Shown here: positions 1 through 64,000 of the stretch, piece after piece
How the letters are laid out: each line of letters opens with the position of its first letter
Numbering within the stretch: position 1 is the stretch's first letter
DNA from: Mageeibacillus sp.
GTDB lineage: Bacteria > Bacillota > Clostridia > Saccharofermentanales > Saccharofermentanaceae
Length of the DNA stretch: 64,000 bases
Direction of reading: 5' to 3'
NCBI GenBank assembly: GCA_022484595.1
Contig: JAKVLB010000002.1
Span: forward strand, 73,635-137,634
The notes under the pieces: generated by a model
What the model was told of the DNA's origin: nothing
What the model saw: only the letters and a program-made list of their open reading frames with translations
Databases searched by the model: none
Program-made: the position numbers and the translations under genes

Positions 1-47
1 TCCTGTCCTATTGTACTGATGTATGCGTATTCCATATTGTCCTCCGG

Positions 48-623
48 TTACGAGCCCGCCTGCTGCAGTGTCATTCCGTTCTGTTCAAGCCATCCGGTTA
101 CGTCATTTACATCCCATGAAGAATAATTTCCGCTTCCGAAAACACTTGCGTCAGCTCCGTCCTTCAACAGCACAAAATCCGGAACTGCTTTGATCTCATA
201 GGTTCCGGTCAGATCGGCATGTTCCATCGCATCAAGTGCAATTACCACGCACGAGCCTGACATCTCCGCCGCTATGTCTTCGACTGCAGCGGTTATCCCC
301 GCCGTATCACTGGCCATTGAGCTGTAGAAATAGATGAGTATGGATATATCCTTGCGTGACAGCAGGTCATCGAGATTTGTAATCTCACGGTATTGAATGC
401 CGTAGAGCGGATTACCGCTGTCATCTGTCTCTCCGTCAACCGCCTCATAAACAAGGCATGACGCATCTGTGTTATAGGAAAAACTTCCAAGGTCGTCATA
501 GTATGCCGCGCCTTTGCCATAAAGCGGAGCATCAGAAGCGGAACCGGAACAGGCATTTGCCGCAAGAGCGGTAAACACTATGCAGAGTGTCAGAATCAGA
601 CCGATAACTTTACGCGAATTCAT
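48..623 (-). CDS. Putative lipoprotein with C-terminal thioredoxin-like fold lacking CxxC
   Basis: Hydrophobic signal ending in ANAC (lipobox-like). C-terminal ILIYFYS...VVIALDA...YEIKAVPDFVLLKDG follows the Trx beta/alpha pattern and keeps the cis-Pro motif. Start placed at ATG 623 (GAGG SD), 1 nt after the mrp stop. Confidence 0.6.
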   Translation of the reverse strand: MNSRKVIGLILTLCIVFTALAANACSGSASDAPLYGKGAAYYDDLGSFSYNTDASCLVYEAVDGETDDSGNPLYGIQYREITNLDDLLSRKDISILIYFYSSMASDTAGITAAVEDIAAEMSGSCVVIALDAMEHADLTGTYEIKAVPDFVLLKDGADASVFGSGNYSSWDVNDVTGWLEQNGMTLQQAGS

Positions 624-624
624 C

Positions 625-1503
625 TCAAGCCTCTTCAATGAGTTTTACACACATTGCGACAGAACCGGACAGAATATCGTCAGTAATATCTTCCGTTCTT
701 CCGGAATCAACCATTCTGGTGATTTCCGGGTTCAGAGGAACCCTGTCCAATACGCTCGCGCCAATCCGGGCTGCGGATTTCTCGACATTCTCACCGCTGC
801 CGTAGAGATTGATACGCTCAGAGCAGTGAGGGCATTTGACATAGCTCATATTCTCGACCATGCCGAGAATCGGAACATTCATCATTGTTGCCATATTGCG
901 GGCCTTGTTTACAATCATGGAAACGAGATCCTGAGCTGTAGCGACGAGAATAATTCCGTCTGCCGGAATTGACTGGAAAACCGTAAGCGGTACATCGCCT
1001 GTTCCCGGCGGCATATCAATCAGGAGCACATCGAGTGTCTCCCAGTTGACTTCTCCCCAGAACTGCTTGACAAGCGAGTTGAGAATCGGTCCGCGCCATA
1101 CTACAGGCGCTTCCTTATCTTCAAGAACGAGATTTACAGAGACGACCTTTATGCCGGACTTGGTCTCAGCCGGCACTATGAGTTTGCCGTCAACAGATTT
1201 CAGTACGCCGTCAAGACCAAAAGCCGTCGGAATTGAAGGCCCTGTGACATCGGCATCGAGAATACCGACCTTATACCCCTTGCGGGCAAGTGAAGCTGCA
1301 AGAACAGAAGTGACAAAAGACTTGCCTACTCCGCCCTTTCCGCTTGCAACGCCTATAACCTTTTTGATTGACGAACCTGCCGCGAGAGCTTCCTTTACGG
1401 GACCTGACGGTGTCTTCTGAGAACCGGTGCCGTTTGCCGACGGGCAGGTGCTCTGTGATGTGCAGCCTGATGCTGACGGACATGAATCACATGCTGATGA
1501 CAT
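625..1503 (-). CDS. mrp: Mrp/NBP35 family Fe-S cluster carrier ATPase (ApbC)
   Basis: Deviant Walker A SGKGGVGKS, DADVTGPS, WRGP, DMPPGTGD, ENMS..CPHC, and a Cys-rich N-terminus. Confidence 0.95.
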   Translation of the reverse strand: MSSACDSCPSASGCTSQSTCPSANGTGSQKTPSGPVKEALAAGSSIKKVIGVASGKGGVGKSFVTSVLAASLARKGYKVGILDADVTGPSIPTAFGLDGVLKSVDGKLIVPAETKSGIKVVSVNLVLEDKEAPVVWRGPILNSLVKQFWGEVNWETLDVLLIDMPPGTGDVPLTVFQSIPADGIILVATAQDLVSMIVNKARNMATMMNVPILGMVENMSYVKCPHCSERINLYGSGENVEKSAARIGASVLDRVPLNPEITRMVDSGRTEDITDDILSGSVAMCVKLIEEA

Positions 1504-1550
1504 ATCGATGCCTCCTATATCAATAAATTTAAAATCTCGTTAACCAAAGT

Positions 1551-1578
1551 ATTATAAGCCGAAGTGTGAATATGTCAA
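1551..1578 (-). promoter_or_regulatory. sigma-A promoter for mrp operon
   Basis: Minus strand reads TTGACA-N16-TATAAT about 50 nt upstream of the mrp ATG. Confidence 0.7.
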
Positions 1579-1625
1579 AACATCACTCCGCAGAAATCCG
1601 GTTGATTCTCTCAGAACTGTATATC

Positions 1626-2150
1626 TCAGAATCGTTCCAGCCTTGCCTCGCCGTTCTCTATCATGATATAAGACGGGTTGGTATCCTGCTTCGGGATTGA
1701 AGGCGAACCGGGGTTCATACAGCGAATTCCGTCTGATTTCTCACTTATGTAATCACAGGCAACGTGTGTATGTCCCGAGAGAAAGACAGAACCTGCTCCA
1801 AGGCCTTCTGGAAGATTATCCGGAGAATAGTGATGTCCGTGCGTCGCGAAAAAGACCGTTTCTCCACTCACAAGATAAATGTAGTCGGCCATTATCGGAA
1901 ATTTAAGAACCATCTGGTCAACTTCGGTGTCGCAATTGCCGCGCACCGCAAGAATATTGCCGGCCTCGGCATTCAGCAGCGCAATTACTTTCCCGGGGTT
2001 ATAGTTCTCCGGCAGATTGTTGCGGGGGCCGTGATACAGCAAATCTCCAAGAAGAAGCAGTTTGTCAGATCCTGTCTCGTGAAATTTCTCAATTACAGCA
2101 GAGGCCCAGTATGAATCTCCGTGAATATCAGATGCCGCCAAAATCTTCAT
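1626..2150 (-). CDS. yfcE: YfcE/MJ0936-family metallophosphoesterase
   Basis: SDIHG, LGDLLYHGPRN, VRGNCD, THGH, GHTH and NPGSPSIPK motifs. True start is MKILAASDIHG at 2150; the ORF-track upstream extension overlaps the neighbouring gene. Confidence 0.9.
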   Translation of the reverse strand: MKILAASDIHGDSYWASAVIEKFHETGSDKLLLLGDLLYHGPRNNLPENYNPGKVIALLNAEAGNILAVRGNCDTEVDQMVLKFPIMADYIYLVSGETVFFATHGHHYSPDNLPEGLGAGSVFLSGHTHVACDYISEKSDGIRCMNPGSPSIPKQDTNPSYIMIENGEARLERF

Positions 2151-3153
2151 TATCGCTGTTCTCCTCATTGTCATTATCAGTGTCACCTGATGGTTTCTCT
2201 TCAATCTCCGGGAATACAACCGTCTCTTTATAGCTGACGTTGCTCTTGAGTCTCTTGAGTGCTGCGGAAGATATATAGCTTCCGCCTGACTGAAGCACAT
2301 TTATAAGCCTCTGCTCGGAATGCTTGAATGAATGTACAAAACTGTTGCGCGCTTCCAACGCAGCATCCTTCGCAAGCTTCAGACTCTCACGCTCAGCAGC
2401 CGTGAACTGGTCCGCAAACGCTTTCTCCTCAGCTCTGTGAGACGCGGCAAGCTCTTTCTCGGCGCGCTTGTTCTCGGCACAGAATCTACGGTACTCCTCG
2501 TAATGAACAAGCGTCGGTTCACTTACCGTAGTTATAGTGTCAACGCTGCCGTAAATCTGTTCGCCAAGCTTGTCTGAGACGACCTTGACTCCGGAAGTTA
2601 TTTTCGCAAACGCCCACACTTTCTTCTGGAAACCGATTATGGTAGCTATCGTGGTTATAAGGTCAATAACAAGAATCACAGTAAGAAAGACAACAAGCCC
2701 GACTTCAAAACCGTAGTCAATATGATGTATCAGCCACATAACGATGGGATGAATGACATAGAGTCCAAGAGAGCAGGCTATTCCCCAGTAGATGAAGAAA
2801 CGCAAACAGATGTAGCCGCGCAGGTTAAGTTTGTAATCCGAATAGTCCCACCAGCGCATATGGAAGGCATGGAACAATATTACACCGGCAATAAGCTCAA
2901 CGGTTGTGGCCGCCAGCGCCGTCCCGAAGAACACTACGAAGAAATTGCCTGTGAACGGCTCAAAAAACCATATCGCGGCATAGAAACCCAAACCGTATAA
3001 CGGACACATCGGGCCGTTTAAAAAACCGCGGTTTATGAATCTGCCTTCCACAACACCGTAGTAAATAACTTCCACCACCCAGCCGATGAAGCTGTAGATG
3101 AAGAACATCATATAGGAATCAAGGAACGGATACGGCAGCATCATAACCTGCAT
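2128..3153 (-). CDS. DUF1113 / putative ABC transporter permease-like membrane protein with C-terminal coiled coil
   Basis: FFIYSFIGW.VEV, NRGFLNGP.CPLYG.G and WWDYS...NLRGYICL..F..WG signature, with several TM helices. Confidence 0.8.
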   Translation of the reverse strand: MQVMMLPYPFLDSYMMFFIYSFIGWVVEVIYYGVVEGRFINRGFLNGPMCPLYGLGFYAAIWFFEPFTGNFFVVFFGTALAATTVELIAGVILFHAFHMRWWDYSDYKLNLRGYICLRFFIYWGIACSLGLYVIHPIVMWLIHHIDYGFEVGLVVFLTVILVIDLITTIATIIGFQKKVWAFAKITSGVKVVSDKLGEQIYGSVDTITTVSEPTLVHYEEYRRFCAENKRAEKELAASHRAEEKAFADQFTAAERESLKLAKDAALEARNSFVHSFKHSEQRLINVLQSGGSYISSAALKRLKSNVSYKETVVFPEIEEKPSGDTDNDNEENSDNEDFGGI

Positions 3154-3755
3154 GACCTCATAACATGATATCCGCCGTCGACGTCTATGTTCTCACAGTT
3201 ACCGAACAGTTCAGAAAGCTTCTTATATGTTGAAGGAGCACCCTGTTTGCGCTGAAGCACAACATAGATGACCGCACCCTGATTCATATGTTCAAATGAA
3301 CGCTCGTAAAAAGCGAAGACCGTCTTCTTTCCCGCCCTTACAGGAGGATTGGTCGCCACAATGTCAAATCTTATGTCGTCATCAAAGGCAGACAGAACAT
3401 CACCCTGCCTGAAGTCTACACGAACACGGTTATTTGCGGCATTCATCGTTGCAAGGTCAACGGCACGTGAATTTATGTCCGTACCGAACATGTTGTACCC
3501 CATAAAGCATGACTTCATTACGATGCCGACAATGCCTGCACCGCATCCCAGATCCAGAAAATTTCCCGGATGCGGGCCTGTCTTTCTGATATCCTCAATC
3601 ATCGCGCTTATAAGGAGATTCGTGCCGAAGTCCACGTTACTGCGAGAAAAGACGGCAGTATCCGTGGTAAAGTTGAAATTGATGCCGTTCATACGGTAAT
3701 CAACAATTCTGCGGCAGCTCTCGGTCTGCGGTTGTTCTTCAAAATACTGCGGCAT
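3141..3755 (-). CDS. Class I SAM-dependent methyltransferase (RsmC/YbxB-like, MTS domain)
   Basis: FTTDTAVFSR..VDFGT, LDLGCGAG, DINSRA and TNPPVRAGK motifs. Confidence 0.88.
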   Translation of the reverse strand: MPQYFEEQPQTESCRRIVDYRMNGINFNFTTDTAVFSRSNVDFGTNLLISAMIEDIRKTGPHPGNFLDLGCGAGIVGIVMKSCFMGYNMFGTDINSRAVDLATMNAANNRVRVDFRQGDVLSAFDDDIRFDIVATNPPVRAGKKTVFAFYERSFEHMNQGAVIYVVLQRKQGAPSTYKKLSELFGNCENIDVDGGYHVMRSCRL

Positions 3756-4285
3756 TACAGGAAATCCTTAATCTTTGTTCTCTTAATAATCGCAATGAAC
3801 GGCAGTCCAAGAACAACGAGAAGCGCTGCCTCAGATCCGGCCACTTCAAGCATGCTCACCGCCATGACCTGAAGTGTTACTTCACTTGCGCTGTCCATAA
3901 GCAGGAACGGCAGATAACCGCCTACCACTAGCCCGTTCACGACGACAGGCGGAATTATACCGAACATCTTGTTCTTCTTTCCGATCAGATACGACAGCAC
4001 TCCTGCGATAAGCGTAGCAAGAGTTCCGCAGATTATATCAACAGGGCCAAGGTTGTTAGGGTTGAAGAGATTGGCGAGAAAGCACCCGAGCGTTATGCCG
4101 GGAAGCGTCGCAATCGAAAACGCCGGAAGCACAGTCATAAGCTCAGCCAGTCTGACCTGCAAAGGACCGTACGCAATCTGCGCAAAAGGCAGTGTAAGCA
4201 CTACATAGAGTGCCGCTATAATTCCGTTGTTTACTATAAATTTAATCCTGCGTTTGTTTCTCGCAGATTCCGATAATTCAGTCAT
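3755..4285 (-). CDS. queT: QueT family (queuosine precursor) transporter
   Basis: IIAALYVVLT...AYGPLQVRLAELMTVLP, GITLGCFLAN and G..DII.GTLATL match the QueT pattern. Confidence 0.82.
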   Translation of the reverse strand: MTELSESARNKRRIKFIVNNGIIAALYVVLTLPFAQIAYGPLQVRLAELMTVLPAFSIATLPGITLGCFLANLFNPNNLGPVDIICGTLATLIAGVLSYLIGKKNKMFGIIPPVVVNGLVVGGYLPFLLMDSASEVTLQVMAVSMLEVAGSEAALLVVLGLPFIAIIKRTKIKDFL

Positions 4286-4312
4286 ATGTAATCTACCAAT
4301 CTTTAAATGTTT

Positions 4313-5272
4313 TTACATCATTGCTCTTACGCTGTCATTAATCTCAGCAAGCTTTGAGCTCTTCTGCCACGGCATCTGCCGGCATTGAATAAGGCCTTTG
4401 CGTATTGCCTCGGCGCACGCCTTAACCTCATATGTATAAGCACGTATTATATCACCATCGGCTTCACTTTCCTCGATGAGAACATCATCATCCGTATACA
4501 GCTCAATTTTGCGGTATGTGTTGATGTTGGTAATCTTTATCTTTCCGGTCTCACCTACTACAGTTCCGTCTTTCACGGTGTTCGCGCACATCGTAACATA
4601 GAAACTCGCAAGTGCGGAACCGTCGAGCGACTCCAGACAGTAGCATGCATCTCTCTCGCAGCCTGTAGACAGCTTTCTGCCGAATGCCCTTGACAGCCTT
4701 ATGTCATCACCAAGAACCGACAGGGCCAGATTCGTAGGATATACTCCCAGGTCAAGATATGCGCCGCCGCCGAGAACCGGGTCATTAAGTCTGTCAACAT
4801 CCGTAAGATCATAGCCCAGATCGGCCGATATGTACCTTACCGCGCCGATTCTGCCGTCACTTATCCACTTGAGCATCTGCTCGTGAAGCGGCATAAATGA
4901 CGTCCACATCGCCTCGCACACAAACAGATTGCGATTCTTAGCCTCGGCGAAAATACTGTCCGCCTCACCCTTGCTCATTGAAAACGGCTTCTCTATCAAT
5001 ACGTTCTTATATTCCTTGATGCACATAATAGCGTTCTCGTAGTGATAGGTGTTCGGCGTGGCGATATAGACAAGATCTATTCCGCTCGCAGCGGCAAGCT
5101 TCTCATAGCCCTCATAAATCTTCGCATCCGGGCAATGCTGTGCGGCAAATTTCTTCGCCTTCCCCTTGTCTCTCGAAGCGACAGCAGCGACGCTGATTCC
5201 GTCAATAAGCCTGATAGCTTCTGCCATCTTAGATGCGATATTTCCGCAGCCGATAATTCCGATGTTAAACAT
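4313..5272 (-). CDS. Gfo/Idh/MocA family oxidoreductase
   Basis: GIIGCGNIA Rossmann motif, YIATPN..HYE, VLIEKPF, EAMWT.F.P and GGGAYLDLGVYP. Confidence 0.92.
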   Translation of the reverse strand: MFNIGIIGCGNIASKMAEAIRLIDGISVAAVASRDKGKAKKFAAQHCPDAKIYEGYEKLAAASGIDLVYIATPNTYHYENAIMCIKEYKNVLIEKPFSMSKGEADSIFAEAKNRNLFVCEAMWTSFMPLHEQMLKWISDGRIGAVRYISADLGYDLTDVDRLNDPVLGGGAYLDLGVYPTNLALSVLGDDIRLSRAFGRKLSTGCERDACYCLESLDGSALASFYVTMCANTVKDGTVVGETGKIKITNINTYRKIELYTDDDVLIEESEADGDIIRAYTYEVKACAEAIRKGLIQCRQMPWQKSSKLAEINDSVRAMM

Positions 5273-5313
5273 AGCGTTTCCTTCTTTGTAATATTTATAA
5301 AGCGTACCTTTTC

Positions 5314-5371
5314 ATTTTATTGAGAGTTAGCGATAGTGTCAATTGAACTTTTGTACTATCGCCGATACAAT
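5314..5371. promoter_or_regulatory. Back-to-back divergent sigma-A promoters
   Basis: Minus strand TTGACA(5342-5337)-N17-TAAAAT(5319-5314); plus strand TTGAAC(5343-5348)-N17-TACAAT(5366-5371). Confidence 0.65.
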
Positions 5372-5394
5372 TCATTCATTATGGAGTGCCTTAT

Positions 5395-6345
5395 ATGATT
5401 AAAAATTATCTCAACTCAATATCATCGAAGAAACGCGGAATAATATTCCTGCTTATGTCATCATTCTCGTTTGCCGTCATGGCACTTTTTGTCAATCTTG
5501 CCGGCGATATGCCTGTATTCATGAAGGCATTCTTCCGCAATATCGTCGCCTGTCTTCTGACCATTCCGATGCTCGCCCGTTCATCAGGCGGTTTCAAAAT
5601 TCAGAAAGGCAATCTGCCTTACCTGATCGGCCGCGCGACACTTGGTACAGTCGGAATATTCTGCAACTTCTACGCCATCTCGCAAATCAACATCGCAGAT
5701 GCGCTGATATTAAACAAACTCTCGCCGTTCTTCGCAATAATAGCCTCGGTCTTTATTCTCGGCGAGGTGGCGAACGGCTGGCAATGGCTCGCGGTGGTTG
5801 TCGCTCTCGCGGGTTCAATCTTCGTCGTCAAGCCGACATTTATCTTCGGTCTCGCAGACTCAGGCTTCGATTCAGCACGGTTCTTTCCTGCCATGATTGG
5901 ACTTATCGGCGGAGTCGCGGCGGGCGTAGCCTATACATTCCTGCGCAGGCTCAGCCTTCGGGGCGAAAGAAGCACGGTAATAGTCGCCTTCTTCTCAGTC
6001 TTCTCATGCATCGCCTGCATACCGTTCATAATATTGACATACCGACCGGTAACACTTGTTCAGATTCTGTTCTGCTTCTGTGCAGGAATTGCCGCCTGCT
6101 GCGGTCAGTTTACAATCACCGCCGCTTATGGCGCATGCCCGGCAAGCGAGATATCAGTCTACGATTACTCAACGGTAATCTTCGCCGCCATTCTCGGAAT
6201 GGCATTTCTCGACGAATTCCCGGACTTACTCAGCATAATCGGGTATATCGTGATAATCGGCGCCTCCGTCTTCGCTTTCCTTTACAACAACGGATACATA
6301 CTCCGCAAAAAAAGCATAAGAAAACCCGATTCAGCATCAACATAA
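5395..6345 (+). CDS. DMT/EamA family transporter
   Basis: About 10 TM helices in two EamA repeats (FFRN, L..LSPFF, ...YDYSTVIFAAILG). ATG 5395 follows a GGAG SD. Confidence 0.9.
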   Translation: MIKNYLNSISSKKRGIIFLLMSSFSFAVMALFVNLAGDMPVFMKAFFRNIVACLLTIPMLARSSGGFKIQKGNLPYLIGRATLGTVGIFCNFYAISQINIADALILNKLSPFFAIIASVFILGEVANGWQWLAVVVALAGSIFVVKPTFIFGLADSGFDSARFFPAMIGLIGGVAAGVAYTFLRRLSLRGERSTVIVAFFSVFSCIACIPFIILTYRPVTLVQILFCFCAGIAACCGQFTITAAYGACPASEISVYDYSTVIFAAILGMAFLDEFPDLLSIIGYIVIIGASVFAFLYNNGYILRKKSIRKPDSAST

Positions 6346-6388
6346 TGTCTTTGCCGGACCGGGTATCGGTTCGCTTCACCCTGCTGAC

Positions 6389-7927
6389 TTACAGATCAAT
6401 CTCCGTATCATCAGCCGTCGGGTCTGTGTCATGAGTAATGTCATCCGCAGCAATCTGTGCGTCAGAGCCGGAATTTACTCCAAGGACAGAGTCAGACTCT
6501 TCAATATTCATTGTTCCGATTGAATTCATCTTTGACCTCATAATCCTCGTTCTCTCAGAAATAACATGAGTCGCGGAAGACGCCTGTTCTATCTTCCTCT
6601 GCGCCGAGATGACACTGTCATCCAGCTTTGTAATCTGAGCCTTGACCGCTTCAAGAATCTTACGCACTTCAGCCGTCTGTCTGTTAAGCGCGGCATTGCG
6701 GAAACCGACGGCAATCGTATTGAGCAGAGCGGTTATCGTAGTAGGGCCGGCGACCATAATTGAGACGCTCTGACAATACTCAACAACTCCGTCAAGTCTT
6801 AACACCTCGGCATAAAGACCTTCCGTCGGAAGAAACATAATCGCATAGTCAGATGTGTGCGGCGGATCAATATATTTGTCACGTATCTTGCGTGCTTCCA
6901 GCTGTATGCGGTCCTTGAGGCCCTTCTGTGCAAGTGCGAGTTCCGCGGCATCACCGGCGTCAGATGCTTCGACAATGTGGTTATACATATCTGAAGGGAA
7001 CTTTGAATCCACAGGCAGATACACCGTCTCATCATTCTCGCTCGACGGCAGACAGATTGCATACTCAACCGGGTCAGACGAACCATGCTTTGTGATAATG
7101 TTATGCACATACTGTCCGTTTGTAAGTGTCTGTTCAAGAATACGACCGAGCTGCACCTCTCCCCATGTTCCGCGCGTCTTGACGTTCGTCAGGGTCTTGT
7201 TAAGGTTATCAACGCCTGACGACAGATTCTGCAATTCTCCCAACGACTGATAAAGCTTGCTGAGATTCTCTGATACCTGCTTGAAATTCGAATCAAGTCT
7301 CTCATTAAGCGTCTTATCGAGCTTCTCATTTACAACGCCTCTGATCTCATCGAGCTTCTTCTCGTTCGACGCCTGAAGCAGCGCAAGATTATCAGTAAGC
7401 GACTTCGTGACAGTCTCCTGCGTCTTGAGCATTGAATCACCGACCGTCTTCTGGAACTGCGCGAAAACTTCATTCTGCGAAGCGGTATTCTTCACGAGAG
7501 CTTCGTTCTGAGCCGCGGCATTCTTTGCCATTGATTCATGAAGCGATTTCTGCATATTTGCAAACGAATCCGCCTGAACCACCGTCGACTTGTGAAGTTC
7601 GTCGCGGAATTCATTGAGACTCCTCGTCTGCGACTCCTGAAGCTTTACTATTGAATCGTGCTGCGCATTTGACGACTCAAGCGCGCTCTTGCGCTGCTCG
7701 GCCGCCACGGCGCGGAGCACTTCATTTGTATCCTTGCCCTGACGTGCTATCTCGTTTGAAGTGACCTCAACCGCACCTTCAAGCTTGACAAGTCCGTCAT
7801 GAAGACTCCTGACCTCATCGCTCACCGACTCGTTCCCCGTGTTCTTCTTAAGTCTGCTCATCATCGCAAGAACCACAACAAGAAGAACAACCGTCACTAC
7901 CGACAAAATCACCGCTACATACTCCAT
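6389..7927 (-). CDS. rmuC: DNA recombination protein RmuC
   Basis: N-terminal TM anchor, long coiled coil, K.RGTWGEVQL..IL, LPVDSKFP, YIDPP.T.DYAIMFLPTEGLYAE and GPTT..ALL. Confidence 0.93.
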   Translation of the reverse strand: MEYVAVILSVVTVVLLVVVLAMMSRLKKNTGNESVSDEVRSLHDGLVKLEGAVEVTSNEIARQGKDTNEVLRAVAAEQRKSALESSNAQHDSIVKLQESQTRSLNEFRDELHKSTVVQADSFANMQKSLHESMAKNAAAQNEALVKNTASQNEVFAQFQKTVGDSMLKTQETVTKSLTDNLALLQASNEKKLDEIRGVVNEKLDKTLNERLDSNFKQVSENLSKLYQSLGELQNLSSGVDNLNKTLTNVKTRGTWGEVQLGRILEQTLTNGQYVHNIITKHGSSDPVEYAICLPSSENDETVYLPVDSKFPSDMYNHIVEASDAGDAAELALAQKGLKDRIQLEARKIRDKYIDPPHTSDYAIMFLPTEGLYAEVLRLDGVVEYCQSVSIMVAGPTTITALLNTIAVGFRNAALNRQTAEVRKILEAVKAQITKLDDSVISAQRKIEQASSATHVISERTRIMRSKMNSIGTMNIEESDSVLGVNSGSDAQIAADDITHDTDPTADDTEIDL

Positions 7928-8269
7928 AACCACACTCTCCTTTTTGGAATCAATTATATACCATGACGTTTGTCAATAATGGGACTTATGTTATTTTTAC
8001 GGCAGAAATATCATAAGAACTATATGCGTAACCAATTACCTTTTCAGCAGGCTTCAGGTAACAAGTTACCTGACATCAGCCGTATCGTCTGAGACGTTCT
8101 TCCTTTATTGCTGAGATTCTGCATTATCCTGACATCAAGGTAAACAAAAACTGAAGCAAAAAAGTTGAATCTGTACTTAATTTCCGACTGTTATTGCGGA
8201 CCGGAGAAGGTCAGTTTTCCCGAGACAATCCGGTCACTGACTGCACTTTAAATCTGCAGGTTTTCGGGA

Positions 8270-8297
8270 TTTACACATCAATACTATGTGATATAAT
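8270..8297 (+). promoter_or_regulatory. sigma-A promoter (extended -10) for ChW protein gene
   Basis: TTTACA-N16-TATAAT with TG at the extended -10 position (TGaTATAAT). Confidence 0.6.
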
Positions 8298-8394
8298 CAG
8301 CTTGCGTTGTGTCCACTCGGGAATGCGGCATCTGCAGCAAAGCTGACGAGATTAAGTGGCCAAGCAATTTGCATTTTTATGGGAGAGTTTGAAA

Positions 8395-9798
8395 ATGAAC
8401 AATCTGATTAGGAAACTGACGGTGTCACTTCTGTCACTCTCAATTTCATCCGCGTCGCTGCTCTGTATGCTTACAGTTCCTGCGTCAGCCGATACGACTC
8501 CATCGATTATTTTATCCGGTACTGCACATGTGCAGGATTACGGAGATGTTGAAGGCAAGTGGGATTCTTCAACATCAACACTTACGCTTGGAACACACGG
8601 CGAGAGCAAGAGAGTTGAATCCATCACAATCAATATGCAGAACCAGACCGGACTTGGCGGAGACCTGATATACAGGGTTCACGTTCAGGATTACGGTTGG
8701 CAGAATTATGTCGGCTCAGGTGAAGCAGCCGGAACCCGTGGCGAATCCAAACGTCTTGAAGGCATAGAGATGGAACTGACAGACAGCTTAAAAAATTACT
8801 TTACAGTTCAGTATTCAGTTCATATACAGGATTACGGTGACGCACAAGGCTGGCAGCAGAACGGAGCACTCGCCGGAACAACAGGCGAATCAAAGAGACT
8901 TGAAGAAGTGAGAATCAGGATTGTCCCTACCGGCAATAATCCGCTCGCAGTCACATTAAGCTACCGCACTCATGTTCAGGACTACGGATGGGAGAACAGC
9001 TGGAAAAATAGCGGGGAAGTCTCCGGTACTACCGGTTCTTCCAAGCGTCTTGAAGCCATATCAATCTCATTGGGTGGCGCTCAGGCTGACTCCGGAATCC
9101 GCTACAGGACTTATGTTCAGGATTACGGATGGACGGACACGGCCACCAATGGAGAGATGGCAGGTACTCAGGGTAAGGGCAAACGCCTTGAAGCGATTCA
9201 GATTGAAGCAGACAGTAACAGTCTGATAGATATTTACTATCGTGTTCATGCCCAGGATTACGGCTGGCTCGGCTGGGCAAAAAACGGCGGCGTCTCCGGA
9301 ACAATGGGCTTGAGCAAGAGACTTGAGGCAATTCAGATTGTTATTGTTCCTAAGGGCAATGCTGCTCCGACAAATTACGGCGGGATTGAGAGCGTAACAA
9401 CCGAACCGCTGATCACTTCTCCGGAGTACAGCGGATTCTTAATCCGGGTTGACAAAGTAACATTTACTGACACTTCAGGACGCAACAGGAACAGATACTA
9501 TATGTGTTCAAGTATTGTACCGGTTTTCTATATAGATTCATATCTTGATGTACCGGCAAGCACGCAGGGCGATCGGAAGGATTGTTTTTACAACGAATAC
9601 GATCAGTACAAATATATAATGACGCAGATGACACAGACGGATACCTGGAAAATGAGTTTCCAGCACTTGTCCCAATATAGAGTAAGCTCCTATCAGCAGG
9701 CAAAAGACTTTGTAACCGGCCATCCCGCATACGAAGTCTCAGCCGATGAAACAAGCTGGGACTATGACAAAGACGCACTGAACGCGTTCTACAGGTGA
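8395..9798 (+). CDS. Secreted protein with six clostridial hydrophobic-W (ChW) repeats and an unassigned C-terminal domain
   Basis: Signal peptide (..PASA-D). Six repeats of Y.vHvQDYGW....G..aGT.GeSKRLEai.I. ATG 8395 follows a GGGAG SD. Confidence 0.88.
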   Translation: MNNLIRKLTVSLLSLSISSASLLCMLTVPASADTTPSIILSGTAHVQDYGDVEGKWDSSTSTLTLGTHGESKRVESITINMQNQTGLGGDLIYRVHVQDYGWQNYVGSGEAAGTRGESKRLEGIEMELTDSLKNYFTVQYSVHIQDYGDAQGWQQNGALAGTTGESKRLEEVRIRIVPTGNNPLAVTLSYRTHVQDYGWENSWKNSGEVSGTTGSSKRLEAISISLGGAQADSGIRYRTYVQDYGWTDTATNGEMAGTQGKGKRLEAIQIEADSNSLIDIYYRVHAQDYGWLGWAKNGGVSGTMGLSKRLEAIQIVIVPKGNAAPTNYGGIESVTTEPLITSPEYSGFLIRVDKVTFTDTSGRNRNRYYMCSSIVPVFYIDSYLDVPASTQGDRKDCFYNEYDQYKYIMTQMTQTDTWKMSFQHLSQYRVSSYQQAKDFVTGHPAYEVSADETSWDYDKDALNAFYR

Positions 9799-9957
9799 TT
9801 CCTCTTTACCTCCATGATATACTTATTCGGTTACTTTGCTATCCTTGCCGGCAAGTGTGATAGCGTTTTACCGTGATTTAAGTATACCTCTTGGAGCAGA
9901 AAAGCACATTGTATGAGAATTGAACGAATTTTGATTGAATTATTCAATCAAACAAAA

Positions 9958-9999
9958 ATAGAACCCAATAAGCTTGCAATCAAACTTATTGGGTTCTAT
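9958..9999. terminator. Strong hairpin between convergent genes (probable terminator)
   Basis: Perfect 15-bp inverted repeat ATAGAACCCAATAAG / CTTATTGGGTTCTAT with a 12-nt loop. An A-run on the plus strand gives a U-tract for the minus-strand ABC operon. Confidence 0.7.
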
Positions 10000-10016
10000 G
10001 GAATGATTAAATATCT

Positions 10017-10826
10017 TTAATTAAAATAGTCCACTTTTTTTGAAGTAATGATCAAAGAAAGACTCAAAATAATTATATAGGTTATAGCTGTTGAAAGACA
10101 CTGCGTAAATGTTCTGTTTATTTGTGGCAAACAGTCTGAAAAGACCGATAGCAAACCTATAGGAGAAAAATACTTGGTTATTGTCAAGCTGTCAACAGTA
10201 CCAAAAATAAAAACAAACAATATACCAACAATTGTAAGCACCTTTGATGATACTTTAGATAAACACAATATTGCAATTAATAATGAAATTATTATAGCAG
10301 GAATGACGCTTGAAAGATAAAGTAAAACTACCGTTGAGAAGTTTTGTACATTAAAGTTAGTATCAAAAAATATTTGTCCCAGTGCAAATGATGTGATTAG
10401 GTTAGAAGAAACAATCGCAAGGGAAATCAAAGCAATTGCAACTATTTTTCCAATATACACCTCCCACACCTTTACTCCGGTCAATAATGTAAACTTAAAA
10501 GTTCCGATTTCTTTGTCAATACCAAAAATATCAATTGAAATAAGCAGTATAAATATTATAAATATTGAAAAGAAATTTTTGTAAATAAAGTCTGTCAAAA
10601 ATAATCGAGCAAAATTAGTACCGTTTAGATTTACAAGTATGGTTTTCAATTCTTCTGAGTAGCCTTTGATTTTTGGACTGTTCGTCATTACATTTTGTGC
10701 CATTTCATTATATGCATATACAGCTAATAAAGCTAACCCTATTATCAAAAAACACAATACATAAAATTTTTTGCTTCTTATAAATTTCTTTAGTTCATTT
10801 AATGTAATTTTAATAATATTTCTCAC
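10017..10826 (-). CDS. ABC-2 type transporter permease
   Basis: About 6 TM helices and the ABC-2 permease motif EK..GTFKF.LL.GV....VYIGK. Confidence 0.85.
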   Translation of the reverse strand: MRNIIKITLNELKKFIRSKKFYVLCFLIIGLALLAVYAYNEMAQNVMTNSPKIKGYSEELKTILVNLNGTNFARLFLTDFIYKNFFSIFIIFILLISIDIFGIDKEIGTFKFTLLTGVKVWEVYIGKIVAIALISLAIVSSNLITSFALGQIFFDTNFNVQNFSTVVLLYLSSVIPAIIISLLIAILCLSKVSSKVLTIVGILFVFIFGTVDSLTITKYFSPIGLLSVFSDCLPQINRTFTQCLSTAITYIIILSLSLIITSKKVDYFN

Positions 10827-10838
10827 AACAAAGTCCCC

Positions 10839-11579
10839 CTAATTCCAAATATCTTTTAGATTAAATAATGTTAATGTAGTTATGATTAACCCCAAAGTAT
10901 ATGCTACATATGAAACTACATAAGTTTTGTATGCGGAAAGCTCGGTGAAATATAAATTTGCATTGCTTATAAAACTTGTAGGAGAATAAAATTCAGCACC
11001 AATTACACTATCAATACACAATGACAGAATCAGAATTCCTATGCTTACAAATAGAGTTTTGGTATGTTGTCCAAAGACAAGAGCCATAAAAGCAGCAATT
11101 AAAATTATTGGATAGCAACCTATACCTATCAGTATATAAGAAAAAAATGCTTTCCAAAGGTATTGTATACTGTTGTCTATGCCGCCAAAAATCAAATAGC
11201 TGAATCCTAATCCCGCAAAAATAATAACAACCGAGATTATTGATAACAATAACAAATAGAGCATCTTACCTAAGTAAAGCTTGGTTCGTGTGATACCGGA
11301 AAATAAAAAATACTTTAATGTACCTTCATAATAATCAGCAGCAAAAACTAATGATGATAAATACAACATAAAGATTGGAAATATTAGTTTGCATATAAGA
11401 AATGTTGAATTGTATTCTAAAAAGCTCATCAGATTAAAATCGTAACCCAATTTTTCAGACATCATATTGTTTTCAATAAAAGTAATGAGAAAACATAAAA
11501 TAAAAATGGAACATAAATAGAATAACAACTGCTTGATTCGGCAGTTTTTTCTTAATTCAACCATTATAGATTTAAACAT
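10839..11579 (-). CDS. ABC-2 type transporter permease
   Basis: About 6 TM helices and FAADYYEGTLKYFLFSGITRTKLYLGK, paralogous in pattern to the adjacent permease. Confidence 0.85.
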   Translation of the reverse strand: MFKSIMVELRKNCRIKQLLFYLCSIFILCFLITFIENNMMSEKLGYDFNLMSFLEYNSTFLICKLIFPIFMLYLSSLVFAADYYEGTLKYFLFSGITRTKLYLGKMLYLLLLSIISVVIIFAGLGFSYLIFGGIDNSIQYLWKAFFSYILIGIGCYPIILIAAFMALVFGQHTKTLFVSIGILILSLCIDSVIGAEFYSPTSFISNANLYFTELSAYKTYVVSYVAYTLGLIITTLTLFNLKDIWN

Positions 11580-12303
11580 TTGGATTTTCCTTTACTATAC
11601 TTAAATAATAATCCTCCAGTTTTTCATACCCATTATCTTTTAAGAGCGTTTCTGTTTCACCCTGAGCTAAAATTGAACCGGATTTTATTATTGCCACCTT
11701 ATTGCATATGGTCTGTATTTCGCCCAAAATATGTGAACTAATAAGAAATGTGATATTTTGCTTTTGAGCTAATTCGATAATCAAATTACGTATTTCGATT
11801 ACTCCCTCAGGATCAAGACCGTTAGTTGGCTCGTCAAGTATTACAATTCGCGGTGAGTGAAGAAAAGCTCGTGCAATACCCAAACGCTGTTTCATTCCCA
11901 TAGAATATTTTTCGAATTTTTTGTTGGAATCTTTTTTTAAATTAACTAAATCTAAAACAGCATTAACTCTATTATCATTTAAATTATATAATCCGGCATA
12001 CAATTTTAAATTTTCAAATCCACTCATATTGGGGTAGAAGCTCGGATATTCTACCATTGCTCCTATTGACATTAATGCGGATTCACGCTGTGTGCTTATA
12101 TTATAATTCAGTATCTCCACTTCACCTGACGTAGGTTTAACTAAACCCAGTATCATTTTTATTGTAGTGCTTTTGCCGGCACCATTCGGACCTAAGAAGC
12201 CTAAAATATCACCCTCGTACAATGACAGATTCACGTTATCTACCAAAACTTGATTTTTGATCTTTTTGCATAAATTATGTGTCTGTAAAACTTTAGTTTT
12301 CAT
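11572..12303 (-). CDS. ABC transporter ATP-binding protein (BcrA/LanF-like)
   Basis: GPNGAGKST, YSMGMKQRLGIA, ILDEPTNGLDPEG and ISSHILGE motifs, typical of the bacitracin/lantibiotic-immunity ATPase subfamily. Confidence 0.92.
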   Translation of the reverse strand: MKTKVLQTHNLCKKIKNQVLVDNVNLSLYEGDILGFLGPNGAGKSTTIKMILGLVKPTSGEVEILNYNISTQRESALMSIGAMVEYPSFYPNMSGFENLKLYAGLYNLNDNRVNAVLDLVNLKKDSNKKFEKYSMGMKQRLGIARAFLHSPRIVILDEPTNGLDPEGVIEIRNLIIELAQKQNITFLISSHILGEIQTICNKVAIIKSGSILAQGETETLLKDNGYEKLEDYYLSIVKENPNV

Positions 12304-12364
12304 TGGAAACTCCTTTTTTATAAGCTTTATGGGCTGAGTATGTAAATTTCACTACAAACAAAAA

Positions 12365-12405
12365 TATACTGAATGCAAGGTAATTTTCACCTTGAATTCA
12401 GTATA
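12365..12405. terminator. Inverted repeat between kinase and ABC genes (terminator or operator)
   Basis: TATACTGAAT.CAAGGT / ACCTTG.ATTCAGTATA imperfect 17-bp arms, followed on the minus strand by TTTTTG. Confidence 0.5.
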
Positions 12406-12470
12406 AGAAGTATATTCATAAAATCAACACTTTTTGCCCCAGTGGTATTTTATATTCCCCAAAAGCATAA

Positions 12471-13772
12471 TTATCTTTTCAATCTAATATCTACAATAAA
12501 ATTGTCCTTTGTTTCATTTTCTGATAGGTTTATCATACCATTATATTTATTAACGATATCCATTATAGTTTGAAAACCTAATCCATGTATATTTTTATCG
12601 GGCTTGTCGGTTACTAAATTGGGATTGTTAAGAAGTACAGAGCTTTTAACAGAATTGCGAACAATTATTACTAAATAAGCCTTACTGTTTGTTATTGTTA
12701 TATTAATAAAAGGGTTATCGCTCTTTTCTGATGATTCAATTGCATTGTCAAGCAAGTTTTCCAATAATATACTTATATCTATTTCTGAATATTCACTAAA
12801 ATCTCCTGTAATCTGATAAGTAAATCTAATGCTTTTTTTCCGGCAGACAGCATATTTTAAATTTAAAACAGCATTAACGACATCACTGGTTGTTGTAATA
12901 GTTTTAAAAATATTATCTATCTTACCGGTCTTAAGCTCGTTAATATAAATAAAAGCCTTTTCTGTTTTTCCTTCATGCAATAATTCTGTTGCAACTTCAA
13001 GGTATTTACTTATGTCATGTCTGATTTTTTTCATTTCTAATGACAGTTCATTTATTTCATAAAGAGACTTGCTTTGTTCACTAAGTTTGACATTTAACAT
13101 TTCTAATTGCTTTTCTTTGTTATGTTCCTTATTTAATATCGTGAAAAGGTAAAAAGTTGCTATGTTTAAAACAGCAAGACCAATTGTAGCAAATAATAAT
13201 GTAGATTGATTGTCGTTTAACCCTGTTTCATATGAATTGAAGATAATTATTTCTGCAATAAATGAAGAAAGAAAAATACCTATAATAACTACCCATTCTT
13301 TCCACTTTAAATTTACTTTAATTTTGTTTTTTAAATTTAAAGTAAAAAATATAATAAGAAAATACAAAAACTTTGTTGTAAATAAAATAAAATAGTGTCC
13401 GATACCGCGCTGAAAAATCACAGTATTGAAATTATTCCGTAAAATCATAGCAGTAAACGAAAGAGTAAGCATACTGACAATTAATAATAGGGCTACACTT
13501 AAAACAGTTACTAAAAGTTTTTCTAAAGTTCCGCCGTTTAGAAATACTTCCGAACATATAAAGAGAAAGATCATATAACTAATTACTGCGATTATGTTTA
13601 TACTGTATAAAGCTTCCACAACAATTCCTAATATAATGGGAACAAGGGCTATAAAAAGCGTAATTATTTTTTGGTGTTTTTCATTTTTATAACCAAGCCA
13701 CTTTGTAATAAATAAGGTGACAAAAATGATATCAATAACATTTGCAATAATATCAAAAACTAATTGTATCAT
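12471..13772 (-). CDS. Multi-TM GHKL sensor histidine kinase (AgrC/VirS-like)
   Basis: About 7 N-terminal TMs, H-box KIRHDISKY, N-box LENLLDNAIE, and G-box TDKPDKNIHGLG. Confidence 0.9.
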   Translation of the reverse strand: MIQLVFDIIANVIDIIFVTLFITKWLGYKNEKHQKIITLFIALVPIILGIVVEALYSINIIAVISYMIFLFICSEVFLNGGTLEKLLVTVLSVALLLIVSMLTLSFTAMILRNNFNTVIFQRGIGHYFILFTTKFLYFLIIFFTLNLKNKIKVNLKWKEWVVIIGIFLSSFIAEIIIFNSYETGLNDNQSTLLFATIGLAVLNIATFYLFTILNKEHNKEKQLEMLNVKLSEQSKSLYEINELSLEMKKIRHDISKYLEVATELLHEGKTEKAFIYINELKTGKIDNIFKTITTTSDVVNAVLNLKYAVCRKKSIRFTYQITGDFSEYSEIDISILLENLLDNAIESSEKSDNPFINITITNSKAYLVIIVRNSVKSSVLLNNPNLVTDKPDKNIHGLGFQTIMDIVNKYNGMINLSENETKDNFIVDIRLKR

Positions 13773-14488
13773 TTTATGTCGCCTCCGGTGAACTTCATAT
13801 AAAGCTTTGTTACTGAATTAATACGATAGCGGCTAATCGTCAATTGGTTTTTATCATCTAAAATAATAGATTTATTTCCAACGTCCAGGTCATAAATATA
13901 ACGATAATTTACAAGATAACTTTTATGTATACGTATGAATCCCAATTCACCGTAATCTGTTTCCAGATTGTCTAAAGTAATACTGGTTTTTAATATGTCA
14001 TTTTTATAATGAATATCTATGCAATGCCTAAACGATTCAAAATATATTATTTCTGTAACCTTTAATTTTATCGGAATATCATTTTTATTAGCTATAAAAT
14101 ACACACTTTCCTTTGCAATCTTTTTTTGCAGCGAATCAAGTAATTCTTGTATTTCAGAAATCAAATTGCTTTTTCTGACAAATCGATATGGTGAAAATTT
14201 GATGGTTTGAAAAACAAATGAATCTATATTTGTACAAAAGATTAAGATAATATCTGAATTGAATTTGCGTATTTCATTGGCAATTTCTATCCCGGAAACT
14301 TCAGGCATATCAATATCCAAAAATAAAATATCAAATATTTTTTTATTGCAATCTCGCAATAAGTCGGTACCGTTTTTATACATATATATACTGCTGATTA
14401 TATTATTTTGACTAAAGAAACTATTTACATAGGAATATATTTTGTCCAGATAAATCTGCTCATCATCACAAATAGCGATATTAATCAT
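13769..14488 (-). CDS. LytTR family response regulator (AgrA/VirR-like)
   Basis: REC domain (IAICDD, FLDIDMP, FVRK) plus LytTR domain (IIYFES, FIRIHKSYLVN). ATGA overlap with the kinase. Start at MINIAICDD. Confidence 0.93.
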   Translation of the reverse strand: MINIAICDDEQIYLDKIYSYVNSFFSQNNIISSIYMYKNGTDLLRDCNKKIFDILFLDIDMPEVSGIEIANEIRKFNSDIILIFCTNIDSFVFQTIKFSPYRFVRKSNLISEIQELLDSLQKKIAKESVYFIANKNDIPIKLKVTEIIYFESFRHCIDIHYKNDILKTSITLDNLETDYGELGFIRIHKSYLVNYRYIYDLDVGNKSIILDDKNQLTISRYRINSVTKLYMKFTGGDIK

Positions 14489-14577
14489 TATGTCGCCCCA
14501 TTTCATAGCATTTATACCATATCATGCTATAACAATCAACATATTATTATAATGTAACGTAAATATTTTATATAATA

Positions 14578-15009
14578 TCAGCTGCTTTGGTTGGTGTGTC
14601 CATATGAGAGGTTGACAGTCGTTGTCATGCTGGCGTGGCCGAGCCTTCTTGCGACGCTTGCTATTGATACGCCGGCGAAAAGCAGCAGCGACGCATGTGT
14701 GTGCCTGAGTCCGTGTACGGTAATGGTCGGTATTTTCGCCGCTCTGCACCGCCGTTCAAGGATGGCGTTGACCGTGGAATTGTAGACATGTCCGCCGTTT
14801 ACAAATATGGGCCGCTCAGGCGGGATGCCTTTGACAAGCTCTGAGAACTGGATGACAGTCTGCCAGTCGATCCGGATCTTCCGTACAGATGACTTGTTTT
14901 TGGTCGGCATAAAGCCTCCGTTCCCCTTGTAATTCCACGTTTTGCTGATTGACAATGTCTGGTGGGCAAAGTCAAAATCAGACGGCGTGAGCGTCAGAGC
15001 CGCCTTCAT
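14578..15009 (-). pseudogene. Tyrosine recombinase/integrase fragment, truncated at both ends
   Basis: Retains L.LTPSDFDF, TKN..S.R, HGLRHTHASLL and RRLGH, but lacks the N-terminal/first-Arg region. It diverges after HASMTTT, where the catalytic Tyr helix should follow. Confidence 0.85.
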
Positions 15010-15293
15010 ATACCTTGATCCCTTGCGAAAAGTATCAGCTGAACAGATCTGTTTCTTTTTCCGTGCGCGACAGCAACTCCCGCATAACCGCAGCTCTTGA
15101 TCTTATACTTTGAGAAACCAAACACAAGACCTATACCGAAAGTAAAAATCATACACAATGACAGACCGGGAAAAACCATATTCTCTCCGACAAGCGATAA
15201 TCCGCAGATTGCAGGAATTACAGCAATTACGGCAGATAAAACAATCGCGATTCCAATGCTGACAATATATTGACGTATGTTCTTCAGATCTAT
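15006..15293 (-). CDS. Possible small 2-TM membrane protein frame with non-canonical (ATA) start, or a remnant
   Basis: 96-codon stop-free frame (I/M)DLKNIRQYIVSIGIAIVLSAVIAVIPAICG...LCMIFTFGIGLVFGFSKYK... It starts 7 nt after the trpA stop, and GAAGTGA lies 7 nt before the ATA. Confidence 0.35.
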   Translation of the reverse strand: MDLKNIRQYIVSIGIAIVLSAVIAVIPAICGLSLVGENMVFPGLSLCMIFTFGIGLVFGFSKYKIKSCGYAGVAVAHGKRNRSVQLILFARDQGI

Positions 15294-15300
15294 ATGTACT

Positions 15301-16086
15301 TCACTTCCCGCCTCTCACGGCATTAACCATTGAGCTGACATACTCGCCGACAATTGCCGGAGAGTCCGCGCCGTGTTCAGCGATGAGCTTTATTATGGCC
15401 GAACCGACGATGACGCCGTCCGAACATTCCGACATGACGCGTGCCTGTTCAGGCGTGGAGATGCCGAAGCCTATAGCGCAGGGAACCTTTGTGCAGGACT
15501 TGATTTTCGCGCACATGGCACCTGTATCGGTAGTGATGGAGCCTCTGACTCCGGTGACGCCGAGGCTCGAAACTACATAGATGAAGCCCTCTGCCGCCGT
15601 CGCTATCATGGAGACGCGTGAAGCGGAGGTCGGCGCTATGAGCGATATCAGATCAAGGCCGTACCTGCGCATGACGGAGGCGAATTCCTCCTTCTCCTCA
15701 TAAGGAACGTCCGGCAGTATGAAGCCGTCGATTCCGGCCTCGCGGGCGCGCTCGCAGAAGCGCTCTGTTCCATACGAGAAGACCACGTTGGCATAAGTCA
15801 TGAAGACCATCGGCACCGTGATGCCGCGTTTGCTGCGAAGGCGTCCGGCAAGCTCGAAAACCTTGTCGGTAGTTGTTCCTGCCTCCAGAGCCTTGATGTT
15901 GGCCTGCTGGATCACCGGGCCTTCCGCGGTAGGATCTGAGAACGGAATGCCGAGTTCTATCAGCGATGCCCCGGCCGACTGCATTGCCACGACACACTCC
16001 TCCGTTGTGGCAATATCCGGATATCCGCATGTGATAAACGGTATAAATGCTTTTCCCGATGTAAAAGCTGATCTGATGTTACTCAT
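15301..16086 (-). CDS. trpA: Tryptophan synthase alpha chain
   Basis: [34 protein letters not shown] and DGVIVGSA. Start MSNIRSAF overlaps the trpB stop. Confidence 0.97.
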
Positions 16087-17269
16087 TGATGTCCTCCCCT
16101 CTGTAGCGCGCGATTGCCGCACAGTCTTTGTCTCCGCGTCCGGAGATCGTTATTATGATGATTTTGTCACTGTCAAGCGCAGGCGCGAGTTTCATCGCGT
16201 AGGCGACGGCGTGAGCCGACTCGATAGCCGGAATAATGCCTTCTATACGCGAGAGATACTCAAATGCATTCACGGCCTCATCATCGGTAACAGCGACATA
16301 TGAAGCTCTTCCGGTGTCGTGAAGCATCGCGTGTTCCGGGCCTATTCCCGGATAGTCAAGTCCTGCGGAGATCGAGTATACAGGGGCGATCTGTCCGAAT
16401 TCGTCCTGACAGAAATATGATTTCATTCCGTGGAAAATACCCTCACGTCCGGTATTGATTGTTGCCGCAGTCTCAAACGTGTCGATTCCTCTGCCCGCAG
16501 CCTCACAGCCGACAAGCTTTACATCCTTGTCTTCTATATAGTGGTAGAACGAGCCGATGGCGTTGGAGCCGCCGCCGCAGCAGGCAAGAATGTAATCCGG
16601 AAGGCGGCCTTCAGCCTTGAGAATCTGCGCTCTCGACTCGCGCGAAATAACTGACTGGAAGTCTCTGACAATAGTGGGGAAAGGGTGCGGGCCCATGCAA
16701 GAACCGAGACAATAATGAGTATCGCTGATTCTTGATGTCCATTCACGCATTGCCTCGGAGACTGCGTCCTTGAGAGTAGCCGTGCCGGTTGTGACAGGCA
16801 CAACCGAAGCTCCGAGAAGCTTCATGCGGTAGACATTGAGGGCCTGGCGTTCTGTATCCAGTTTGCCCATGAAGACGACACACTCCATTCCGAGAAGCGC
16901 TGCCGCCGTAGCGGTGGCTACACCGTGCTGACCTGCGCCGGTCTCAGCTATCAGGCGCGTCTTTCCCATTTTCTTGGCGAGCAGTGCCTGACCGAGAACA
17001 TTGTTGATTTTGTGGGAACCCGTGTGATTGAGGTCTTCACGCTTGAGGTATATTTTCGCGCCCCCCAGATCTTTTGTCATGGACGACGCGTAATAAAGAC
17101 GCGACGGCCGCCCGGCATACTCGTCAAGCAGTGAGGTGAGTTCGCTGTTGAACTGATCGTCATTCTTGTAGTGATTGTAGACTTCTTCAAGCTCATTTAC
17201 GGCATTCATCAAAGTCTCGGGGATGTATTGTCCGCCGTGAATGCCGAATCTTCCTTTTGATTCACTCAT
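16079..17269 (-). CDS. trpB: Tryptophan synthase beta chain
   Basis: [16 protein letters not shown] (PLP lysine), [15 protein letters not shown] and [10 protein letters not shown]. Confidence 0.98.
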
Positions 17270-17284
17270 ATTACTGTCCTTTTC

Positions 17285-17932
17285 TCACGCTTCGCGCGTG
17301 TTTCTGATGAATGTTCTGATTTTATCCGGATCTTTGCCCGACATGCCTTCGCTCGAATCAGCCGGTGCCCGGTCCCGCTCGACACCCGAACTTACATCAA
17401 GTGCGTACGGATGAAGAGTTCTGACGGCGTCGGCGCAGTTAATAGGAGTAAGTCCGCCTGCGAGAAAATAATCTCTCTCAGAATATTTAAGCACATCCCA
17501 GTCAAAAACTCTGCCTGTTCCCGCACCTGAATCGAGCATTATCATGTCGGCCGCAGAAGCCTCGGCTCTTCTTAAGTCTGCCGCATCGCCTATGCGAAAA
17601 GCCTTGATTACGGGCTTTCCGGTTACATCTCTGACTGTTTTGATGAAGTCGTCGTTCTCGCTGCCGTGAAGCTGGATAATATCAACTCCTGAAGCTGCCG
17701 CCGTTTGCACGAGACTGTCAAGCGGCTCATCAAGAAATACTCCGACGGATCTTATATCTCCCGGCAGAAGACTTATAAGCGACTTGGCTCTATCAGGACT
17801 TATGAAGCGCTTCAGGCTTGGTTTCCAGAAAACAAATCCGCAGTATTCCGGGCGATACAGTTTGACGGCAGCGATGTCGTCAGGTGTCGTTATCCCGCAT
17901 ATCTTGATTTTTGTTTTCGATTTTATGTCCAT
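17285..17932 (-). CDS. trpF: Phosphoribosylanthranilate isomerase
   Basis: KIKICGIT, QLHGSE, LAGGLTP and DVSSGVE. Confidence 0.96.
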   Translation of the reverse strand: MDIKSKTKIKICGITTPDDIAAVKLYRPEYCGFVFWKPSLKRFISPDRAKSLISLLPGDIRSVGVFLDEPLDSLVQTAAASGVDIIQLHGSENDDFIKTVRDVTGKPVIKAFRIGDAADLRRAEASAADMIMLDSGAGTGRVFDWDVLKYSERDYFLAGGLTPINCADAVRTLHPYALDVSSGVERDRAPADSSEGMSGKDPDKIRTFIRNTREA

Positions 17933-18732
17933 CAGCTTATCCTCAGACTGTTCAGGAATTCTGTCTTGTTCTCAGCGCGCATGACCGCTTCGCCTATCAG
18001 CACCGCGTCCACATGGCTGCGCTCAAGAAGTTCAACGTCGCTTCTCGACCTGATTCCGCTTTCAGCGACAAAAATCGCGTCATCTCCGACTGTCTGTCTG
18101 AGTCTCAGGCAGTTCGCCGAATCCACGGAGAAATCTTTGAGATTGCGGTTGTTCACTCCGATTATTCTCGCTCCGGCTCTCAGTGCCATCAGTGCCTCGC
18201 TCTCATCGTGCGCCTCAACAAGCGCGGAGATGTTGAGCGTCCGGCATATCTGAATGTAATCGCGCAGCGTAACTTCGTCAAGGAGAGCGCATATCAGAAG
18301 CACCGCGGACGCTCCGTTCGCAACCGCTTCGTATATCATGTACTCGTCTATCACAAAGTCCTTGCGAAGACACGGAACCGACACCTGCGAGGCAATCTGC
18401 CGTAAGTAGACCACGCTGCCAAGAAACCATCTTGGTTCGGTGAGTACCGATATAGCCGCGGCGCCTGCCTGCTCATATTCTCTCGCAATATCAAGATACG
18501 GAAAATCCGGAGCGATTATGCCTTTGGACGGAGAGGCCTTCTTGCACTCGCAGATAAAACTCATCTGCGGTGCTGCGAGCGCTTTCTCGAAAGCATATTC
18601 CTTATGCGCCGAGAAGATTCTGTCTGCGGCTTCAAAAGCCTCGCCGCGCACTTTGGACAGAGGCTTTATGGTCTGCGAATAAAGCACGAGACGTCTGTTA
18701 TTCTCCGCGATTGTCTCAATGATATCCGGCAT
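17932..18732 (-). CDS. trpC: Indole-3-glycerol phosphate synthase
   Basis: ICECKKASPSKG, SVLTEP, LRKDF..D.Y, GVNNRNL and VAESGI. Real start is MPDIIE at 18732. Confidence 0.96.
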   Translation of the reverse strand: MPDIIETIAENNRRLVLYSQTIKPLSKVRGEAFEAADRIFSAHKEYAFEKALAAPQMSFICECKKASPSKGIIAPDFPYLDIAREYEQAGAAAISVLTEPRWFLGSVVYLRQIASQVSVPCLRKDFVIDEYMIYEAVANGASAVLLICALLDEVTLRDYIQICRTLNISALVEAHDESEALMALRAGARIIGVNNRNLKDFSVDSANCLRLRQTVGDDAIFVAESGIRSRSDVELLERSHVDAVLIGEAVMRAENKTEFLNSLRIS

Positions 18733-18733
18733 G

Positions 18734-19759
18734 TCACTGCACCGAGAGCGCGACGAAGCTGTCCAGTGTCGCCAGAGCCTTGCCGCTGCTGACAAGCTCG
18801 GAAGCCAGCCTGACGCCTTCAGCGATTGAAGACACTCTGCCGGCAGCATAGAGAGCAGCTCCGGCATTCATAAGAACCACATTGAGTCTCGCGTCAGTAA
18901 TCTTGCCCGAGAGGATTCCGCGCGTCACAGCCGCGTTCTCTTCCGGCGTGCCGCCCGCTATATCACTCTTGCTGCAGCGCTCGAAACCAAAGTCCTCGGG
19001 CTTGATCTCGTAGGTCTTTACTTCGCCGTTCCCGCAAAGCTCCGCAACAAAAGTCCTCGCGCTTCCCGATATCTCGTCGAGCTTGTCTTCGCCGTATACA
19101 ACAAGTGCACGTTTGGCTCCGAGGCTTTTAAGAACATGCGCCACAGGCTCGGCCAGGTACTGATCATAAACGCCGAGAAGATAGAAATCAGGCGTGGCGG
19201 GATTCGTCAGAGGTCCTAAAATATTGAACACTGTCCTGAATCCGAGCTCTTTGCGGATAGCACCGACATACTTCATTGATGTGTGATATTTCTGCGCAAA
19301 AAAGAAGCAGAACCCGCACTCTCTTAAGAGCTTTACGCATTTCTCAGGCTCAAGCTGGATATTCGCTCCGAGTGCCTCAAGACAATCAGCTGTTCCTGAC
19401 TTTGACGATGCCGCACGATTGCCGTGCTTTGCGACCTTAACGCCTGCGCTCGCCGCGACAAAGGCCGATGTGGTCGAAATATTGAAGCTGCCTGCGCGAT
19501 CTCCGCCCGTTCCTACAATCTCAAGCACCTCCATGCCCTCGGTATCAACCTTAAGCGCATGTTCACGCATCGCCGCAGCGCATCCGGTAATCTCTTCAAT
19601 AGTCTCAAATCTCGCGCTCTTTGTAGACAGTGCCGCGAGGAAAGCCGCGTTCTGCGTAGGTGTAGACTCACCGTTCATAATCTCGTTCATCGTCTGGTAT
19701 GCCTCGTCGTATGTAAGATCTTCCTTGTTTACGACCTTCTCAATTGTCTGTTTGATCAT
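18734..19759 (-). CDS. trpD: Anthranilate phosphoribosyltransferase
   Basis: GTGGD...[29 protein letters not shown] and LDEIS. Confidence 0.97.
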
Positions 19760-20340
19760 TTTCTTGTCTCCTTTGTAATATCTGTAAAATTCTTAAGAAT
19801 CATTCTGCCTTCCGGTGTCATTATCGATTCCGGATGGAACTGCAGTCCGTATATCTTCTGCCATCGGTGTTCTGCCGCCATAATCTCGCCGTCTTCCGTC
19901 AATGCCGTAACCTTGAGACATTCCGGAATCGTACCGGGATCCGCCGCAAGTGAATGGTATCTCGCGACCTTTATCTCATCCGGCATACCGGCGAAAAGTC
20001 TGCTCCCGGTATCAAGTTTTGCAACCGACTGTTTGCCGTGCATCAGCTCTCCGGCGTATGTTATTGTCGCGCCGAACGCCTCGCAGATTGCCTGATGTCC
20101 GAGGCAGACTCCAAGAATCGGTATGTGATCTCCCAGTCTTCTGACAGTTTCCTCGCAGATTCCGGCGTCAGCCGGTCTCCCCGGCCCCGGCGAGAGTATT
20201 ATTCCTGAAGGTGCCATAAGCTCAATATCATCAACGTTTGTAACATTGTTACGCACCACCTTTATATCCGGCGTTATCTCTCCAACCATCTGATAAAGGT
20301 TGTATGAGAACGAATCGTAGTTATCAATAATCAGTATCAT
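19756..20340 (-). CDS. trpG: Anthranilate synthase component II (glutamine amidotransferase)
   Basis: [21 protein letters not shown] and QFHPES. Confidence 0.96.
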
Positions 20341-20360
20341 TCAGTACTCCTTTTCGCGAA

Positions 20361-21851
20361 CTATATCTGAGCGTCCTGTGCGCCCTCGATCGCCTTGATT
20401 ACCGCGGCGGCTTTGTTGATGCATTCCTGGTACTCAGTCTCCGGAACGGAATCCGCCACAATTCCGGCACCTGACCTTATGAAAATCCTGTTGTTCTTCT
20501 TATAGGCAATCCTTATCGCGATACAGGTATCAAGGTTCCCGGCAAAATCAATGTATCCTATCGCGCCGCCGTAAATTCCGCGCTTATTGCCCTCAAGATC
20601 GTTAATCAGCTGACATGCGCGGATTTTTGGCGCGCCGGACAAAGTCCCGGCCGGCAGCACCGAATCAATCGCATCAATTGCATCTTTATCCGCACGAATC
20701 CTTCCGCTCACCGTGGATCCGATGTGCATAACATGTGAGAAACGCTGAATCTCATGATATTTCTCAACCTCAACACTTCCGAATTCACTTAATCGCCCGA
20801 TGTCATTGCGCCCTAAGTCAACCAGCATATTGTGCTCCGCGAGTTCCTTGGGATCCTGAAGCAGCCCTTTCTCAAGCTCAGCGTCTTCCTGAGGCGTCTT
20901 GCCGCGCGGTCTCGTCCCGGCGAGAGGAAATGTGTAGAGTTTGCCGTCAGTGAGCTTTACCAGCGTCTCAGGCGACGCTCCGGCGACCTCGACGTCAGTT
21001 CCCGAGAAATAGAACATATAAGGCGAAGGGTTGAGCGTGCGCAAAATTCTGTAAACGTTAAGCATACTTCCTTCGTAGTCCGCAGACAGCCTGTTTGACA
21101 GCACAATCTGGAAAATATCTCCTTCCCTGATATGCCGCTTGGCCTGCTCAACCATCGAGCAGAACTCATCCTTATCAAACAGGGGCTTTATCTCGGAAGT
21201 CAGCCTGCCCGGTCTGTCGCCCTCAGGCTTCGAGAATCTGATCAGCCCTGCCATTGCCTCAAGGTCGCGCTTCGCCCTGTCGTAATTTTCCTGAACCATG
21301 TCAAGTGCAATATTTGCAATCAGCACGATTTTCTGCTTAAGATTGTCAAACGCAATCACCTTATCGAAAAGCATCAGATCACAATCCCTGAACTTCTCCT
21401 CATCCTGAGCATCAAGCCTGAGACTTGGCTCGGAATACTTGATATAGTCATATGCGAAATACCCGACAAGACCGCCCGTAAATGTAGGAAGATAGTCAAA
21501 TCTCGGACTCTTGTGCTCGCTTATTATCACGCGCAGCACCTCCCCGGGCTTTTCCGTCATCGACACTTTCTCTTCCCCGTCACAGTCCCTGACAGTAAGC
21601 TCACCGTCTATGCAGGTAATCTCGGCAGTGGGTTCATACCCGAGGAAAGTGTATCTTCCCCACTTTTTGCTGTCCTCAACCGACTCAAGCATATACACGT
21701 GTTCAGAATTGTTCTTGAGTATCTGAAGCACATTGATAGGCGTAGTAAAATCAGAAAGGATCTCGCAGCTGACAGGTACATATCTGTACCCGGTTGCATC
21801 CGCTTTATCCGCAATAGCTCTGACTTCATCAATCGAAGGTCTGAATTCCAT
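20361..21851 (-). CDS. trpE: Anthranilate synthase component I
   Basis: LESVE...WGRY, GDIFQIVLS, NPSPYM, EHNMLVDLGRND and GTLSGAPK.RA. Confidence 0.97.
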   Translation of the reverse strand: MEFRPSIDEVRAIADKADATGYRYVPVSCEILSDFTTPINVLQILKNNSEHVYMLESVEDSKKWGRYTFLGYEPTAEITCIDGELTVRDCDGEEKVSMTEKPGEVLRVIISEHKSPRFDYLPTFTGGLVGYFAYDYIKYSEPSLRLDAQDEEKFRDCDLMLFDKVIAFDNLKQKIVLIANIALDMVQENYDRAKRDLEAMAGLIRFSKPEGDRPGRLTSEIKPLFDKDEFCSMVEQAKRHIREGDIFQIVLSNRLSADYEGSMLNVYRILRTLNPSPYMFYFSGTDVEVAGASPETLVKLTDGKLYTFPLAGTRPRGKTPQEDAELEKGLLQDPKELAEHNMLVDLGRNDIGRLSEFGSVEVEKYHEIQRFSHVMHIGSTVSGRIRADKDAIDAIDSVLPAGTLSGAPKIRACQLINDLEGNKRGIYGGAIGYIDFAGNLDTCIAIRIAYKKNNRIFIRSGAGIVADSVPETEYQECINKAAAVIKAIEGAQDAQI

Positions 21852-21893
21852 GTTCTCTCTCCTCTTCCGGCGTGTTATTTCCTGTTGAGAGAC

Positions 21894-22220
21894 ATAAAAA
21901 AACGCCCCGACAGAAAATAGATTATTTCTGTCAAGGACGAATAAAAATCCGCGGTGCCACCTTGTATTCGCATCTTCGGGATGCGCGCTTAGCGGGATAC
22001 CAACATATCCCCGACTGCTTACGCGAGTCCTACGTTACGTTATACTTTGCTATTCACCTGAGCCAGCCATCTGTCCGTCAAGACAGCCGCACCGACCCGT
22101 AAATCGCATTTGAACATACCCTCAGCGGTCCATTTGATGAATTGTTTTCCGCCTCACTCTCAGCATCGGAGGCTCTCTGTGGGAGCATCATCACCGTTAT
22201 CTCCGCTTCAACGGTTTGAA
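21894..22220 (-). promoter_or_regulatory. T-box riboswitch (Trp-specific) leader of trp operon
   Basis: AGAGAG and GCUGAGA stem-I motifs. Specifier AAUGGA contains the UGG (Trp) codon at 22132-22130. T-box AAGGUGGCACCGCGG at 21963-21949, followed by an intrinsic terminator with a U-tract. TTGACA lies upstream at 22261-22256. Confidence 0.95.
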
Positions 22221-22281
22221 ATTGTTAGTACCAAAATAAACCTTGAATCACGATATGTCAACCCTGATAACAAAAGACAGC

Positions 22282-22315
22282 AAAAAAAAACCGGCGAGAA
22301 ATAAATCTCACCGGC
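22282..22315 (-). terminator. Intrinsic terminator of small upstream transcription unit
   Basis: CCGGUGAGA-UUUAUU-UCUCGCCGG followed by U9. Confidence 0.85.
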
Positions 22316-22530
22316 AATCACTTATTAAGTTGTAATCATCGCGATACGGTTGGATATGCAGTTCACTTTTGAGCTAAGCTCAGTTTAAGAAAATATAACC
22401 TTACATCGAAGAATTAACTGAACCAAGCAAGGCCAACCGCTCAATCGATTGCTCTTCATTACCCATTGGTCTCACCTCCCGTAGCTGTATCACTTTATCT
22501 TGCTTAAGTGACCCGTTCTTTTTTTTGATA
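22282..22530 (-). ncRNA. Unannotated small transcript (sRNA and/or micro-peptide mRNA)
   Basis: Extended -10 TGcTATACT (22544-22536), SD GGGAGGTGA (22480-22472), micro-ORFs at 22466-22401 and 22459-22385, and its own terminator. Confidence 0.5.
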
Positions 22531-22643
22531 GTTCGAGTATAGCATTGCATTACCGGGAAAGCATTAACAAAAGGCAACAAAATTTTGACAAAAATGTTAA
22601 CTATTTTGTATATCAGTCAATATCCCTGAACAAAGAAGAACAA

Positions 22644-23300
22644 TCACCCGACAGCCTCAATCAGCCCGCTGATTTCATCTGTAGTCAACGGCCGGTTCTG
22701 TGCGTTAACCGCGTATGTGAAGCCTCCCGCGGTCCATGCCGCTACTGACCAGGAGTTGTCATTACCGCGAAGAATTACGGATTTACCAGCAACTGTAACT
22801 GTTCTTGTGACCTTGTAATCTGTATAATCACCACTTATGTCAGAACTGCCTGAAGCTTTGAGGACTTCGAGACCGAGACTTGAGTCGGAATCAAAATATG
22901 TAATGGCAATTGTATCTCCGAATCGTACGCTGATTAGGGAGTTGCTATATGGTTCCACTGTCTGCGGAGCCGTCATTGTAAACCCGGTTATTTTCGCGGC
23001 CTCATCCATGCTGTCAACTTCTTCTATCGGACTTCCGGAAAAATCGAGATAATCGGGCATCGATTCTGAAGCTGTTTCAGAAGACACCGTCGATATCTGA
23101 CCCGTCGCAGTTTTGAAAATGCCTGTATATTGTGCAAGAAAAAACATCGCAACTGCACATGCCGCTGCCGATACTGCGAGCACCGCCGGTCTCAGACTTA
23201 TCATCCTGCGTCCGGTGCAAAACTTTGCTGCCTCTTCGACATAGCAATCGTCGACTCCCGTAAGCGCGCGCATCAGCATCTTTCCCTTTGATTTCATCAT
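22644..23300 (-). CDS. Membrane anti-sigma factor (DUF4367-like C-terminal domain)
   Basis: N-terminal LMRALTGVDDCYVEEA motif typical of clostridial anti-sigmas, a single TM, and an extracellular domain ending in WT.GGFTY. ATGA overlap with the ECF gene. Confidence 0.75.
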   Translation of the reverse strand: MMKSKGKMLMRALTGVDDCYVEEAAKFCTGRRMISLRPAVLAVSAAACAVAMFFLAQYTGIFKTATGQISTVSSETASESMPDYLDFSGSPIEEVDSMDEAAKITGFTMTAPQTVEPYSNSLISVRFGDTIAITYFDSDSSLGLEVLKASGSSDISGDYTDYKVTRTVTVAGKSVILRGNDNSWSVAAWTAGGFTYAVNAQNRPLTTDEISGLIEAVG

Positions 23301-23875
23301 AACCGGAAGCCCTCCTTCCCGAGATAGCTGCGCAGCTCGTCGCGAGAGCGTTTGAGGCTCATCTTGACTTTGCTCACAGAATAACCTGTATTTGCCGCGA
23401 CATCTGCGACTGAATCTCCGAACCAGTATCTCCGCATGAATATGACGCGGGAATCGCGGCGGAGCGTACCAAGGAAAGTGTTTATTAACCCGGTGAGAAG
23501 TTCTGATTCAGCGGATTCTTCAACCGCTGAGCATTCGGTATCTGTTCTGTCCGGAATGCACTCCTCAAGTTCATCTGTAAGCAGTCCTGTACTGCCCTGT
23601 CCCCGCTTGACGGCATTTCGTCTGTCATACATGTCAAGCGACAGATTGCGCGTAATTCTGGCAAGAAAACTGCATAGCGAATCAGGCCTTTGCGGAGGTA
23701 TGGTATTCCATGCGTGAAAATATGTATCATTCTCGCATTCCTGAGCATCTTCGGTGCTGTGAAGAATGTTCACGGCAATGGTACAAAGCAGACGTCCGTA
23801 AGAGCTTTTCGACTCTGTTATCGCGTCTTCCGACCTGGCAAAAAACAGTTCTATGATTGATTCATCATCCATCAT
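23297..23875 (-). CDS. ECF RNA polymerase sigma factor
   Basis: DDESIIELFFAR, DAQECENDTY..AW, FLARITRNLSLD and region 4 IFMRRYW.GDSV.DVA...G.S.SKVKMSL.RSR. Confidence 0.93.
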   Translation of the reverse strand: MMDDESIIELFFARSEDAITESKSSYGRLLCTIAVNILHSTEDAQECENDTYFHAWNTIPPQRPDSLCSFLARITRNLSLDMYDRRNAVKRGQGSTGLLTDELEECIPDRTDTECSAVEESAESELLTGLINTFLGTLRRDSRVIFMRRYWFGDSVADVAANTGYSVSKVKMSLKRSRDELRSYLGKEGFRL

Positions 23876-24360
23876 TGTGCCGGACTTATACTGACGTCCT
23901 CAACGCCTGTTATCTCTGCGTTGCCGTCAAGATCTTCGTAAATGTAAACCTTTACGAATGTCGGTTCAGAGTCAGGAATGACAACTGTTTCACGGCAAAG
24001 AATGCAGTAATTGGTGCCGGCGACGACTTGTGTCCCGAGCAGCGCCACAGGCTCATAATCCGCACCGTCAAGGTTCTCGGTCGCTTTGTCAAAAGCAGCC
24101 CCGGCATCCGAACCGGACTCAATGCTCCAGTCCCCGCCGTTTGTCTCCCATCCGCCGAGTACCATATCAGATTCATCTGCGCTTTCAGAGGAATCGGTAC
24201 TTACGTCAGCTGCCGATGTATGTGATTCCGAAACAGAAGATTCTGCGGAAACGGAAGACGAGGCGCTCGTTGTCTCGACCTTACTTTGCGGAATACATCC
24301 TGCCAATGCTACCAGAACTGTTACGGCAACCGCCGCTGTCTCTAATCTGTTGATTCTCAT
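23872..24360 (-). CDS. Lipoprotein with C-terminal cystatin/stefin-like domain
   Basis: Lipobox LAGC, Ser/Glu-rich linker, then LGGW...TQVVAGTNY...VKVY...ITG, which parallels stefin A (PGGL...TQVVAGTNYYIKV...LKVF...LTG). Confidence 0.7.
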   Translation of the reverse strand: MRINRLETAAVAVTVLVALAGCIPQSKVETTSASSSVSAESSVSESHTSAADVSTDSSESADESDMVLGGWETNGGDWSIESGSDAGAAFDKATENLDGADYEPVALLGTQVVAGTNYCILCRETVVIPDSEPTFVKVYIYEDLDGNAEITGVEDVSISPAQ

Positions 24361-24406
24361 ATAAATCTCCTGCCTTTCTGAAGGAACTGACTGCCTTCAA
24401 CTATAC

Positions 24407-24434
24407 AGACGGGAAAAACATCATCCGCGTCACA
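24407..24434 (-). promoter_or_regulatory. ECF-type promoter upstream of lipoprotein-sigma-antisigma operon
   Basis: TGTGAC-N17-CGTCT with a T5 tract before the -10, resembling Bacillus ECF promoters TGAAAC-N16/17-CGT(A/C). Confidence 0.6.
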
Positions 24435-24444
24435 ATCCGCAAAT

Positions 24445-25716
24445 TCAGCCTTGCGGTGTGATTCCTCCGTCCTTATCGCCGTCACGCGACATAAACGACA
24501 TCTGCGGAATTGCCACTACAGCTCCGTTCGCTGATACTGCCTTCATAAAAAACTTCATCTCCGGATGCGGACAATCCTCAATCGGCTGCATATCCCTGTC
24601 GTAAAGCTCTGAGACCGTTACCGGCTCAATATATCCGTCCGGACAAAGGACATTGAGCAAGTCGCCGCGATACAGTTTATTCTTCTGTGTGACAGCGCAA
24701 AGCCCGCTTGCAGGGTCGAAGCCTCCTACTACCCCGACCACGAAGGCAGGCTTGTTGTACGACTTGTCAAAATCGATTTTCGCATCTTCAGAAGGGCTGT
24801 GATAATAAAATCCCGTATCGTAATCTCTGTGCACAACCTTATCAAGTGTCACGCGCCACTTCGGGTCAGGCATGTAGTCTGCCGGACTCGCGAGGTATCT
24901 GTCTACTGCCTCGCGGTAGACCTTGGTGACCGCCGCCGCATAATATCCGCCCTTTATGCGTCCTTCTATCTTGAACGAATTGATGCCGGCCTCAGCCAGC
25001 TCCGGAATGTGGTCGATCATGCATATGTCGCGGCTGCCGAAAATATAGGTTCCGCGTTCGTCCTCTTCCACCGGCATGGCCATATCGGGACGTTTCTCTT
25101 CGACTACGCTGTAGCCCCAGCGGCATGGCTGCGCGCAGGCACCTCCGTTGGAACGCCGACCCGTGAAATAATTGCTCATAAGACAGCGGCCGGAATATGC
25201 AACGCACATAGCGCCGTGAACAAAGCACTCAAGCTCCGTATCAGCCGGTATGGCAGCGCGGATCTTCCTTATCTGCGCAAGCGTCACTTCACGCGCCAGA
25301 ACTATTCTTTTCGCACCCTGATTCGCCCAGAAAATGCAGGCTGCCGAATTTGTTACGGACGCCTGCGTCGAAATATGGATATCGAGTGACGGGCAAAGCT
25401 GGCGCGTGCGCATAAATATGCCCGGATCTGAGATGAGGACTGCGTCCGCGCCTGATTCACATCCTATAAAGCTGATTGCCGAATCAAGTTCAGACAGTTC
25501 GTCTTCGGTCGGCATTACATTCATCGTGACATAGCATTTGACCCCGCGGGAATGCGCGTAGGCAATTGAAGACACCATCTGCTCGCGCGTAAAATTATCT
25601 GACAACGCGCGAAGTCCGAAAGTCTTTCCTGACATATAGACGGCGTCTGCGCCGTATTCCACGGCAATCTTAAGCTTCTCCGGATTGCCTGCGGGCGACA
25701 GAACTTCTATGCTCAT
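24445..25716 (-). CDS. U32 family peptidase (TrhP-like tRNA hydroxylation protein)
   Basis: EVLSPAGN, GADAVY, HISTQAS, FVHGAMC.AYSGRC.MS, CAQPCRW.Y and KIEGR. Confidence 0.92.
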   Translation of the reverse strand: MSIEVLSPAGNPEKLKIAVEYGADAVYMSGKTFGLRALSDNFTREQMVSSIAYAHSRGVKCYVTMNVMPTEDELSELDSAISFIGCESGADAVLISDPGIFMRTRQLCPSLDIHISTQASVTNSAACIFWANQGAKRIVLAREVTLAQIRKIRAAIPADTELECFVHGAMCVAYSGRCLMSNYFTGRRSNGGACAQPCRWGYSVVEEKRPDMAMPVEEDERGTYIFGSRDICMIDHIPELAEAGINSFKIEGRIKGGYYAAAVTKVYREAVDRYLASPADYMPDPKWRVTLDKVVHRDYDTGFYYHSPSEDAKIDFDKSYNKPAFVVGVVGGFDPASGLCAVTQKNKLYRGDLLNVLCPDGYIEPVTVSELYDRDMQPIEDCPHPEMKFFMKAVSANGAVVAIPQMSFMSRDGDKDGGITPQG

Positions 25717-25719
25717 ACA

Positions 25720-26925
25720 TCAGCCCTCCGCAGCGACCGTCTCGTCACCGGCATAATCGTCGTCACTTATGGTCTCACTGGTTACGTCGTTGCCGACACC
25801 CCAGTTAGGCGAGTACTGCGCAACGTTGGCCTCGTGTTCCTCAAGCGTTACGGCAAATGCCGTTCCGCCGTCTCCGGTCGCGCAGAAATACATATAATTG
25901 CAGTTGGGTTCAGGGTACAGCGCCGCAGATATGGCGTCCTGACCCGGCATACAGATCGGTCCGGGCGGCAGTCCCTCGTTGAGATAGGTATTGTACGGGC
26001 TGTCGATATTCAGTTCCGCGTCTGTATGCATGAGCGAGAACTCGCCGCCCTGACGTTCCACAAGATAATTTATGGTGGCGCTCGAACTAAGGTAATGCAT
26101 GCTCTCGTCATCGGAATCCAGTCTGTTGTGGAACACTGCTGAAATATCCATCATGTCAGACACATCGCCGGTCTCTTTCTGAATGATTGATGCCATCGTG
26201 ATGACCTGATCCATTGTCATTCCGAGATGCTCGGCGCGCGTATAGTATTCGTCGTAGAGCTTGCTCTCCATATTATTGAGGAACTTGCGGATAATCTCTT
26301 CCGGGCTTGAGTTTACGTCAAACGTATAGGTATCCGGATACAGATATCCGGCAAGAATGTAGTCGCGGTTGTCATTCATCTCAATATCGGAAACAAAATC
26401 ATAATCCACGAAAAGATTCGGCGAATTCATGCACTCATCGAACTTCGCATCATCGAAACTGAGTCCCGCGTCATGAAGCAGCTGCTTAAGCTCAATATAT
26501 GTCGAACCCTCCGGAATAGTCACGGTAACACTTGCAGGCTCGAGCGTCAGAAAATACATGATCTCATCGTATGACAGACCTTGCAGCAGATAATGTGTGC
26601 CGGCAGAATACGCTCCGTCAAAGCCATTTACTTTGCTCACAAGCGAAAAGACAAAAGTATTGGTTATCAGTCCCTGTTCATAGAGCTTATCCGCAATATC
26701 CGACGTATCATCACCGGTCTCAACCACCAGTGCTACTGCGCCCTGTGTCTTGTCATTGATTACCAGATCGCCGGAATCTATCTCGCTTTGAAGATTATCA
26801 AACCGCTCCTCCTGTGAGATGACATAATTGTATCCAAAGATAACGCCTGCTATGGCAAAGCCGAATAGCAGGACGATTATTACAAGTATTCTTATGGCAA
26901 CCTTAATCTTCTTTGGCAGCATCAA
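25720..26925 (-). CDS. mltG: Endolytic transglycosylase MltG
   Basis: N-terminal TM, VTIPEG, GYLYPDTY, MASIIQKE, SAVFHNRL, SPYNTY..GLPPGPIC.PG. Confidence 0.93.
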   Translation of the reverse strand: MMLPKKIKVAIRILVIIVLLFGFAIAGVIFGYNYVISQEERFDNLQSEIDSGDLVINDKTQGAVALVVETGDDTSDIADKLYEQGLITNTFVFSLVSKVNGFDGAYSAGTHYLLQGLSYDEIMYFLTLEPASVTVTIPEGSTYIELKQLLHDAGLSFDDAKFDECMNSPNLFVDYDFVSDIEMNDNRDYILAGYLYPDTYTFDVNSSPEEIIRKFLNNMESKLYDEYYTRAEHLGMTMDQVITMASIIQKETGDVSDMMDISAVFHNRLDSDDESMHYLSSSATINYLVERQGGEFSLMHTDAELNIDSPYNTYLNEGLPPGPICMPGQDAISAALYPEPNCNYMYFCATGDGGTAFAVTLEEHEANVAQYSPNWGVGNDVTSETISDDDYAGDETVAAEG

Positions 26926-26959
26926 TATTCACCCCTGTTAGCGGGGATACCGTCATTGA

Positions 26960-28810
26960 TTAAGCATCCCTCTTTGATTTGGATATTGTCTTCGCTCTCA
27001 GGTCATTGCTGAGAATCTTCTTTCTCAGACGGATGCTCTTAGGCGTAACTTCGCAAAGCTCATCATCCTCGACAAACTCAAGGCACTGCTCAAGGCTGAA
27101 AGAAAGCGGAGGTGTGAGACGCATGGCATCGTCGCTTCCCGCTGCACGCATGTTTGTAACGTGCTTCTTCTTGCAGACATTCACGGTAATATCTTCAGGC
27201 TTAGGATTAACACCTACAATCATGCCCTCGTATACTTCAGTGCCGGCTCCGATGAAGAGCTGTCCTCTGTCCTGGGCGTTGAACAATCCGTAGGTCATCG
27301 CAGTACCGCTCTCAAAGGCGATAATTACGCCCTCTCCGCGTGTTGCAATCTCTCCGACGAACGGCTCAAAGCCGTTAATTACGCTGTTCATTATACCATT
27401 GCCCTTAGTGTCGGTCAAAAACTCGGTACGGTATCCGAGAAGTCCTCTTGAAGGGATTCTGAACTCAAGTCTTGTATAACCCTTGCTAGGAGGAAGCATA
27501 TTCACAAGCTCACCCTTACGGCCGCCGAGCTTCTCCATAACAGGTCCGACGAAATCCTCCGGAACATCAATCACAAGGTCTTCAACAGGCTCGTTAAGAA
27601 CTCCGTCTATCTCCTTCATGATAACCTTAGGCTTTGACACCTGGAACTCATAGCCCTCACGTCTCATCGTCTCAATAAGGACTGATATATGAAGCTCGCC
27701 TCTGCCCTTTACTATAAAGGCTTCGGTTGTATCTGTCTCTTCAACCCTCATGGAAACGTTTGTCTCAATTTCCTTGAAAAGTCTGTCTCTCAAATGCCTT
27801 GAAGTTACATACTTGCCTTCTCTTCCTGCGAAAGGTGAATCGTTGACAGAGAATGTCATGGCAATTGTAGGCTCATCAATATCGACGAAAGGAATAGGCT
27901 CAGGCTGTGTGGCATCGCAGAGCGTGTCACCGATATTGATATCGGGGATTCCCGCTACGCAGACAATCTCGCCGATTGAAGCCTCTGTGACTTCCTCTCT
28001 GCCGAGATTGTGATATCTCATCAGCTTTACGACCTTAGCAGATCTCTTGCCGTCTTTGCCGTAAGTAACAAGGGCTACGTTCTCGCCCTGTCTTATGGTG
28101 CCGCGCTCAACTCTTCCTACGCCGATTCTTCCGACATATGGATCTGAATCGATATTGGATACGAGAAGCTGCATCGGAGCATCGGGATCACCTACAGGAC
28201 ACGGTGTATTGGCAACAACAGCATCAAGAAGCGGTGTGAAGTCAAGGCTCTTGCCTTCTTCAAACTCCTTGAGATCCGTTGTTGCAACGCAGGTCTTGCC
28301 TGATGTATAGATTATAGGGAATTCAAGCTGATCTTCATCGGCTCCAAGCTCAATGAACAGATCAAGAACCATATCTACGACCTGAACAGGGCGTGCTTCC
28401 GGACGGTCAATCTTGTTAATCGCGACGATAGGGCGAAGTCCAAGCTCAAGGGCCTTGCGAAGTACGAATCTTGTCTGAGGCATCGGGCCGTCGAAAGCAT
28501 CAACCACAAGGAGAACGGCGTCAACCATCTTGAGCACACGCTCAACTTCTCCGCCGAAATCCGCGTGACCTGGAGTGTCTACGACATTAATACGTATACC
28601 CTTGTAATCGATGGCAGTATTCTTAGCAAGGATTGTGATTCCGCGCTCACGTTCCAGGTCGTTGCTGTCCATGACCTGCTCGACAATCTCTTCGTTGTCG
28701 CGGTAAATTCCCGCCTGCTTGAGCATCGAATCCACGATTGTAGTCTTGCCGTGGTCGACGTGGGCAATAATTGCGATATTACGCATATTCTCTATCTTTG
28801 TAACTGCCAT
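26960..28810 (-). CDS. typA: Translational GTPase TypA/BipA
   Basis: RNIAIIAHVDHGKTT, DTPGHADFGGEVER, GRGELH and PKSIRLRK. Confidence 0.98.
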   Translation of the reverse strand: MAVTKIENMRNIAIIAHVDHGKTTIVDSMLKQAGIYRDNEEIVEQVMDSNDLERERGITILAKNTAIDYKGIRINVVDTPGHADFGGEVERVLKMVDAVLLVVDAFDGPMPQTRFVLRKALELGLRPIVAINKIDRPEARPVQVVDMVLDLFIELGADEDQLEFPIIYTSGKTCVATTDLKEFEEGKSLDFTPLLDAVVANTPCPVGDPDAPMQLLVSNIDSDPYVGRIGVGRVERGTIRQGENVALVTYGKDGKRSAKVVKLMRYHNLGREEVTEASIGEIVCVAGIPDINIGDTLCDATQPEPIPFVDIDEPTIAMTFSVNDSPFAGREGKYVTSRHLRDRLFKEIETNVSMRVEETDTTEAFIVKGRGELHISVLIETMRREGYEFQVSKPKVIMKEIDGVLNEPVEDLVIDVPEDFVGPVMEKLGGRKGELVNMLPPSKGYTRLEFRIPSRGLLGYRTEFLTDTKGNGIMNSVINGFEPFVGEIATRGEGVIIAFESGTAMTYGLFNAQDRGQLFIGAGTEVYEGMIVGVNPKPEDITVNVCKKKHVTNMRAAGSDDAMRLTPPLSFSLEQCLEFVEDDELCEVTPKSIRLRKKILSNDLRAKTISKSKRDA

Positions 28811-28920
28811 AAAAAGCTCCTCTGCTTATTGTTTCCGATAAATACTCACACTAAAAATAAACCGCTACTATTTTGCTACTCGCGCAGCAACTATACGCAC
28901 TGTCATTTTCAACAAATAAT

Positions 28921-30252
28921 TCAGTTGTCTTCACCGTTTTTGTTTCTAAGTAGCAAACGAATCGGCACGCCTTCAAATCCGAAATTCTTACGCAGCTGAT
29001 TTTCAAGATAACGCTCGTAAGAAAAATGCGACAGTTTCTTATCGTTCACGAAGAGTGCGAACGTCGGCGGCTTGACCGCAACCTGAGTACCGTAGTAGAT
29101 CTTCAAATGTTTGCCCTTGTCCTGCGGCGTCGGAACCATAGTCACCGCTTCGGTAATCATCTGATTCAGAACACCTGTTGTCAGACGTTTGCCGGCGTTA
29201 TCGCTGACCTCCTTAATCTTCTCGAAAAGCTTGTCAACGCGCTGTCCGGTTTTCGCTGATATGAATATCACCGGTGCGTATGCCATAAACGGAAATTTAT
29301 CTCTGACTATCTTTGTCATGGCTTCCATGGTGCCGGTCGCCTTGTCCACAAGATCCCACTTGTTTACGACAATTACCGAGGCTTTCCCTGAGTCGTGCGC
29401 AAGGCCGGCGATTCTTGTATCCTGCTCCGTAACTCCTTCCAAAGCGTCAATCAGGATTACGCAGACATCGGCACGTTCAATCGCGGAAAGTGCCCTGACC
29501 ATCGAATATCTCTCGATGACATCCTCAATTTTGCCTTTCTTGCGCATGCCCGCAGTATCGACAATCGTGAATTTACCGTTGGCGTTCTCAATTTCAGTAT
29601 CGATTGTGTCACGGGTTGTTCCGGCTATGTCAGACACAATGCTTCTGTTCTGTCCTATCATCTTGTTCGCAAGCGAAGACTTGCCCGCGTTAGGACGGCC
29701 TATCAGCGCAACTCTCACCGAATCCGCATCGCCGTCGCCCTCTTCTTCCGACGGAAAGTGCTCGAAAACCATGTCGAGCATCTCACCCAGTCCCAGCTTC
29801 TGAGCAGCGGAAATTCCGCAGACATTCTCAAGTCCGAGATTGTAAAACTCATAGAATTCCGGCGGCGGTGCACCGACAAAATCCATCTTGTTCACAACTA
29901 CCACGACCGGGCGTTTGGCCTTGCGAAGCATTATCGCAATCTCTTCATCGGCGGCCGTAAGTCCGGACTTGATATCGCAGAGAAACAAAATAACATCTGC
30001 TGTCTCAATCGCTATCTCCGCCTGAATACGCATCTGCTTCAGAATAATATCTTCATCGTTTCCCGGTTCAATACCGCCGGTATCGATTATCATGAAATCT
30101 CTGCCACGCCACTGCGCCTGCGCATAGATTCTGTCGCGGGTAACTCCCGGAGTATCATGCACGATTGATATGCGCTCGCCGTACAAAGTGTTGAACAGGC
30201 TTGATTTACCAACGTTAGGCCGCCCCACTATCGCTACAACGGGTTTGCTCAT
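28921..30252 (-). CDS. der: Ribosome biogenesis GTPase Der (EngA)
   Basis: Two GTPase domains (GRPNVGKS; GRPNAGKS) plus a KH-like C-terminus (PPTF). Confidence 0.98.
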   Translation of the reverse strand: MSKPVVAIVGRPNVGKSSLFNTLYGERISIVHDTPGVTRDRIYAQAQWRGRDFMIIDTGGIEPGNDEDIILKQMRIQAEIAIETADVILFLCDIKSGLTAADEEIAIMLRKAKRPVVVVVNKMDFVGAPPPEFYEFYNLGLENVCGISAAQKLGLGEMLDMVFEHFPSEEEGDGDADSVRVALIGRPNAGKSSLANKMIGQNRSIVSDIAGTTRDTIDTEIENANGKFTIVDTAGMRKKGKIEDVIERYSMVRALSAIERADVCVILIDALEGVTEQDTRIAGLAHDSGKASVIVVNKWDLVDKATGTMEAMTKIVRDKFPFMAYAPVIFISAKTGQRVDKLFEKIKEVSDNAGKRLTTGVLNQMITEAVTMVPTPQDKGKHLKIYYGTQVAVKPPTFALFVNDKKLSHFSYERYLENQLRKNFGFEGVPIRLLLRNKNGEDN

Positions 30253-30277
30253 ATAAGTCCTCGTCTTTCTTTAGCAT

Positions 30278-30313
30278 AAAAAAAGGCAGCGTCTTTCAAT
30301 ACAACACTGCCTT
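30278..30313 (-). terminator. Intrinsic terminator after rpmF
   Basis: AAGGCAGUGU/ACGCUGCCUU stem followed by a U-run on the minus strand. Confidence 0.7.
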
Positions 30314-30334
30314 CGTTTAAATGATGTCTTTATC

Positions 30335-30520
30335 TCAGATCTCGTCGCCGACTTTGATAACCTGTTTTCCATCCAGGTAACCGCAGTTCTTGCAAACAGT
30401 GCGGCGAAGCATCTTAGCATGACACTGGGGACATTCTACAAAACCCGGCATGTTAAGTTTCCATGCGCTTCTATGACGAGAAGTCCTTGCCTTCGACCAT
30501 TTACGCTTCGGATGTGCCAT
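30335..30520 (-). CDS. rpmF: 50S ribosomal protein L32
   Basis: MAHPKRKWSKART..R, CPQC and VCKNCGY zinc-ribbon motifs. Confidence 0.97.
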   Translation of the reverse strand: MAHPKRKWSKARTSRHRSAWKLNMPGFVECPQCHAKMLRRTVCKNCGYLDGKQVIKVGDEI

Positions 30521-30569
30521 TTGTCTTCACCTCCTATACCTTTCTCAAACAATGCTTGAAGATAATACA

Positions 30570-30983
30570 TTATATTTTTGGGTTTTGCAAGAGCTTTTTT
30601 ATCGAAAATAAATTTTTTATCGGCTCATTGCTTCCCGAGTCAAGAGTATAACTTATCTCGAGCGCTTCGGCAAGCACCGAAGGCGCATTTATATAGTGTG
30701 TATTTATATCTATCTCGATAACGCCGTATACCGTATCGAGAGAGCCCTTGGTCGGTCTTCCGGTATCAAACGTCATAACCGACGACATATCGCCGCTTCT
30801 TATAACTTCAGTCACGCCGGTTGCCTTATCAAAGGTAAACTCGAATTCTGAAGGATTCTCTTTCTCGCCGTGCTTCTCGGTCCACCTGTAGCGCAGAACT
30901 CTGTCGTCCTCTTCACAGCTGCCTGCGGCAAAAATCGGCTCACCATACATCCCGCTCTTAATCTCGAAAAAGCAATTGTCCAT
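30570..30983 (-). CDS. DUF1934-like beta-barrel protein
   Basis: LRYRW.E, VIRSGDMSSVMTF, T.YG.I and LEISY.L pattern. Start placed at MDNCFF. Confidence 0.7.
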   Translation of the reverse strand: MDNCFFEIKSGMYGEPIFAAGSCEEDDRVLRYRWTEKHGEKENPSEFEFTFDKATGVTEVIRSGDMSSVMTFDTGRPTKGSLDTVYGVIEIDINTHYINAPSVLAEALEISYTLDSGSNEPIKNLFSIKKLLQNPKI

Positions 30984-30988
30984 ATATC

Positions 30989-31825
30989 TCACCCGTTTAC
31001 TTCATATCTGTCTGTAGAGAAATGTCTCGTTCCTGCCGGAAGTCCGCTGCCAAGGAACGGCGATGCCACCGCTTCGAACATCTCAGGTTCATCACTTGTA
31101 TAGAATTCTTTCGCCGAATCGCAGCCCTGAGCCCTGATATCCATGGACTCAAGCACGTTTCTGACAGTCTGTGCCGTCGCTACGCCTGTGTTTACAAGCT
31201 TAACCGACTCACCCATCACTTTCTGGATAACGTTTGCAAGGAGCGGATAGTGCGTACATCCGAGAACGAGCGTATCAACTCCTGCATCCTTGAGCGGCTT
31301 AAGATATTCCTCGGCCGTCAGCTTTGTAACTTCGGTATCCCACCAGCCTTCTTCGGCAAGCGATACAAACAGCGGACATGCCTTCTGTGTTATCTCAAGA
31401 CTGCCAAGTCCAAGAGACTCTGCCGCAGACTCGACTGCCGTCTTATATACGCCTGTCGAAACAGTCGCATTTGTGGCGATTATTCCTATTCTGCCGTTGT
31501 GAGTCGCCCTGCAGGCCGCTGCCGCACCCGGCGTAACAACCTCAACGACGGGAACATCAGCGGCCGCCTTAAGTGCTTCATAAGCATAGGCACTGGCGGT
31601 ATTGCAGGCAACGACAATCATCTTCACATTTTTGCTCTCAAGAAATTTAAGGTTCTGAAGAGAATATCTGATAACGGTACTTTTCGACTTCGTGCCGTAA
31701 GGCGCCCTTGAATTATCTCCGAAATATACAGTGCTCTCGCCGGGGCATGCCGCCCAGATCTCGCGCAGCACGGTAAGTCCGCCGATACCTGAATCAAATA
31801 CTCCAATAGGTCTGTTGTCCTGCAT
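30989..31825 (-). CDS. murI: Glutamate racemase
   Basis: IGVFDSGIGGLTV, APYGTKS, VACNTAS and LGCTHYP. Confidence 0.97.
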   Translation of the reverse strand: MQDNRPIGVFDSGIGGLTVLREIWAACPGESTVYFGDNSRAPYGTKSKSTVIRYSLQNLKFLESKNVKMIVVACNTASAYAYEALKAAADVPVVEVVTPGAAAACRATHNGRIGIIATNATVSTGVYKTAVESAAESLGLGSLEITQKACPLFVSLAEEGWWDTEVTKLTAEEYLKPLKDAGVDTLVLGCTHYPLLANVIQKVMGESVKLVNTGVATAQTVRNVLESMDIRAQGCDSAKEFYTSDEPEMFEAVASPFLGSGLPAGTRHFSTDRYEVNG

Positions 31826-31839
31826 AAATACCTCTTAAA

Positions 31840-32904
31840 TCACTTCTCTATGCCCAGCGACTCAAAGTCAAGTTCAAACGCCGGTTCAATCTTAAATACC
31901 TTTCCGGATATGTCGGTATGGCAGTTTCCGGGCATAACATCGCCGATTTTGATTCTCGTCGAATACAGCTGCTGATGCCTGAGTTTTCCTCCGCCTTTGG
32001 CTCTGAAAAAGGTATTGATTCTGTTGCGGCCGTAATTTCCGTCGCCAAGTACAGGATACCCTAAATGAGCAAGATGTGCTCTGATCTGATGTGTCCTTCC
32101 CGTTACAAGCTCACACTCGATGAGCGAGAAGTCCGTACCCTGAGGTCCCTTGCCCTTATAAGTCTTAAGAACATGATATCGCGTGGTAATCGGCAGATCG
32201 TGCGGCTGCTGCGCATCGTGAATGTACACCTCTCCGGCCTTTGTCTTCTCGAGGAAAGCCGACACCTCATACATTACGGTGTCGTCATCGCATACAACCC
32301 CTGTTCCCACATCAGGAACGCCGTAGACCAGCGCATGATAGCGTTTGGTGACCTTCTTGTCTCTGAAGAGCGCGACGGCGTCTTCAAGCGCGCGCTTGTT
32401 TTTCGCGACCATCACAAGGCCGCCGGTATTCATGTCAATCCTGTGGCACAGCTCGGCGTCCCTGTATTTTGTCTGCGCCCTGATAAGGTCTATCAGATTG
32501 TCCTCATCGGCATTTTTTCCCGAATGTACCGCAATACCCTGCGCTTTGTTGATTATCAGCAGCCCCTTTGTCTCAAAAGCAATCTCGTACGGCTTATTCT
32601 CAGCATCGCTGACTCCGCGCCCGCTGACCGACTGCGTCTGTTTTGCATTATGCTGTCCTTGCGGCGATTGTACCGGCTTTTTTCCGCCGGGCTGTCTCCC
32701 GAAAAGCTCATCCGGAAGCCATATCTCAACTTCGTCATCCGCCTTGACCGCGACATCTGAAGCTATCCTTTTACCGTTTATTCTTATATCCTTGCGCTTG
32801 AGAGCATGGAACAGTTCCTTTGACTCCAGCGCGGGAAAGACTTCCTGTGCGGCTTTCACCACATGTTTTCCGTCCTGACTTCTGCTGACTGAGAATTTAC
32901 GCAT
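31840..32904 (-). CDS. RluA/RluC family pseudouridine synthase (S4 domain)
   Basis: S4-like N-terminus, INKAQGIAVH, catalytic HRIDMNTGG, and TGRTHQIRAHLA..G.PVLGD..Y. Confidence 0.93.
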   Translation of the reverse strand: MRKFSVSRSQDGKHVVKAAQEVFPALESKELFHALKRKDIRINGKRIASDVAVKADDEVEIWLPDELFGRQPGGKKPVQSPQGQHNAKQTQSVSGRGVSDAENKPYEIAFETKGLLIINKAQGIAVHSGKNADEDNLIDLIRAQTKYRDAELCHRIDMNTGGLVMVAKNKRALEDAVALFRDKKVTKRYHALVYGVPDVGTGVVCDDDTVMYEVSAFLEKTKAGEVYIHDAQQPHDLPITTRYHVLKTYKGKGPQGTDFSLIECELVTGRTHQIRAHLAHLGYPVLGDGNYGRNRINTFFRAKGGGKLRHQQLYSTRIKIGDVMPGNCHTDISGKVFKIEPAFELDFESLGIEK

Positions 32905-32988
32905 AATACCTTACCTTATTTTCCGCAAAACTTTACGTGATGCAGTACCGTTCCGCCTGACATAAACAAGAGCCTTGCAAAACCGGTC

Positions 32989-33021
32989 AAAAAAAGCCCG
33001 CTTTGTTTGACGAAAGCGGGC
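32989..33021 (-). terminator. Intrinsic terminator after tRNA-Gln
   Basis: GCCCGCUUU/AAAGCGGGC 9-bp stem with a U7 tail on the minus strand. Confidence 0.85.
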
Positions 33022-33032
33022 CTTAATTCGAA

Positions 33033-33106
33033 TGGCTGCCGAACAAGGATTCGAACCTTGACTAGCGGTGTCAGAGGCCGATGTGCTACCATTACACCAT
33101 TCGGCA
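33033..33106 (-). tRNA. tRNA-Gln (anticodon CTG), CCA encoded
   Basis: Acceptor stem TGCCGAA/TTCGGCA, D arm, anticodon loop CTCTGAC, T arm CAAGG-TTCGAAT-CCTTG, 3' GCCA. Confidence 0.95.
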
Positions 33107-33127
33107 GTGTTGTTTTGCAACGCAAGA

Positions 33128-33156
33128 ACTATATCATAAGGCTTGAACAAAATCAA
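33128..33156 (-). promoter_or_regulatory. sigma-A promoter for tRNA-Gln
   Basis: TTGATT-N17-TATAGT with extended -10 TG. Confidence 0.65.
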
Positions 33157-33184
33157 CATTAAAATTGGCCCGGCTTTTCTGAAC

Positions 33185-33772
33185 TTATTCGAGACAGCCG
33201 AGTTCAACCAGCTTCTCTTTTACTTTGCCCATATCCTCATAAATCGGGATTTTGTTGGCAGGATTGCGTAGAGCATACGCCGGGTGGTAGGTGGTCATGA
33301 TGTAGTAACCCTTTTTCTCGACGAAGAAGCCGCGGACATCCTTCATAACCGGCTTAACCCCGAAGAATCCTTCGTAGGCGGTAGAACCGCAGAGAAGTAT
33401 CACCTTTGGGGCGGCCATGATGAACTGTCTCGCGAAAAGCGGCTTGCAGGCCTTGATTTCAGCCGGAGTCGGCCGACGGTTCTCAGGCGGACGGCATTTG
33501 ACTATGTTGCAGATGTGATAGTCGCTTTCTTTTATGCCGTAGCTGCCGAGAAGGTTCTGAAGAAGCTCTCCTGACTGGCCGACAAAGGGTTTGCCCTCAA
33601 GATCCTCGTTCCTTCCCGGAGCCTCGCCGACAATCATCAGCGGCGCCGTGCGGCTTCCGCGATATATGACGACATTGTTTGCGCCGGCGCGCAGATCGCA
33701 TTTGTGGCAATCGCGGCAGCTTGTCTCGAACGCATCCCATTTTGTATCGAATTCATTATTACTGTCTGACAT
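33185..33772 (-). CDS. Uracil-DNA glycosylase family 4 ([4Fe-4S])
   Basis: C..C..C.L, VGEAPG..ED..G.PFVG.SG, NIVKCRPPENR.P and TYHPAY.LR. Confidence 0.95.
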   Translation of the reverse strand: MSDSNNEFDTKWDAFETSCRDCHKCDLRAGANNVVIYRGSRTAPLMIVGEAPGRNEDLEGKPFVGQSGELLQNLLGSYGIKESDYHICNIVKCRPPENRRPTPAEIKACKPLFARQFIMAAPKVILLCGSTAYEGFFGVKPVMKDVRGFFVEKKGYYIMTTYHPAYALRNPANKIPIYEDMGKVKEKLVELGCLE

Positions 33773-33806
33773 TTCATGTCCTCCCGGTTTCTATTGACAT
33801 ATCAAG

Positions 33807-34145
33807 CTATCTGAACATGACAACGGTAATGCCGTCGTTGCTTCGTCCCCAGTCGCAGTCGCGTGAGATCTCCGGATGCGCGGCGGACATGGCGCGGGCG
33901 GATTCTGAGAACGGACCGAAGTCTTCTCCGGGGCAGAAGTTTACGATTACTCTCCTCAGACAGTATCTGCGAAGCTCTGCCGCAAGCGCGGATTTGATGG
34001 CACCGCCGTTGCCTGACGAGCCGTAGCCGTGAATGATTTTCGCGAACGGCTTCCCTGTGGCTCGGGCCCGGCAGAGTCCGTTGTTAAGACGCTGCATGGC
34101 TATAGGAACCTGCGGATGACCTTGTTCTATATTAATTGTTTCCAT
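33807..34145 (-). CDS. Stand-alone Smr domain protein
   Basis: KIIHGYGSSG.GG.IK and C-terminal N.GITVV Smr motifs in a 112-aa protein with no MutS2 body. Confidence 0.85.
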   Translation of the reverse strand: METINIEQGHPQVPIAMQRLNNGLCRARATGKPFAKIIHGYGSSGNGGAIKSALAAELRRYCLRRVIVNFCPGEDFGPFSESARAMSAAHPEISRDCDWGRSNDGITVVMFR

Positions 34146-34173
34146 AAACAGCAGTTCCTCTTCAAAAAGATTG

Positions 34174-34223
34174 ATAGCCTGATTATAACCTATATGCCTT
34201 GCGATAGGTTATAATCAGGCTAT
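34174..34223. repeat. Perfect 20-bp-arm inverted repeat forming a symmetric divergent promoter
   Basis: ATAGCCTGATTATAACCTAT-N10-ATAGGTTATAATCAGGCTAT. Each arm contains an outward-facing TATAAT. Confidence 0.9.
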
Positions 34224-34944
34224 GAGACTTGATAAATTACTTGCAAATTCGGGAATAGGAACCAGAAGTGACGTTCGCAGAATGATTGCGCGCGGTCTGG
34301 TAAAGGTCAACGGCACCGTCGTAGTCAAGGCTGACTTTGCGGTGTCTGACAGTGATGCGGTCGAGTGCGCAGATCAGGCGGTATGCTCCGCGGATAAGCT
34401 TTATTTTCTTCTTGATAAGCCTGATGAGGTGCTTACCGCGATGGAAGACCCGAGACTCAGGAATGTCGGTGATTTTATTCCGGACAGACTCAAAGGCAGG
34501 AAGCTGGCGCCGGTCGGCAGGCTTGATTACCACACGACGGGAGCACTGATAATCACCAACGACGGTACGCTTTCACACAGACTGCAATCGCCGAAGTATA
34601 AGATTCCGAAGGTTTACCTTGTGACATTTATCGGAAGCGCATGGACAGCGGCCGAGGTTAACGAAGTTGCCGAAGGAACCGTACTTACGGATAAGGATAT
34701 TCCGTGCAAGACAGCAGGGGCGAAGGTATTCGTCAGGGACAATATCCATGCGACCATCACGCTTACCGAAGGCAAGACGCATGAAGTGCGCAGAATTTTC
34801 GCTCACTACAACAAAGAAGTAACTGCACTGAGAAGAATCTCACTAGGTGATATTGTTATAGCGGATGATGACACAAATACAGGTGATATGAGGGAACTCA
34901 CAGGCGACGAAGTGGCAAAGCTGCTCACATCGGTCGGACTGTAA
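34222..34944 (+). CDS. RsuA/RluB family pseudouridine synthase
   Basis: MRLDKLL S4 domain, DKP, catalytic GRLDYHTTG..I.TNDG, and EGKTHEVRR. Confidence 0.94.
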   Translation: MRLDKLLANSGIGTRSDVRRMIARGLVKVNGTVVVKADFAVSDSDAVECADQAVCSADKLYFLLDKPDEVLTAMEDPRLRNVGDFIPDRLKGRKLAPVGRLDYHTTGALIITNDGTLSHRLQSPKYKIPKVYLVTFIGSAWTAAEVNEVAEGTVLTDKDIPCKTAGAKVFVRDNIHATITLTEGKTHEVRRIFAHYNKEVTALRRISLGDIVIADDDTNTGDMRELTGDEVAKLLTSVGL

Positions 34945-34963
34945 ATATCATTTACAGTCCGTC

Positions 34964-36295
34964 TCAGATTGCGTCACCAAGCACCGCAATCATAACCTTC
35001 TCACAGGTCGCGACATCCGTCGTGTCACAGTACATTCCGATAACGACAGACGGCGCGGAATCCGGCCAGAGATTCGTATATCCGAGCTTCTTTATCATGT
35101 CGGGGTCTGTAATTTCAAGACCCACCATCACCGGAGTATCGCTGTAATCAGAAGCATCCTCGATATCCTTGTTTATAACATTATCTTCGATGTAAGAGTT
35201 CGACAGCTCAACAGAGTCGCGCTCGCTCATATAGACAGGCTTTAACGAGTCGTAGACATCCTTGGGCAGGTAATCCTTAAGGTCATCGTAAACAGTCGAC
35301 ATATCTGCAAGATAAGAAAAGTAATAGCCGTAAGTCTGATCGTCGGTGACAATCATATCCGGAGAAGATGACATAACTGCCGCGAAAGTCTGATCGGCAT
35401 AGGCATTGCTGCTCTGGTTCTGATCGTTGGGAACAACGATATCCACAGACGTTACATATGGTTTTGTATAACCTTCAGCTGTAAGGCTCGCAGTCATGTT
35501 CGTGTTGTCGTAATCAAAATGTCCGAACGATACAACAGAGCAGTCATAAGCCTTTGTAAAGAATATCTGCTTCACAAGAAGGAACGCGCACACTGCCGCT
35601 ATCGCGATTATCAGCCAGCGTAACCATGTGTAGGAAAAATAGGTCTTCCATTCAGACGCATTCTTTCCTAAAAATTTCCGGCGTGAAGCGTTAATCTGCG
35701 TCTCTTTGCGCACTTCGTCACGCCTTCCGCATGCTATGTCATACGCACATGAAACATCGGCAAGCTTCTGCTCGGATTCCGGTGTATCGTCACCGCGGTA
35801 ACGCTTCGACAACTGCCAGAATTTCTCGTCTATCGCAAAATCATTGGCATCATCTTTGAGACCAAGATAGCTGACCGCCTCCTCACGGGACATCTGTAAA
35901 ATCTCCGGTGACGGCTTGAAAACCTTTGGAATTTCAGCTTTAGCTTCATCAAGATTTGCGGCATCAAGACAGACAAATCTGTCATTGAGCTTAAGGGAAT
36001 CAAATCCCCGGATTCCACCGACAAAAACGGTCTTATGAAGACCTGCGGCTTCAAGTGCCGGAACAAGAATCTTGCGCCCCCATCTTACGTCGTTGTCGCA
36101 TAAATGTTCCGGCATATTGCCGTCTACAATCACAGAGTCACACTCATGCTTACGGATAAGCTCGGAAGTGTGCATCAGCAACGTCTTGTAATCGGTGTCC
36201 TTTGCGATTTCGCTGCCCTTCCATACAAGACAGAGCGTGTTTCTTTCCTTAAGGTAGCTGACAGACATTACGTCTGATTCATATTCTTCAGTCAT
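34964..36295 (-). CDS. Multidomain bitopic membrane protein (STAS/SpoIIAA-like + J-like + TM + solute-binding-like)
   Basis: Cytoplasmic aa 10-125 form an alpha/beta domain. aa 135-190 (EEAVSYLGL...KFWQLSKRY..D...KLADVSCAYD) are J-domain-like. TM at aa ~224-245, followed by an acidic extracellular region. Confidence 0.55.
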   Translation of the reverse strand: MTEEYESDVMSVSYLKERNTLCLVWKGSEIAKDTDYKTLLMHTSELIRKHECDSVIVDGNMPEHLCDNDVRWGRKILVPALEAAGLHKTVFVGGIRGFDSLKLNDRFVCLDAANLDEAKAEIPKVFKPSPEILQMSREEAVSYLGLKDDANDFAIDEKFWQLSKRYRGDDTPESEQKLADVSCAYDIACGRRDEVRKETQINASRRKFLGKNASEWKTYFSYTWLRWLIIAIAAVCAFLLVKQIFFTKAYDCSVVSFGHFDYDNTNMTASLTAEGYTKPYVTSVDIVVPNDQNQSSNAYADQTFAAVMSSSPDMIVTDDQTYGYYFSYLADMSTVYDDLKDYLPKDVYDSLKPVYMSERDSVELSNSYIEDNVINKDIEDASDYSDTPVMVGLEITDPDMIKKLGYTNLWPDSAPSVVIGMYCDTTDVATCEKVMIAVLGDAI

Positions 36296-36327
36296 TTGCT
36301 ATTCAAGTGCCTTCCCGGTTATTCTGT

Positions 36328-38895
36328 TCACATGCATTTGAGGCACAATCTCATAATGTCCATTACACATTTCTGAAGATCCGCCAGCAGCAGCCTGTCA
36401 TCTCTTATCGCCGTGATAATGTCCTCTTCATTGGCGGCTGAGCCCGGCATCTGCCAGTCACAGCCCGCATAGATACAACGTCTGCTTGATGCCGGCGGAT
36501 ATTTGAAGACCTTATTGTAACCGAGAAAACCGACTTCTTCAAATGATGAATACCAGTCTGTCATAACAGCGCCTTCATATCCCCACTCATCCCTTAATAC
36601 ATTCTGAAGAAGTTCATAGGAATTACATGTATGGATGCCGTTAAGAAGGTTATATGATGCCATGACCGCCATAGGAGAAGACTCTCTCACGGCAATCTCA
36701 AATCCCCTTAAATAAAGGTCTCTCAATGTGCGCTCTTTTACGTGTGAGTTTGAGAACATTCTGTTGTCTTCCTGATTGTTGCAGCAGAAGTGTTTAATCG
36801 TCGTTCCGCGGCCTTCCACAGACTGGACTCCCAGAGTATCCGCCGCTGCGCACCTGCCGGTAAGAAGAGGATCCTCAGAATAATACTCGTAATTGCGTCC
36901 GCACAGGGGGTTCCGGTGAATATTCATTCCGGGAGCAAGCCAGAGATTTACTCCGAATGTCTCCATTTCTTCACCGACCATAGTGCCGATTTCTCTGATA
37001 AGCACGGTATTCCAGCTCTGTGCGAGAGCCGTTGCAATCGGTATTGCCGTACAGTACTGGTAATAATCGACAGCATCGGCAGGTGTGTCTTCAGGGAAAG
37101 GATTGGCCACAAGCCCGAAAACCTCGCCTCCGGGCAGAAGCTCATCTTGCGTGGTTGCCTTGAAATGAGGCTGGAGTCTGAGACCGGCGGGACCATCCGC
37201 CATCACGACCGGCTGGATGCTGCGTGATCTGTAAAAATCGGATGTAGTTTCAGAAGCTGCGCCGGGCACGTTCGGAGAAGCCGAAAAGACAATCTCGCTG
37301 TTCTGTCCGTCGGGGTCATATCTTCCGACACAGATATGAGCCATCTCTTCTACGGTAAGCTGCGCAACAAACTGGGACAGACCGCAGCGGCGTCCGATAA
37401 CGCTTCCCAGCGTGAGCTTCTCATCTCTTCTTTCATCTCTCAGCGTCTCGCGGATACCACAGTATCTTACAGAGTCGGTAACAACAGAATGTGAATTCAG
37501 TTCATACGAAGGAACCTTCAGCTTCTCTGCCGCGTCTTTCTCCGCATGATTCTGCGCCCCTGTGCCCGGATTGGTAAGTTCTTCAAAATCGTATTGTCCC
37601 TCATCTTCAAACAGTCTTGAAAGGTTCTGCGTCACTATCAGGTCCTTAACCTTAATCACCGCCGCTACAATGGTATCAACACAATCTTTACCGATTCTGA
37701 CAATGTACTCTCCGGGTTCGAGAACTTTCCGGCCGCTGCTCTTTTCGAACACGGCAAGATCTGACATTCTGAACGAGAGTTTAATTGTCTGAGTCTGTCC
37801 GGGATTAAGCGTGTCGGTCTTGGCAAACGCCGCCAGATCCTGGAACGGCTTGTCGAGCGAGCCCTCAGGAGATGACACATACGCCTGAACAACCTGTTTG
37901 CCGGCATATTCGGATCCGGTGTTGTATACGACAAGCTTCGCACTGAACACCTCACCGTCAAGGGCGGTCTCCGCCACTGCGATATCAAAATCAGTGTAGG
38001 ATTTTCCGTATCCGAACGGGTATGCGGGCTCAACTCCGAAAGAGTCGAAATATCTGTATCCCACATACATTCCTTCCTTATAAAACTCATCATCAGTGTT
38101 TCCGTTGTTGCTTGAGAAATCATCCTTGCCCGGATAGTCATCATAGGCCTTTGCCCATGTGTCAGTAAGTCTCCCGCAGGGATCCGAGATGCCGGTTATA
38201 ACATCCGCAACGACATGTCCTCCGACATTGCCGAGCTGCGACACAACAAGAATAGAGTTGACATTCTGTGATTTAAGAAAAGCTGTGTCAATGACACCGC
38301 CGCCGTTTATTATGACAACGACCTTTGCATAGCGTCTGCGAATAAGGCTGATATTGTATTCTTCATCATCAGTCAGATAGTAATCACCCTTTGACGCCGT
38401 CCTGTCTTTGCCTTCTCCCGAAGCCCTTGCTATCACATAAATCGCTGTGTCGGTACCGGAAGCTGTAATATCTTCTTCCGTAATTCTCGGCATATCAGGC
38501 GTGCCGAATACAATTTCAAAATAAGCATTGGCAAGGGATGTGCTGCTTTCTTCGGCATACTTTCTGACACGTGCCTTGTAATCCGCAAGATTAATCTCAT
38601 TCTGTGCGTCATAACGGTCGAGCCAGTCGTTTGTAGTTATCTCGAACCCTGCGGAGATAAGACCTTCCGATATGGGGATCACAAACCTTGAGTTAACATC
38701 TCCGGAACCGGTTCCGCCCTTGATTGTCTGTCTCGCGCCGTTGCCGTAGAGAGCAAGTCTTCCGCATTCCTTTATCGGCAGAGTACCGTCATTCTCGAGA
38801 ACAACTATACATTCTGACGCCAGACGGCGAACAAGATTCATGTGTTCAATCTCGCCGCGTGTCATCTCATCTGTCTTAAGCGCACTGAAAGCCAT
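36328..38895 (-). CDS. GH3 beta-glucosidase, domain-permuted (C-domain first) type
   Basis: N-terminal ECIVVLENDGTLP/GGTGSG domain, Fn3-like region, then the barrel with DGPAGLR, RNPLCGRNYEYYSEDP, KHF and nucleophile VMTDW. Start set by the GGAGG SD. Confidence 0.93.
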   Translation of the reverse strand: MAFSALKTDEMTRGEIEHMNLVRRLASECIVVLENDGTLPIKECGRLALYGNGARQTIKGGTGSGDVNSRFVIPISEGLISAGFEITTNDWLDRYDAQNEINLADYKARVRKYAEESSTSLANAYFEIVFGTPDMPRITEEDITASGTDTAIYVIARASGEGKDRTASKGDYYLTDDEEYNISLIRRRYAKVVVIINGGGVIDTAFLKSQNVNSILVVSQLGNVGGHVVADVITGISDPCGRLTDTWAKAYDDYPGKDDFSSNNGNTDDEFYKEGMYVGYRYFDSFGVEPAYPFGYGKSYTDFDIAVAETALDGEVFSAKLVVYNTGSEYAGKQVVQAYVSSPEGSLDKPFQDLAAFAKTDTLNPGQTQTIKLSFRMSDLAVFEKSSGRKVLEPGEYIVRIGKDCVDTIVAAVIKVKDLIVTQNLSRLFEDEGQYDFEELTNPGTGAQNHAEKDAAEKLKVPSYELNSHSVVTDSVRYCGIRETLRDERRDEKLTLGSVIGRRCGLSQFVAQLTVEEMAHICVGRYDPDGQNSEIVFSASPNVPGAASETTSDFYRSRSIQPVVMADGPAGLRLQPHFKATTQDELLPGGEVFGLVANPFPEDTPADAVDYYQYCTAIPIATALAQSWNTVLIREIGTMVGEEMETFGVNLWLAPGMNIHRNPLCGRNYEYYSEDPLLTGRCAAADTLGVQSVEGRGTTIKHFCCNNQEDNRMFSNSHVKERTLRDLYLRGFEIAVRESSPMAVMASYNLLNGIHTCNSYELLQNVLRDEWGYEGAVMTDWYSSFEEVGFLGYNKVFKYPPASSRRCIYAGCDWQMPGSAANEEDIITAIRDDRLLLADLQKCVMDIMRLCLKCM

Positions 38896-39060
38896 AGCAA
38901 GCATCCTCCGCAATTTTTAGCTTTATAATAAATCATAATTGCCGTAAAATGTTCTAAAAGTTTGTGAATCATGGTGTATTTGCTTTATATTTTTTTGAGT
39001 GTAATATATCCTTTATTTATTTGATCCGGCTGCGGTCATTCATAGGAGGTCAGCGTAATT

Positions 39061-39813
39061 ATGAATATCGAGAAAGAACTGGCTAAGAGACTTATTAACG
39101 ATGGCGAGAGCGTCAATCGTCAGGAATCATACAGCCGTGAGATTAATTTCTATGAACTTGTGGCAAGCGGCAGAACCGCCAGCCTTGAGGATAATCTTAA
39201 GGACTTCGGCAACGTCCAGAAGCTCGGCAAACTCAGCAGCAATGAGCTCCAGAACGTTAAGTATCACGCCGTTATTCTCGCCGCGATGGTAAGCCGTTTC
39301 TGCATTGAGTCCGGAATGGAAATCTCCGTCGCATATACGCTCAGCGACATTTATATTGAGCTCATAGACGTCGCCACTTCCATAAATGAAGTAAACGATC
39401 TGCAGAAGGATCTGCTTCGCGCATACTGCCAGCGGATGAACGAACAGGCAAAGAGCAAGGTTGTATCACGCCACATAGTCATGACAATTGACTATATAAG
39501 GTCTCATATCCAGGAGAGCCTCACTGTTGAATCAATTGCTGATTCGCTCTCACTTAATTCAAGTTATCTGTCGAAGCTGTTCAAGCAGGAGATGGGCATA
39601 ACACTCAGCCGTTACATCCGCAACCAGAAGATTGACGTTGCATGCAGTATGCTTCGCCACCTCGATGAATCATCTCTGTCGATTGCCAATTATCTCGGTT
39701 TCTCGTCTCAGTCGCATTTTATCCAGGTCTTCAAGAAAACAATGGGAATAACACCTGAGGATTACCGCAGGAAGAATTATCATCAGAGCTGGATGAAGGG
39801 CGAGAACAACTGA
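39061..39813 (+). CDS. AraC family transcriptional regulator
   Basis: C-terminal double HTH (YLSKLFKQEMG...GFSSQSHFIQVFKK.MG.TP..YR). Divergent from the GH3 gene. Confidence 0.93.
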   Translation: MNIEKELAKRLINDGESVNRQESYSREINFYELVASGRTASLEDNLKDFGNVQKLGKLSSNELQNVKYHAVILAAMVSRFCIESGMEISVAYTLSDIYIELIDVATSINEVNDLQKDLLRAYCQRMNEQAKSKVVSRHIVMTIDYIRSHIQESLTVESIADSLSLNSSYLSKLFKQEMGITLSRYIRNQKIDVACSMLRHLDESSLSIANYLGFSSQSHFIQVFKKTMGITPEDYRRKNYHQSWMKGENN

Positions 39814-39816
39814 TTG

Positions 39817-42800
39817 TCATTCTATGCTTTTGAGCGATTCAGCCATATCTATACGGTCGATCCTGCGGTGCATCGCCATGTCTGCGATCGCAGAGAATAA
39901 AAGCACCAGAACCAGAGCGTAGGCGAAGCTCTGAGGTGATATTCTTACATCATATATAACCATATCCATCTCGATCTGCGACATGACGAAGCGATGCAGA
40001 GCGAAGCCCAGCGGAATTCCCGTAAGATATCCCAAGAGCACGAGAATCACGTTTTCGCGGAACACATATGAGCCGGTCTCCTTGCGATAGAATCCCATCA
40101 CTTTGAGTGTCGCGATTTCTCTTATTCTCTCGGTTATATTTATGTTATTAAGATTGAACAGCACAATGAATGCAAGTGCCGCCGCGCAAGAGACTACAAG
40201 TATAATCACATAATTCATCTTCTCCATGGTGGCACTGAACGACTCACGTTCATCATTCGTTATAATGCACGACTTAAGATTATAGTTGTTTGTCAGATAC
40301 CGCGCGTAGTCGTAAGGCGACACCGTGGAATCATTCATCATCACAAGAAGATCCGAGGGATCATAACTCTGCCCGAACGCCGCCTCATATGTCGCCGGAG
40401 TCATAAAGCAGTAGTGATAGGTGTAGTTCTTGAATACATACGCCACCCTGAGAACTATCTGTCTTGAATCGTCGCCATAAGTCAGCGTTATGTTGTCTCC
40501 AGCCCTGACGTTGTTCTTCTCGGCCAGTTTGCTTGATATTGCGACCTCACCGTCGGCAGGCCACTTCTCGCTGTCGCCCGTATAGAAGTTCTCAAGCCCG
40601 AAAATTCCCTCAACATCGCTGCCGTCCGCGACATAAATTCCAACGTCCCTTATAAATCCGCCGCCGTCATTATGCGCCGTATCATATTCCGCGACCGCAT
40701 ATCTGAAGTCTTTACCATAGTTATGGTTCGCCTCATTCGCGGCTTCCTTTATCCCTTCGGCATTATAGCTGCCGGCAAATGTGCAGTCGATATCAAACTT
40801 CATTATTCTGTCGTACTGGTTACCAACTACATTGCAGATTGAATCATAAAGTCCGAACGCGGTTATAAGAAGCGCCGTACATCCTGCGATTCCCACTATC
40901 ATCATCATCATTCTCTTCTTGAAACGGAACACATTGCGGGCTGACACCTTGTATAAGAACTTCATTCTCTTCCAGATAAACGTAATTCTCTCAAGAAGTA
41001 TCCGCTTGCCCGCAGCCGGAGTCTTTGGCCTTATCAGCTCTGCCGGCATGCCGTTAAGTTCCGTAACGCACGTTACTACAGTAACTCCGACGGTACAGAC
41101 AAGCGAAATCGCAAATGACATTATAAACATCCACGCCTCATTGGCGAAGCTTATGTCCGCGAACCCGTACATCATAGCGTATACTTCCCATATTACCCAT
41201 GGAAACAGTTTTATTCCTCCTATGTATCCCAAAACACAGCCCAGAACGGAAGCTGCGCCGGAGTAAACCACATACTTCATGATTATGGCAGATTCAGAGA
41301 AACCCAAGGCACGCATTGTTCCTATGTGGCCGCGTTCATCGGCAACCATCCTGCTCATTGTGGTGGAACACACGAGTGCCGCGATTGCGAAAAAGAACAC
41401 AGGAAACACACTCGCGACGCCGTCAACAATTTTCGCGTCGTTGTCGAAACAGACATATCCGACATTCTTGTCGCGTCCGAGCACATAGGTATCAGGCCGT
41501 TCAATGTTGTCCAGCTGCTGACAGCCATAAGCTATATTCATTCTGAAGGCCTCTGATATCTCCGTTTCATATTTGCATACTCCTGCGAAATAATCGTGCC
41601 TGCCGTCATAATAATCCTTAAAGGCACTGTCAACCTTATCCTGCGCACTGTCCAATTCAGCTGCATTCTGATTGTATTCAGCGACACCTGAATTATATGC
41701 ATCAAGTCCTTCGTTATATTGCTCAAGGCCGCTGCTGTACTGTGCAAGACCTGACTCATACGCCGCCTTCGCCGCAGAATACCGTGCGCTGCCGCTGTTA
41801 TACTGCGCGAGAGCATCTTCATATGCAGCCTTTCCGCTGTCGAGTGTTGACTGTGAATCATCAAGAGCGGACTGCTGCGCGGCAAGCTCCTGCTGCCCTG
41901 CCTTTGCCGTATTTAGATTGTCCTCAAGAGACTGAAGCTGAAGCTGAAGCTGCGCAAGATTGGCCTTCATGGCATCTGTATCGGCCGGAAGTGCCGAAGG
42001 GTCAGCATCTGCGGCATCAATTTCAGCACCGAGTTCCGCAATTTTTCCGCTTAAACCCGTAATGGAATCATTCAGCGCGGCAATTGCACCGTCTGTCTGC
42101 GTTCGCGCGGCCTCAAGCTGTGACCTGGCGTCATCTATCGCACTTTGCCCCGAACTTAACTGCGCCGCTGTAGAATCGAGCTGAGCTTTTGCCGCTTCCA
42201 GCTGGCTCTCCGTGGAATCGAGCTGTGACGATGCACTGTCCAAAGTGGCTTTGGTACTTTTAAGCTGATTATCTGTTTCTTCAAGCCTGACCCTTGCAGC
42301 CTCGAGTTCATCTCCGGCATCTTCAAGCTGAGCTCTTCCGTCGTCTATCTGCCGCTGAGAATCCGTAATATCACCATAGGCCGTCTCAAGAGTCTCTCTT
42401 GCGTCCTCAAGTTCACTGTACGCATCCTCCCGCTGTTCATTAAACTCATCTATGCCGTCACTAAGCTCCTGACTGCTGTCATCCATGACCGAATCAAATC
42501 TCACATCGATAATATCCTTGACCGCTGCTTCAAGAATATCCTGCTCCTTTGCCGCCCAATCCTTATACTCATCGGAATATATAAACAGGCCTGTGTTGCA
42601 GTAAACATAGGCTTCCGTGTAATAATCGGCATCAAGGCTGTCCTTCTGAACATACGCATAATAATCTATTGCCCCTGAACCTGCATCTGTCGTCCCACGT
42701 TGAAAATTCATATACATCGGCGACCTTACAAGTCCTACGACAGTAAATTCGTGAGGTCTGACCGTATCAATGCACTCTGCGGTATTCTCCTGAGACAGCG

Positions 42801-43239
42801 TCAGAGTCTTTCCTATCATGCCGGCATCATTCTTGTAACCGTCTATGACTATCTCATCCGGACTCTGCGGCATACGTCCCGCGGTAAGTTCAAGCTGATT
42901 GACTGTTGATGTTATTGTATGAATTCTTACGGTTGAAGATGTGTCGCCGCAAAGCAGTATCGCATCCTGATACACCGCTCCCTCGACGCTCTGTACACCC
43001 TGCACCTTTGATAAAGACTCGATATCATCGTCGTCAAAACCGATTGTTGACAAAAGCTTGAAATCATACAGCCTGTATTCCTCGGTATAACTGTCGGCAG
43101 TCTTATAGAACGACGGTGACGTCATCTTAAGTCCGGCGAAAAATCCCACCCCCAGCGCAATTATCGCAAAAATGGCGAGGAACCTCGGCAGGCTCTCCCT
43201 GATGGTTCTGAATACGGTTTTCCAATATGAAGACATCAC
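39817..43239 (-). CDS. FtsX/MacB-like ABC transporter permease with long coiled-coil ectodomain
   Basis: RFLAIFAIIALGVGFFAGL, MSRMVADERGHIGT.RALG, ERIREIATLKVMG, and heptad repeats at aa ~250-560. Confidence 0.9.
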   Translation of the reverse strand: MMSSYWKTVFRTIRESLPRFLAIFAIIALGVGFFAGLKMTSPSFYKTADSYTEEYRLYDFKLLSTIGFDDDDIESLSKVQGVQSVEGAVYQDAILLCGDTSSTVRIHTITSTVNQLELTAGRMPQSPDEIVIDGYKNDAGMIGKTLTLSQENTAECIDTVRPHEFTVVGLVRSPMYMNFQRGTTDAGSGAIDYYAYVQKDSLDADYYTEAYVYCNTGLFIYSDEYKDWAAKEQDILEAAVKDIIDVRFDSVMDDSSQELSDGIDEFNEQREDAYSELEDARETLETAYGDITDSQRQIDDGRAQLEDAGDELEAARVRLEETDNQLKSTKATLDSASSQLDSTESQLEAAKAQLDSTAAQLSSGQSAIDDARSQLEAARTQTDGAIAALNDSITGLSGKIAELGAEIDAADADPSALPADTDAMKANLAQLQLQLQSLEDNLNTAKAGQQELAAQQSALDDSQSTLDSGKAAYEDALAQYNSGSARYSAAKAAYESGLAQYSSGLEQYNEGLDAYNSGVAEYNQNAAELDSAQDKVDSAFKDYYDGRHDYFAGVCKYETEISEAFRMNIAYGCQQLDNIERPDTYVLGRDKNVGYVCFDNDAKIVDGVASVFPVFFFAIAALVCSTTMSRMVADERGHIGTMRALGFSESAIIMKYVVYSGAASVLGCVLGYIGGIKLFPWVIWEVYAMMYGFADISFANEAWMFIMSFAISLVCTVGVTVVTCVTELNGMPAELIRPKTPAAGKRILLERITFIWKRMKFLYKVSARNVFRFKKRMMMMIVGIAGCTALLITAFGLYDSICNVVGNQYDRIMKFDIDCTFAGSYNAEGIKEAANEANHNYGKDFRYAVAEYDTAHNDGGGFIRDVGIYVADGSDVEGIFGLENFYTGDSEKWPADGEVAISSKLAEKNNVRAGDNITLTYGDDSRQIVLRVAYVFKNYTYHYCFMTPATYEAAFGQSYDPSDLLVMMNDSTVSPYDYARYLTNNYNLKSCIITNDERESFSATMEKMNYVIILVVSCAAALAFIVLFNLNNINITERIREIATLKVMGFYRKETGSYVFRENVILVLLGYLTGIPLGFALHRFVMSQIEMDMVIYDVRISPQSFAYALVLVLLFSAIADMAMHRRIDRIDMAESLKSIE

Positions 43240-43246
43240 GTATCAG

Positions 43247-43948
43247 TCACCATTCAATCTCATCAATGTTTACCGGATTAAGATTGACGAGATTGCTTGT
43301 TACAGTTCCGTTCTTGAGTGTAATAACTCTGTCCGCCATCGCAGTAAGTGCGGAATTGTGCGTAATTATTACGACAGTCATCCCCTTGGTAACACTCAGA
43401 GACTGGAGAAGTTTCAGAATAGACTTTCCGGTCTGATAGTCCAGTGCCCCTGTAGGTTCATCACACAGCAGAAGCTTTGGGTTCTTGGCAATTGCACGCG
43501 CAATGGCAACCCTCTGCTGCTCGCCGCCGGACAGCTGCGCCGGGAAGTTCGACTTGCGGGCAGCAAGCCCCACTTCATTCATAAGCAGATCGCAGTCGAT
43601 AGGATCCTTCACAAGCTGTGCCGCCATCTCGACATTCTCATATGCGGTAAGATTCGGTATCAGATTATAAAACTGAAAAACAAAGCCGACATTCTCACGC
43701 CTGAATCTTGCAAGCTCGCCGGTCTTGAGCTTCGATATCTCGCGCCCTTCAAGATAGATGCTTCCTGATGTCAGCGTATCCATACCGCCAAGGATATTGA
43801 GAAGTGTGGTCTTTCCGGCTCCTGACTGCCCGACAATGACGCACAGCTCGCCTTTCTCGATATACAAATCAAGACCGTCAAGCGCACGCAGGTCGATAGA
43901 ACCGGTCTTATATACCTTGCTGACATCTCGAAATTCAATATATGGCAT
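43247..43948 (-). CDS. ABC transporter ATP-binding protein (LolD/MacB-like)
   Basis: [23 protein letters not shown] and CDEPTGALD. Confidence 0.95.
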
Positions 43949-43959
43949 AAAGTGTGTCC

Positions 43960-45471
43960 TTATCTTTGCTCTATGTGCATCGGTTCTATGTCATAGTTAC
44001 TGTCAAAGCCATCCAGTGAAGACGGAACGCTGATATATAGCCTCGGGCAATCGTCAAATGCCCATTGTCCCAAATCAGTTACAGAATCAGGAACTCTGAC
44101 ATAAGCCAGTTCGTCGCAATAGTCGAAAGCCTGCTTGGAAATTGTCGTGAGACCTTCGGGGAGATAGACATATTCCAGATCCTCACAGGTATTAAACGCC
44201 GAATTATCAATCTCTGTTACAGTATCCGGTATCACCACGCTTGTAATAAGGTCGCAGTCAGAAAAGCATTCCTCTCCTATTGCGGTTATATCTGAATCTG
44301 ACGCAAAAACGACCTTGGAAAAGCCGTTGCAGCCATAAGGCAGTTTTATCTCGCCTCTGCCGTGTATCGTCAGCGTGCCGTCCATGGATATGTCGTAAGT
44401 GGCATAATCTCCGCACGAACCGCTCTCTTCAATGCCGTGCACAGTATCGGCATCACAGATTTTATGGTCATAGCTGAAAGCCTCCAGCGGAAGCAGATAG
44501 TAATTGTACCCCGGAGTGGAATATTCTACATGTCCGCTGTCCCAGCTGTCGCCCTCATAGTAGCTTCCTATGTCAAATGTAGGATCTACGAAAAACCATT
44601 TGTTTCCAAGACAAACCGCCGCCCACGCATGATCCGGCGACTCGTTGGTCTCAATAGACTCGTCTGTAATCTCATCATAGTCAACCATACCGATTCCGAA
44701 CTCCACGGTTGCAGGTATGCCCTGAGCTCTGCAAAGTGCCGTGAAAACATTCCCGAAGCCCTCACAGATTGCTACGCCGCGCCTGAGCAGGCACACGCAG
44801 CCGTCCTGATATACCACGGAAGAATCAGAAACCTGAACATCATCATAACTCATAACCCGGGTAATATAGGTGTATATCTTGAATACCTTGTTCCAGTCAT
44901 CAGTCGCACCTTCACATATTTCATCTGAGTACGACTTCAAAATCGGGCTGTCACACTCAATATCGTTCTGAGGCATAAGGTCTTCCTTAAGTGACTCGCC
45001 GTCGGTCAAAAGTTCGGAACATCTGTCAACGTTGAAATCATAAACCAGCGACTTGTAAAAATTGAGTTTTCCGTCTTCCATAAAGACGTAATTATTCGCC
45101 GAGTCAAAATCGGTTCCGTCTAAAGTATACCGGACGCTGACATAATACAGGGTATCCTCTTCGGCATAATCCGCAAAATCAGCCGAAGTCTCACCATCTT
45201 CAAGACTGATTTCCTTGACTCTGGAGTAACTGACGGCATCCTTGAGCGTCACGGTGAAATCCGACACGGCATCGCTTACAACTGTAAAACAGGACCCGTC
45301 CACTCCAACAGTGATTGTATCACCCTTATAAGTTACAAGCTGATACGATGTGAAGTCGGCAGCTTCGAGATTACTCCCTGATGCACTTACTTTACTGCCG
45401 CCCGGCACGACAAAAACGACACATATCACAACACTCAGTAGCAAGGCTGCAACTCTTCGTCTTTGAGTCAT
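43960..45471 (-). CDS. Secreted transglutaminase-like protein with C-terminal BspA-type leucine-rich repeats
   Basis: Signal peptide, Cys-His-Asp triad (GVAICEGF, DHAW, FVDPT), and repeats of IPD.VT.I...AF..C..L. Start at MTQRRR. Confidence 0.85.
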   Translation of the reverse strand: MTQRRRVAALLLSVVICVVFVVPGGSKVSASGSNLEAADFTSYQLVTYKGDTITVGVDGSCFTVVSDAVSDFTVTLKDAVSYSRVKEISLEDGETSADFADYAEEDTLYYVSVRYTLDGTDFDSANNYVFMEDGKLNFYKSLVYDFNVDRCSELLTDGESLKEDLMPQNDIECDSPILKSYSDEICEGATDDWNKVFKIYTYITRVMSYDDVQVSDSSVVYQDGCVCLLRRGVAICEGFGNVFTALCRAQGIPATVEFGIGMVDYDEITDESIETNESPDHAWAAVCLGNKWFFVDPTFDIGSYYEGDSWDSGHVEYSTPGYNYYLLPLEAFSYDHKICDADTVHGIEESGSCGDYATYDISMDGTLTIHGRGEIKLPYGCNGFSKVVFASDSDITAIGEECFSDCDLITSVVIPDTVTEIDNSAFNTCEDLEYVYLPEGLTTISKQAFDYCDELAYVRVPDSVTDLGQWAFDDCPRLYISVPSSLDGFDSNYDIEPMHIEQR

Positions 45472-45475
45472 AATG

Positions 45476-47170
45476 TCATATCTCCTTCGCTGCAGCAACA
45501 GCTTCACTCGCCGTAAGCTCTCTGCTGTCAGCCTCGTCTCTTGCCTTAACTTCAACAATACCTTCGCCGGCGCGTCTTCCGACAGTAATTCTCAGCGGTA
45601 TTCCGATGAGATCACAGTCCTTGAACTTTACACCCGGGCGCTCATTGCGATCGTCAATTAATACGTCTATTCCGCTCTCCTCGAGTTCCGCATAAATCTT
45701 CTCTGCCAGAGCCATATTTACTTCATCATTAACCTTCGTGGGAATTACAATAACCTTATAAGGCGCTACCTCCGCCGGCCAGATGATTCCGTTATCGTCG
45801 TGATGCTGTTCTATGATTGCCGCAAGCGTTCTGCCGACACCGATACCGTAGCATCCCATGACCATATAATTCTCTTTGCCGTCCTTATCGAGATAGACGC
45901 AGTTCAAAGCCTTTGAATACTTTGTTCCCAGCTTGAAAATATGTCCTACTTCAACTCCTCTTGCCATCGTGAGTCTTCCCTCACCGCATTTGGGGCAGAT
46001 ATCACCTTCAACTGCATTTCTGACATCCGCAATCTTAGTCGCCGCAAAATCCCTTCCGATATTGACATTCCTGAAATGGCGATCAGTCTCGCATGCGCCG
46101 ACAATAAAGTTCCTCATTGAAGCGACTTCTTTATCGACTACAATGTCTATCTTCTGTTTGAGACCCACAGGACCCGCGAAACCGACAGCTGCCCCGGTTA
46201 TATCTTCAACATCGGCGAACGAAGCAAGCTCAAGCTCGACCGCCTCATAGAGATTGCCGAGCTTTGTCTCGTTAATCTCACGGTCGCCTCTGCACATAAC
46301 GGCAACAAACCTGCCGTCAATATTATAGATTATCGTCTTTACAAATGCTGTCGCGTCACACTTCATATATCCGATAAGGTCATCAATCGTCCTGACATCA
46401 GGCGTGTCAATCTTCTCCATCGGCTTCATCTCGGAATTGTCCGCACCGGTTGTGACACATCCGGCCTTCTCTTCATTTGCTGCATATCCGCATTTATCGC
46501 AGAAACAGATACCGTCTTCTCCGACTTCGCTCTTCACCATAAATTCCTGTGAACCCGAACCGCCCATGGCACCGGTATCCGCATCTACTATTGTATAGTC
46601 GAGACCGAGTCTGTCGAAAATCCGTCTGTAAGCTTTGTACATCTTCTGGTAGGAAACGCCGAGTCCCTCTTCGTCGCAGTCAAATGAATACGCATCCTTC
46701 ATCACAAACTCACGTGACCTCATGATTCCGAATCTCGGCCTCTTCTCATCTCTGTATTTGTGCTGAATCTGATAAAGAGTGACAGGGAGCTGCTTGTAAG
46801 ATCTGACAGTATCTCTCACAACCTCGGTAAACGGTTCTTCATGAGTCGGTCCGAGACAGAAAGTTCTGCCGTTACGGTCAGTCATTCTGAACATCTCAGG
46901 CCCGAATTTCTCCCATCTTCCGGAACCCTGGTATGCTTCAGCCGGAAGCAGCGCCGGCATGATAAGCTCCTGTGCGCCGGCTTCCTCCATCTCTTCCCTT
47001 ATGACAGATTCTACCTTGCGGTATGTGCGGTATCCTAAAGGCATGAATGAATATATACCGGATGCGGCTTTGCGAATCAGTCCCGCACGAAGCATCAGCT
47101 GATGTGAAGGAATCTCGGCATCTGCCGGAATCTCGCGTTGTGTAGCCATGAACATGTTAGAAAATCTCAT
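45476..47170 (-). CDS. proS: Prolyl-tRNA synthetase (bacterial type with INS editing domain)
   Basis: [45 protein letters not shown]-like motif ([11 protein letters not shown]) and MGCYGIG. Confidence 0.98.
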
Positions 47171-47243
47171 ATTATTACTGCTCCTAAAATAAATAATATA
47201 TATATACAGGTAGCAGTATAAAGTAACGGGCGCCTATTTGCAA

Positions 47244-47432
47244 TTACAAACCTAATATGCCGATTATGAAATATACATCGAGCACGCCGCAGATTACGAG
47301 CAGAACCGCACAGATAACATATATGCGGTTTCTTCGCCTCTCGACGTCGTATTCAGTTGTGCCATAAACAGCTTTCTTATGCGGTTTGCCAACACGACCG
47401 AGCGCCATTCCCGATGTCCCCCTTGATAACAC
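47244..47432 (-). CDS. Small basic protein with C-terminal TM helix
   Basis: 62-aa ORF with a basic N-terminus and one hydrophobic helix, upstream of proS. Start is uncertain. Confidence 0.55.
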   Translation of the reverse strand: MLSRGTSGMALGRVGKPHKKAVYGTTEYDVERRRNRIYVICAVLLVICGVLDVYFIIGILGL

Positions 47433-47664
47433 AAATCATCCAAACGAAATACTGATTGCTCCTTGGATGTACTCTAGATTATAGACGGTTGCAATGTGTC
47501 ATGCTTTGCTATCTCGTGACAATTATCTGACAAAAACCGTTTTTGACTTTACATATTTTTGATTTTGTTGTATCCGCAAAACGTTGATATTTGCCCATAA
47601 TCCGACTGTGGTATAATATGATCAAGTTTTATGGCCTTATGATTACGGCTGCGCGGAGGACTAC

Positions 47665-48609
47665 TTGCAATTTAGAGAACTACTTAATGCTCTTCGACCG
47701 AATAAACAGATGGTCATAAAGGCATCAAGCCTTATGGCTGTCGTTATACTTTGCGGCTTAGCCGGATTTGCAGTTCGTCAGACACTTAAGATAAGTCCGT
47801 TCAGCAACAGCGTTGTGGCATACGCCGGGACTTCACAGACAACGGAAGTTACAACAGCACAGAGTTCAGCTGAGAGCACAGTGCAAAGTTCCGAAGAACA
47901 GAGCAGTATAGAATCGTCTGCAATCACTTCATCGGCCGCTGCCGGGACATCGGTGTCACAGAGCGTTACCGAATCTACTGCTGTGACAGAGACAACCATA
48001 TCGGAAGAAGAGAAGTATCTTACGGTCTATGCCTCTTCATCTCTCAACGTCAGATCCGGTCCGGGAACCGAGTATGACGTGGTAAAGTCACTGAACCCCG
48101 GCGATGAGATTGATGTCATAGCAGTAACTTCAAACGGCTGGTATAAGACGTATAACGGGAACTACGTCAGTGCGGAACATACGACAGATGTCGCACCGAC
48201 AGACACACCCGCACCGACACCGACGCCAAAACCGACATCTGCATCCACTGCAAGAAGCACTTCCGCAACGACTGTCGCGACATCATCAGCAACATCAGCA
48301 ACAGCAACAGGTTCAAACGGCACGAGCTGCAGAATCACCTTCTACGGACCTCAGGATGTGGACAGTGACGGTGTATCGAGCCTTACAACCGCTACAGGAA
48401 GCACATGTACCCAGGGAAGAACAGTCGCTGCAGACTGGTCAATATTCCCCGCAGGAACCACCATTTACATTGCGAATGATCCGCTTGGAGGCGACGGTTA
48501 TTACACTGTCGAAGACAAGGGCAGCGGCGTAAAGGGTTACACAATAGATATTTATGTGGACGATCCGTCCTCCTACAGGAGCTGTACGAGGTCTGTTACC
48601 ACAGGTTAG
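47665..48609 (+). CDS. Cell-wall protein with SH3 and 3D (DPBB) domains
   Basis: TM/signal, Ser/Thr linker, SH3b (LNVRSGPGT...GWYK), then RITFY..TA.G....GRTVAADWSIFP.GT...VEDKG...IDIYV. TTG start follows a GGAGG SD. Confidence 0.85.
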   Translation: MQFRELLNALRPNKQMVIKASSLMAVVILCGLAGFAVRQTLKISPFSNSVVAYAGTSQTTEVTTAQSSAESTVQSSEEQSSIESSAITSSAAAGTSVSQSVTESTAVTETTISEEEKYLTVYASSSLNVRSGPGTEYDVVKSLNPGDEIDVIAVTSNGWYKTYNGNYVSAEHTTDVAPTDTPAPTPTPKPTSASTARSTSATTVATSSATSATATGSNGTSCRITFYGPQDVDSDGVSSLTTATGSTCTQGRTVAADWSIFPAGTTIYIANDPLGGDGYYTVEDKGSGVKGYTIDIYVDDPSSYRSCTRSVTTG

Positions 48610-48621
48610 TGAGATAAAAAT

Positions 48622-50676
48622 ATGCAACAGGAAAATCAGAACAATCAGAACAATCAGAACAGACGAAGCAGTCAAAGCAATCAGAGAGCAGGACAGTACC
48701 AGAAGCGCCGCACCGGCCAGAATACTAATCCGGACAAAGACAAGGGCAGGAACAGGAGTGTTGGTTCAAGCCAGAGTCTCTCCCGCAGAGGCAGACCGCA
48801 ATCACGGGGAACAGACAGTTCCGGCAGCGGATCATCATCTGATTTCGGCAGGGCTTCAGGTCATCTTCAGGTAAGAAATCAAGGAATGAATATCGCTCCT
48901 GCCGGAAACGCCGGGACAGTCAGGGAAACCGGCAGACGCCCGCAGCACGGCCGCGCAAACGGTGCTTCACGTACAAAGGATCTTAAAATCATTCCGCTCG
49001 GCGGACTGTCAGAAATAGGCAAGAATATGACAGCTTTCGAGTACGGCAATGATATGATAATCGTTGATGTGGGAATGAGCTTTCCAGAAGAGAACATGCC
49101 GGGAATCGACTGTGTCATACCGGATTTCACATATGTCAGGGACAACATCTCCAAGCTTCGCGGAATTGTTCTTACACACGGTCATGAAGACCACATAGGT
49201 TCTCTTCCCTTCTTTCTCCGCGAGTTCAAATGTCCTATCTACAGCGGGACACTGACAATCGAGCTGGTACGCCACAAGCTTGAAGAAGAGCGCGTAGGTC
49301 TCGAAGGAATTCGTCTTGAGAAGTGCAAGAACGGAGACAAGATAAAGCTCGGCAACAGTTTCGAGGTTGAATTCATAAGGGTTAACCACAGTATTGCGGA
49401 CTCTTATGCAATTGCACTCAGAACACCCGTGGGAGTTATTGTTCATTCAGGAGATTTTAAGATTGACTTCACACCGATTAACGGAAAGACAATCAATCTG
49501 CAGAGATTCGGTGAACTCGGGCTTGAAGGCGTGCTCATGTTCATGTGTGAAAGTACAAACGTTGAGATAGACGGCTTTTCGCCATCGGAGAAGCAGGTTG
49601 GCGAATCCTTCAAGCAGCTCTTCCGCAAAGCACAGGGGCGAATAATAGTCGCGACCTTCTCCTCTCACATTCACAGAATGCAGCAGATTATCTCGGCGGC
49701 AGAGCAATACGGACGGCACGTCTGCCTGTCCGGCAGGAGCATGGTATCGGTGTTTGCAATCGCAAATTCACTCGGATATATCGATATGAAGCCGGAAACG
49801 CTTATTGACCTTGATTCAATAGACAATTACGATGATGACAAGATAGTAATCCTTACCACCGGAAGCCAGGCGGAGCCGATGAGCGCACTTACAAGAATGG
49901 CTTTTGATTCACACCGTTCGGTAGATATCAAGAAGGGCGATACTATTATTATCTCGGCAAATCCTATTCCGGGAAACGAGAAGCCCATATATCGCGTAAT
50001 CAACGAACTTTATAAGAAAGGCGCGCACGTGATTTATCAGTCTCTCGCACATGTTCATGTGTCTGGCCACGCCTACAGGAACGAGCTCATGATGCTGCAC
50101 ACGCTTCTCAAGCCGAAGTTTTTCATTCCGGTTCACGGCGAGTACAGGATGCTGTGCATACATAAAGAAATCGCAATGAGTCTCGGAATGCCGGAAGACA
50201 ATATTTTCATACTCGGAAACGGCGACGTTCTGTCGCTTAACGCGGACAGCGCGCGCATCACGGATCATGTACCGGCCAGTGCGGTTCTTGTCGACGGTTC
50301 CGGAACAATGGGAGCAGAAGATCAGGTTCTTAATGACCGTATACACCTGAGCGAAGACGGATGCATCAGTGTGGGGCTCACCATAAGCGACGACACCGGA
50401 GAACTCTGCTGCGAGCCTTCCGTGAACTCCATCGGATGCTTCGACGGCGACGAGAATATCAGAGTTATACACAGCGCCATAGCGAGAAAGTGCGCCGCAA
50501 TAATCGCTTCAAACGCGTCAAAACAGAGCAGTCTTAACGCATTTGTCGAGAAGCGTGCATTCAGGGAACAGGTTAAGAATTTCGTCTCTTCCAAGACAGG
50601 AAGGCGGCCGATGATAATATGCAATGTGAGCCATATCAGCTCACGCGGCGACAATAATTACTACGGGGATACCTGA
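48622..50676 (+). CDS. rnj: Ribonuclease J with ~120-aa disordered N-terminal extension
   Basis: LKIIPLGGLSEIGKNM, THGHEDHIG, HSGDFK, ESTN, HVSGHA and PVHGEYR. Confidence 0.96.
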   Translation: MQQENQNNQNNQNRRSSQSNQRAGQYQKRRTGQNTNPDKDKGRNRSVGSSQSLSRRGRPQSRGTDSSGSGSSSDFGRASGHLQVRNQGMNIAPAGNAGTVRETGRRPQHGRANGASRTKDLKIIPLGGLSEIGKNMTAFEYGNDMIIVDVGMSFPEENMPGIDCVIPDFTYVRDNISKLRGIVLTHGHEDHIGSLPFFLREFKCPIYSGTLTIELVRHKLEEERVGLEGIRLEKCKNGDKIKLGNSFEVEFIRVNHSIADSYAIALRTPVGVIVHSGDFKIDFTPINGKTINLQRFGELGLEGVLMFMCESTNVEIDGFSPSEKQVGESFKQLFRKAQGRIIVATFSSHIHRMQQIISAAEQYGRHVCLSGRSMVSVFAIANSLGYIDMKPETLIDLDSIDNYDDDKIVILTTGSQAEPMSALTRMAFDSHRSVDIKKGDTIIISANPIPGNEKPIYRVINELYKKGAHVIYQSLAHVHVSGHAYRNELMMLHTLLKPKFFIPVHGEYRMLCIHKEIAMSLGMPEDNIFILGNGDVLSLNADSARITDHVPASAVLVDGSGTMGAEDQVLNDRIHLSEDGCISVGLTISDDTGELCCEPSVNSIGCFDGDENIRVIHSAIARKCAAIIASNASKQSSLNAFVEKRAFREQVKNFVSSKTGRRPMIICNVSHISSRGDNNYYGDT

Positions 50677-50699
50677 TTTATCCGCAGCTGACAGACAGC

Positions 50700-50729
50700 G
50701 AAAAAAGCAGCTTCACAGGCTGCTTTTTT
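50700..50729. terminator. Bidirectional intrinsic terminator (rnj / relA)
   Basis: AAAAAAGCAGC-TTCACAG-GCTGCTTTTTT. Confidence 0.9.
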
Positions 50730-50765
50730 GTTGCTTGTTTATTTCAGGAAACGGCCGCTCTTGTC

Positions 50766-53345
50766 TCAGCTGCGATATACCGATATGACACTCGGAACAG
50801 TCGGAAGCTTGGCCATAATACGATCAAGCTGGCCTTTGTCGGCGACTGTTATTGTAAGCTCAATTCTGAATACTGAATTGCACCTGTAGGACTTTATTCC
50901 GCCGATGATAATCTTCTCTTCGTTGACTTTGTCGCAGATATCGCTTATGAGATTAACACGGTTCTCGGACTCTATCACAACCTTGACATCATAGTTTGTC
51001 ATGCGCAGTTTATCGCCCCAGTGCGCCGGCTTAAGCCTTGCATAACGCTGATGATATCTTAACGACTTGTCTTTGTTGCTGATAATGCTGACAATATTGC
51101 TGCAGGTTACCTTGTGTATACCTATTCCGTTTTCCTGCGTGACATAACCTATAATGTCGTCGCCGTAAACCGGGTGGCAGCAATTGGCAATATGCATTGC
51201 AATCGAGTCCAGTCCGTCAACTTCTATTTCTTCTCCTACGCGGGATTTGCCCGGACGCTTCGCGCCGTCCTTCCTGCCTGCCGCAGCTGCTGACATAGGT
51301 TCAGCCGCCGGTCTCAGGGCGTTTACAGCCTGATGCGGGTCCGCGCTGAGAACACCTATAGCAGACGGTCCTAAAACAACTGCGCCCTTATCGGCATCAG
51401 CGGAGACTTTCCCCGTGCCGGTCTTCATCTTCGAGTGCGACTGATCGAACTTACCTATCTGTATAGGAACATCCTTGGGGGAATACGCGACATTGCCGTC
51501 TGAAGTTATGCGGTAGCCCAGCGCCTGCCTTTCTTCTTCTGTGCAGTTTCTTATGTAATCATCCCTGAGTCTTCCGAACACCTTGACAACACTGACGCTT
51601 CCGTAACCGATTCCCGCATACATATCGTCCAAGGTCTGGAAATTGTTGCGTCTCAGAATATTGTTCACAGATTTCTCTGTAATGAGTCTTGACACTTCAA
51701 AACCGTTGCGCTCAATCTCACGCGATAAATCTCGCTTTCCGGCCGCAATGTTGTCAGACTTGGCTTCACGCTTGAACCATGCGTTAATTTTCGATCGCGC
51801 ATTAGGCGTAAAAGCTATCTTTATCCAGTCTCTTGACGGGCCTTTGACGAGCTTCTCGGAACTCATTATCTGAACCATATCACCGGTCTGAAGTACATAT
51901 GTCAGCGGAACAATTCTTCCGTTCACCTTCGCTCCGTGCATATGGTGACCGAGATTGCTGTGAATCGAATATGCGAAATCAATCGGGCACGAACCGCGCG
52001 GAAGAATGATAAGCTCATGCTTCGGGGTATATACAAAAACCTCTTCAGGCTCGATTGACTGCTTGACGGCATCAAGGAAACTCTTGGAATCCGATAATTC
52101 GTTCTGAGCCTCGGCAATCTGGCGCATCTCATTCATCTTCTTGTCGTACTTGTCGGCATTGAAGCCCACGGAAGCACCGGACTCCTTGTAATGCCAGTGC
52201 GCGGCAATACCATACTCGGCGACCTGATTCATAACATAGGTTCTTATCTGCACTTCAAAGGAAGGTCCGTTGTGGCTCAGAACAGTCGTATGAATTGACT
52301 GATATTTGTTCTCCTTCGGCATCGCGATATAATCCTTGAAACGCCCCGGAATAGGGTTATACATCTCATGAATTATTCCGAGCGCCATATAGCACTGACC
52401 GAGGGTATCAACAATGATACGGCAGGCGTAAAGGTCGTATATCTCGTCTATGGTCTTGCCCTTGTCATGCATCTTCTTGTATATACTGTAGAAGTGCTTC
52501 GGACGGCCTTCAATCTCGAAATGGGTGATTCCGTTCTCTTCAAGCTTCGCGCGTATCTCTGATACCACCTGTTCCATAAAATCTTCACGCTGCTTGTGAT
52601 TGCCGTTTACTATATCTTTTAGATAATCATAATCTTCCGGGTGAAGATACTTGAGACACAAGTCCTCGAGCTCCCACTTGATTTTATAGATACCGAAACG
52701 TCCAGCGAACGGAACATATATATCAAGAGTCTCCTGGGCCTTCTCTATCTGCTTCTCTTTTGTCTGATAACCCAGCGTTCGCATATTGTGAAGACGGTCA
52801 GCAAGCTTTACAACGATTACCCTGTAATCATCTATCATGGCAATGAGCATCTTGCGCACATTTGAGGCCTGAATATCGTCCTTGGTTCCGTAAACGGCGC
52901 CGTCAAGACTGATATTGAGCTTTGTAACGCCATCAACAAGCTTTGCGATTGCCGTTCCGAACATAGTCTCAAGCATCTCGTAATCGACAAGCGTGTCTTC
53001 TATTGTATCGTGAAGCAGGGCCGCAGCAAGCGTATCGGCATCACTCTTAAGATCGACAAGTATTCTGGTTACCGCAAGGGGATGAATGATGTATGGTTCT
53101 CCGGTCTTGCGCTTCTGCCCGGCATGAGCCTTGTATGCCAGATAAAAGGCCTTGCGAAGCATATCCAGCGACTGCTGAAGGTCATCGGAAGATAGAGTGC
53201 TGTAGCTCTCAAACTCGTTCAGAATTTCTTCAAACTGCGCGAGATGAATCTCGTCAATTTCCGGAATCTGCGCGGTATCCAGATAGTATTCGCGTTTCTT
53301 TATCTCCTCTTCGGAAAACACGCTTTTCTCTTCAATCTTGCCCAT
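50766..53345 (-). CDS. relA: Bifunctional (p)ppGpp synthetase/hydrolase Rel
   Basis: HD domain (GEPYIIHP, ALLHDTIED), synthetase (GRPKH.YSIY.KM, FKDYI..PK.N.YQS.HT, EVQIRT), TGS, ZFD (CCHP..GD.I.G) and ACT domains. Confidence 0.97.
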   Translation of the reverse strand: MGKIEEKSVFSEEEIKKREYYLDTAQIPEIDEIHLAQFEEILNEFESYSTLSSDDLQQSLDMLRKAFYLAYKAHAGQKRKTGEPYIIHPLAVTRILVDLKSDADTLAAALLHDTIEDTLVDYEMLETMFGTAIAKLVDGVTKLNISLDGAVYGTKDDIQASNVRKMLIAMIDDYRVIVVKLADRLHNMRTLGYQTKEKQIEKAQETLDIYVPFAGRFGIYKIKWELEDLCLKYLHPEDYDYLKDIVNGNHKQREDFMEQVVSEIRAKLEENGITHFEIEGRPKHFYSIYKKMHDKGKTIDEIYDLYACRIIVDTLGQCYMALGIIHEMYNPIPGRFKDYIAMPKENKYQSIHTTVLSHNGPSFEVQIRTYVMNQVAEYGIAAHWHYKESGASVGFNADKYDKKMNEMRQIAEAQNELSDSKSFLDAVKQSIEPEEVFVYTPKHELIILPRGSCPIDFAYSIHSNLGHHMHGAKVNGRIVPLTYVLQTGDMVQIMSSEKLVKGPSRDWIKIAFTPNARSKINAWFKREAKSDNIAAGKRDLSREIERNGFEVSRLITEKSVNNILRRNNFQTLDDMYAGIGYGSVSVVKVFGRLRDDYIRNCTEEERQALGYRITSDGNVAYSPKDVPIQIGKFDQSHSKMKTGTGKVSADADKGAVVLGPSAIGVLSADPHQAVNALRPAAEPMSAAAAGRKDGAKRPGKSRVGEEIEVDGLDSIAMHIANCCHPVYGDDIIGYVTQENGIGIHKVTCSNIVSIISNKDKSLRYHQRYARLKPAHWGDKLRMTNYDVKVVIESENRVNLISDICDKVNEEKIIIGGIKSYRCNSVFRIELTITVADKGQLDRIMAKLPTVPSVISVYRS

Positions 53346-55473
53346 TCATTATCCTCTTGTAGACCTCAGAATCAGTTAGCTTCACCCTGACGTCACTCTG
53401 AATCAGCGAAAAGCACAGCCTCAAAGGCGCAATACTACCAAGCTTTATCAGGCCGCAGTCAGCAAAAACTTCAAAACAGCGCTTGACCTGGAATGGAGTA
53501 ATTTTAACACCTGTACTCACATTTACAAGTTTGGCGAACAGGTCGCTGTCTACGGTCGACATACAGCCCTTCCCGAACTTCTCGATCGTTCTGTAGCAGG
53601 CGCCGAACTGTTCCGGTGTCGGAATCATCTGCGATATCGCATCCTCGCCCTGCGCCATCTTGGCAATCTGCTTCATACCCAGTCCGCTAGAAAACAGTTT
53701 CTCCGCAATAACCGCCTTGTTCCAGATAAAGCTGTCGTCAAAATGCGGCTTTATGTCGCAAAGATGAAGACTGAGCGTTGAATCACCCCTGAAACAGTAT
53801 TCATTCATCGTATATGCGATATCCACCTTGTCTCCGGCCTTGAGAAGATTTATGTATTCGCCAATGCCGAAGCCTACTGCCGAGACGCTTCCGTTCTGGC
53901 AGTCGTCTACAAGCTCAATCCTTATGTGCGCGCCCTCGCTCATCGGATATATCCCGCTGATGATAAGATTCCTCGTTACAAATACCGGCTTCGCGTTGCC
54001 TATTCCAAACGGTCTGAGCTTGCAGACAGTGTCAAACGTATCAAAATTTACAGCTTCGAACGGAATCTCTCCGTCAATCTCAATATCATCCTTCGCCATC
54101 AGACTGTCAGGATTCTCATCAAGCTGTCTTCTGGACTCTGCTTCAAGCGCCTCCATGAAATTGCCCATCTCAGACTTGCGCACCATCATTCCCGCAGCCT
54201 TCTTGTGACCTCCGAAATTAGTCAGCGAATCAGATATCGCGGTCAGCGTTCCGAACAGATCGAAGTCTCCGCATGACCGCCCCGAGCCCTTGACGCAGTC
54301 CTTCTCTATCGCATCGTCCGTAAATACAATTGCGGAACGGTTGTAGTACTGCGTCAGCTTCCCCGCGACAATCCCAAGAACACCCTGATGCCAGTTCCTG
54401 CCGTATACGACTATCGGCCCGCAGGTATGAGTCAGACTCCATTTCTCCGGTCTTCCGGGATTCTCTATCTGAGTTTTGGCCTCCTCGAAAACTTTCGCTT
54501 CAATCTCTTTGCGTTCTTCATTCTCACGTGTCAGATCCTGTGCGGCATTTCTTGCCTCATTAGGATTGTTCTCAAGGAACAGCTTAAGCGCGTCAGACGA
54601 ATCATAAAGTCTTCCCGCGGCATTAATTCTCGGAACAAAATTGAATGATATAAAAGATTCATCAAGGGTCTTGCCCTTGGAAAGAAGCATCTCGTTCATC
54701 ACTTTGACTCCGACGTTGGCCGGATTTACCATGCTCTTGAACGCCTGCTTAATTATTGTTCTGTTCTCATCCGTCACGGAGACGAGGTCTGCAATCGTTG
54801 CAAGTCCTGCAAGCTCAATCGCCTGCCTCCATATGGAGCTCGTCACCTTATGCCGCCCGTCCTTGCCGAGAGCTTCAATAATCTTAAGTGCAACTCCGGC
54901 ACCGCACAGATCCATAAACGGATAAGTGTTGTCCTTGCGCTTCGAGCAGATTATGCAGTCCGCGTTCGGCAGTTCGTCCTTGACGTTATGATGGTCTGAG
55001 ACGATAACCTTGATATCGCGCGCCTTGAGTTCCCCGATGGTATCCAGATTTGTAATTCCGCAGTCAACAGTTATTACAAGACTTGGATTAAGGGCGATGA
55101 CATGACTCATAATCTTCTCAGTCAGACCGTAGCCATGCTCGGCACGGTGAGGGACAATATAACTCACATCTGCATTGTGGGATCTGAAATACCTCACAAG
55201 TATGGCCGTGGCAGTAACGCCGTCGCAGTCATAGTCTCCATAGACCAGGATTTTGCCGCCGCTGTCCATAGTATTGCTGATAATGTCAACAGCCGTATGC
55301 ATATCGTTATACAGGAACGGATCATGCCATGCTCCGCTGTCTGCGGACAAAAACATATCCCTGTCTTCTTTGGCAGCAATACCACGGTTGTTCAATAATA
55401 TATTAAGCGCAGAACCGGCATCAGTAATCTGTTCAGATGCCTTCATGCGCCAGTTCTTACCTGTCAGCAGCAT
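53332..55473 (-). CDS. recJ: Single-stranded-DNA-specific exonuclease RecJ
   Basis: GDYDCDG, VDCG, SDHH, LAGLATIAD, PRINAAGRL, GSGRS, GGHKKAAG and PFGIGN.KP. Confidence 0.97.
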   Translation of the reverse strand: MLLTGKNWRMKASEQITDAGSALNILLNNRGIAAKEDRDMFLSADSGAWHDPFLYNDMHTAVDIISNTMDSGGKILVYGDYDCDGVTATAILVRYFRSHNADVSYIVPHRAEHGYGLTEKIMSHVIALNPSLVITVDCGITNLDTIGELKARDIKVIVSDHHNVKDELPNADCIICSKRKDNTYPFMDLCGAGVALKIIEALGKDGRHKVTSSIWRQAIELAGLATIADLVSVTDENRTIIKQAFKSMVNPANVGVKVMNEMLLSKGKTLDESFISFNFVPRINAAGRLYDSSDALKLFLENNPNEARNAAQDLTRENEERKEIEAKVFEEAKTQIENPGRPEKWSLTHTCGPIVVYGRNWHQGVLGIVAGKLTQYYNRSAIVFTDDAIEKDCVKGSGRSCGDFDLFGTLTAISDSLTNFGGHKKAAGMMVRKSEMGNFMEALEAESRRQLDENPDSLMAKDDIEIDGEIPFEAVNFDTFDTVCKLRPFGIGNAKPVFVTRNLIISGIYPMSEGAHIRIELVDDCQNGSVSAVGFGIGEYINLLKAGDKVDIAYTMNEYCFRGDSTLSLHLCDIKPHFDDSFIWNKAVIAEKLFSSGLGMKQIAKMAQGEDAISQMIPTPEQFGACYRTIEKFGKGCMSTVDSDLFAKLVNVSTGVKITPFQVKRCFEVFADCGLIKLGSIAPLRLCFSLIQSDVRVKLTDSEVYKRIMNGQD

Positions 55474-55560
55474 ATCAATAACTCAACTTCACATTTTTGT
55501 TCTTATTCTAACAAAAAAAATCCCCAATAGAACATATTGCGATAAATCTCAAAAATAAAT

Positions 55561-55587
55561 AACCGGTACCCTTGACGGATACCGGTT
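55561..55587 (-). terminator. Hairpin downstream of rpsU (probable terminator)
   Basis: AACCGGTA...TACCGGTT inverted repeat followed by a T-rich run on the minus strand. Confidence 0.6.
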
Positions 55588-55622
55588 ACAAAATTACTTA
55601 TAAAAGTATGTCGAACCCGGAA

Positions 55623-55796
55623 TCAATGCTTTCTCTTCCTGGCTGCTTCCGACTTCTTCTTACGACGTACGGAAGGCTTCTCATAGTGTTCTCTCTTACG
55701 AACCTCCGCAAGTACACCTGACTTAGCGCAAGAACGCTTAAATCTACGAAGAGCACTGTCAAGGGACTCATTATCCTTAACTCTGATCTCAGACAT
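55623..55796 (-). CDS. rpsU: 30S ribosomal protein S21
   Basis: [21 protein letters not shown]...[19 protein letters not shown]. Confidence 0.97.
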
Positions 55797-55892
55797 CTTT
55801 ATCATCCCTCCCCTCATCGTAGAATTCGTTTAAAACCTGCTCATTATATCCGATGAAATGCGTTAAGTCAAATACAAACGCATGAATCAGAA

Positions 55893-56435
55893 TCAATACT
55901 CGGGTTCAAGCAGACCGTAGCCGCCGTCATTCCTCTTGTAAACGACACAAACAGAGTTGACGTCGCTGTCCATATAGACGAAGAAATCGTGACCGAGCAT
56001 CTCAAGCTGAAGGATTGCATCCTCACTTGTCATTGGGCGAAGAGCGAATTGCTTGCGTCTGGTGATTTTATCGTCAGGCTCTTCATCAAAGTCAAAATCA
56101 GCACCGCCGTCTTCGGCAAGGAACGTCATGATTCCCGGATATTCCTTCTTCTTCCTGATGAATCTGGTCTTCTGACGTCTGATTTGAGATTCGAGCTTAT
56201 CGACCGTTCTGTCAACAGCCGTAAGAATATCTTCATCGCAGGCCTCTGCTCTGTAAATCTTTCCGTCGAGCTTCATGGTAATTTCAACTACCATTCTGTT
56301 CCCCTCCGGTCTGATTCGAACATTAAGGGAACCTTCATCTCCGAAAAATCTGTCGAACTTCGCCATCTTGTCGGAAATCTTGCTCTCGAGTCTTGTACCA
56401 ATTCTGATACCGTTGCCCTGTGTAGTGATCTTCAT
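55893..56435 (-). CDS. hpf: Ribosome hibernation promoting factor, long form (RaiA/HPF)
   Basis: RaiA N-domain (D...AVDR.VDKLE.QIRRQK) plus C-terminal LRPMT.EDAILQLE.LGHDFFVY dimerisation domain. Confidence 0.95.
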   Translation of the reverse strand: MKITTQGNGIRIGTRLESKISDKMAKFDRFFGDEGSLNVRIRPEGNRMVVEITMKLDGKIYRAEACDEDILTAVDRTVDKLESQIRRQKTRFIRKKKEYPGIMTFLAEDGGADFDFDEEPDDKITRRKQFALRPMTSEDAILQLEMLGHDFFVYMDSDVNSVCVVYKRNDGGYGLLEPEY

Positions 56436-56539
56436 AAAATCACTCCCTTCTGTGTTGAAGTATTCAAAAGGACTTACTCCTTTTCATTATTATAATCTAA
56501 GTGACAGAAAAATTTTATTAAATAATAGTTAATCTTGCG

Positions 56540-57139
56540 TTACTTGGCAGTTTGTTCTTTTTCCTTGCCTGAAGGGATTACAAAATGGAACACAACCAAA
56601 ACGGCGAGGCAGATTCCCATGTCCGCAAGAAGGAAGCTTCCGTTGTAAACCATTGCATAGATGAGCGCGCTGTTGTATCCCGCGTCCTTTGCATACTCCG
56701 CATAGAAGATAACACCTGAGAGAACCGAACCGATCCATCGTACAAAATATGCCGCAACTGTGAATAACACCGGTTTGATTATGCCGGCACGGCGAAAACG
56801 AATCAGCGGATTTGCAATCTTTTCGCGGTCTCCTGCGCGCAGGCTTGCGAAGCCGAGCAGACCGAGCGCCGTATATCCGACGGTGTAATCCAGGAACACC
56901 TGAAACGGTGTAAGAAGATATCCGCCTATAAGCTGAAGCAGACTCAGCAGAAACGCCACAATGAAGCCCCATACAGGGCCAAAAGCAATACCGAAGATAA
57001 TTACCGGAAGGCAGGATGCCGGAGTGACCGAGCCGCCCATCGGCATCTCGAAAAGTTTGACCTGCGACAGAATGAAGCTCAGCGCAAGACATACTCCGCC
57101 TGATGTGATCTTAAGAATTTTCTCTTTGTTACTTGACAT
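56540..57139 (-). CDS. thiT: ECF-type thiamine transporter S component ThiT
   Basis: ALSFILS.VKLF.MP.GGSVT, QV.LDY and SGVIFY.EY...YSL.YN-like motifs. Lies directly downstream of a TPP riboswitch. Confidence 0.92.
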   Translation of the reverse strand: MSSNKEKILKITSGGVCLALSFILSQVKLFEMPMGGSVTPASCLPVIIFGIAFGPVWGFIVAFLLSLLQLIGGYLLTPFQVFLDYTVGYTALGLLGFASLRAGDREKIANPLIRFRRAGIIKPVLFTVAAYFVRWIGSVLSGVIFYAEYAKDAGYNSALIYAMVYNGSFLLADMGICLAVLVVFHFVIPSGKEKEQTAK

Positions 57140-57200
57140 ATATACCTCCATACAGAATTCTGTCTGCCGGAGAATTCAAACGGAGGAAAAAACAATAAGC

Positions 57201-57286
57201 AACTATCCCTACGCCGGCATTATCCGTCAGGTTCAGCGGGTCGGCTTAAAGCCCTCTCAGCCGCTGTATGCAGCTCCCCGTATTTC
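57201..57286 (-). promoter_or_regulatory. TPP riboswitch
   Basis: GGGGAGC...GCUGAGAG...GACCC..UGAACCUGA.GGAUAAUGCCGGCGUAGGGA consensus. Confidence 0.96.
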
Positions 57287-57307
57287 TGTTTGTCGACCGT
57301 GATAATA

Positions 57308-58321
57308 CTACAGACGACCGATTTTGACAAGTCTGACGACACATGACTCGATGAATTTCTGGACTTCCTTCTCATAAAGAGCCTGCGCGCGTTCATAGGA
57401 CTCAAGGTGCCCTGCGCCGTCAACAACTATCATCCTCTTGGCAGAACGGAGATTGTCATAGATTCCGCGGACTTCAGAAGGAACCGTTATGTGATCGTCA
57501 CCGCCTTCAAAAATCAGTACCGGCACTTTTATCTTGCCTGCGTTGAGCGCGCAGTCGCACATATTTATGTCAAAACCGAAGCGTTTGGATGTCAATTTAC
57601 GGATTCTGTAAAGAAAAAAATCAGGGCGCATATGATATTCTTCTGCAGCGGCCGAACGCAACACTCCGGTCAGAGAAGAAGCCGGTGAATCCGCTATGAT
57701 TCCGCAGACATTCGGACAGAAGCCCGGCTGCTGCGCCGCCAGAAGCGCCGCCGTAGCTCCTATTCCACGGGCACATATATAGATTCTGCAGTTATCTCCG
57801 AGTCTCTTGCGGGTAAATTCAAACCACGGTTCAAGGTCAACACTCTCGCGAAGACCGTACGTGAAATACTTGCCGCCGCTCATGCCGTGCGAACGCATGT
57901 GTAATATCAGGCAGTTGCACTGAACCTTCTTCATAAGAAGCTTGGCATAGGCCGCCATCTGCGAAGGCTGTTCGTTATAACCGTGAATCAGTATCACCAT
58001 GTTCCGGCATGACCTGTCGGATGAAGGTCTGAAATAGGCGCTAAGTGCCGTGCCGTCAAACGAATGCATGCTCACGTTGAGCCACTCGTTGCGGTATGTG
58101 TAGAACCAGTTGCGACCGCGGCCGAATATTGTTGACTGATCTATCGATTTTGGGGACCTGTCGACCTGCGGAAGAGGCCTTGGGCGGCGATAGATTTTCG
58201 CGAAAAGTTTGTCGCAGTAGGAATTCATCGCAACCGCAAAAGCTCCCCCTGCAAGCAGAAGAATAGCCGGCACGAGAATTGCTGCAAGCAGTCCCGGATT
58301 AACTGACATATTACAGGGCAA
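57308..58321 (-). CDS. Alpha/beta hydrolase (YqkD-like) with altered nucleophile elbow
   Basis: N-terminal TM, VILIHGY, R.HG.SGG...YG..E..D, I.ADSP, D..VP and GAGH. The GxSxG elbow reads ARGIG. Confidence 0.8.
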   Translation of the reverse strand: MPCNMSVNPGLLAAILVPAILLLAGGAFAVAMNSYCDKLFAKIYRRPRPLPQVDRSPKSIDQSTIFGRGRNWFYTYRNEWLNVSMHSFDGTALSAYFRPSSDRSCRNMVILIHGYNEQPSQMAAYAKLLMKKVQCNCLILHMRSHGMSGGKYFTYGLRESVDLEPWFEFTRKRLGDNCRIYICARGIGATAALLAAQQPGFCPNVCGIIADSPASSLTGVLRSAAAEEYHMRPDFFLYRIRKLTSKRFGFDINMCDCALNAGKIKVPVLIFEGGDDHITVPSEVRGIYDNLRSAKRMIVVDGAGHLESYERAQALYEKEVQKFIESCVVRLVKIGRL

Positions 58322-59552
58322 TTATTCCCTCCAGATCATCTCTGCCCGAAGAAAGCAATTCACAGCCGTCGGGCGTCACAAGTACATCGTCTTCAATTCT
58401 GAAACCTATAGACCATTCAGGAATATAGACTCCCGGCTCAACCGCAAGACAGCATCCCGCGGCAAACGCCCCACTGCGGCCGCCAACGTCATGAACGTCG
58501 AGCCCCAGATAATGCGAGGTGTTATGCCAGTAATAGCTGCGCACATCATCCACACTGAAATTATCTGGGATAAATCCCTGCTTCGCAAGCCATTTGCCGC
58601 AGATGTCATACATTTGTGAATTAAGATCATCGAAAGTTCTCCCGGGTGCAATGAAGCCAAACGCTTCGCGCCTCAGAGTGCGGATAAGCTCAAGAAGCTC
58701 AAGTCTCCTGTCGCCGTTCTCGGGTGCTCCGACAAAATAAACCCTCGATATGTCAGCGCAGTATCCGGCTTCCCTCGCTCCGACATCAATCTGGATGAAT
58801 GAGCCTTCCTGCGCGATTCCGTCCCCGTCATATTCAGGGTCTGAATGATGAAGATAGAACGCGTTTCTGCCGCACGACACTATTGTCTGGAACGCGAAAA
58901 GCATATTCCCCCTTCGCGCCATCTCGTATTCAAGTCTGGTATATATCTCATATTCTGACACACCGGGACGGATTATCTTTTTCGTCTCGGCAAGCGCTTC
59001 CTCAGTAATCGCGGCTGCGCGCCTGACAGCCTCAATCTCAGGAGTCCTCTTGGTGATTCTCAACGAAACCAGAACCTGAGATATATCTTCCGTACACTTG
59101 CCGAAAGTCTTAACCTTTTCCATGAACCTTCTCGGAGCATCCATGATTGATGTTCCGTCCACAAAAACAGACAGACCAGACTCTCTTGCGTAGCCGATAG
59201 CGTCGTCTTCAAATGTATCAAGGTCTCTTATATTGTCTACGGTAAGGCCTGAGAGCTCCGACAGCCTCGCAAAGTCCATGCGTTTGCCGGTCCAGCGTTC
59301 CTTCAAGCCGTCATGTTCCGGCGCATAGAGAGTAAATACCGATTCTTCTCCGTGCTTTACTGCCACCAGGACAAGTCCTGCCAGTGCAAGGCCTGTAAGA
59401 TAATAGAAGTTTCTGTCCGGATGAAAGCGATAACTGTTATCAGCACTCATCGGTTTCTCTTCGCCTGCAAAAATAAAGGCTGCGGAATCGTCCTTCAGTC
59501 CCTGTACAAATCTGTCTCTGTTCTCTTTGAAAAAACTGCTCTCAATGACCAT
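58311..59552 (-). CDS. pepP: Xaa-Pro aminopeptidase (M24B)
   Basis: AMP_N domain (F.PDRNFYYLTG), IDVGA..Y.ADISR, SHYLGLDVHD, VEPGVY and GFRIEDDVLVT. Confidence 0.93.
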   Translation of the reverse strand: MVIESSFFKENRDRFVQGLKDDSAAFIFAGEEKPMSADNSYRFHPDRNFYYLTGLALAGLVLVAVKHGEESVFTLYAPEHDGLKERWTGKRMDFARLSELSGLTVDNIRDLDTFEDDAIGYARESGLSVFVDGTSIMDAPRRFMEKVKTFGKCTEDISQVLVSLRITKRTPEIEAVRRAAAITEEALAETKKIIRPGVSEYEIYTRLEYEMARRGNMLFAFQTIVSCGRNAFYLHHSDPEYDGDGIAQEGSFIQIDVGAREAGYCADISRVYFVGAPENGDRRLELLELIRTLRREAFGFIAPGRTFDDLNSQMYDICGKWLAKQGFIPDNFSVDDVRSYYWHNTSHYLGLDVHDVGGRSGAFAAGCCLAVEPGVYIPEWSIGFRIEDDVLVTPDGCELLSSGRDDLEGIIAL

Positions 59553-60203
59553 TTATCTGACTCCATCCGAACGAACATTGTATTCGTCGAACAGGATCGT
59601 ATTGTTGATATAATTGAGCGTGGCACCCTGAGATCTCCTGATGAGACCCGGATTGCCTATAACTATTGAACCGTCCGGAACGTCGAAATTGACGTACGCA
59701 CCGGGCGCAATAAGAACATTATTGCCTATATTGATATTGCCGACGATAATTGCATTGGCTCCGATCCAGACATAGTTGCCTATGTGCGGAGAACCCTTCC
59801 TCTTGCCTCTGAACTGCGTGCCGATAACAACTCCGGTTGATACATTGACGTTGTGTCCTATCACGCTCTTCGGATGGATAATCACCCTTCCGAAATGCGC
59901 AAGATAAAAGCCCTTGCCAATCTCCGTGTCGTACGGAATCTGGAAATGATACTTGCGGCTCAGGCGATCCAGTCTGAAATTTGTAAATCTGAACTTGATC
60001 TCATAAAGCTTCTTGCGGAAGCCGTCATACTTTGGGATCTGGTCATAATAGAAACGCGTTCTGCGCATCGTGCTTATATAGCTGAATTCAGGACTCGACA
60101 TGCGCTCTTCAAGATAGCAGGCGTATATGTTCTTGTATCTGCGGGTATTGCCCGTATATCTGAACAAATCGGCATATATAATGTCTTTAAGTTCATCTGT
60201 CAT
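59553..60203 (-). CDS. Serine acetyltransferase-like (left-handed beta-helix) acetyltransferase
   Basis: Hexapeptide repeats (IGKGFYLAHFG, IGNYVWIGANA, IGNNVLIAPGA) and VIGNPG. Resembles the polysaccharide-locus type. Confidence 0.85.
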   Translation of the reverse strand: MTDELKDIIYADLFRYTGNTRRYKNIYACYLEERMSSPEFSYISTMRRTRFYYDQIPKYDGFRKKLYEIKFRFTNFRLDRLSRKYHFQIPYDTEIGKGFYLAHFGRVIIHPKSVIGHNVNVSTGVVIGTQFRGKRKGSPHIGNYVWIGANAIIVGNINIGNNVLIAPGAYVNFDVPDGSIVIGNPGLIRRSQGATLNYINNTILFDEYNVRSDGVR

Positions 60204-60335
60204 ATATATGCCTGCCCTCCGTTTGTTTCTTGAAAAATATTATAACTTTTGAGTCAATAACTCAATACACCGACCCTAAAAATTACAAATTTGAAGCTGC
60301 CGCCAATCTGTGGCCGGCATTGATTTGTAACATAG

Positions 60336-61124
60336 TTACAGCTTCATATCCTGTCCGCCGGAGAAAACACCGTCTGTTATTACATCCCATCTGTCAATGT
60401 AAAGTGAAGCAAGCTCCGGATCATACATCTTCCCTCTGTTATTCTCAATTTCCTCAACGGTCCTCGCGCTGCCTATGGATTTACGATAAACTCTGTCACT
60501 CATCATGGCGTCTGTGGAATCACACAATGCGATAAGCCGCGCAATAAACGGTATATTCTCGCCCTCGATCCCGTCGGGATATCCCTTTCCGTCAAATCTC
60601 TCGTGATGATTTCTGACGCCTGCCAGAAGCTCATCAAACTGATTGCTTATGCTGTGCGCAATAGGATTGTTCTGCGGTCTTCTCCCTGCGATTCTGATTA
60701 TCGCCGAACCGCTTCCGATTCTCTCAGCGAAATCAGCCTGAGCCTCAAGTGTTTTCTCAAGAATCTGTTCACCGAGAACAGGATGCTTTTTCATCACGTT
60801 GAATTCTTCTTCAGTAAGTCTTCTCGGTGCCAGCAAAACGCTGTCAGGTATTCCTATCTTGCCAATATCATGAAGCGTCGCCGTAATTCTTACACGTCTG
60901 CGCGCGGCTGCCGAAAGTCCGAGTTCGGCCGCGAACCTTTCGCAAAGTACAGACACGCGCTGCGAATGCCGGCAGCTGTATTCATCTTTTGCTTCAAGTG
61001 CGAAAACAATTCCCGACAGTGAAACTTCCAGATAACTTAGCAGACTTTCACTGAAAATATCAGGACCGTAATCAATAAGCCCTTCCATCTTTCTTTTTAT
61101 CAGTTCATAGTTGTTTCTTTCCAT
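60336..61124 (-). CDS. Stand-alone HD-GYP domain phosphodiesterase
   Basis: T..HS.RV, LHDIGKIGIPD, HP..G, HHERFDGKGYPDG, ARLIA.CD..DAM..DR.YR. Confidence 0.92.
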   Translation of the reverse strand: MERNNYELIKRKMEGLIDYGPDIFSESLLSYLEVSLSGIVFALEAKDEYSCRHSQRVSVLCERFAAELGLSAAARRRVRITATLHDIGKIGIPDSVLLAPRRLTEEEFNVMKKHPVLGEQILEKTLEAQADFAERIGSGSAIIRIAGRRPQNNPIAHSISNQFDELLAGVRNHHERFDGKGYPDGIEGENIPFIARLIALCDSTDAMMSDRVYRKSIGSARTVEEIENNRGKMYDPELASLYIDRWDVITDGVFSGGQDMKL

Positions 61125-61219
61125 ATTCTGAAGTATAGCATTGAAAAATATTCTTTTCTATTTCCAAACAAACTATATAATAACTTTGCAAGTAAATTTC
61201 AGACCGAAGGTATATATAT

Positions 61220-62311
61220 ATGAAGCTTTTGATAATCAATCCGGGATCAACGTCAACCAAAGTAAGTCTGTTCGAGGACGAGAATCTTGTTTTCGAAGAG
61301 AGCATTTTCCACGATGCGCCGGAGCTGCTGAAGTACCCGCACGTCAACGACCAGGTTCCGATGCGCAAGAAGCTTATACTTCACATGCTGACAGATCATA
61401 ATATCGATCCGTCAGAGATTGACGCTTACGTCGGAAGAGGCGGGAGCGCCTATACTCAGCCTTCTGGTGTCACATTCATTGACAAGAGACTCTATGACGA
61501 CACGGTAGCAGGCGTAGGCGGCAGTGAACATCCCGCCAAGCTGGGCGTCATGATAGCTTATGAGCTGTGCAATGAATTCGGCGGCCGCATGTACACACTT
61601 AATCCGACAAACGTTGACGAGCTTTGTGACCTGGCAAGACTGACCGGAATAGCCGGAGTCTACCGCAATGCACAATCACACGTACTTAATCAGAAAGCCG
61701 TCGCGCAGGCTCACGCGCGTCTGTCCGGAACTGAATACGAATTGCAGAATTATATCGTCTGCCATATAGACGGAGGAATAACCGTGAGCGCGCACAACCA
61801 CGGCAGAATGATAGACGGCAATGTGGGAGCTGGAGGCGACGGAGCTTACACTCCGACAAGAATCGGAAGTGTTCCTGTTCTGGCTCTGCTTGACTTTATT
61901 GACTCGCATTCCGTAGAACAGGTCCGCACCATGTGTTCGCGCTCCGGCGGATTTGTCTCGTTCTTCGGGACATCTGACGCGGATACGGTACACTCCATGG
62001 CGGAAAGCGGCGATGCCCGTGCAAAGCTTGTCTGGGACACCATGATATACCAGATCTGCAAACAGATTGGCGCGATGGCTGCCGTTCTCGAAGGCAGCGT
62101 TGACGGAATTCTGCTCACAGGCGGATTTATGCGTTTTAACGATATCATTCAAGGTATCGAGAAGCGCTGCTCATGGATTGCTCCTATATCTGTCTATCCC
62201 GGCGAGATGGAGCAGGAAGCACTGGCGTATGCGGTGCTCGATGTCCTCCGCGGCAATACTGCTGCAAAGACATATACCGGCAAGCCGGTATGGAAAGGCT
62301 TCGGTCTTTAA
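61220..62311 (+). CDS. buk: Butyrate kinase (branched-chain carboxylate kinase family)
   Basis: LIINPGSTSTK, VGRGG, H.LNQKAVA, H..GGI.VSAH..GRMID and YPGEME..AL. Confidence 0.93.
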   Translation: MKLLIINPGSTSTKVSLFEDENLVFEESIFHDAPELLKYPHVNDQVPMRKKLILHMLTDHNIDPSEIDAYVGRGGSAYTQPSGVTFIDKRLYDDTVAGVGGSEHPAKLGVMIAYELCNEFGGRMYTLNPTNVDELCDLARLTGIAGVYRNAQSHVLNQKAVAQAHARLSGTEYELQNYIVCHIDGGITVSAHNHGRMIDGNVGAGGDGAYTPTRIGSVPVLALLDFIDSHSVEQVRTMCSRSGGFVSFFGTSDADTVHSMAESGDARAKLVWDTMIYQICKQIGAMAAVLEGSVDGILLTGGFMRFNDIIQGIEKRCSWIAPISVYPGEMEQEALAYAVLDVLRGNTAAKTYTGKPVWKGFGL

Positions 62312-63774
62312 TCTGCTCTGCTGCTGTCTGCTTCTTCCGGTACTTTCTTTTTCGATCTCATGCTCATAGCACCAAGCGCATCAGTTATCGCTTCGACAAT
62401 ATCGAAAACATACTGCTTCTCCATTATGTATCCGGCACCCTCAATCGAGATATATCCGATAGGTATGTCAAAGAAGCTGATTGACTCGAAAAGGAACACA
62501 TTGCCTGTCCCGCTGCGGTCAAAATAAGGGAACATGCCGTTGATTTCAAGACCGCTGTTGACTTTGGCTCTGGCTCCGTCATAGCTGAGACAGACGTCCA
62601 TGACACCCGGATAACCGTCACGTTCATATGAATAATTGTCAGGAATAATTTCTTCACAAGCGGCTGCAGACAGTTTCTGAATTCTTCTGAACATTGGCTG
62701 AACCGCAATATCAAGAGAATCACAGTGCCACATGGCTACCCATTTCTCAATCTCAACCAGAATATCTTCAAGCGTGCCGCAGTGCTGAAGATGATAACGA
62801 AGCTCTGCGTCTCTTCGGCTGTGCTCTTCACGCTCGACACTGTACAGAATCTGCTTCTTGGTATATTCTCGCATATCGCTTCTTACCGATACCAGATCAT
62901 CTGGTCTTGCCGGCATGCATCCGCAACTGTCCCAGTAGATATTAACCGGCTCAAGCATGCTGCTTCTGCTTACAGCCTTTCCGTTCCAGATATCCGTAAG
63001 CACCTGCGCCGCCATGGCGCCGAGTCTTTCGCGCACAACGCCGGCAGTCGTGATTCTCGGAGTAAAATATCTTGCCTTGTCCAGATTGTCGAAGCCGGTT
63101 ACAAGAAAATTGTCAGGGACTCTCAGATTCTCAAGTTCGGCCTCAGCGATAACACCGACCGCCACATTGTCGTTGGTGCATACAACAACATCAGGTATTT
63201 TTGCGTATGATGCCCTCAAGGCTCTCCATGAAGCTCTTCCGCTGTCGGTATCAAAGCCTCCCTCATGAATCGCATATGATTCTCTCGCCAGTCCCTTGTC
63301 TCTGATAAAATCTTTAACAGCCTTAAGTCTGCTTCTGTTCTCATAGTTGTCTTCAGGTCCGGTGATAAACCAGAAATCGCGAGATGCATGTGAGTAATAC
63401 AGGTGATTCAATATATTCATGAAAGAATGATAGTTATCAGTGCAGACTGAATAAAGTCCCTCAAATTCACCGTTGATGGCAACCGTCGGAACTCCGGAGA
63501 CATTAATCTCCGCGATTATCCTATCAAGCAATTTCCTGTCGGTTGTATTGTTAAGCTCAATAATGATGCCGTCAAAATCTTTGAAATCCGGAAGCTTGTA
63601 TATCTGCCTTTTGCCGGATGCAATCATCTCATCTCCGCATATACCTGCATTGCAGTTGAATACATAAAGATTTGCCTTAACGCCTGTCTTCATGAACTGA
63701 TCCATGATTCCGGACGGCCATGCATAGGTGAAATATTTCTCCCAGCTCTCCATCAGAAGCGCAACTCTCTTCAT
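62308..63774 (-). CDS. LacI/periplasmic-binding-protein-like sugar-sensor domain protein with no evident output domain
   Basis: DFDGIII, TDNY, FITGPEDNYENRSR, VCTNDNVAVG, VTGFDN and PRITT ligand-domain motifs. No N-terminal HTH and no C-terminal GGDEF or kinase domain. Confidence 0.75.
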   Translation of the reverse strand: MKRVALLMESWEKYFTYAWPSGIMDQFMKTGVKANLYVFNCNAGICGDEMIASGKRQIYKLPDFKDFDGIIIELNNTTDRKLLDRIIAEINVSGVPTVAINGEFEGLYSVCTDNYHSFMNILNHLYYSHASRDFWFITGPEDNYENRSRLKAVKDFIRDKGLARESYAIHEGGFDTDSGRASWRALRASYAKIPDVVVCTNDNVAVGVIAEAELENLRVPDNFLVTGFDNLDKARYFTPRITTAGVVRERLGAMAAQVLTDIWNGKAVSRSSMLEPVNIYWDSCGCMPARPDDLVSVRSDMREYTKKQILYSVEREEHSRRDAELRYHLQHCGTLEDILVEIEKWVAMWHCDSLDIAVQPMFRRIQKLSAAACEEIIPDNYSYERDGYPGVMDVCLSYDGARAKVNSGLEINGMFPYFDRSGTGNVFLFESISFFDIPIGYISIEGAGYIMEKQYVFDIVEAITDALGAMSMRSKKKVPEEADSSRAD

Positions 63775-63782
63775 ATAACCTC

Positions 63783-64000
63783 CTACCTGAAGTCTCTTAT
63801 TACACCAAGCGCCTCCAGTACTCTTCCATTATAATCAAACAACGCCTGATTTGCCCACTCATTTCCGCCGGGTCCATTCTCTTTCGTATATTCGAGTGCA
63901 GCCTCCGTCGCCCAGCCGCAGCCCGGAACCGGAATCCACCCCGGTTCCCAGTAATAGAACCCGATAGCCCCCGGAACATCCTTTACAAGCCGCATTATTC
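63783..64000 (-). CDS. GH53 arabinogalactan endo-beta-1,4-galactanase, C-terminal part (runs off window edge)
   Basis: GFYYWEPGWIPV and NQALFDYNG..L are typical of the GH53 C-terminus. The frame is open to the window end. Confidence 0.85.
   Translation of the reverse strand, partial: IMRLVKDVPGAIGFYYWEPGWIPVPGCGWATEAALEYTKENGPGGNEWANQALFDYNGRVLEALGVIRDFR

Follow-up and report, generated by a model that had tools for sequence, protein, structure and literature searches.

A unit of about 250 nt on the minus strand of the window, the whole 64,000-nt stretch of DNA analysed here, belongs to a real and undescribed RNA family, which by sequence comparison is so far found only in the rumen genus Saccharofermentans. 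The conservation of the unit, its architecture, the covariation in its helices and the lack of amino-acid constraint on its short open reading frame were observed in the alignments, and the unit as a whole is far beyond chance. In the reading that we favour, with slightly better than even confidence, positions 22544-22282 (minus strand) form a free-standing RNA gene in which translation of a mini-ORF is gated by RNA structure, and the unit is a candidate for a dual-function or translation-gated sRNA. A first-pass annotation of the stretch had suggested an sRNA or dual-function RNA with translational switching at this position, or a type-I-toxin-like mRNA. The structure, the Shine-Dalgarno sequence (SD), the mini-ORF and the mutually exclusive pairings behind this suggestion stood up to comparison with relatives, whereas a second ORF, the alternative pairing that it named and its outer helix did not. 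The features of the unit are listed in 5' to 3' order of the minus strand.

22562-22592, minus strand: promoter-upstream region; ATGTCAGAAAACGTTCAC..TTGTAACA in relatives, degenerate in the window copy
22536-22544, minus strand: putative extended -10 box TGCTATACT; sequence reading and conservation in homologues
22489-22512, minus strand: P1, predicted 5' hairpin GUCACUU / AAGUGAU in the minimum free energy (MFE) fold, just upstream of the SD
22472-22480, minus strand: SD GGGAGGUGA; AGGAGGUGA in relatives, invariant alignment columns
22465-22477, minus strand: strand 1 (RBS strand) AGGUGAGACCAAU, extending from the 3' part of the SD to the AU of the start codon
22401-22466, minus strand: mini-ORF (ORF1), 21 codons and stop, MGNEEQSIERLALLGSVNSSM
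22419-22440, minus strand: strand 2, within ORF codons 9-16, partner of strand 1 or strand 3
22408-22413, minus strand: pyrimidine tract UUCUUC; UUUCCUCC or CUCUCCU in relatives
22386-22403, minus strand: stop codon within the conserved U-rich motif UAAGGUUAUAUUUUCUUA, small hairpin P4
22370-22382, minus strand: hairpin P5, UGAGC-UUA-GCUCA, 92-93% paired
22342-22365, minus strand: strand 3, UGAACU ... CCAACCGU AUCG, pairs with strand 2
22323-22335, minus strand: unpaired 3' segment UUACAACUUAAUA; ACAnCUnAAYA in relatives, nearly invariant columns
22282-22315, minus strand: intrinsic terminator, 10-bp stem (6 G-C), 6-nt loop, nine U

Distribution of the RNA family

The 381-nt region is single-copy in the genome of the window, where neither a second copy nor a mimic of the ribosome-binding site (RBS) was found within three mismatches of the 25-mer searched. 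BLAST recovered stretches of 69-89% identity in 14 of 24 genomes of the same genus and no match in 16 genomes of other families. Scanning about 185,000 species genomes with the exact 19-mer from the SD to codon 2 returned 42 contigs. About 37 of them carry true elements, stem from rumen and gut Clostridia and are titled Saccharofermentans sp., Ruminococcaceae or Clostridiales bacterium; the other five were unrelated chance matches. A degenerate 18-mer of the SD-AUG motif was present in 50 of 99 Saccharofermentans genomes, but 201 genomes representing 50 other genera of the same order lacked it, and the reversed control gave no match. Using a covariance model of 40 distinct copies, we found matches in 57 of 100 genomes of the genus, mostly one copy each, a count that, like the other conservation counts given here, comes from relatives and therefore from non-independent samples.

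The element is typically single-copy, syntenic and chromosomal, neither scattered nor borne on islands. In two genomes (G010, G024) the element is duplicated in tandem at a distance of about 370-400 nt, and both copies have a promoter region and a terminator of their own. A metagenome scan with degenerate strand 1 returned 120 loci, the majority of which were ordinary genes with strong SDs, and yielded six further main-family copies together with one new variant (L260).

The unit had been described as new to known RNA families, and this description held for the window as well as for its homologues. At the gathering threshold, no family of Rfam 15 matches positions 22282-22545. With E-values up to 10, LhrC reached 20.4 bits against a threshold of 110 and aligned the terminator alone, and the remaining permissive matches in the window are chance snoRNA matches. 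Eight homologue loci likewise gave nothing relevant in Rfam, and a full-text literature search combining Saccharofermentans and small RNA found nothing relevant.

Promoter, terminator and overall fold

The extended -10 box TGcTATACT, already recognized in the first-pass annotation and read from the sequence at 22544-22536, is conserved in relatives: homologues keep TGnTAnAnT at the same distance from the SD as in the window. Transcription would start near 22529 according to this assignment, which is based on the conserved extended -10 and its position. A sigma-70 consensus scan called no promoter at the unit because there is no canonical -35 at 17 ± 1 nt upstream. The region upstream of the promoter can be aligned between loci with different gene contexts and is possibly the site of an activator. 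Searched in five genomes with up to three mismatches, its motif occurred once per genome and exclusively at the promoter of the element itself, and the idea of a wider regulon was dropped on this result. None of the CcpA, CodY, WalR, PhoP, Rex and Spo0A boxes, compared by eye with the promoter region, fits well.

At the other end, the stem-loop at 22315-22290 is followed by nine T on the minus strand. This agrees with the U9 terminator noted earlier, and every homologue has a terminator at this position, with a stem sequence that is specific to the lineage. The minus strand folds with -66.8 kcal/mol (z -2.18 compared with dinucleotide shuffles); the plus strand folds no better than its shuffles (z -0.93). 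Promoter and terminator accompany the unit through different gene contexts. As sequence signals, both are thus conserved and mobile with the unit, as would be expected of an independent unit.

The ribosome-binding site and a predicted three-strand switch

The strong SD that had been proposed (GGGAGGTGA, 22480-22472, minus strand) is present in the window and conserved in relatives. Its GGAGG core lies 8 nt from the AUG, and the string AGGAGGUGAG(A/U)CC(A/G)AUGGG is nearly invariant among copies. Against the anti-SD, the window copy matches over 8 nt (top 2.4% of the long ORFs of this genome) and relatives match over 9 nt (top 0.5%); the anti-SD sequence was assumed, as the 3' tail of the 16S rRNA was not found in the assembly.

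This RBS can be closed by a hairpin that the first-pass annotation had overlooked. In the window, 22477-22465 pairs with ORF codons 10-14 (22437-22425), and RNAalifold on a plain MAFFT alignment gives the same pairing of strand 1 with codons 10-14 as a helix of 13 bp. The core of the helix is paired in 98% of 47 distinct copies. Since strand 1 is almost constant in the main family, double-sided covariation is missing there, and the comparative support for the RBS helix therefore comes from sublineages compared by eye and from duplex energies. In the main family the helix reads GAGACC:GGUCUC. It is re-made as GCAAGACC:GGUUUUGC in the second copy of G010 and G024, as GAGUCC:GGAUUC in subfamily 2 (G059, G079, G092, G018), as GAUUCCAAUG:CAUUGGAAUU in G094 and as GUCCGAUG:CAUCGGAG in G110, and a further variant is found in the metagenome contig L260. 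Judged from these comparisons, five sublineages or more have rebuilt the helix from other sequences. Among 16 representatives, the predicted RBS:ORF duplex has -13.7 to -22.2 kcal/mol with z-scores of -1.0 to -5.7 against shuffled ORF segments. None is weaker than the window copy (-13.7 kcal/mol, z -1.0), which has one A.C mismatch between strands 1 and 2 and whose SD-to-AUG stretch is predicted to be more open (unpaired probability 0.56).

Strand 2 can alternatively pair with strand 3, downstream of the ORF. This is the middle helix GCGGUUGG/CCAACCGU of the first-pass annotation, which is conserved and covarying in relatives, so that the expectation of a structure kept across the family was confirmed. 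RNAalifold returns a GAUUC:GAAUC helix with 17 double changes. Of the strand 2:3 alignment cells, 84.5% are paired in the unfitted and 87.3% in the model-fitted alignment, compared with 25-47% in slid controls. Two-sided changes were counted in 50-52 cells against 20.4-20.7 in column shuffles (0 of 500). Of the two clearest covarying pairs, 114-210 occurs as G-C (30), A-U (8) and U-A (3), and 129-196 as A-U (26) and G-C (17). The duplex between ORF and downstream strand scored z below -2 for 12 of the 16 representatives, among them all four from subfamily 2. Many strand 2:3 pairs are G.U and would be A.C on the opposite strand, which supports the orientation on the minus strand.

Other pairings from the first-pass annotation did not extend beyond the window. 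Its outer helix GGUCACUUA/UAAGUGAUU is found in the window copy alone, and no pairing of the 5' and 3' ends is conserved; the alternative UACGG/CCGUA next to the SD is likewise a window-specific pairing. The third helix, GUUCAGUU/AACUGAGC, would consume one arm of the conserved hairpin UGAGC/GCUCA, and its homologous counterpart is GGUUCA/UGAACU.

Constrained folding of 47 copies gave a difference E(B) - E(A) of 3.4 ± 3.4 kcal/mol, with the RBS-closed state usually the lower one, and the mean unpaired probability of the stretch from SD to AUG is 0.30. The models thus predict two nearly isoenergetic folds and a poised RNA, with most copies mostly closed. A strand 2:3 fold that is much more stable than the RBS hairpin was considered as well and rejected, since constrained folding gave the opposite, by about 3 kcal/mol on average.

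The mini-ORF and its peptide

ORF1 starts with the ATG at 22466 and ends with the stop codon at 22403-22401, encoding 21 aa. It had been predicted at this place (22466-22401), and SD, AUG and open frame are conserved in relatives. The frame runs for 16-21 codons without a stop in each of the 47 distinct main-family copies, and for 17-22 codons in divergent copies. The other two frames from the AUG region extend over 0-47 and 1-7 codons in the 47 copies. Codons 1-16 (48 nt) are free of indels across the alignment, despite a hypervariable stretch of 18 nt; codons 3, 5 and 6 are hypervariable.

The peptide itself varies freely. Over the whole of ORF1, pN/pS is 0.96; the unpaired codons 2-8 give 1.04, the paired part 0.71 and the two off-frames 0.73 and 1.73. 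The codon-position entropies reveal no excess at third positions. At codon 13, changes between Leu and Ser track G.U/G-C pairing and not chemistry. The alignments therefore point to a peptide sequence without amino-acid constraint. A pN/pS near 1 is equally expected of a non-coding RNA, whose open frame would then be a by-product of structural constraints.

A second ORF in the +1 frame (ATG, 22459-22385, 24 aa), which the first-pass annotation had placed beside ORF1, does exist in the window but is not conserved: 13 of the 47 copies have no start codon in this frame, in the others its length ranges from 5 to 45 codons, and its pN/pS is 1.73. On these grounds ORF2 was ruled out as a conserved overlapping frame.

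Two other explanations of ORF1 were weighed at this point. The first is a purely non-coding sRNA, in which the SD-like sequence and the AUG make no product; the SD would be a 5' stabiliser that binds the 30S subunit, or a site for pairing or protein binding, masked by the hairpin, and the open frame would follow from constraints on RNA structure. This explanation is unlikely, but it deserves to be taken seriously. It accounts for an ORF-frame pN/pS that is not better than off-frame, for the missing third-position excess and for the pairing that constrains the 3' half of the ORF, and a 5' hairpin directly before the SD as well as a strong terminator with a conserved unpaired 3' segment, as in trans-acting sRNAs, would fit it too. 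What it leaves unexplained is the invariant AUG at ideal spacing and the frame of 16-22 codons, which every one of the 47 main-family copies and every divergent subfamily keeps open when the other frames are not. The same applies to the lack of any indel in 48 nt that include the hypervariable stretch, and to the RBS-occluding helix re-made in five sublineages, which is most sensible if ribosomes otherwise initiate.

Conversely, ORF1 may be an ordinary small-protein gene, with a peptide of 16-22 residues as the effector and a structure that merely tunes its translation. The strong SD, the AUG and the maintained frame and stop are in agreement with this. So is the pattern common to the peptides of the subfamilies (MG, a polar/acidic stretch, a short apolar patch and a Ser-rich tail), and in the main family codon 4 stays Glu or Asp. 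However, we regard it as rather improbable, as pN/pS is about 1 even in the unpaired loop codons 2-8, the radical change at position 13 goes with pairing, 1-nt frame-shifting indels are tolerated near the C-terminus (giving the 16-21 aa variants), and beyond MGSE the subfamily peptides are dissimilar.

Further RNA elements

A hairpin at the position of P1 is present in every homologue, with variable sequence and length and many indels. It is the sole structure upstream of the SD, and no aptamer as in a riboswitch was recognized there. The pyrimidine tract is able to pair with the GGAGG of the SD in 87% of cells (G.U counted), weakly so in the window, and is a possible anti-SD; this pairing shows no covariation because the SD never varies. 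The U-rich stop motif AGGUUUUAUUUUCUU was found again in the main family and in divergent subfamilies. P4 is 79-83% paired. The hairpin that follows the stop motif reads UUGAG/CUCAA in the main family. In P5, a G-C pair is invariant in 47 of 47 copies, and the hairpin is missing from subfamily 2, which also lacks the P3/P4/P5 junction that the main family conserves. The unpaired 3' segment, with its nearly invariant columns, is a candidate for a seed or a protein-binding site. A genome-wide duplex scan against 2,230 crude translation-initiation regions produced huge internal loops and no outliers and was uninformative on targets.

Gene neighbourhood

The gene next to the element on its upstream side in the window encodes a 218-aa protein without Pfam family and ends at 22644; an ECF-type sigma factor lies before it and a U32 peptidase farther upstream. 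There is no terminator between the 218-aa gene and the element, and the upstream operon probably ends at the terminator of the element as well. Downstream follow a separate TTGACA-17-TATTTT promoter (22261-22233), a T-box leader (22220-21930; 73.8 bits, below the Rfam threshold of 93) with its own terminator, and then trpE-trpG-trpD. With separate units on both flanks, the element occupies a slot of its own.

In relatives, the upstream neighbours are variable, lie about 50-100 nt from the start of the element and have no terminator of their own; they include a U32 peptidase (at least six loci), a DUF815 ATPase and an ilvN-linked gene. Downstream, the neighbours vary too, and for most of them the terminator is followed by a -10 box of their own. 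trpE lies downstream in the window, L002, L011, G059 and G079, and another neighbour is an AI-2E-family transporter, the ATG of which is located 6 nt past a TATAAT box. A gene for a 56-aa protein, without match in Pfam, NCBIfam or PDB, is found in 76 of 100 genomes of the genus and stands directly after the element in subfamily 2 (G059, G079, G018), in G094 and in at least nine main-family genomes. In subfamily 2, no clear promoter was seen between the terminator and the 56-aa gene. The pair of element and 56-aa gene looks like an ancestral neighbourhood; the genome of the window lacks the 56-aa gene and keeps the element.

These surroundings bear on the explanation that the unit is a cis-acting leader or attenuator, in which translation of the mini-ORF would control read-through of the terminator into the 56-aa gene in many relatives and into the T-box/trp operon in the window. 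In leader-peptide attenuators such as trpL, ermCL and pyrL, the position of the ribosome matters more than the sequence of the short ORF, and the unit resembles them in its chain of exclusive helices with one strand in the ORF and a terminator downstream. The recurrent 56-aa gene, its apparent lack of a promoter in subfamily 2 and the trpE genes downstream would fit such a role. Nevertheless, we consider it very doubtful. The unit ends at a strong terminator, which in the window has nine U and is followed by the separate promoter and T-box leader, and at most loci the genes that follow are not related to one another and have promoters of their own. A downstream gene without promoter is found neither in the window nor in most relatives, and possibly in subfamily 2. 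In contrast to attenuators, the alternative helices do not overlap the terminator: its hairpin is intact in the MFE structures of both fold types, its arms have no conserved alternative partner, and no antiterminator exclusive with it was found, as there is no conserved complement to its 5' arm. The main family contains no Trp or repeated diagnostic codon and no codon run is common to the subfamilies, a result from sequence alone, which may miss arrest motifs. Finally, the element is kept in the window's genome in spite of the missing 56-aa gene, and tandem copies exist.

Comparison with known systems

The type-I-toxin flavour of the first-pass annotation was not borne out. In such an mRNA, a toxic peptide would be silenced by sequestration of the SD and by an antisense RNA. 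In H. pylori, the aapA3 toxin mRNA has an SD-sequestering hairpin embedded in the ORF (PMC6733600). The likeness of the unit to aapA3/IsoA3 (PMC6733600), hok and tisB consists in a strong SD occluded by a partner within the ORF, a longer-range competitor and a tiny ORF, and predicted folding indeed sequesters the SD by intramolecular pairing. In contrast to these systems, the peptides are not hydrophobic. GRAVY values lie between -0.7 and +0.25 in 12 of 13 peptides tested (one copy +1.13), the longest apolar run has at most 6 residues, and the best 11-residue Kyte-Doolittle window reaches at most 1.93; the peptides are polar, none spans a membrane, and membrane activity is not apparent. Amino-acid constraint is lacking as well. 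On the opposite strand, consensus scans, which can miss promoters, detected no promoter-like site in the window and none that recurs in three homologues (L008, L009, L090), and no antisense partner was found. The element is furthermore chromosomal, single-copy and syntenic, neither scattered nor island-borne, and has no conserved 5'-3' end pairing. A type I toxin is therefore hardly credible, even with its very strong, tightly occluded RBS and very short ORF.

Dual-function sRNAs form the second point of comparison. SR1/SR1P (PMC3526287, PMC12612679) and RNAIII/hld share with the unit, as predicted from its sequence signals, a size of about 200-500 nt with own promoter and terminator, a short ORF, a real SD and a conserved structure. 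Both functions of SR1 of Bacillus subtilis, including the peptide SR1P, are reported to be highly conserved (PMC3526287). The reported conservation of SR1P differs from the unconstrained peptide found here (pN/pS 0.96), of which the subfamilies share MGSE at the amino-acid level and nothing else. There is, moreover, no sequence or Rfam relationship of SR1 or RNAIII to the Saccharofermentans unit. A delay of small-ORF translation by RNA folding is also a property of RNAIII of Staphylococcus aureus.

STAB-SD 5' stabilisers, such as the one in the cry3A leader of Bacillus thuringiensis, have no start codon at initiation distance. The near-perfect SD near the 5' end and beside a 5' hairpin is similar and could bind the 30S subunit and protect the RNA from 5' decay, but here an invariant AUG follows 8 nt on, the frame is maintained and the SD itself is masked. 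By analogy, the Saccharofermentans unit would work most like the dual-function sRNAs and the SD-sequestering type I toxin mRNAs, although it departs from both in their defining properties. The RNA family as such is new, and it varies themes that are already known.

Proposed mechanism and significance

In the mechanism that we favour for this structure-gated RNA, an ORF of 16-22 codons would begin on the transcript at an AUG preceded by a near-perfect SD. During transcription, the RBS hairpin would form first and close the RBS by pairing strand 1 with strand 2 (ORF codons 10-14). The downstream strand 3 could later capture strand 2, giving the open state, and a translating ribosome would unzip strand 2 from either partner. 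As SD, AUG, frame and length are kept but the peptide is neutral, we infer that the output is ribosome occupancy and probably not the peptide. Occupancy may then shield the RNA or change its fold, or it may make strand 3 and the conserved 3' tail accessible so that they act in trans. Transcription and translation of the unit, a trigger for the switch and any target are presumed in this mechanism.

A more far-reaching version, which we offer tentatively and think fairly improbable, is a translation-gated riboregulator, i.e. a stand-alone sRNA that would report the translational capacity of the cell. Here, only translation of the mini-ORF would free strand 3 and the conserved 3' tail to act in trans, or stabilise the RNA so that it could do so, and the three-strand switch would set the threshold. 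If true, such a riboregulator would tie the activity of a regulatory RNA to ribosome availability without a downstream gene in cis.

A frame that is kept when its peptide is not is the pattern typical of regulatory leader ORFs; unlike these, the family described here lacks an obligatory downstream gene. To our knowledge, almost no regulatory RNAs have been described in rumen Clostridia, and the new covariance model can be used to annotate rumen genomes and metagenomes. The family also provides a compact example from comparative genomics of a putative three-strand RBS switch with one strand inside the ORF that it would control. If translation is confirmed, it would allow testing whether ribosome occupancy can signal to a free-standing sRNA.

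Tandem copies of the element

At two loci of relatives, L003 and L004 (G010:C11 and G024:C29), the element is present as two diverged copies in tandem, which lie approximately 370-400 nt apart and each possess their own promoter region and their own terminator. In the upstream one of the two copies, the helix that pairs the RBS strand with ORF codons 10-14 has compensatory changes (GCAAGACC:GGUUUUGC).

Genes downstream of the element

In the window, the element is followed on the same strand by a T-box leader with its own promoter and terminator (whole region 21905-22261, minus strand), and trpE-trpG-trpD are located downstream of this leader. Rfam scored the T-box below the gathering score of 93; at gathering score, the only matches in the window were a TPP riboswitch and a tRNA gene.

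Promoter of the T-box leader and Rfam matches in the window
22261-22233, minus strand: promoter of the T-box leader, TTGACA-17-TATTTT
22220-21930, minus strand: T-box leader, Rfam, 73.8 bits (under gathering score)
21936-21905, minus strand: terminator of the T-box leader
33036-33106, minus strand: tRNA gene, Rfam at gathering score
57189-57290, minus strand: TPP riboswitch, Rfam at gathering score, 74.3 bits

The specifier position of the T-box, read only by eye in the Rfam alignment, appears to be UGG (Trp).

At L030, L036, L044 and similar loci, a gene for an AI-2E-family transporter is found just past the terminator of the element. Its start codon lies 6 nt past a TGATATAAT box (TATAAT-ACTCGC-ATG), and this short gap suggests that the transporter mRNA is leaderless.

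Another gene that is often immediately downstream of the element encodes a Lys/Asp/Glu-rich protein of 56 aa, which begins with MDIDVNKIKD (e.g. L108:1346-1513, L111:1282-1449 and relatives) and has no match in Pfam, NCBIfam or PDB. The family was found in 76 of the 100 Saccharofermentans genomes; the genome of the window is without it. In the divergent subfamily 2 (L090-L093), the 3' part of the element contains a conserved GTGTTATAAT just 5' of the terminator hairpin, resembling the extended -10 of the 56-aa gene in element-less genomes (L148, L151). If GTGTTATAAT is the -10 of that gene, the terminator of the element would lie inside its 5' UTR.

Probable transcription into the element from upstream

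In six relatives (L006, L007, L008, L010, L013, L015), the element directly follows a U32 peptidase gene. In the window, three genes stand between the two (22644-24360), encoding a 162-aa protein, an ECF sigma factor and a 218-aa protein. Since the peptidase gene adjoins the element in all six relatives, the three-gene unit appears to have been inserted in the window. The stretch that separates the promoter of the element from the co-directional gene upstream contains no terminator in the window (22545-22643), and the homologous gaps of the relatives contain none either. Judged from this arrangement, transcripts from the upstream gene probably read through the element and stop at its terminator, and the element RNA may thus also be present as the 3' UTR of upstream transcripts.

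Follow-up and report, generated by a model that had tools for sequence, protein, structure and literature searches.

A stefin-like cystatin lipoprotein encoded with an ECF sigma/anti-sigma pair: a candidate inducible defence against foreign proteases

The SigV-RsiV pair of Bacillus subtilis and Clostridioides difficile is a lysozyme-sensing ECF system. In other systems, RseA-RseB-sigmaE and CseA-SigE, the genes of the sigma/anti-sigma pair are accompanied by that of a third protein, which is exported. On the side of protease inhibitors, what exists on bacterial cystatins is, to our knowledge, database entries whose role has been guessed, and we are aware of little that explains how a commensal withstands protozoan predators and a gut rich in proteases. 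An in silico catalogue of bacterial stefins was drawn up in 2009 by Kordis and Turk, who proposed them as emergency inhibitors of host proteolysis (PMC2784779). Eubacterium siraeum, a gut bacterium, makes serpins called siropins (PMC5127057), and Tannerella makes miropin; these are likewise eukaryotic-type inhibitors of gut and oral commensals that are thought to act on host proteases. In the literature searched, we found no mention of sigma control of siropins or miropin, and no publication on a cystatin coupled to an ECF sigma/anti-sigma pair.

The window analysed here, by which we mean the whole stretch of 64,000 nucleotides, comes from a small Clostridia genome of gut or rumen type and carries on its minus strand three genes for a lipoprotein, an ECF sigma factor and an anti-sigma factor, coupled by 4-nt ATGA overlaps at 23872-23875 and 23297-23300. 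This layout had been noticed in an earlier reading of the sequence alone, and all three open reading frames were re-found at the same positions. The features are as follows, in the direction of transcription.

24407..24434, minus strand: ECF-type promoter, with a -35 element TGTGAC (24434-24429), a 17-nt spacer and a -10 element CGTCT (24411-24407), 46 nt before the ATG.
24380..24398, minus strand: possible 5'-leader hairpin GAAGGcagtcagttCCTTC, read from the sequence, within the leader segment GTTGAAGGCAG.
23872..24360, minus strand: lipoprotein cystatin gene, 162 aa, with signal peptide and lipobox LAGC (aa 1-22), tether (aa 23-65) and stefin-like domain (aa 66-162).
23875..24165, minus strand: cystatin (stefin-like) domain, aa 66-162, with G69-G70-W71, the Q111-V-V-A-G115 hairpin and the L144-D-G146 second hairpin.
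23297..23875, minus strand: ECF sigma factor gene, 192 aa (PF04542, PF08281, TIGR02937), ATGA-coupled to the cystatin gene.
22644..23300, minus strand: single-pass anti-sigma factor gene, 218 or 209 aa, with two short helices at the N-terminus (aa 3-29), a TM segment (aa ~38-57), a disordered stalk (aa 58-87) and ectodomain X.
22647..23039, minus strand: ectodomain X, aa 88-218, divergent DUF4367-like and beta-rich, with the motif ...SSDISGDYTDY...AAWTAGGFTYA.

The leader segment reads as similar to the conserved GGTGAAAGGCAG of related promoters, and no terminator was predicted 3′ of the anti-sigma gene. A sigma-70 type promoter for the operon was rejected, as a consensus scan of the upstream region gave none.

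The lipoprotein has a canonical lipobox, LAGC with Cys22, followed by a disordered, acidic and Ser-rich linker (aa 23-65) and by a domain in which LGGW, TQVVAGTNY and VKVYIYEDLDGNAEITG occur in this order. Neither the lipoprotein nor the anti-sigma had a match in the Pfam and NCBIfam scans, PF00031 did not match the lipoprotein at E<=1 in the Pfam scan, and a single-sequence PDB search gave antibody noise only. Beyond these direct family searches, profiles and structure prediction were needed. The AF2 model shows a strand-helix-four-strand topology (strand 71-73, helix 84-94, then four long strands) with a pLDDT of 84-97 over aa 70-160. When this model was compared with the PDB using Foldseek, ranks 1-8 were all cystatins (probability 0.99-1.00, TM (target) 0.46-0.60, E 0.004-0.07), which bears out the cystatin fold suggested by the sequence-only reading. 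Furthermore, a family-profile search against the PDB matched almost exclusively cystatins, including stefin A, at modest E values (0.003-0.05), and PF00031 was matched by 10 of 20 homologues (best E 1.1e-5). Collectively, the C-terminal ~95 aa of the lipoprotein is, as judged from the predicted structure, the profile matches and the conserved motifs, a real stefin-like cystatin domain.

The positions that make up the inhibitory wedge of stefins are also the ones retained. Across 112 homologues Q111, V113, G115 and N117 are invariant, G69 and G70 of the GGW motif are kept in at least 90%, and L144 and G146 of the second hairpin, DLDG, vary little or not at all. In the model, QVVAG lies between strands 100-112 and 116-126 and DLDG in the loop that joins the final pair of strands, while profile alignment places GGW on the N-terminal LGGW of the PDB cystatin 8r28. 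The second hairpin does not contain the PW motif of type-2 cystatins, and we take its L144 and G146 to be equivalent to the SLPG of stefin A. The motif TQVVAGTNY is present as first read, with an adjustment of its span: 24007-24030 covers QVVAGTNY only, and the full motif translates from 24007-24033. Human stefin A contains the identical string, which agrees with the alignment of stefin A chains to the profile. We consider it probable that the lipoprotein is a genuine cysteine-protease inhibitor.

The domain resembles stefins A and B and the type-1 cystatins (MEROPS I25A, PF00031) in being a disulfide-free single domain of ~95 aa with a helix on an antiparallel sheet, in its N-terminal Gly and QVVAG first hairpin, and probably in the L-x-G of its second hairpin. 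In contrast to stefins, the cystatin of this operon is predicted to be exported, lipid-anchored on a long acidic tether and transcribed from an ECF promoter, and its similarity to PF00031 is below threshold. Its relatives are usually tandem proteins of 2-4 domains, sometimes fused to a DUF4367-like domain, and the 2- and 4-domain versions resemble multicystatins.

The second gene encodes a protein of ~190 aa with regions sigma2 and sigma4 alone, as in ECF (group 4) factors. Sigma70_r2 (PF04542, 33.2 bits) and Sigma70_r4_2 (PF08281, 25.9 bits) both score above their cut-offs, and the gene passes the sigma70-ECF model TIGR02937, where it scores 54.6 bits and the cut-off is 42.9. This model has only three matches in the whole genome, the operon's sigma being one of them. 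Within the order the sigma is one of a large family of paralogues, and its orthologues (47-58% identical) come with the same promoter and the same type of anti-sigma.

The gene downstream of the sigma is predicted to be its co-transcribed cognate anti-sigma. Its product has one TM segment (aa ~38-57), no Pfam match and an N-terminal motif, MRALTGVDDCYVEEAA, common to proteins encoded after related sigmas; both this motif and the ectodomain are kept after orthologous sigmas in 16 loci. These relatives were taken from the related loci themselves, as a word-indexed search with the anti-sigma found 6 relatives only. The start is ambiguous between a 218-aa form (ATGA overlap, good AGGAGG 10 nt upstream) and a 209-aa form chosen by other gene callers. 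Ectodomain X is modelled by AF2 with pLDDT >95, and a homologous domain forms the C-terminal extension in 13 two-domain cystatins, whose loci also encode a separate anti-sigma with its own X domain. We call it DUF4367-like on the basis of a faint match of PF14285 to the X domain of one cystatin fusion (E 0.23, over the whole model length) and of one anti-sigma orthologue with a precomputed PF14285 match and the NCBI name DUF4367; the Pfam scan found no PF14285 match in the operon's own anti-sigma. Foldseek searches with ectodomain X gave weak LolB/LolA/TP0453/RseB-like matches with poor TM-scores, an echo of LolA/RseB-like folds that is too weak for membership, and a PDB profile search gave nothing meaningful. 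We recognised no protease-binding or bait feature in this ectodomain.

We found that the association of cystatin and sigma is recurrent in relatives. Cystatin loci number 478 in all, and among the 80 closest, over which linkage was counted, 19 have an adjacent ECF sigma gene on the same strand, in the order cys-sig-antisig (13 loci) or sig-antisig-cys (6 loci). Downstream of the closest single-domain homologue (P0024) comes the same sigma N-terminus. About three quarters of the cystatin genes of the family are without a neighbouring sigma, and of the sigma orthologues in the same genus, the four closest have no cystatin beside them. Chance adjacency was rejected on the two conserved gene orders and a shared promoter.

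That promoter, TGTGAC-N17-CGTCT, recurs upstream of cystatin genes, sigma genes or both in related loci, including those of unlinked cystatins, and is 32-fold enriched upstream of cystatin genes. All 6 sig-antisig-cys loci carry it before the sigma gene and again before the cystatin gene, and in Lachnospiraceae JC7 an unlinked sigma operon and a cystatin gene share it. Apart from the site before the present operon, the 1.92-Mb genome has no strict match in an intergenic position; likewise, four sig-antisig-cys genomes (G241-G244) have essentially no sites other than those of the sigma operon and the cystatin gene. The motif conforms to an ECF-type promoter (AAC-like -35, CGT-like -10), from which the sigma appears, on comparative evidence, to autoregulate the operon, and the recurrence of the site makes it very probable that the sigma drives cystatin expression. 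Two promoter classes were seen, TGTGACC...CGTCT and TGCAAC...CTGTATATA. The cystatin of Lachnoanaerobaculum genomes has the TGTGACC...CGTCT promoter upstream, and no close homologue of the sigma was found in these genomes at E<=1e-10.

Four same-genus genomes have the motif upstream of a lipoprotein serpin (PF00079, E 8.5e-77); one of the four has it upstream of a cystatin-family lipoprotein as well. The operon's promoter in these sister genomes is found before a counterpart of the siropins and miropin, which differ from the cystatin in belonging to a serine-protease inhibitor class; the operon's own genome has no serpin. Altogether, the promoter of same-genus genomes stands before 5-6 genes whose products are exported and almost all lipoproteins, including DUF4349, small DGTTY-type lipoproteins and a WG-repeat protein; many have no assigned function, and the other lipoproteins of this regulon gave no PDB or NCBIfam identity. 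As the regulon combines inhibitors of two protease classes with other lipoproteins, the cue may extend beyond cysteine proteases.

Set beside SigV-RsiV, the locus has in common a Firmicutes ECF sigma, a single-pass anti-sigma with a short cytoplasmic N-terminus, an available site-2 protease (the genome encodes an M50 enzyme of the RseP/RasP type) and an autoregulated operon that would co-encode envelope protection against a host or predator enzyme. It differs in that the ectodomain is DUF4367-like and the output is a predicted protease inhibitor, not a peptidoglycan-modifying enzyme. The sequence-only reading had likened the locus to a SigV/RsiV-type circuit. As wiring, this holds through the shared promoter and the linkage, strengthened by the serpin of sister genomes; as sensor, it does not, the anti-sigma being unlike RsiV in sequence, with no Pfam/NCBIfam match to the RsiV-type ectodomain (DUF4179/DUF3298) and no RsiV among the Foldseek matches.

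The 99%-complete genome contains no PF00112 (papain-family, C1) peptidase, so the target is probably foreign, and a self-regulating protease/inhibitor pair was rejected on the same ground. Rumen protozoa digest bacteria by cysteine and serine peptidases (PMC6908469), and the role against foreign cysteine proteases proposed here fits the emergency-inhibitor idea put forward for bacterial stefins (PMC2784779).

Our hypothesis is that at rest the short cytoplasmic N-terminus of the anti-sigma would hold the sigma at the membrane. A signal from outside would act on the disordered stalk or the DUF4367-like ectodomain of the anti-sigma, the most likely one being attack by a foreign protease that removes or remodels the ectodomain; taken by itself, such a proteolytic trigger is plausible yet doubtful. 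The RseP/RasP-type site-2 protease would then cut the anti-sigma remnant and free the sigma, which would read TGTGAC-N17-CGTCT to give one translationally coupled cystatin/sigma/anti-sigma message, a positive autoregulation. The cystatin would be exported, lipidated at Cys22 and held off the membrane by its ~45-aa acidic tether, where its stefin-type wedge (GG, QVVAG, L-x-G) may block papain-family cysteine peptidases of protozoan predators, the host, plant feed or other microbes; the blocked peptidases would come from outside the cell, as the genome encodes none. We infer the inhibitory activity, the regulated proteolysis of the anti-sigma and the protease trigger alike. As a whole, an autoregulated ECF module with a surface-tethered cystatin as its output and a foreign protease as its most likely signal is the reading that we favour, if by a modest measure of confidence. 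A bolder version, which we regard as rather unlikely, would have the ectodomain serve in gut and rumen Clostridia as a receptor or bait for foreign digestive proteases; losing it would free the sigma to raise multi-class surface inhibitors, the cystatin in this genome and a cystatin, a serpin and further lipoproteins in sister species, against digestion by protozoa or host, with the X domain fused to cystatins being a recognition module shared by sensor and effector.

The same wiring could belong to a general envelope-stress ECF system that answers a non-protease cue such as wall or membrane damage, lysozyme, bile or antimicrobial peptides, with the cystatin as one of several protective lipoproteins and the regulon shrunk to the cystatin in this small genome. 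This is suggested by the same-genus promoter, which precedes 5-6 exported-protein genes and not inhibitors alone, by the large paralogous family of the sigma in the order, and by the generic occurrence of DUF4367-like ectodomains in Firmicutes anti-sigmas. However, the cystatin is the only convincing target both here and in the sig-antisig-cys genomes searched, two mechanistically unrelated families of protease inhibitor stand under one promoter, and 13 loci show a specific fusion of the ectodomain to cystatins; we consider this explanation unlikely.

Whether the cystatin is an output at all can also be asked, since it could be a regulatory accessory that binds ectodomain X and tunes its stability, as RseB does for RseA or CseA for Streptomyces SigE. 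Its gene leads the operon, with translational coupling to the sigma gene behind it, and the existence of cystatin-X fusion proteins suggests, by Rosetta-stone logic, that the domains act jointly. Yet the cystatin has its own promoter copy in sig-antisig-cys loci and many cystatin genes are unlinked, which fits an output and not a stoichiometric partner, and sets it apart from RseB and CseA as effector-like. Furthermore, no positions of the family are better conserved than the three motifs that would contact a protease, and the fusion loci keep a separate anti-sigma with its own X domain, so that an accessory role appears improbable. More improbable still is a cystatin fold put to a non-inhibitory use, such as ligand binding, adhesion or service as an immune-modulating surface antigen. 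The eukaryotic cystatin superfamily does include non-inhibitory members (monellin, the cathelicidin pro-domain, fetuins), and the lipoprotein neither reaches PF00031 nor has the type-2 PW in its second hairpin; against this, GG, QxVxG and L-x-G are invariant or nearly so exactly at the stefin-protease contacts, the tandem versions recall multicystatins, and the gene is co-regulated with a serpin.

Taken together, the sigma linkage of the cystatin, and the serpin under the same switch in relatives, point to a defence against foreign digestive proteases that is inducible and has not been described before. If the preferred reading of a protease-responsive module is true, a sigma switch driving a cystatin, and in relatives a serpin, would be direct evidence of regulated anti-protease defence in bacteria, in a simple and testable three-gene system with one promoter, one sensor and one inhibitor. 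Such operons may be a microbiota source of surface-displayed cysteine-protease inhibitors. They would also bear on the nitrogen economy of the rumen, since microbial protein is wasted when protozoal proteases degrade bacteria.

The lipoprotein, ECF sigma and anti-sigma genes lie on the minus strand at 22644-24434 and, as the sequence-only reading had described, are joined at both junctions by 4-nt ATGA overlaps. The operon and its downstream surroundings comprise the following features.

24434-24407, minus strand: predicted operon promoter TGTGAC-N17-CGTCT, 46 nt 5′ of the ATG, from aligned upstream regions of relatives
24380-24398 region, minus strand: leader segment GTTGAAGGCAG just past the -10, resembling the conserved GGTGAAAGGCAG of related cystatin promoters
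24380-24398, minus strand: candidate hairpin GAAGGcagtcagttCCTTC in the leader, read from the sequence
23872-24360, minus strand: lipoprotein cystatin gene, ORF of 162 aa
23297-23875, minus strand: ECF sigma gene, ORF of 192 aa
22644-23300, minus strand: anti-sigma gene, ORF of 218 aa
21930-22220, minus strand: T-box leader (Rfam RF00230, 73.8 bits, E 1.9e-15, under the gathering score of 93)
20361-21851: trpE, which like trpG lies downstream of the T-box leader

Housekeeping genes (typA, an MltG/YceG gene and a U32 peptidase-family gene) flank the operon on its 5′ side, and a small unit followed by the T-box leader and trpE/trpG lies 3′ of it. In 22545-22644 (minus strand), which separates the anti-sigma stop (22644) from the following promoter-like region, no intrinsic terminator was predicted; the closest terminator-like hairpin past the anti-sigma gene is at 22315-22290. 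Public assemblies contain the identical 162-aa protein in 190 sample blocks, and its gene context matches that of the window in all eight listed occurrences. In a near-identical strain (L192; GCA_022647515.1, JALCKW010000013.1) the annotated sigma gene is a fragment of 137 aa and the U32 gene is broken into three, probably through assembly frameshifts and not real decay.

The lipoprotein carries a canonical lipobox (LAGC, Cys22), followed by an acidic Ser-rich stretch of about 45 aa that is disordered in AF2 and by a compact domain of about 95 aa, in which TQVVAGTNY is encoded at 24007-24033. A Pfam scan with this single sequence gave no match. We found at least 662 homologues, typically of about 250 aa with two tandem domain copies and in some cases four, and PF00031 was matched by 10 of 20 representatives (best E 1.1e-5). 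Searching the PDB with a profile of the isolated domain returned almost exclusively cystatins (E 0.003-0.4), among them tick sialostatins, Fasciola and Dictyostelium stefins and human stefins A and B, and the top alignment spans LGGW as well as QVVAGTNY. The cystatin fold proposed earlier was recovered by an AF2 model (112-sequence alignment; strand-helix-four strands, pLDDT 84-97), whose eight best Foldseek matches in the PDB are all cystatins (probability 0.99-1.00). Furthermore, Q111, V113, G115 and N117 are invariant among homologues, and G69, G70, W71, L144 and G146 are invariant or close to it; we take these positions to correspond to the inhibitory wedge of stefins, that is the N-terminal Gly and the first and second hairpins. 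Collectively, the family matches, the profile, the predicted structure and the wedge positions lead us to place the domain within the cystatin superfamily as a stefin-like member, albeit with modest individual E-values.

The sigma protein matches Sigma70_r2 and r4_2 above the Pfam cut-offs and TIGR02937 at 54.6 bits (cut-off 42.9), and is one of three sigma70-ECF model matches in the genome. Sampling one genome per prokaryote species yielded 478 relative-bearing loci, mostly from rumen, gut and oral Bacillota. The suspected linkage of cystatin and sigma genes held in 19 of the best 80 loci, where an ECF sigma gene directly adjoins on the same strand, in the order cystatin-sigma-anti-sigma (13) or sigma-anti-sigma-cystatin (6); the anti-sigma has the ectodomain seen in the window in 16 of the 19. 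After the nearest single-domain homologue (59% identity), the next gene begins MEDVAIVELFFERSEDAITE, the same sigma N-terminus. This recurrence of the same partners in two gene orders argues strongly against chance adjacency.

Two conserved promoter classes emerged when the regions upstream in related loci were aligned. TGTGACC-N15-17-(C/T)GTCT accompanies sigmas 47-58% identical to that of the window, and TGTCAC or TGCAAC-N16-CTGTATATA accompanies a more distant sigma clade, found at Ruminococcus-type loci and many same-genus stand-alone cystatins. In sigma-anti-sigma-cystatin loci the motif occurs twice, 5′ of the sigma gene and 5′ of the cystatin gene, and in Lachnospiraceae bacterium JC7, where the two units are on separate contigs, TGTGACC...TGT(C/G)T precedes each. 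In 38 of 109 cystatin loci the motif is found within the 500 nt that precede the first cystatin domain, a density of 0.705 per kb; the remainder of these loci has 0.022 per kb (32-fold enrichment). Of the three strict copies in the genome of the window, only that of the operon is intergenic. Motif sharing of this kind is what is usually seen when an ECF sigma positively regulates its own operon together with a direct target, and for this reason control of the cystatin gene by the sigma factor is well supported as a prediction. Two Lachnoanaerobaculum loci (L028, L060) have a stand-alone two-domain cystatin gene with a promoter nearly identical to that of the window, TGTGACCttataacatttttcCGTCTGTATA; no close homologue of the sigma (E<=1e-10) was found in the two Lachnoanaerobaculum genomes that carry L028 and L033.

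Four same-genus genomes encode the sigma orthologues nearest to that of the window (52-58% identity), each with an anti-sigma of the same type but no adjoining cystatin gene. TGTGAC-N16-18-CGTCT occurs there 6-9 times per genome versus 1-3 for a reversed control, mostly 1-70 nt 5′ of exported-protein genes, almost all lipobox-bearing.

Predicted regulon members in the same-genus genomes, with the motif upstream
Sigma operon itself
Lipoprotein serpin of about 434 aa (PF00079, E 8.5e-77), in four of four genomes
Two-domain cystatin-family lipoprotein, in one genome
DUF4349 lipoprotein
Several small lipoproteins without known family

The serpin gene directly follows TGTGACC-N16-CGTCT at all four loci (L169, L158, L167 and L172, in G013, G163, G065 and G166), suggesting that it is sigma-controlled in these sister species; the genome of the window has no serpin. 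One small-lipoprotein family under the same promoter (L173, L178, L176, L171) shares a C(D/A)xxxYxFxFYD block (CDGTTYCFIFYDEDGNPH in L173), has no match in Pfam, NCBIfam or the PDB, and may be a further inhibitor or another kind of protective protein. In four of the genomes with the sigma-anti-sigma-cystatin order, by contrast, essentially all sites belong to either the cystatin gene or the sigma operon. The module would thus vary between a switch dedicated to the cystatin gene, as in the window, and a small regulon of surface lipoproteins with predicted inhibitors of two unrelated protease classes.

The anti-sigma matches no database family. Its N-terminus has two short helices, a single TM segment follows at aa ~38-57, and a disordered stalk leads to a beta-rich ectodomain (aa 88-218) that is predicted confidently (pLDDT >95) and bears the motif RKGxGTxDISGDYNxY ... 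AxWxDGxYxYS. The ectodomain is homologous to the C-terminal extension of 13 two-domain cystatins, and is found elsewhere alone after a signal peptide or behind a copper-amine-oxidase N-terminal-like domain. PF14285 is matched faintly by the homologous domain of a cystatin fusion (E 0.23 over the whole model), and DUF4367 is the annotation of one orthologue; we describe the ectodomain as a divergent DUF4367-like domain on these sequence grounds. Similarities of structure to LolB, LolA, TP0453 and RseB were weak, and we place no reliance on them. That sensor and effector have this domain in common is the most intriguing feature of the system. The domain might recognise the target enzyme on behalf of both, make a homotypic cystatin/anti-sigma contact or retain proteins at the surface.

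No papain-family peptidase is encoded in the 99%-complete, 1.92-Mb genome, and the targets of the putative inhibitor are therefore presumably foreign enzymes. An M50 site-2 protease is needed for regulated intramembrane proteolysis (RIP) of an anti-sigma, and one of RseP/RasP type is present. Cysteine peptidases are a major rumen activity, and rumen protozoa digest bacteria with cysteine and serine peptidases and lysozyme (PMC6908469), making a predator- or host-derived target plausible. One of the three sigma70-ECF matches in this genome belongs to a second ECF sigma/anti-sigma pair outside the window (contig C4:75894-76331, minus strand, and contig C5:1774-2770, plus strand), whose anti-sigma N-terminus, KYNEYMSHIKVDGDMRERL, resembles Ruminococcus-type cystatin-linked anti-sigmas, and whose promoter, TGCAAC-N16-CTGTA, falls into one class with the GCAACATTTT...CCTGTATATA motif before a DUF4349 lipoprotein gene.

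The wiring of the module is shown comparatively, across genomes; protease inhibition by the lipoprotein and the trigger step are inferred. The chief alternative is that the system answers envelope stress in general, with a cue other than a protease. Lesser rivals concern the lipoprotein itself, which may have a regulatory, RseB/CseA-like role or a non-inhibitory cystatin fold. In the reading that we favour, extracellular proteases or another envelope insult, the probable trigger, would cause loss of the anti-sigma ectodomain, RIP would then release the sigma factor, and the autoregulated module would supply the cell surface with a tethered, stefin-like inhibitor directed against foreign proteases of the papain family.

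In full-text searches, bacterial cystatins turned up solely as in-silico entries, and we found no paper tying a cystatin or serpin to an ECF sigma. A 2009 in-silico catalogue listed bacterial stefins, Clostridia among them, and proposed them as "emergency inhibitors" of host proteolysis (PMC2784779). We regard the operon as a putative ECF sigma/anti-sigma protective module that would have a protease inhibitor as its output.
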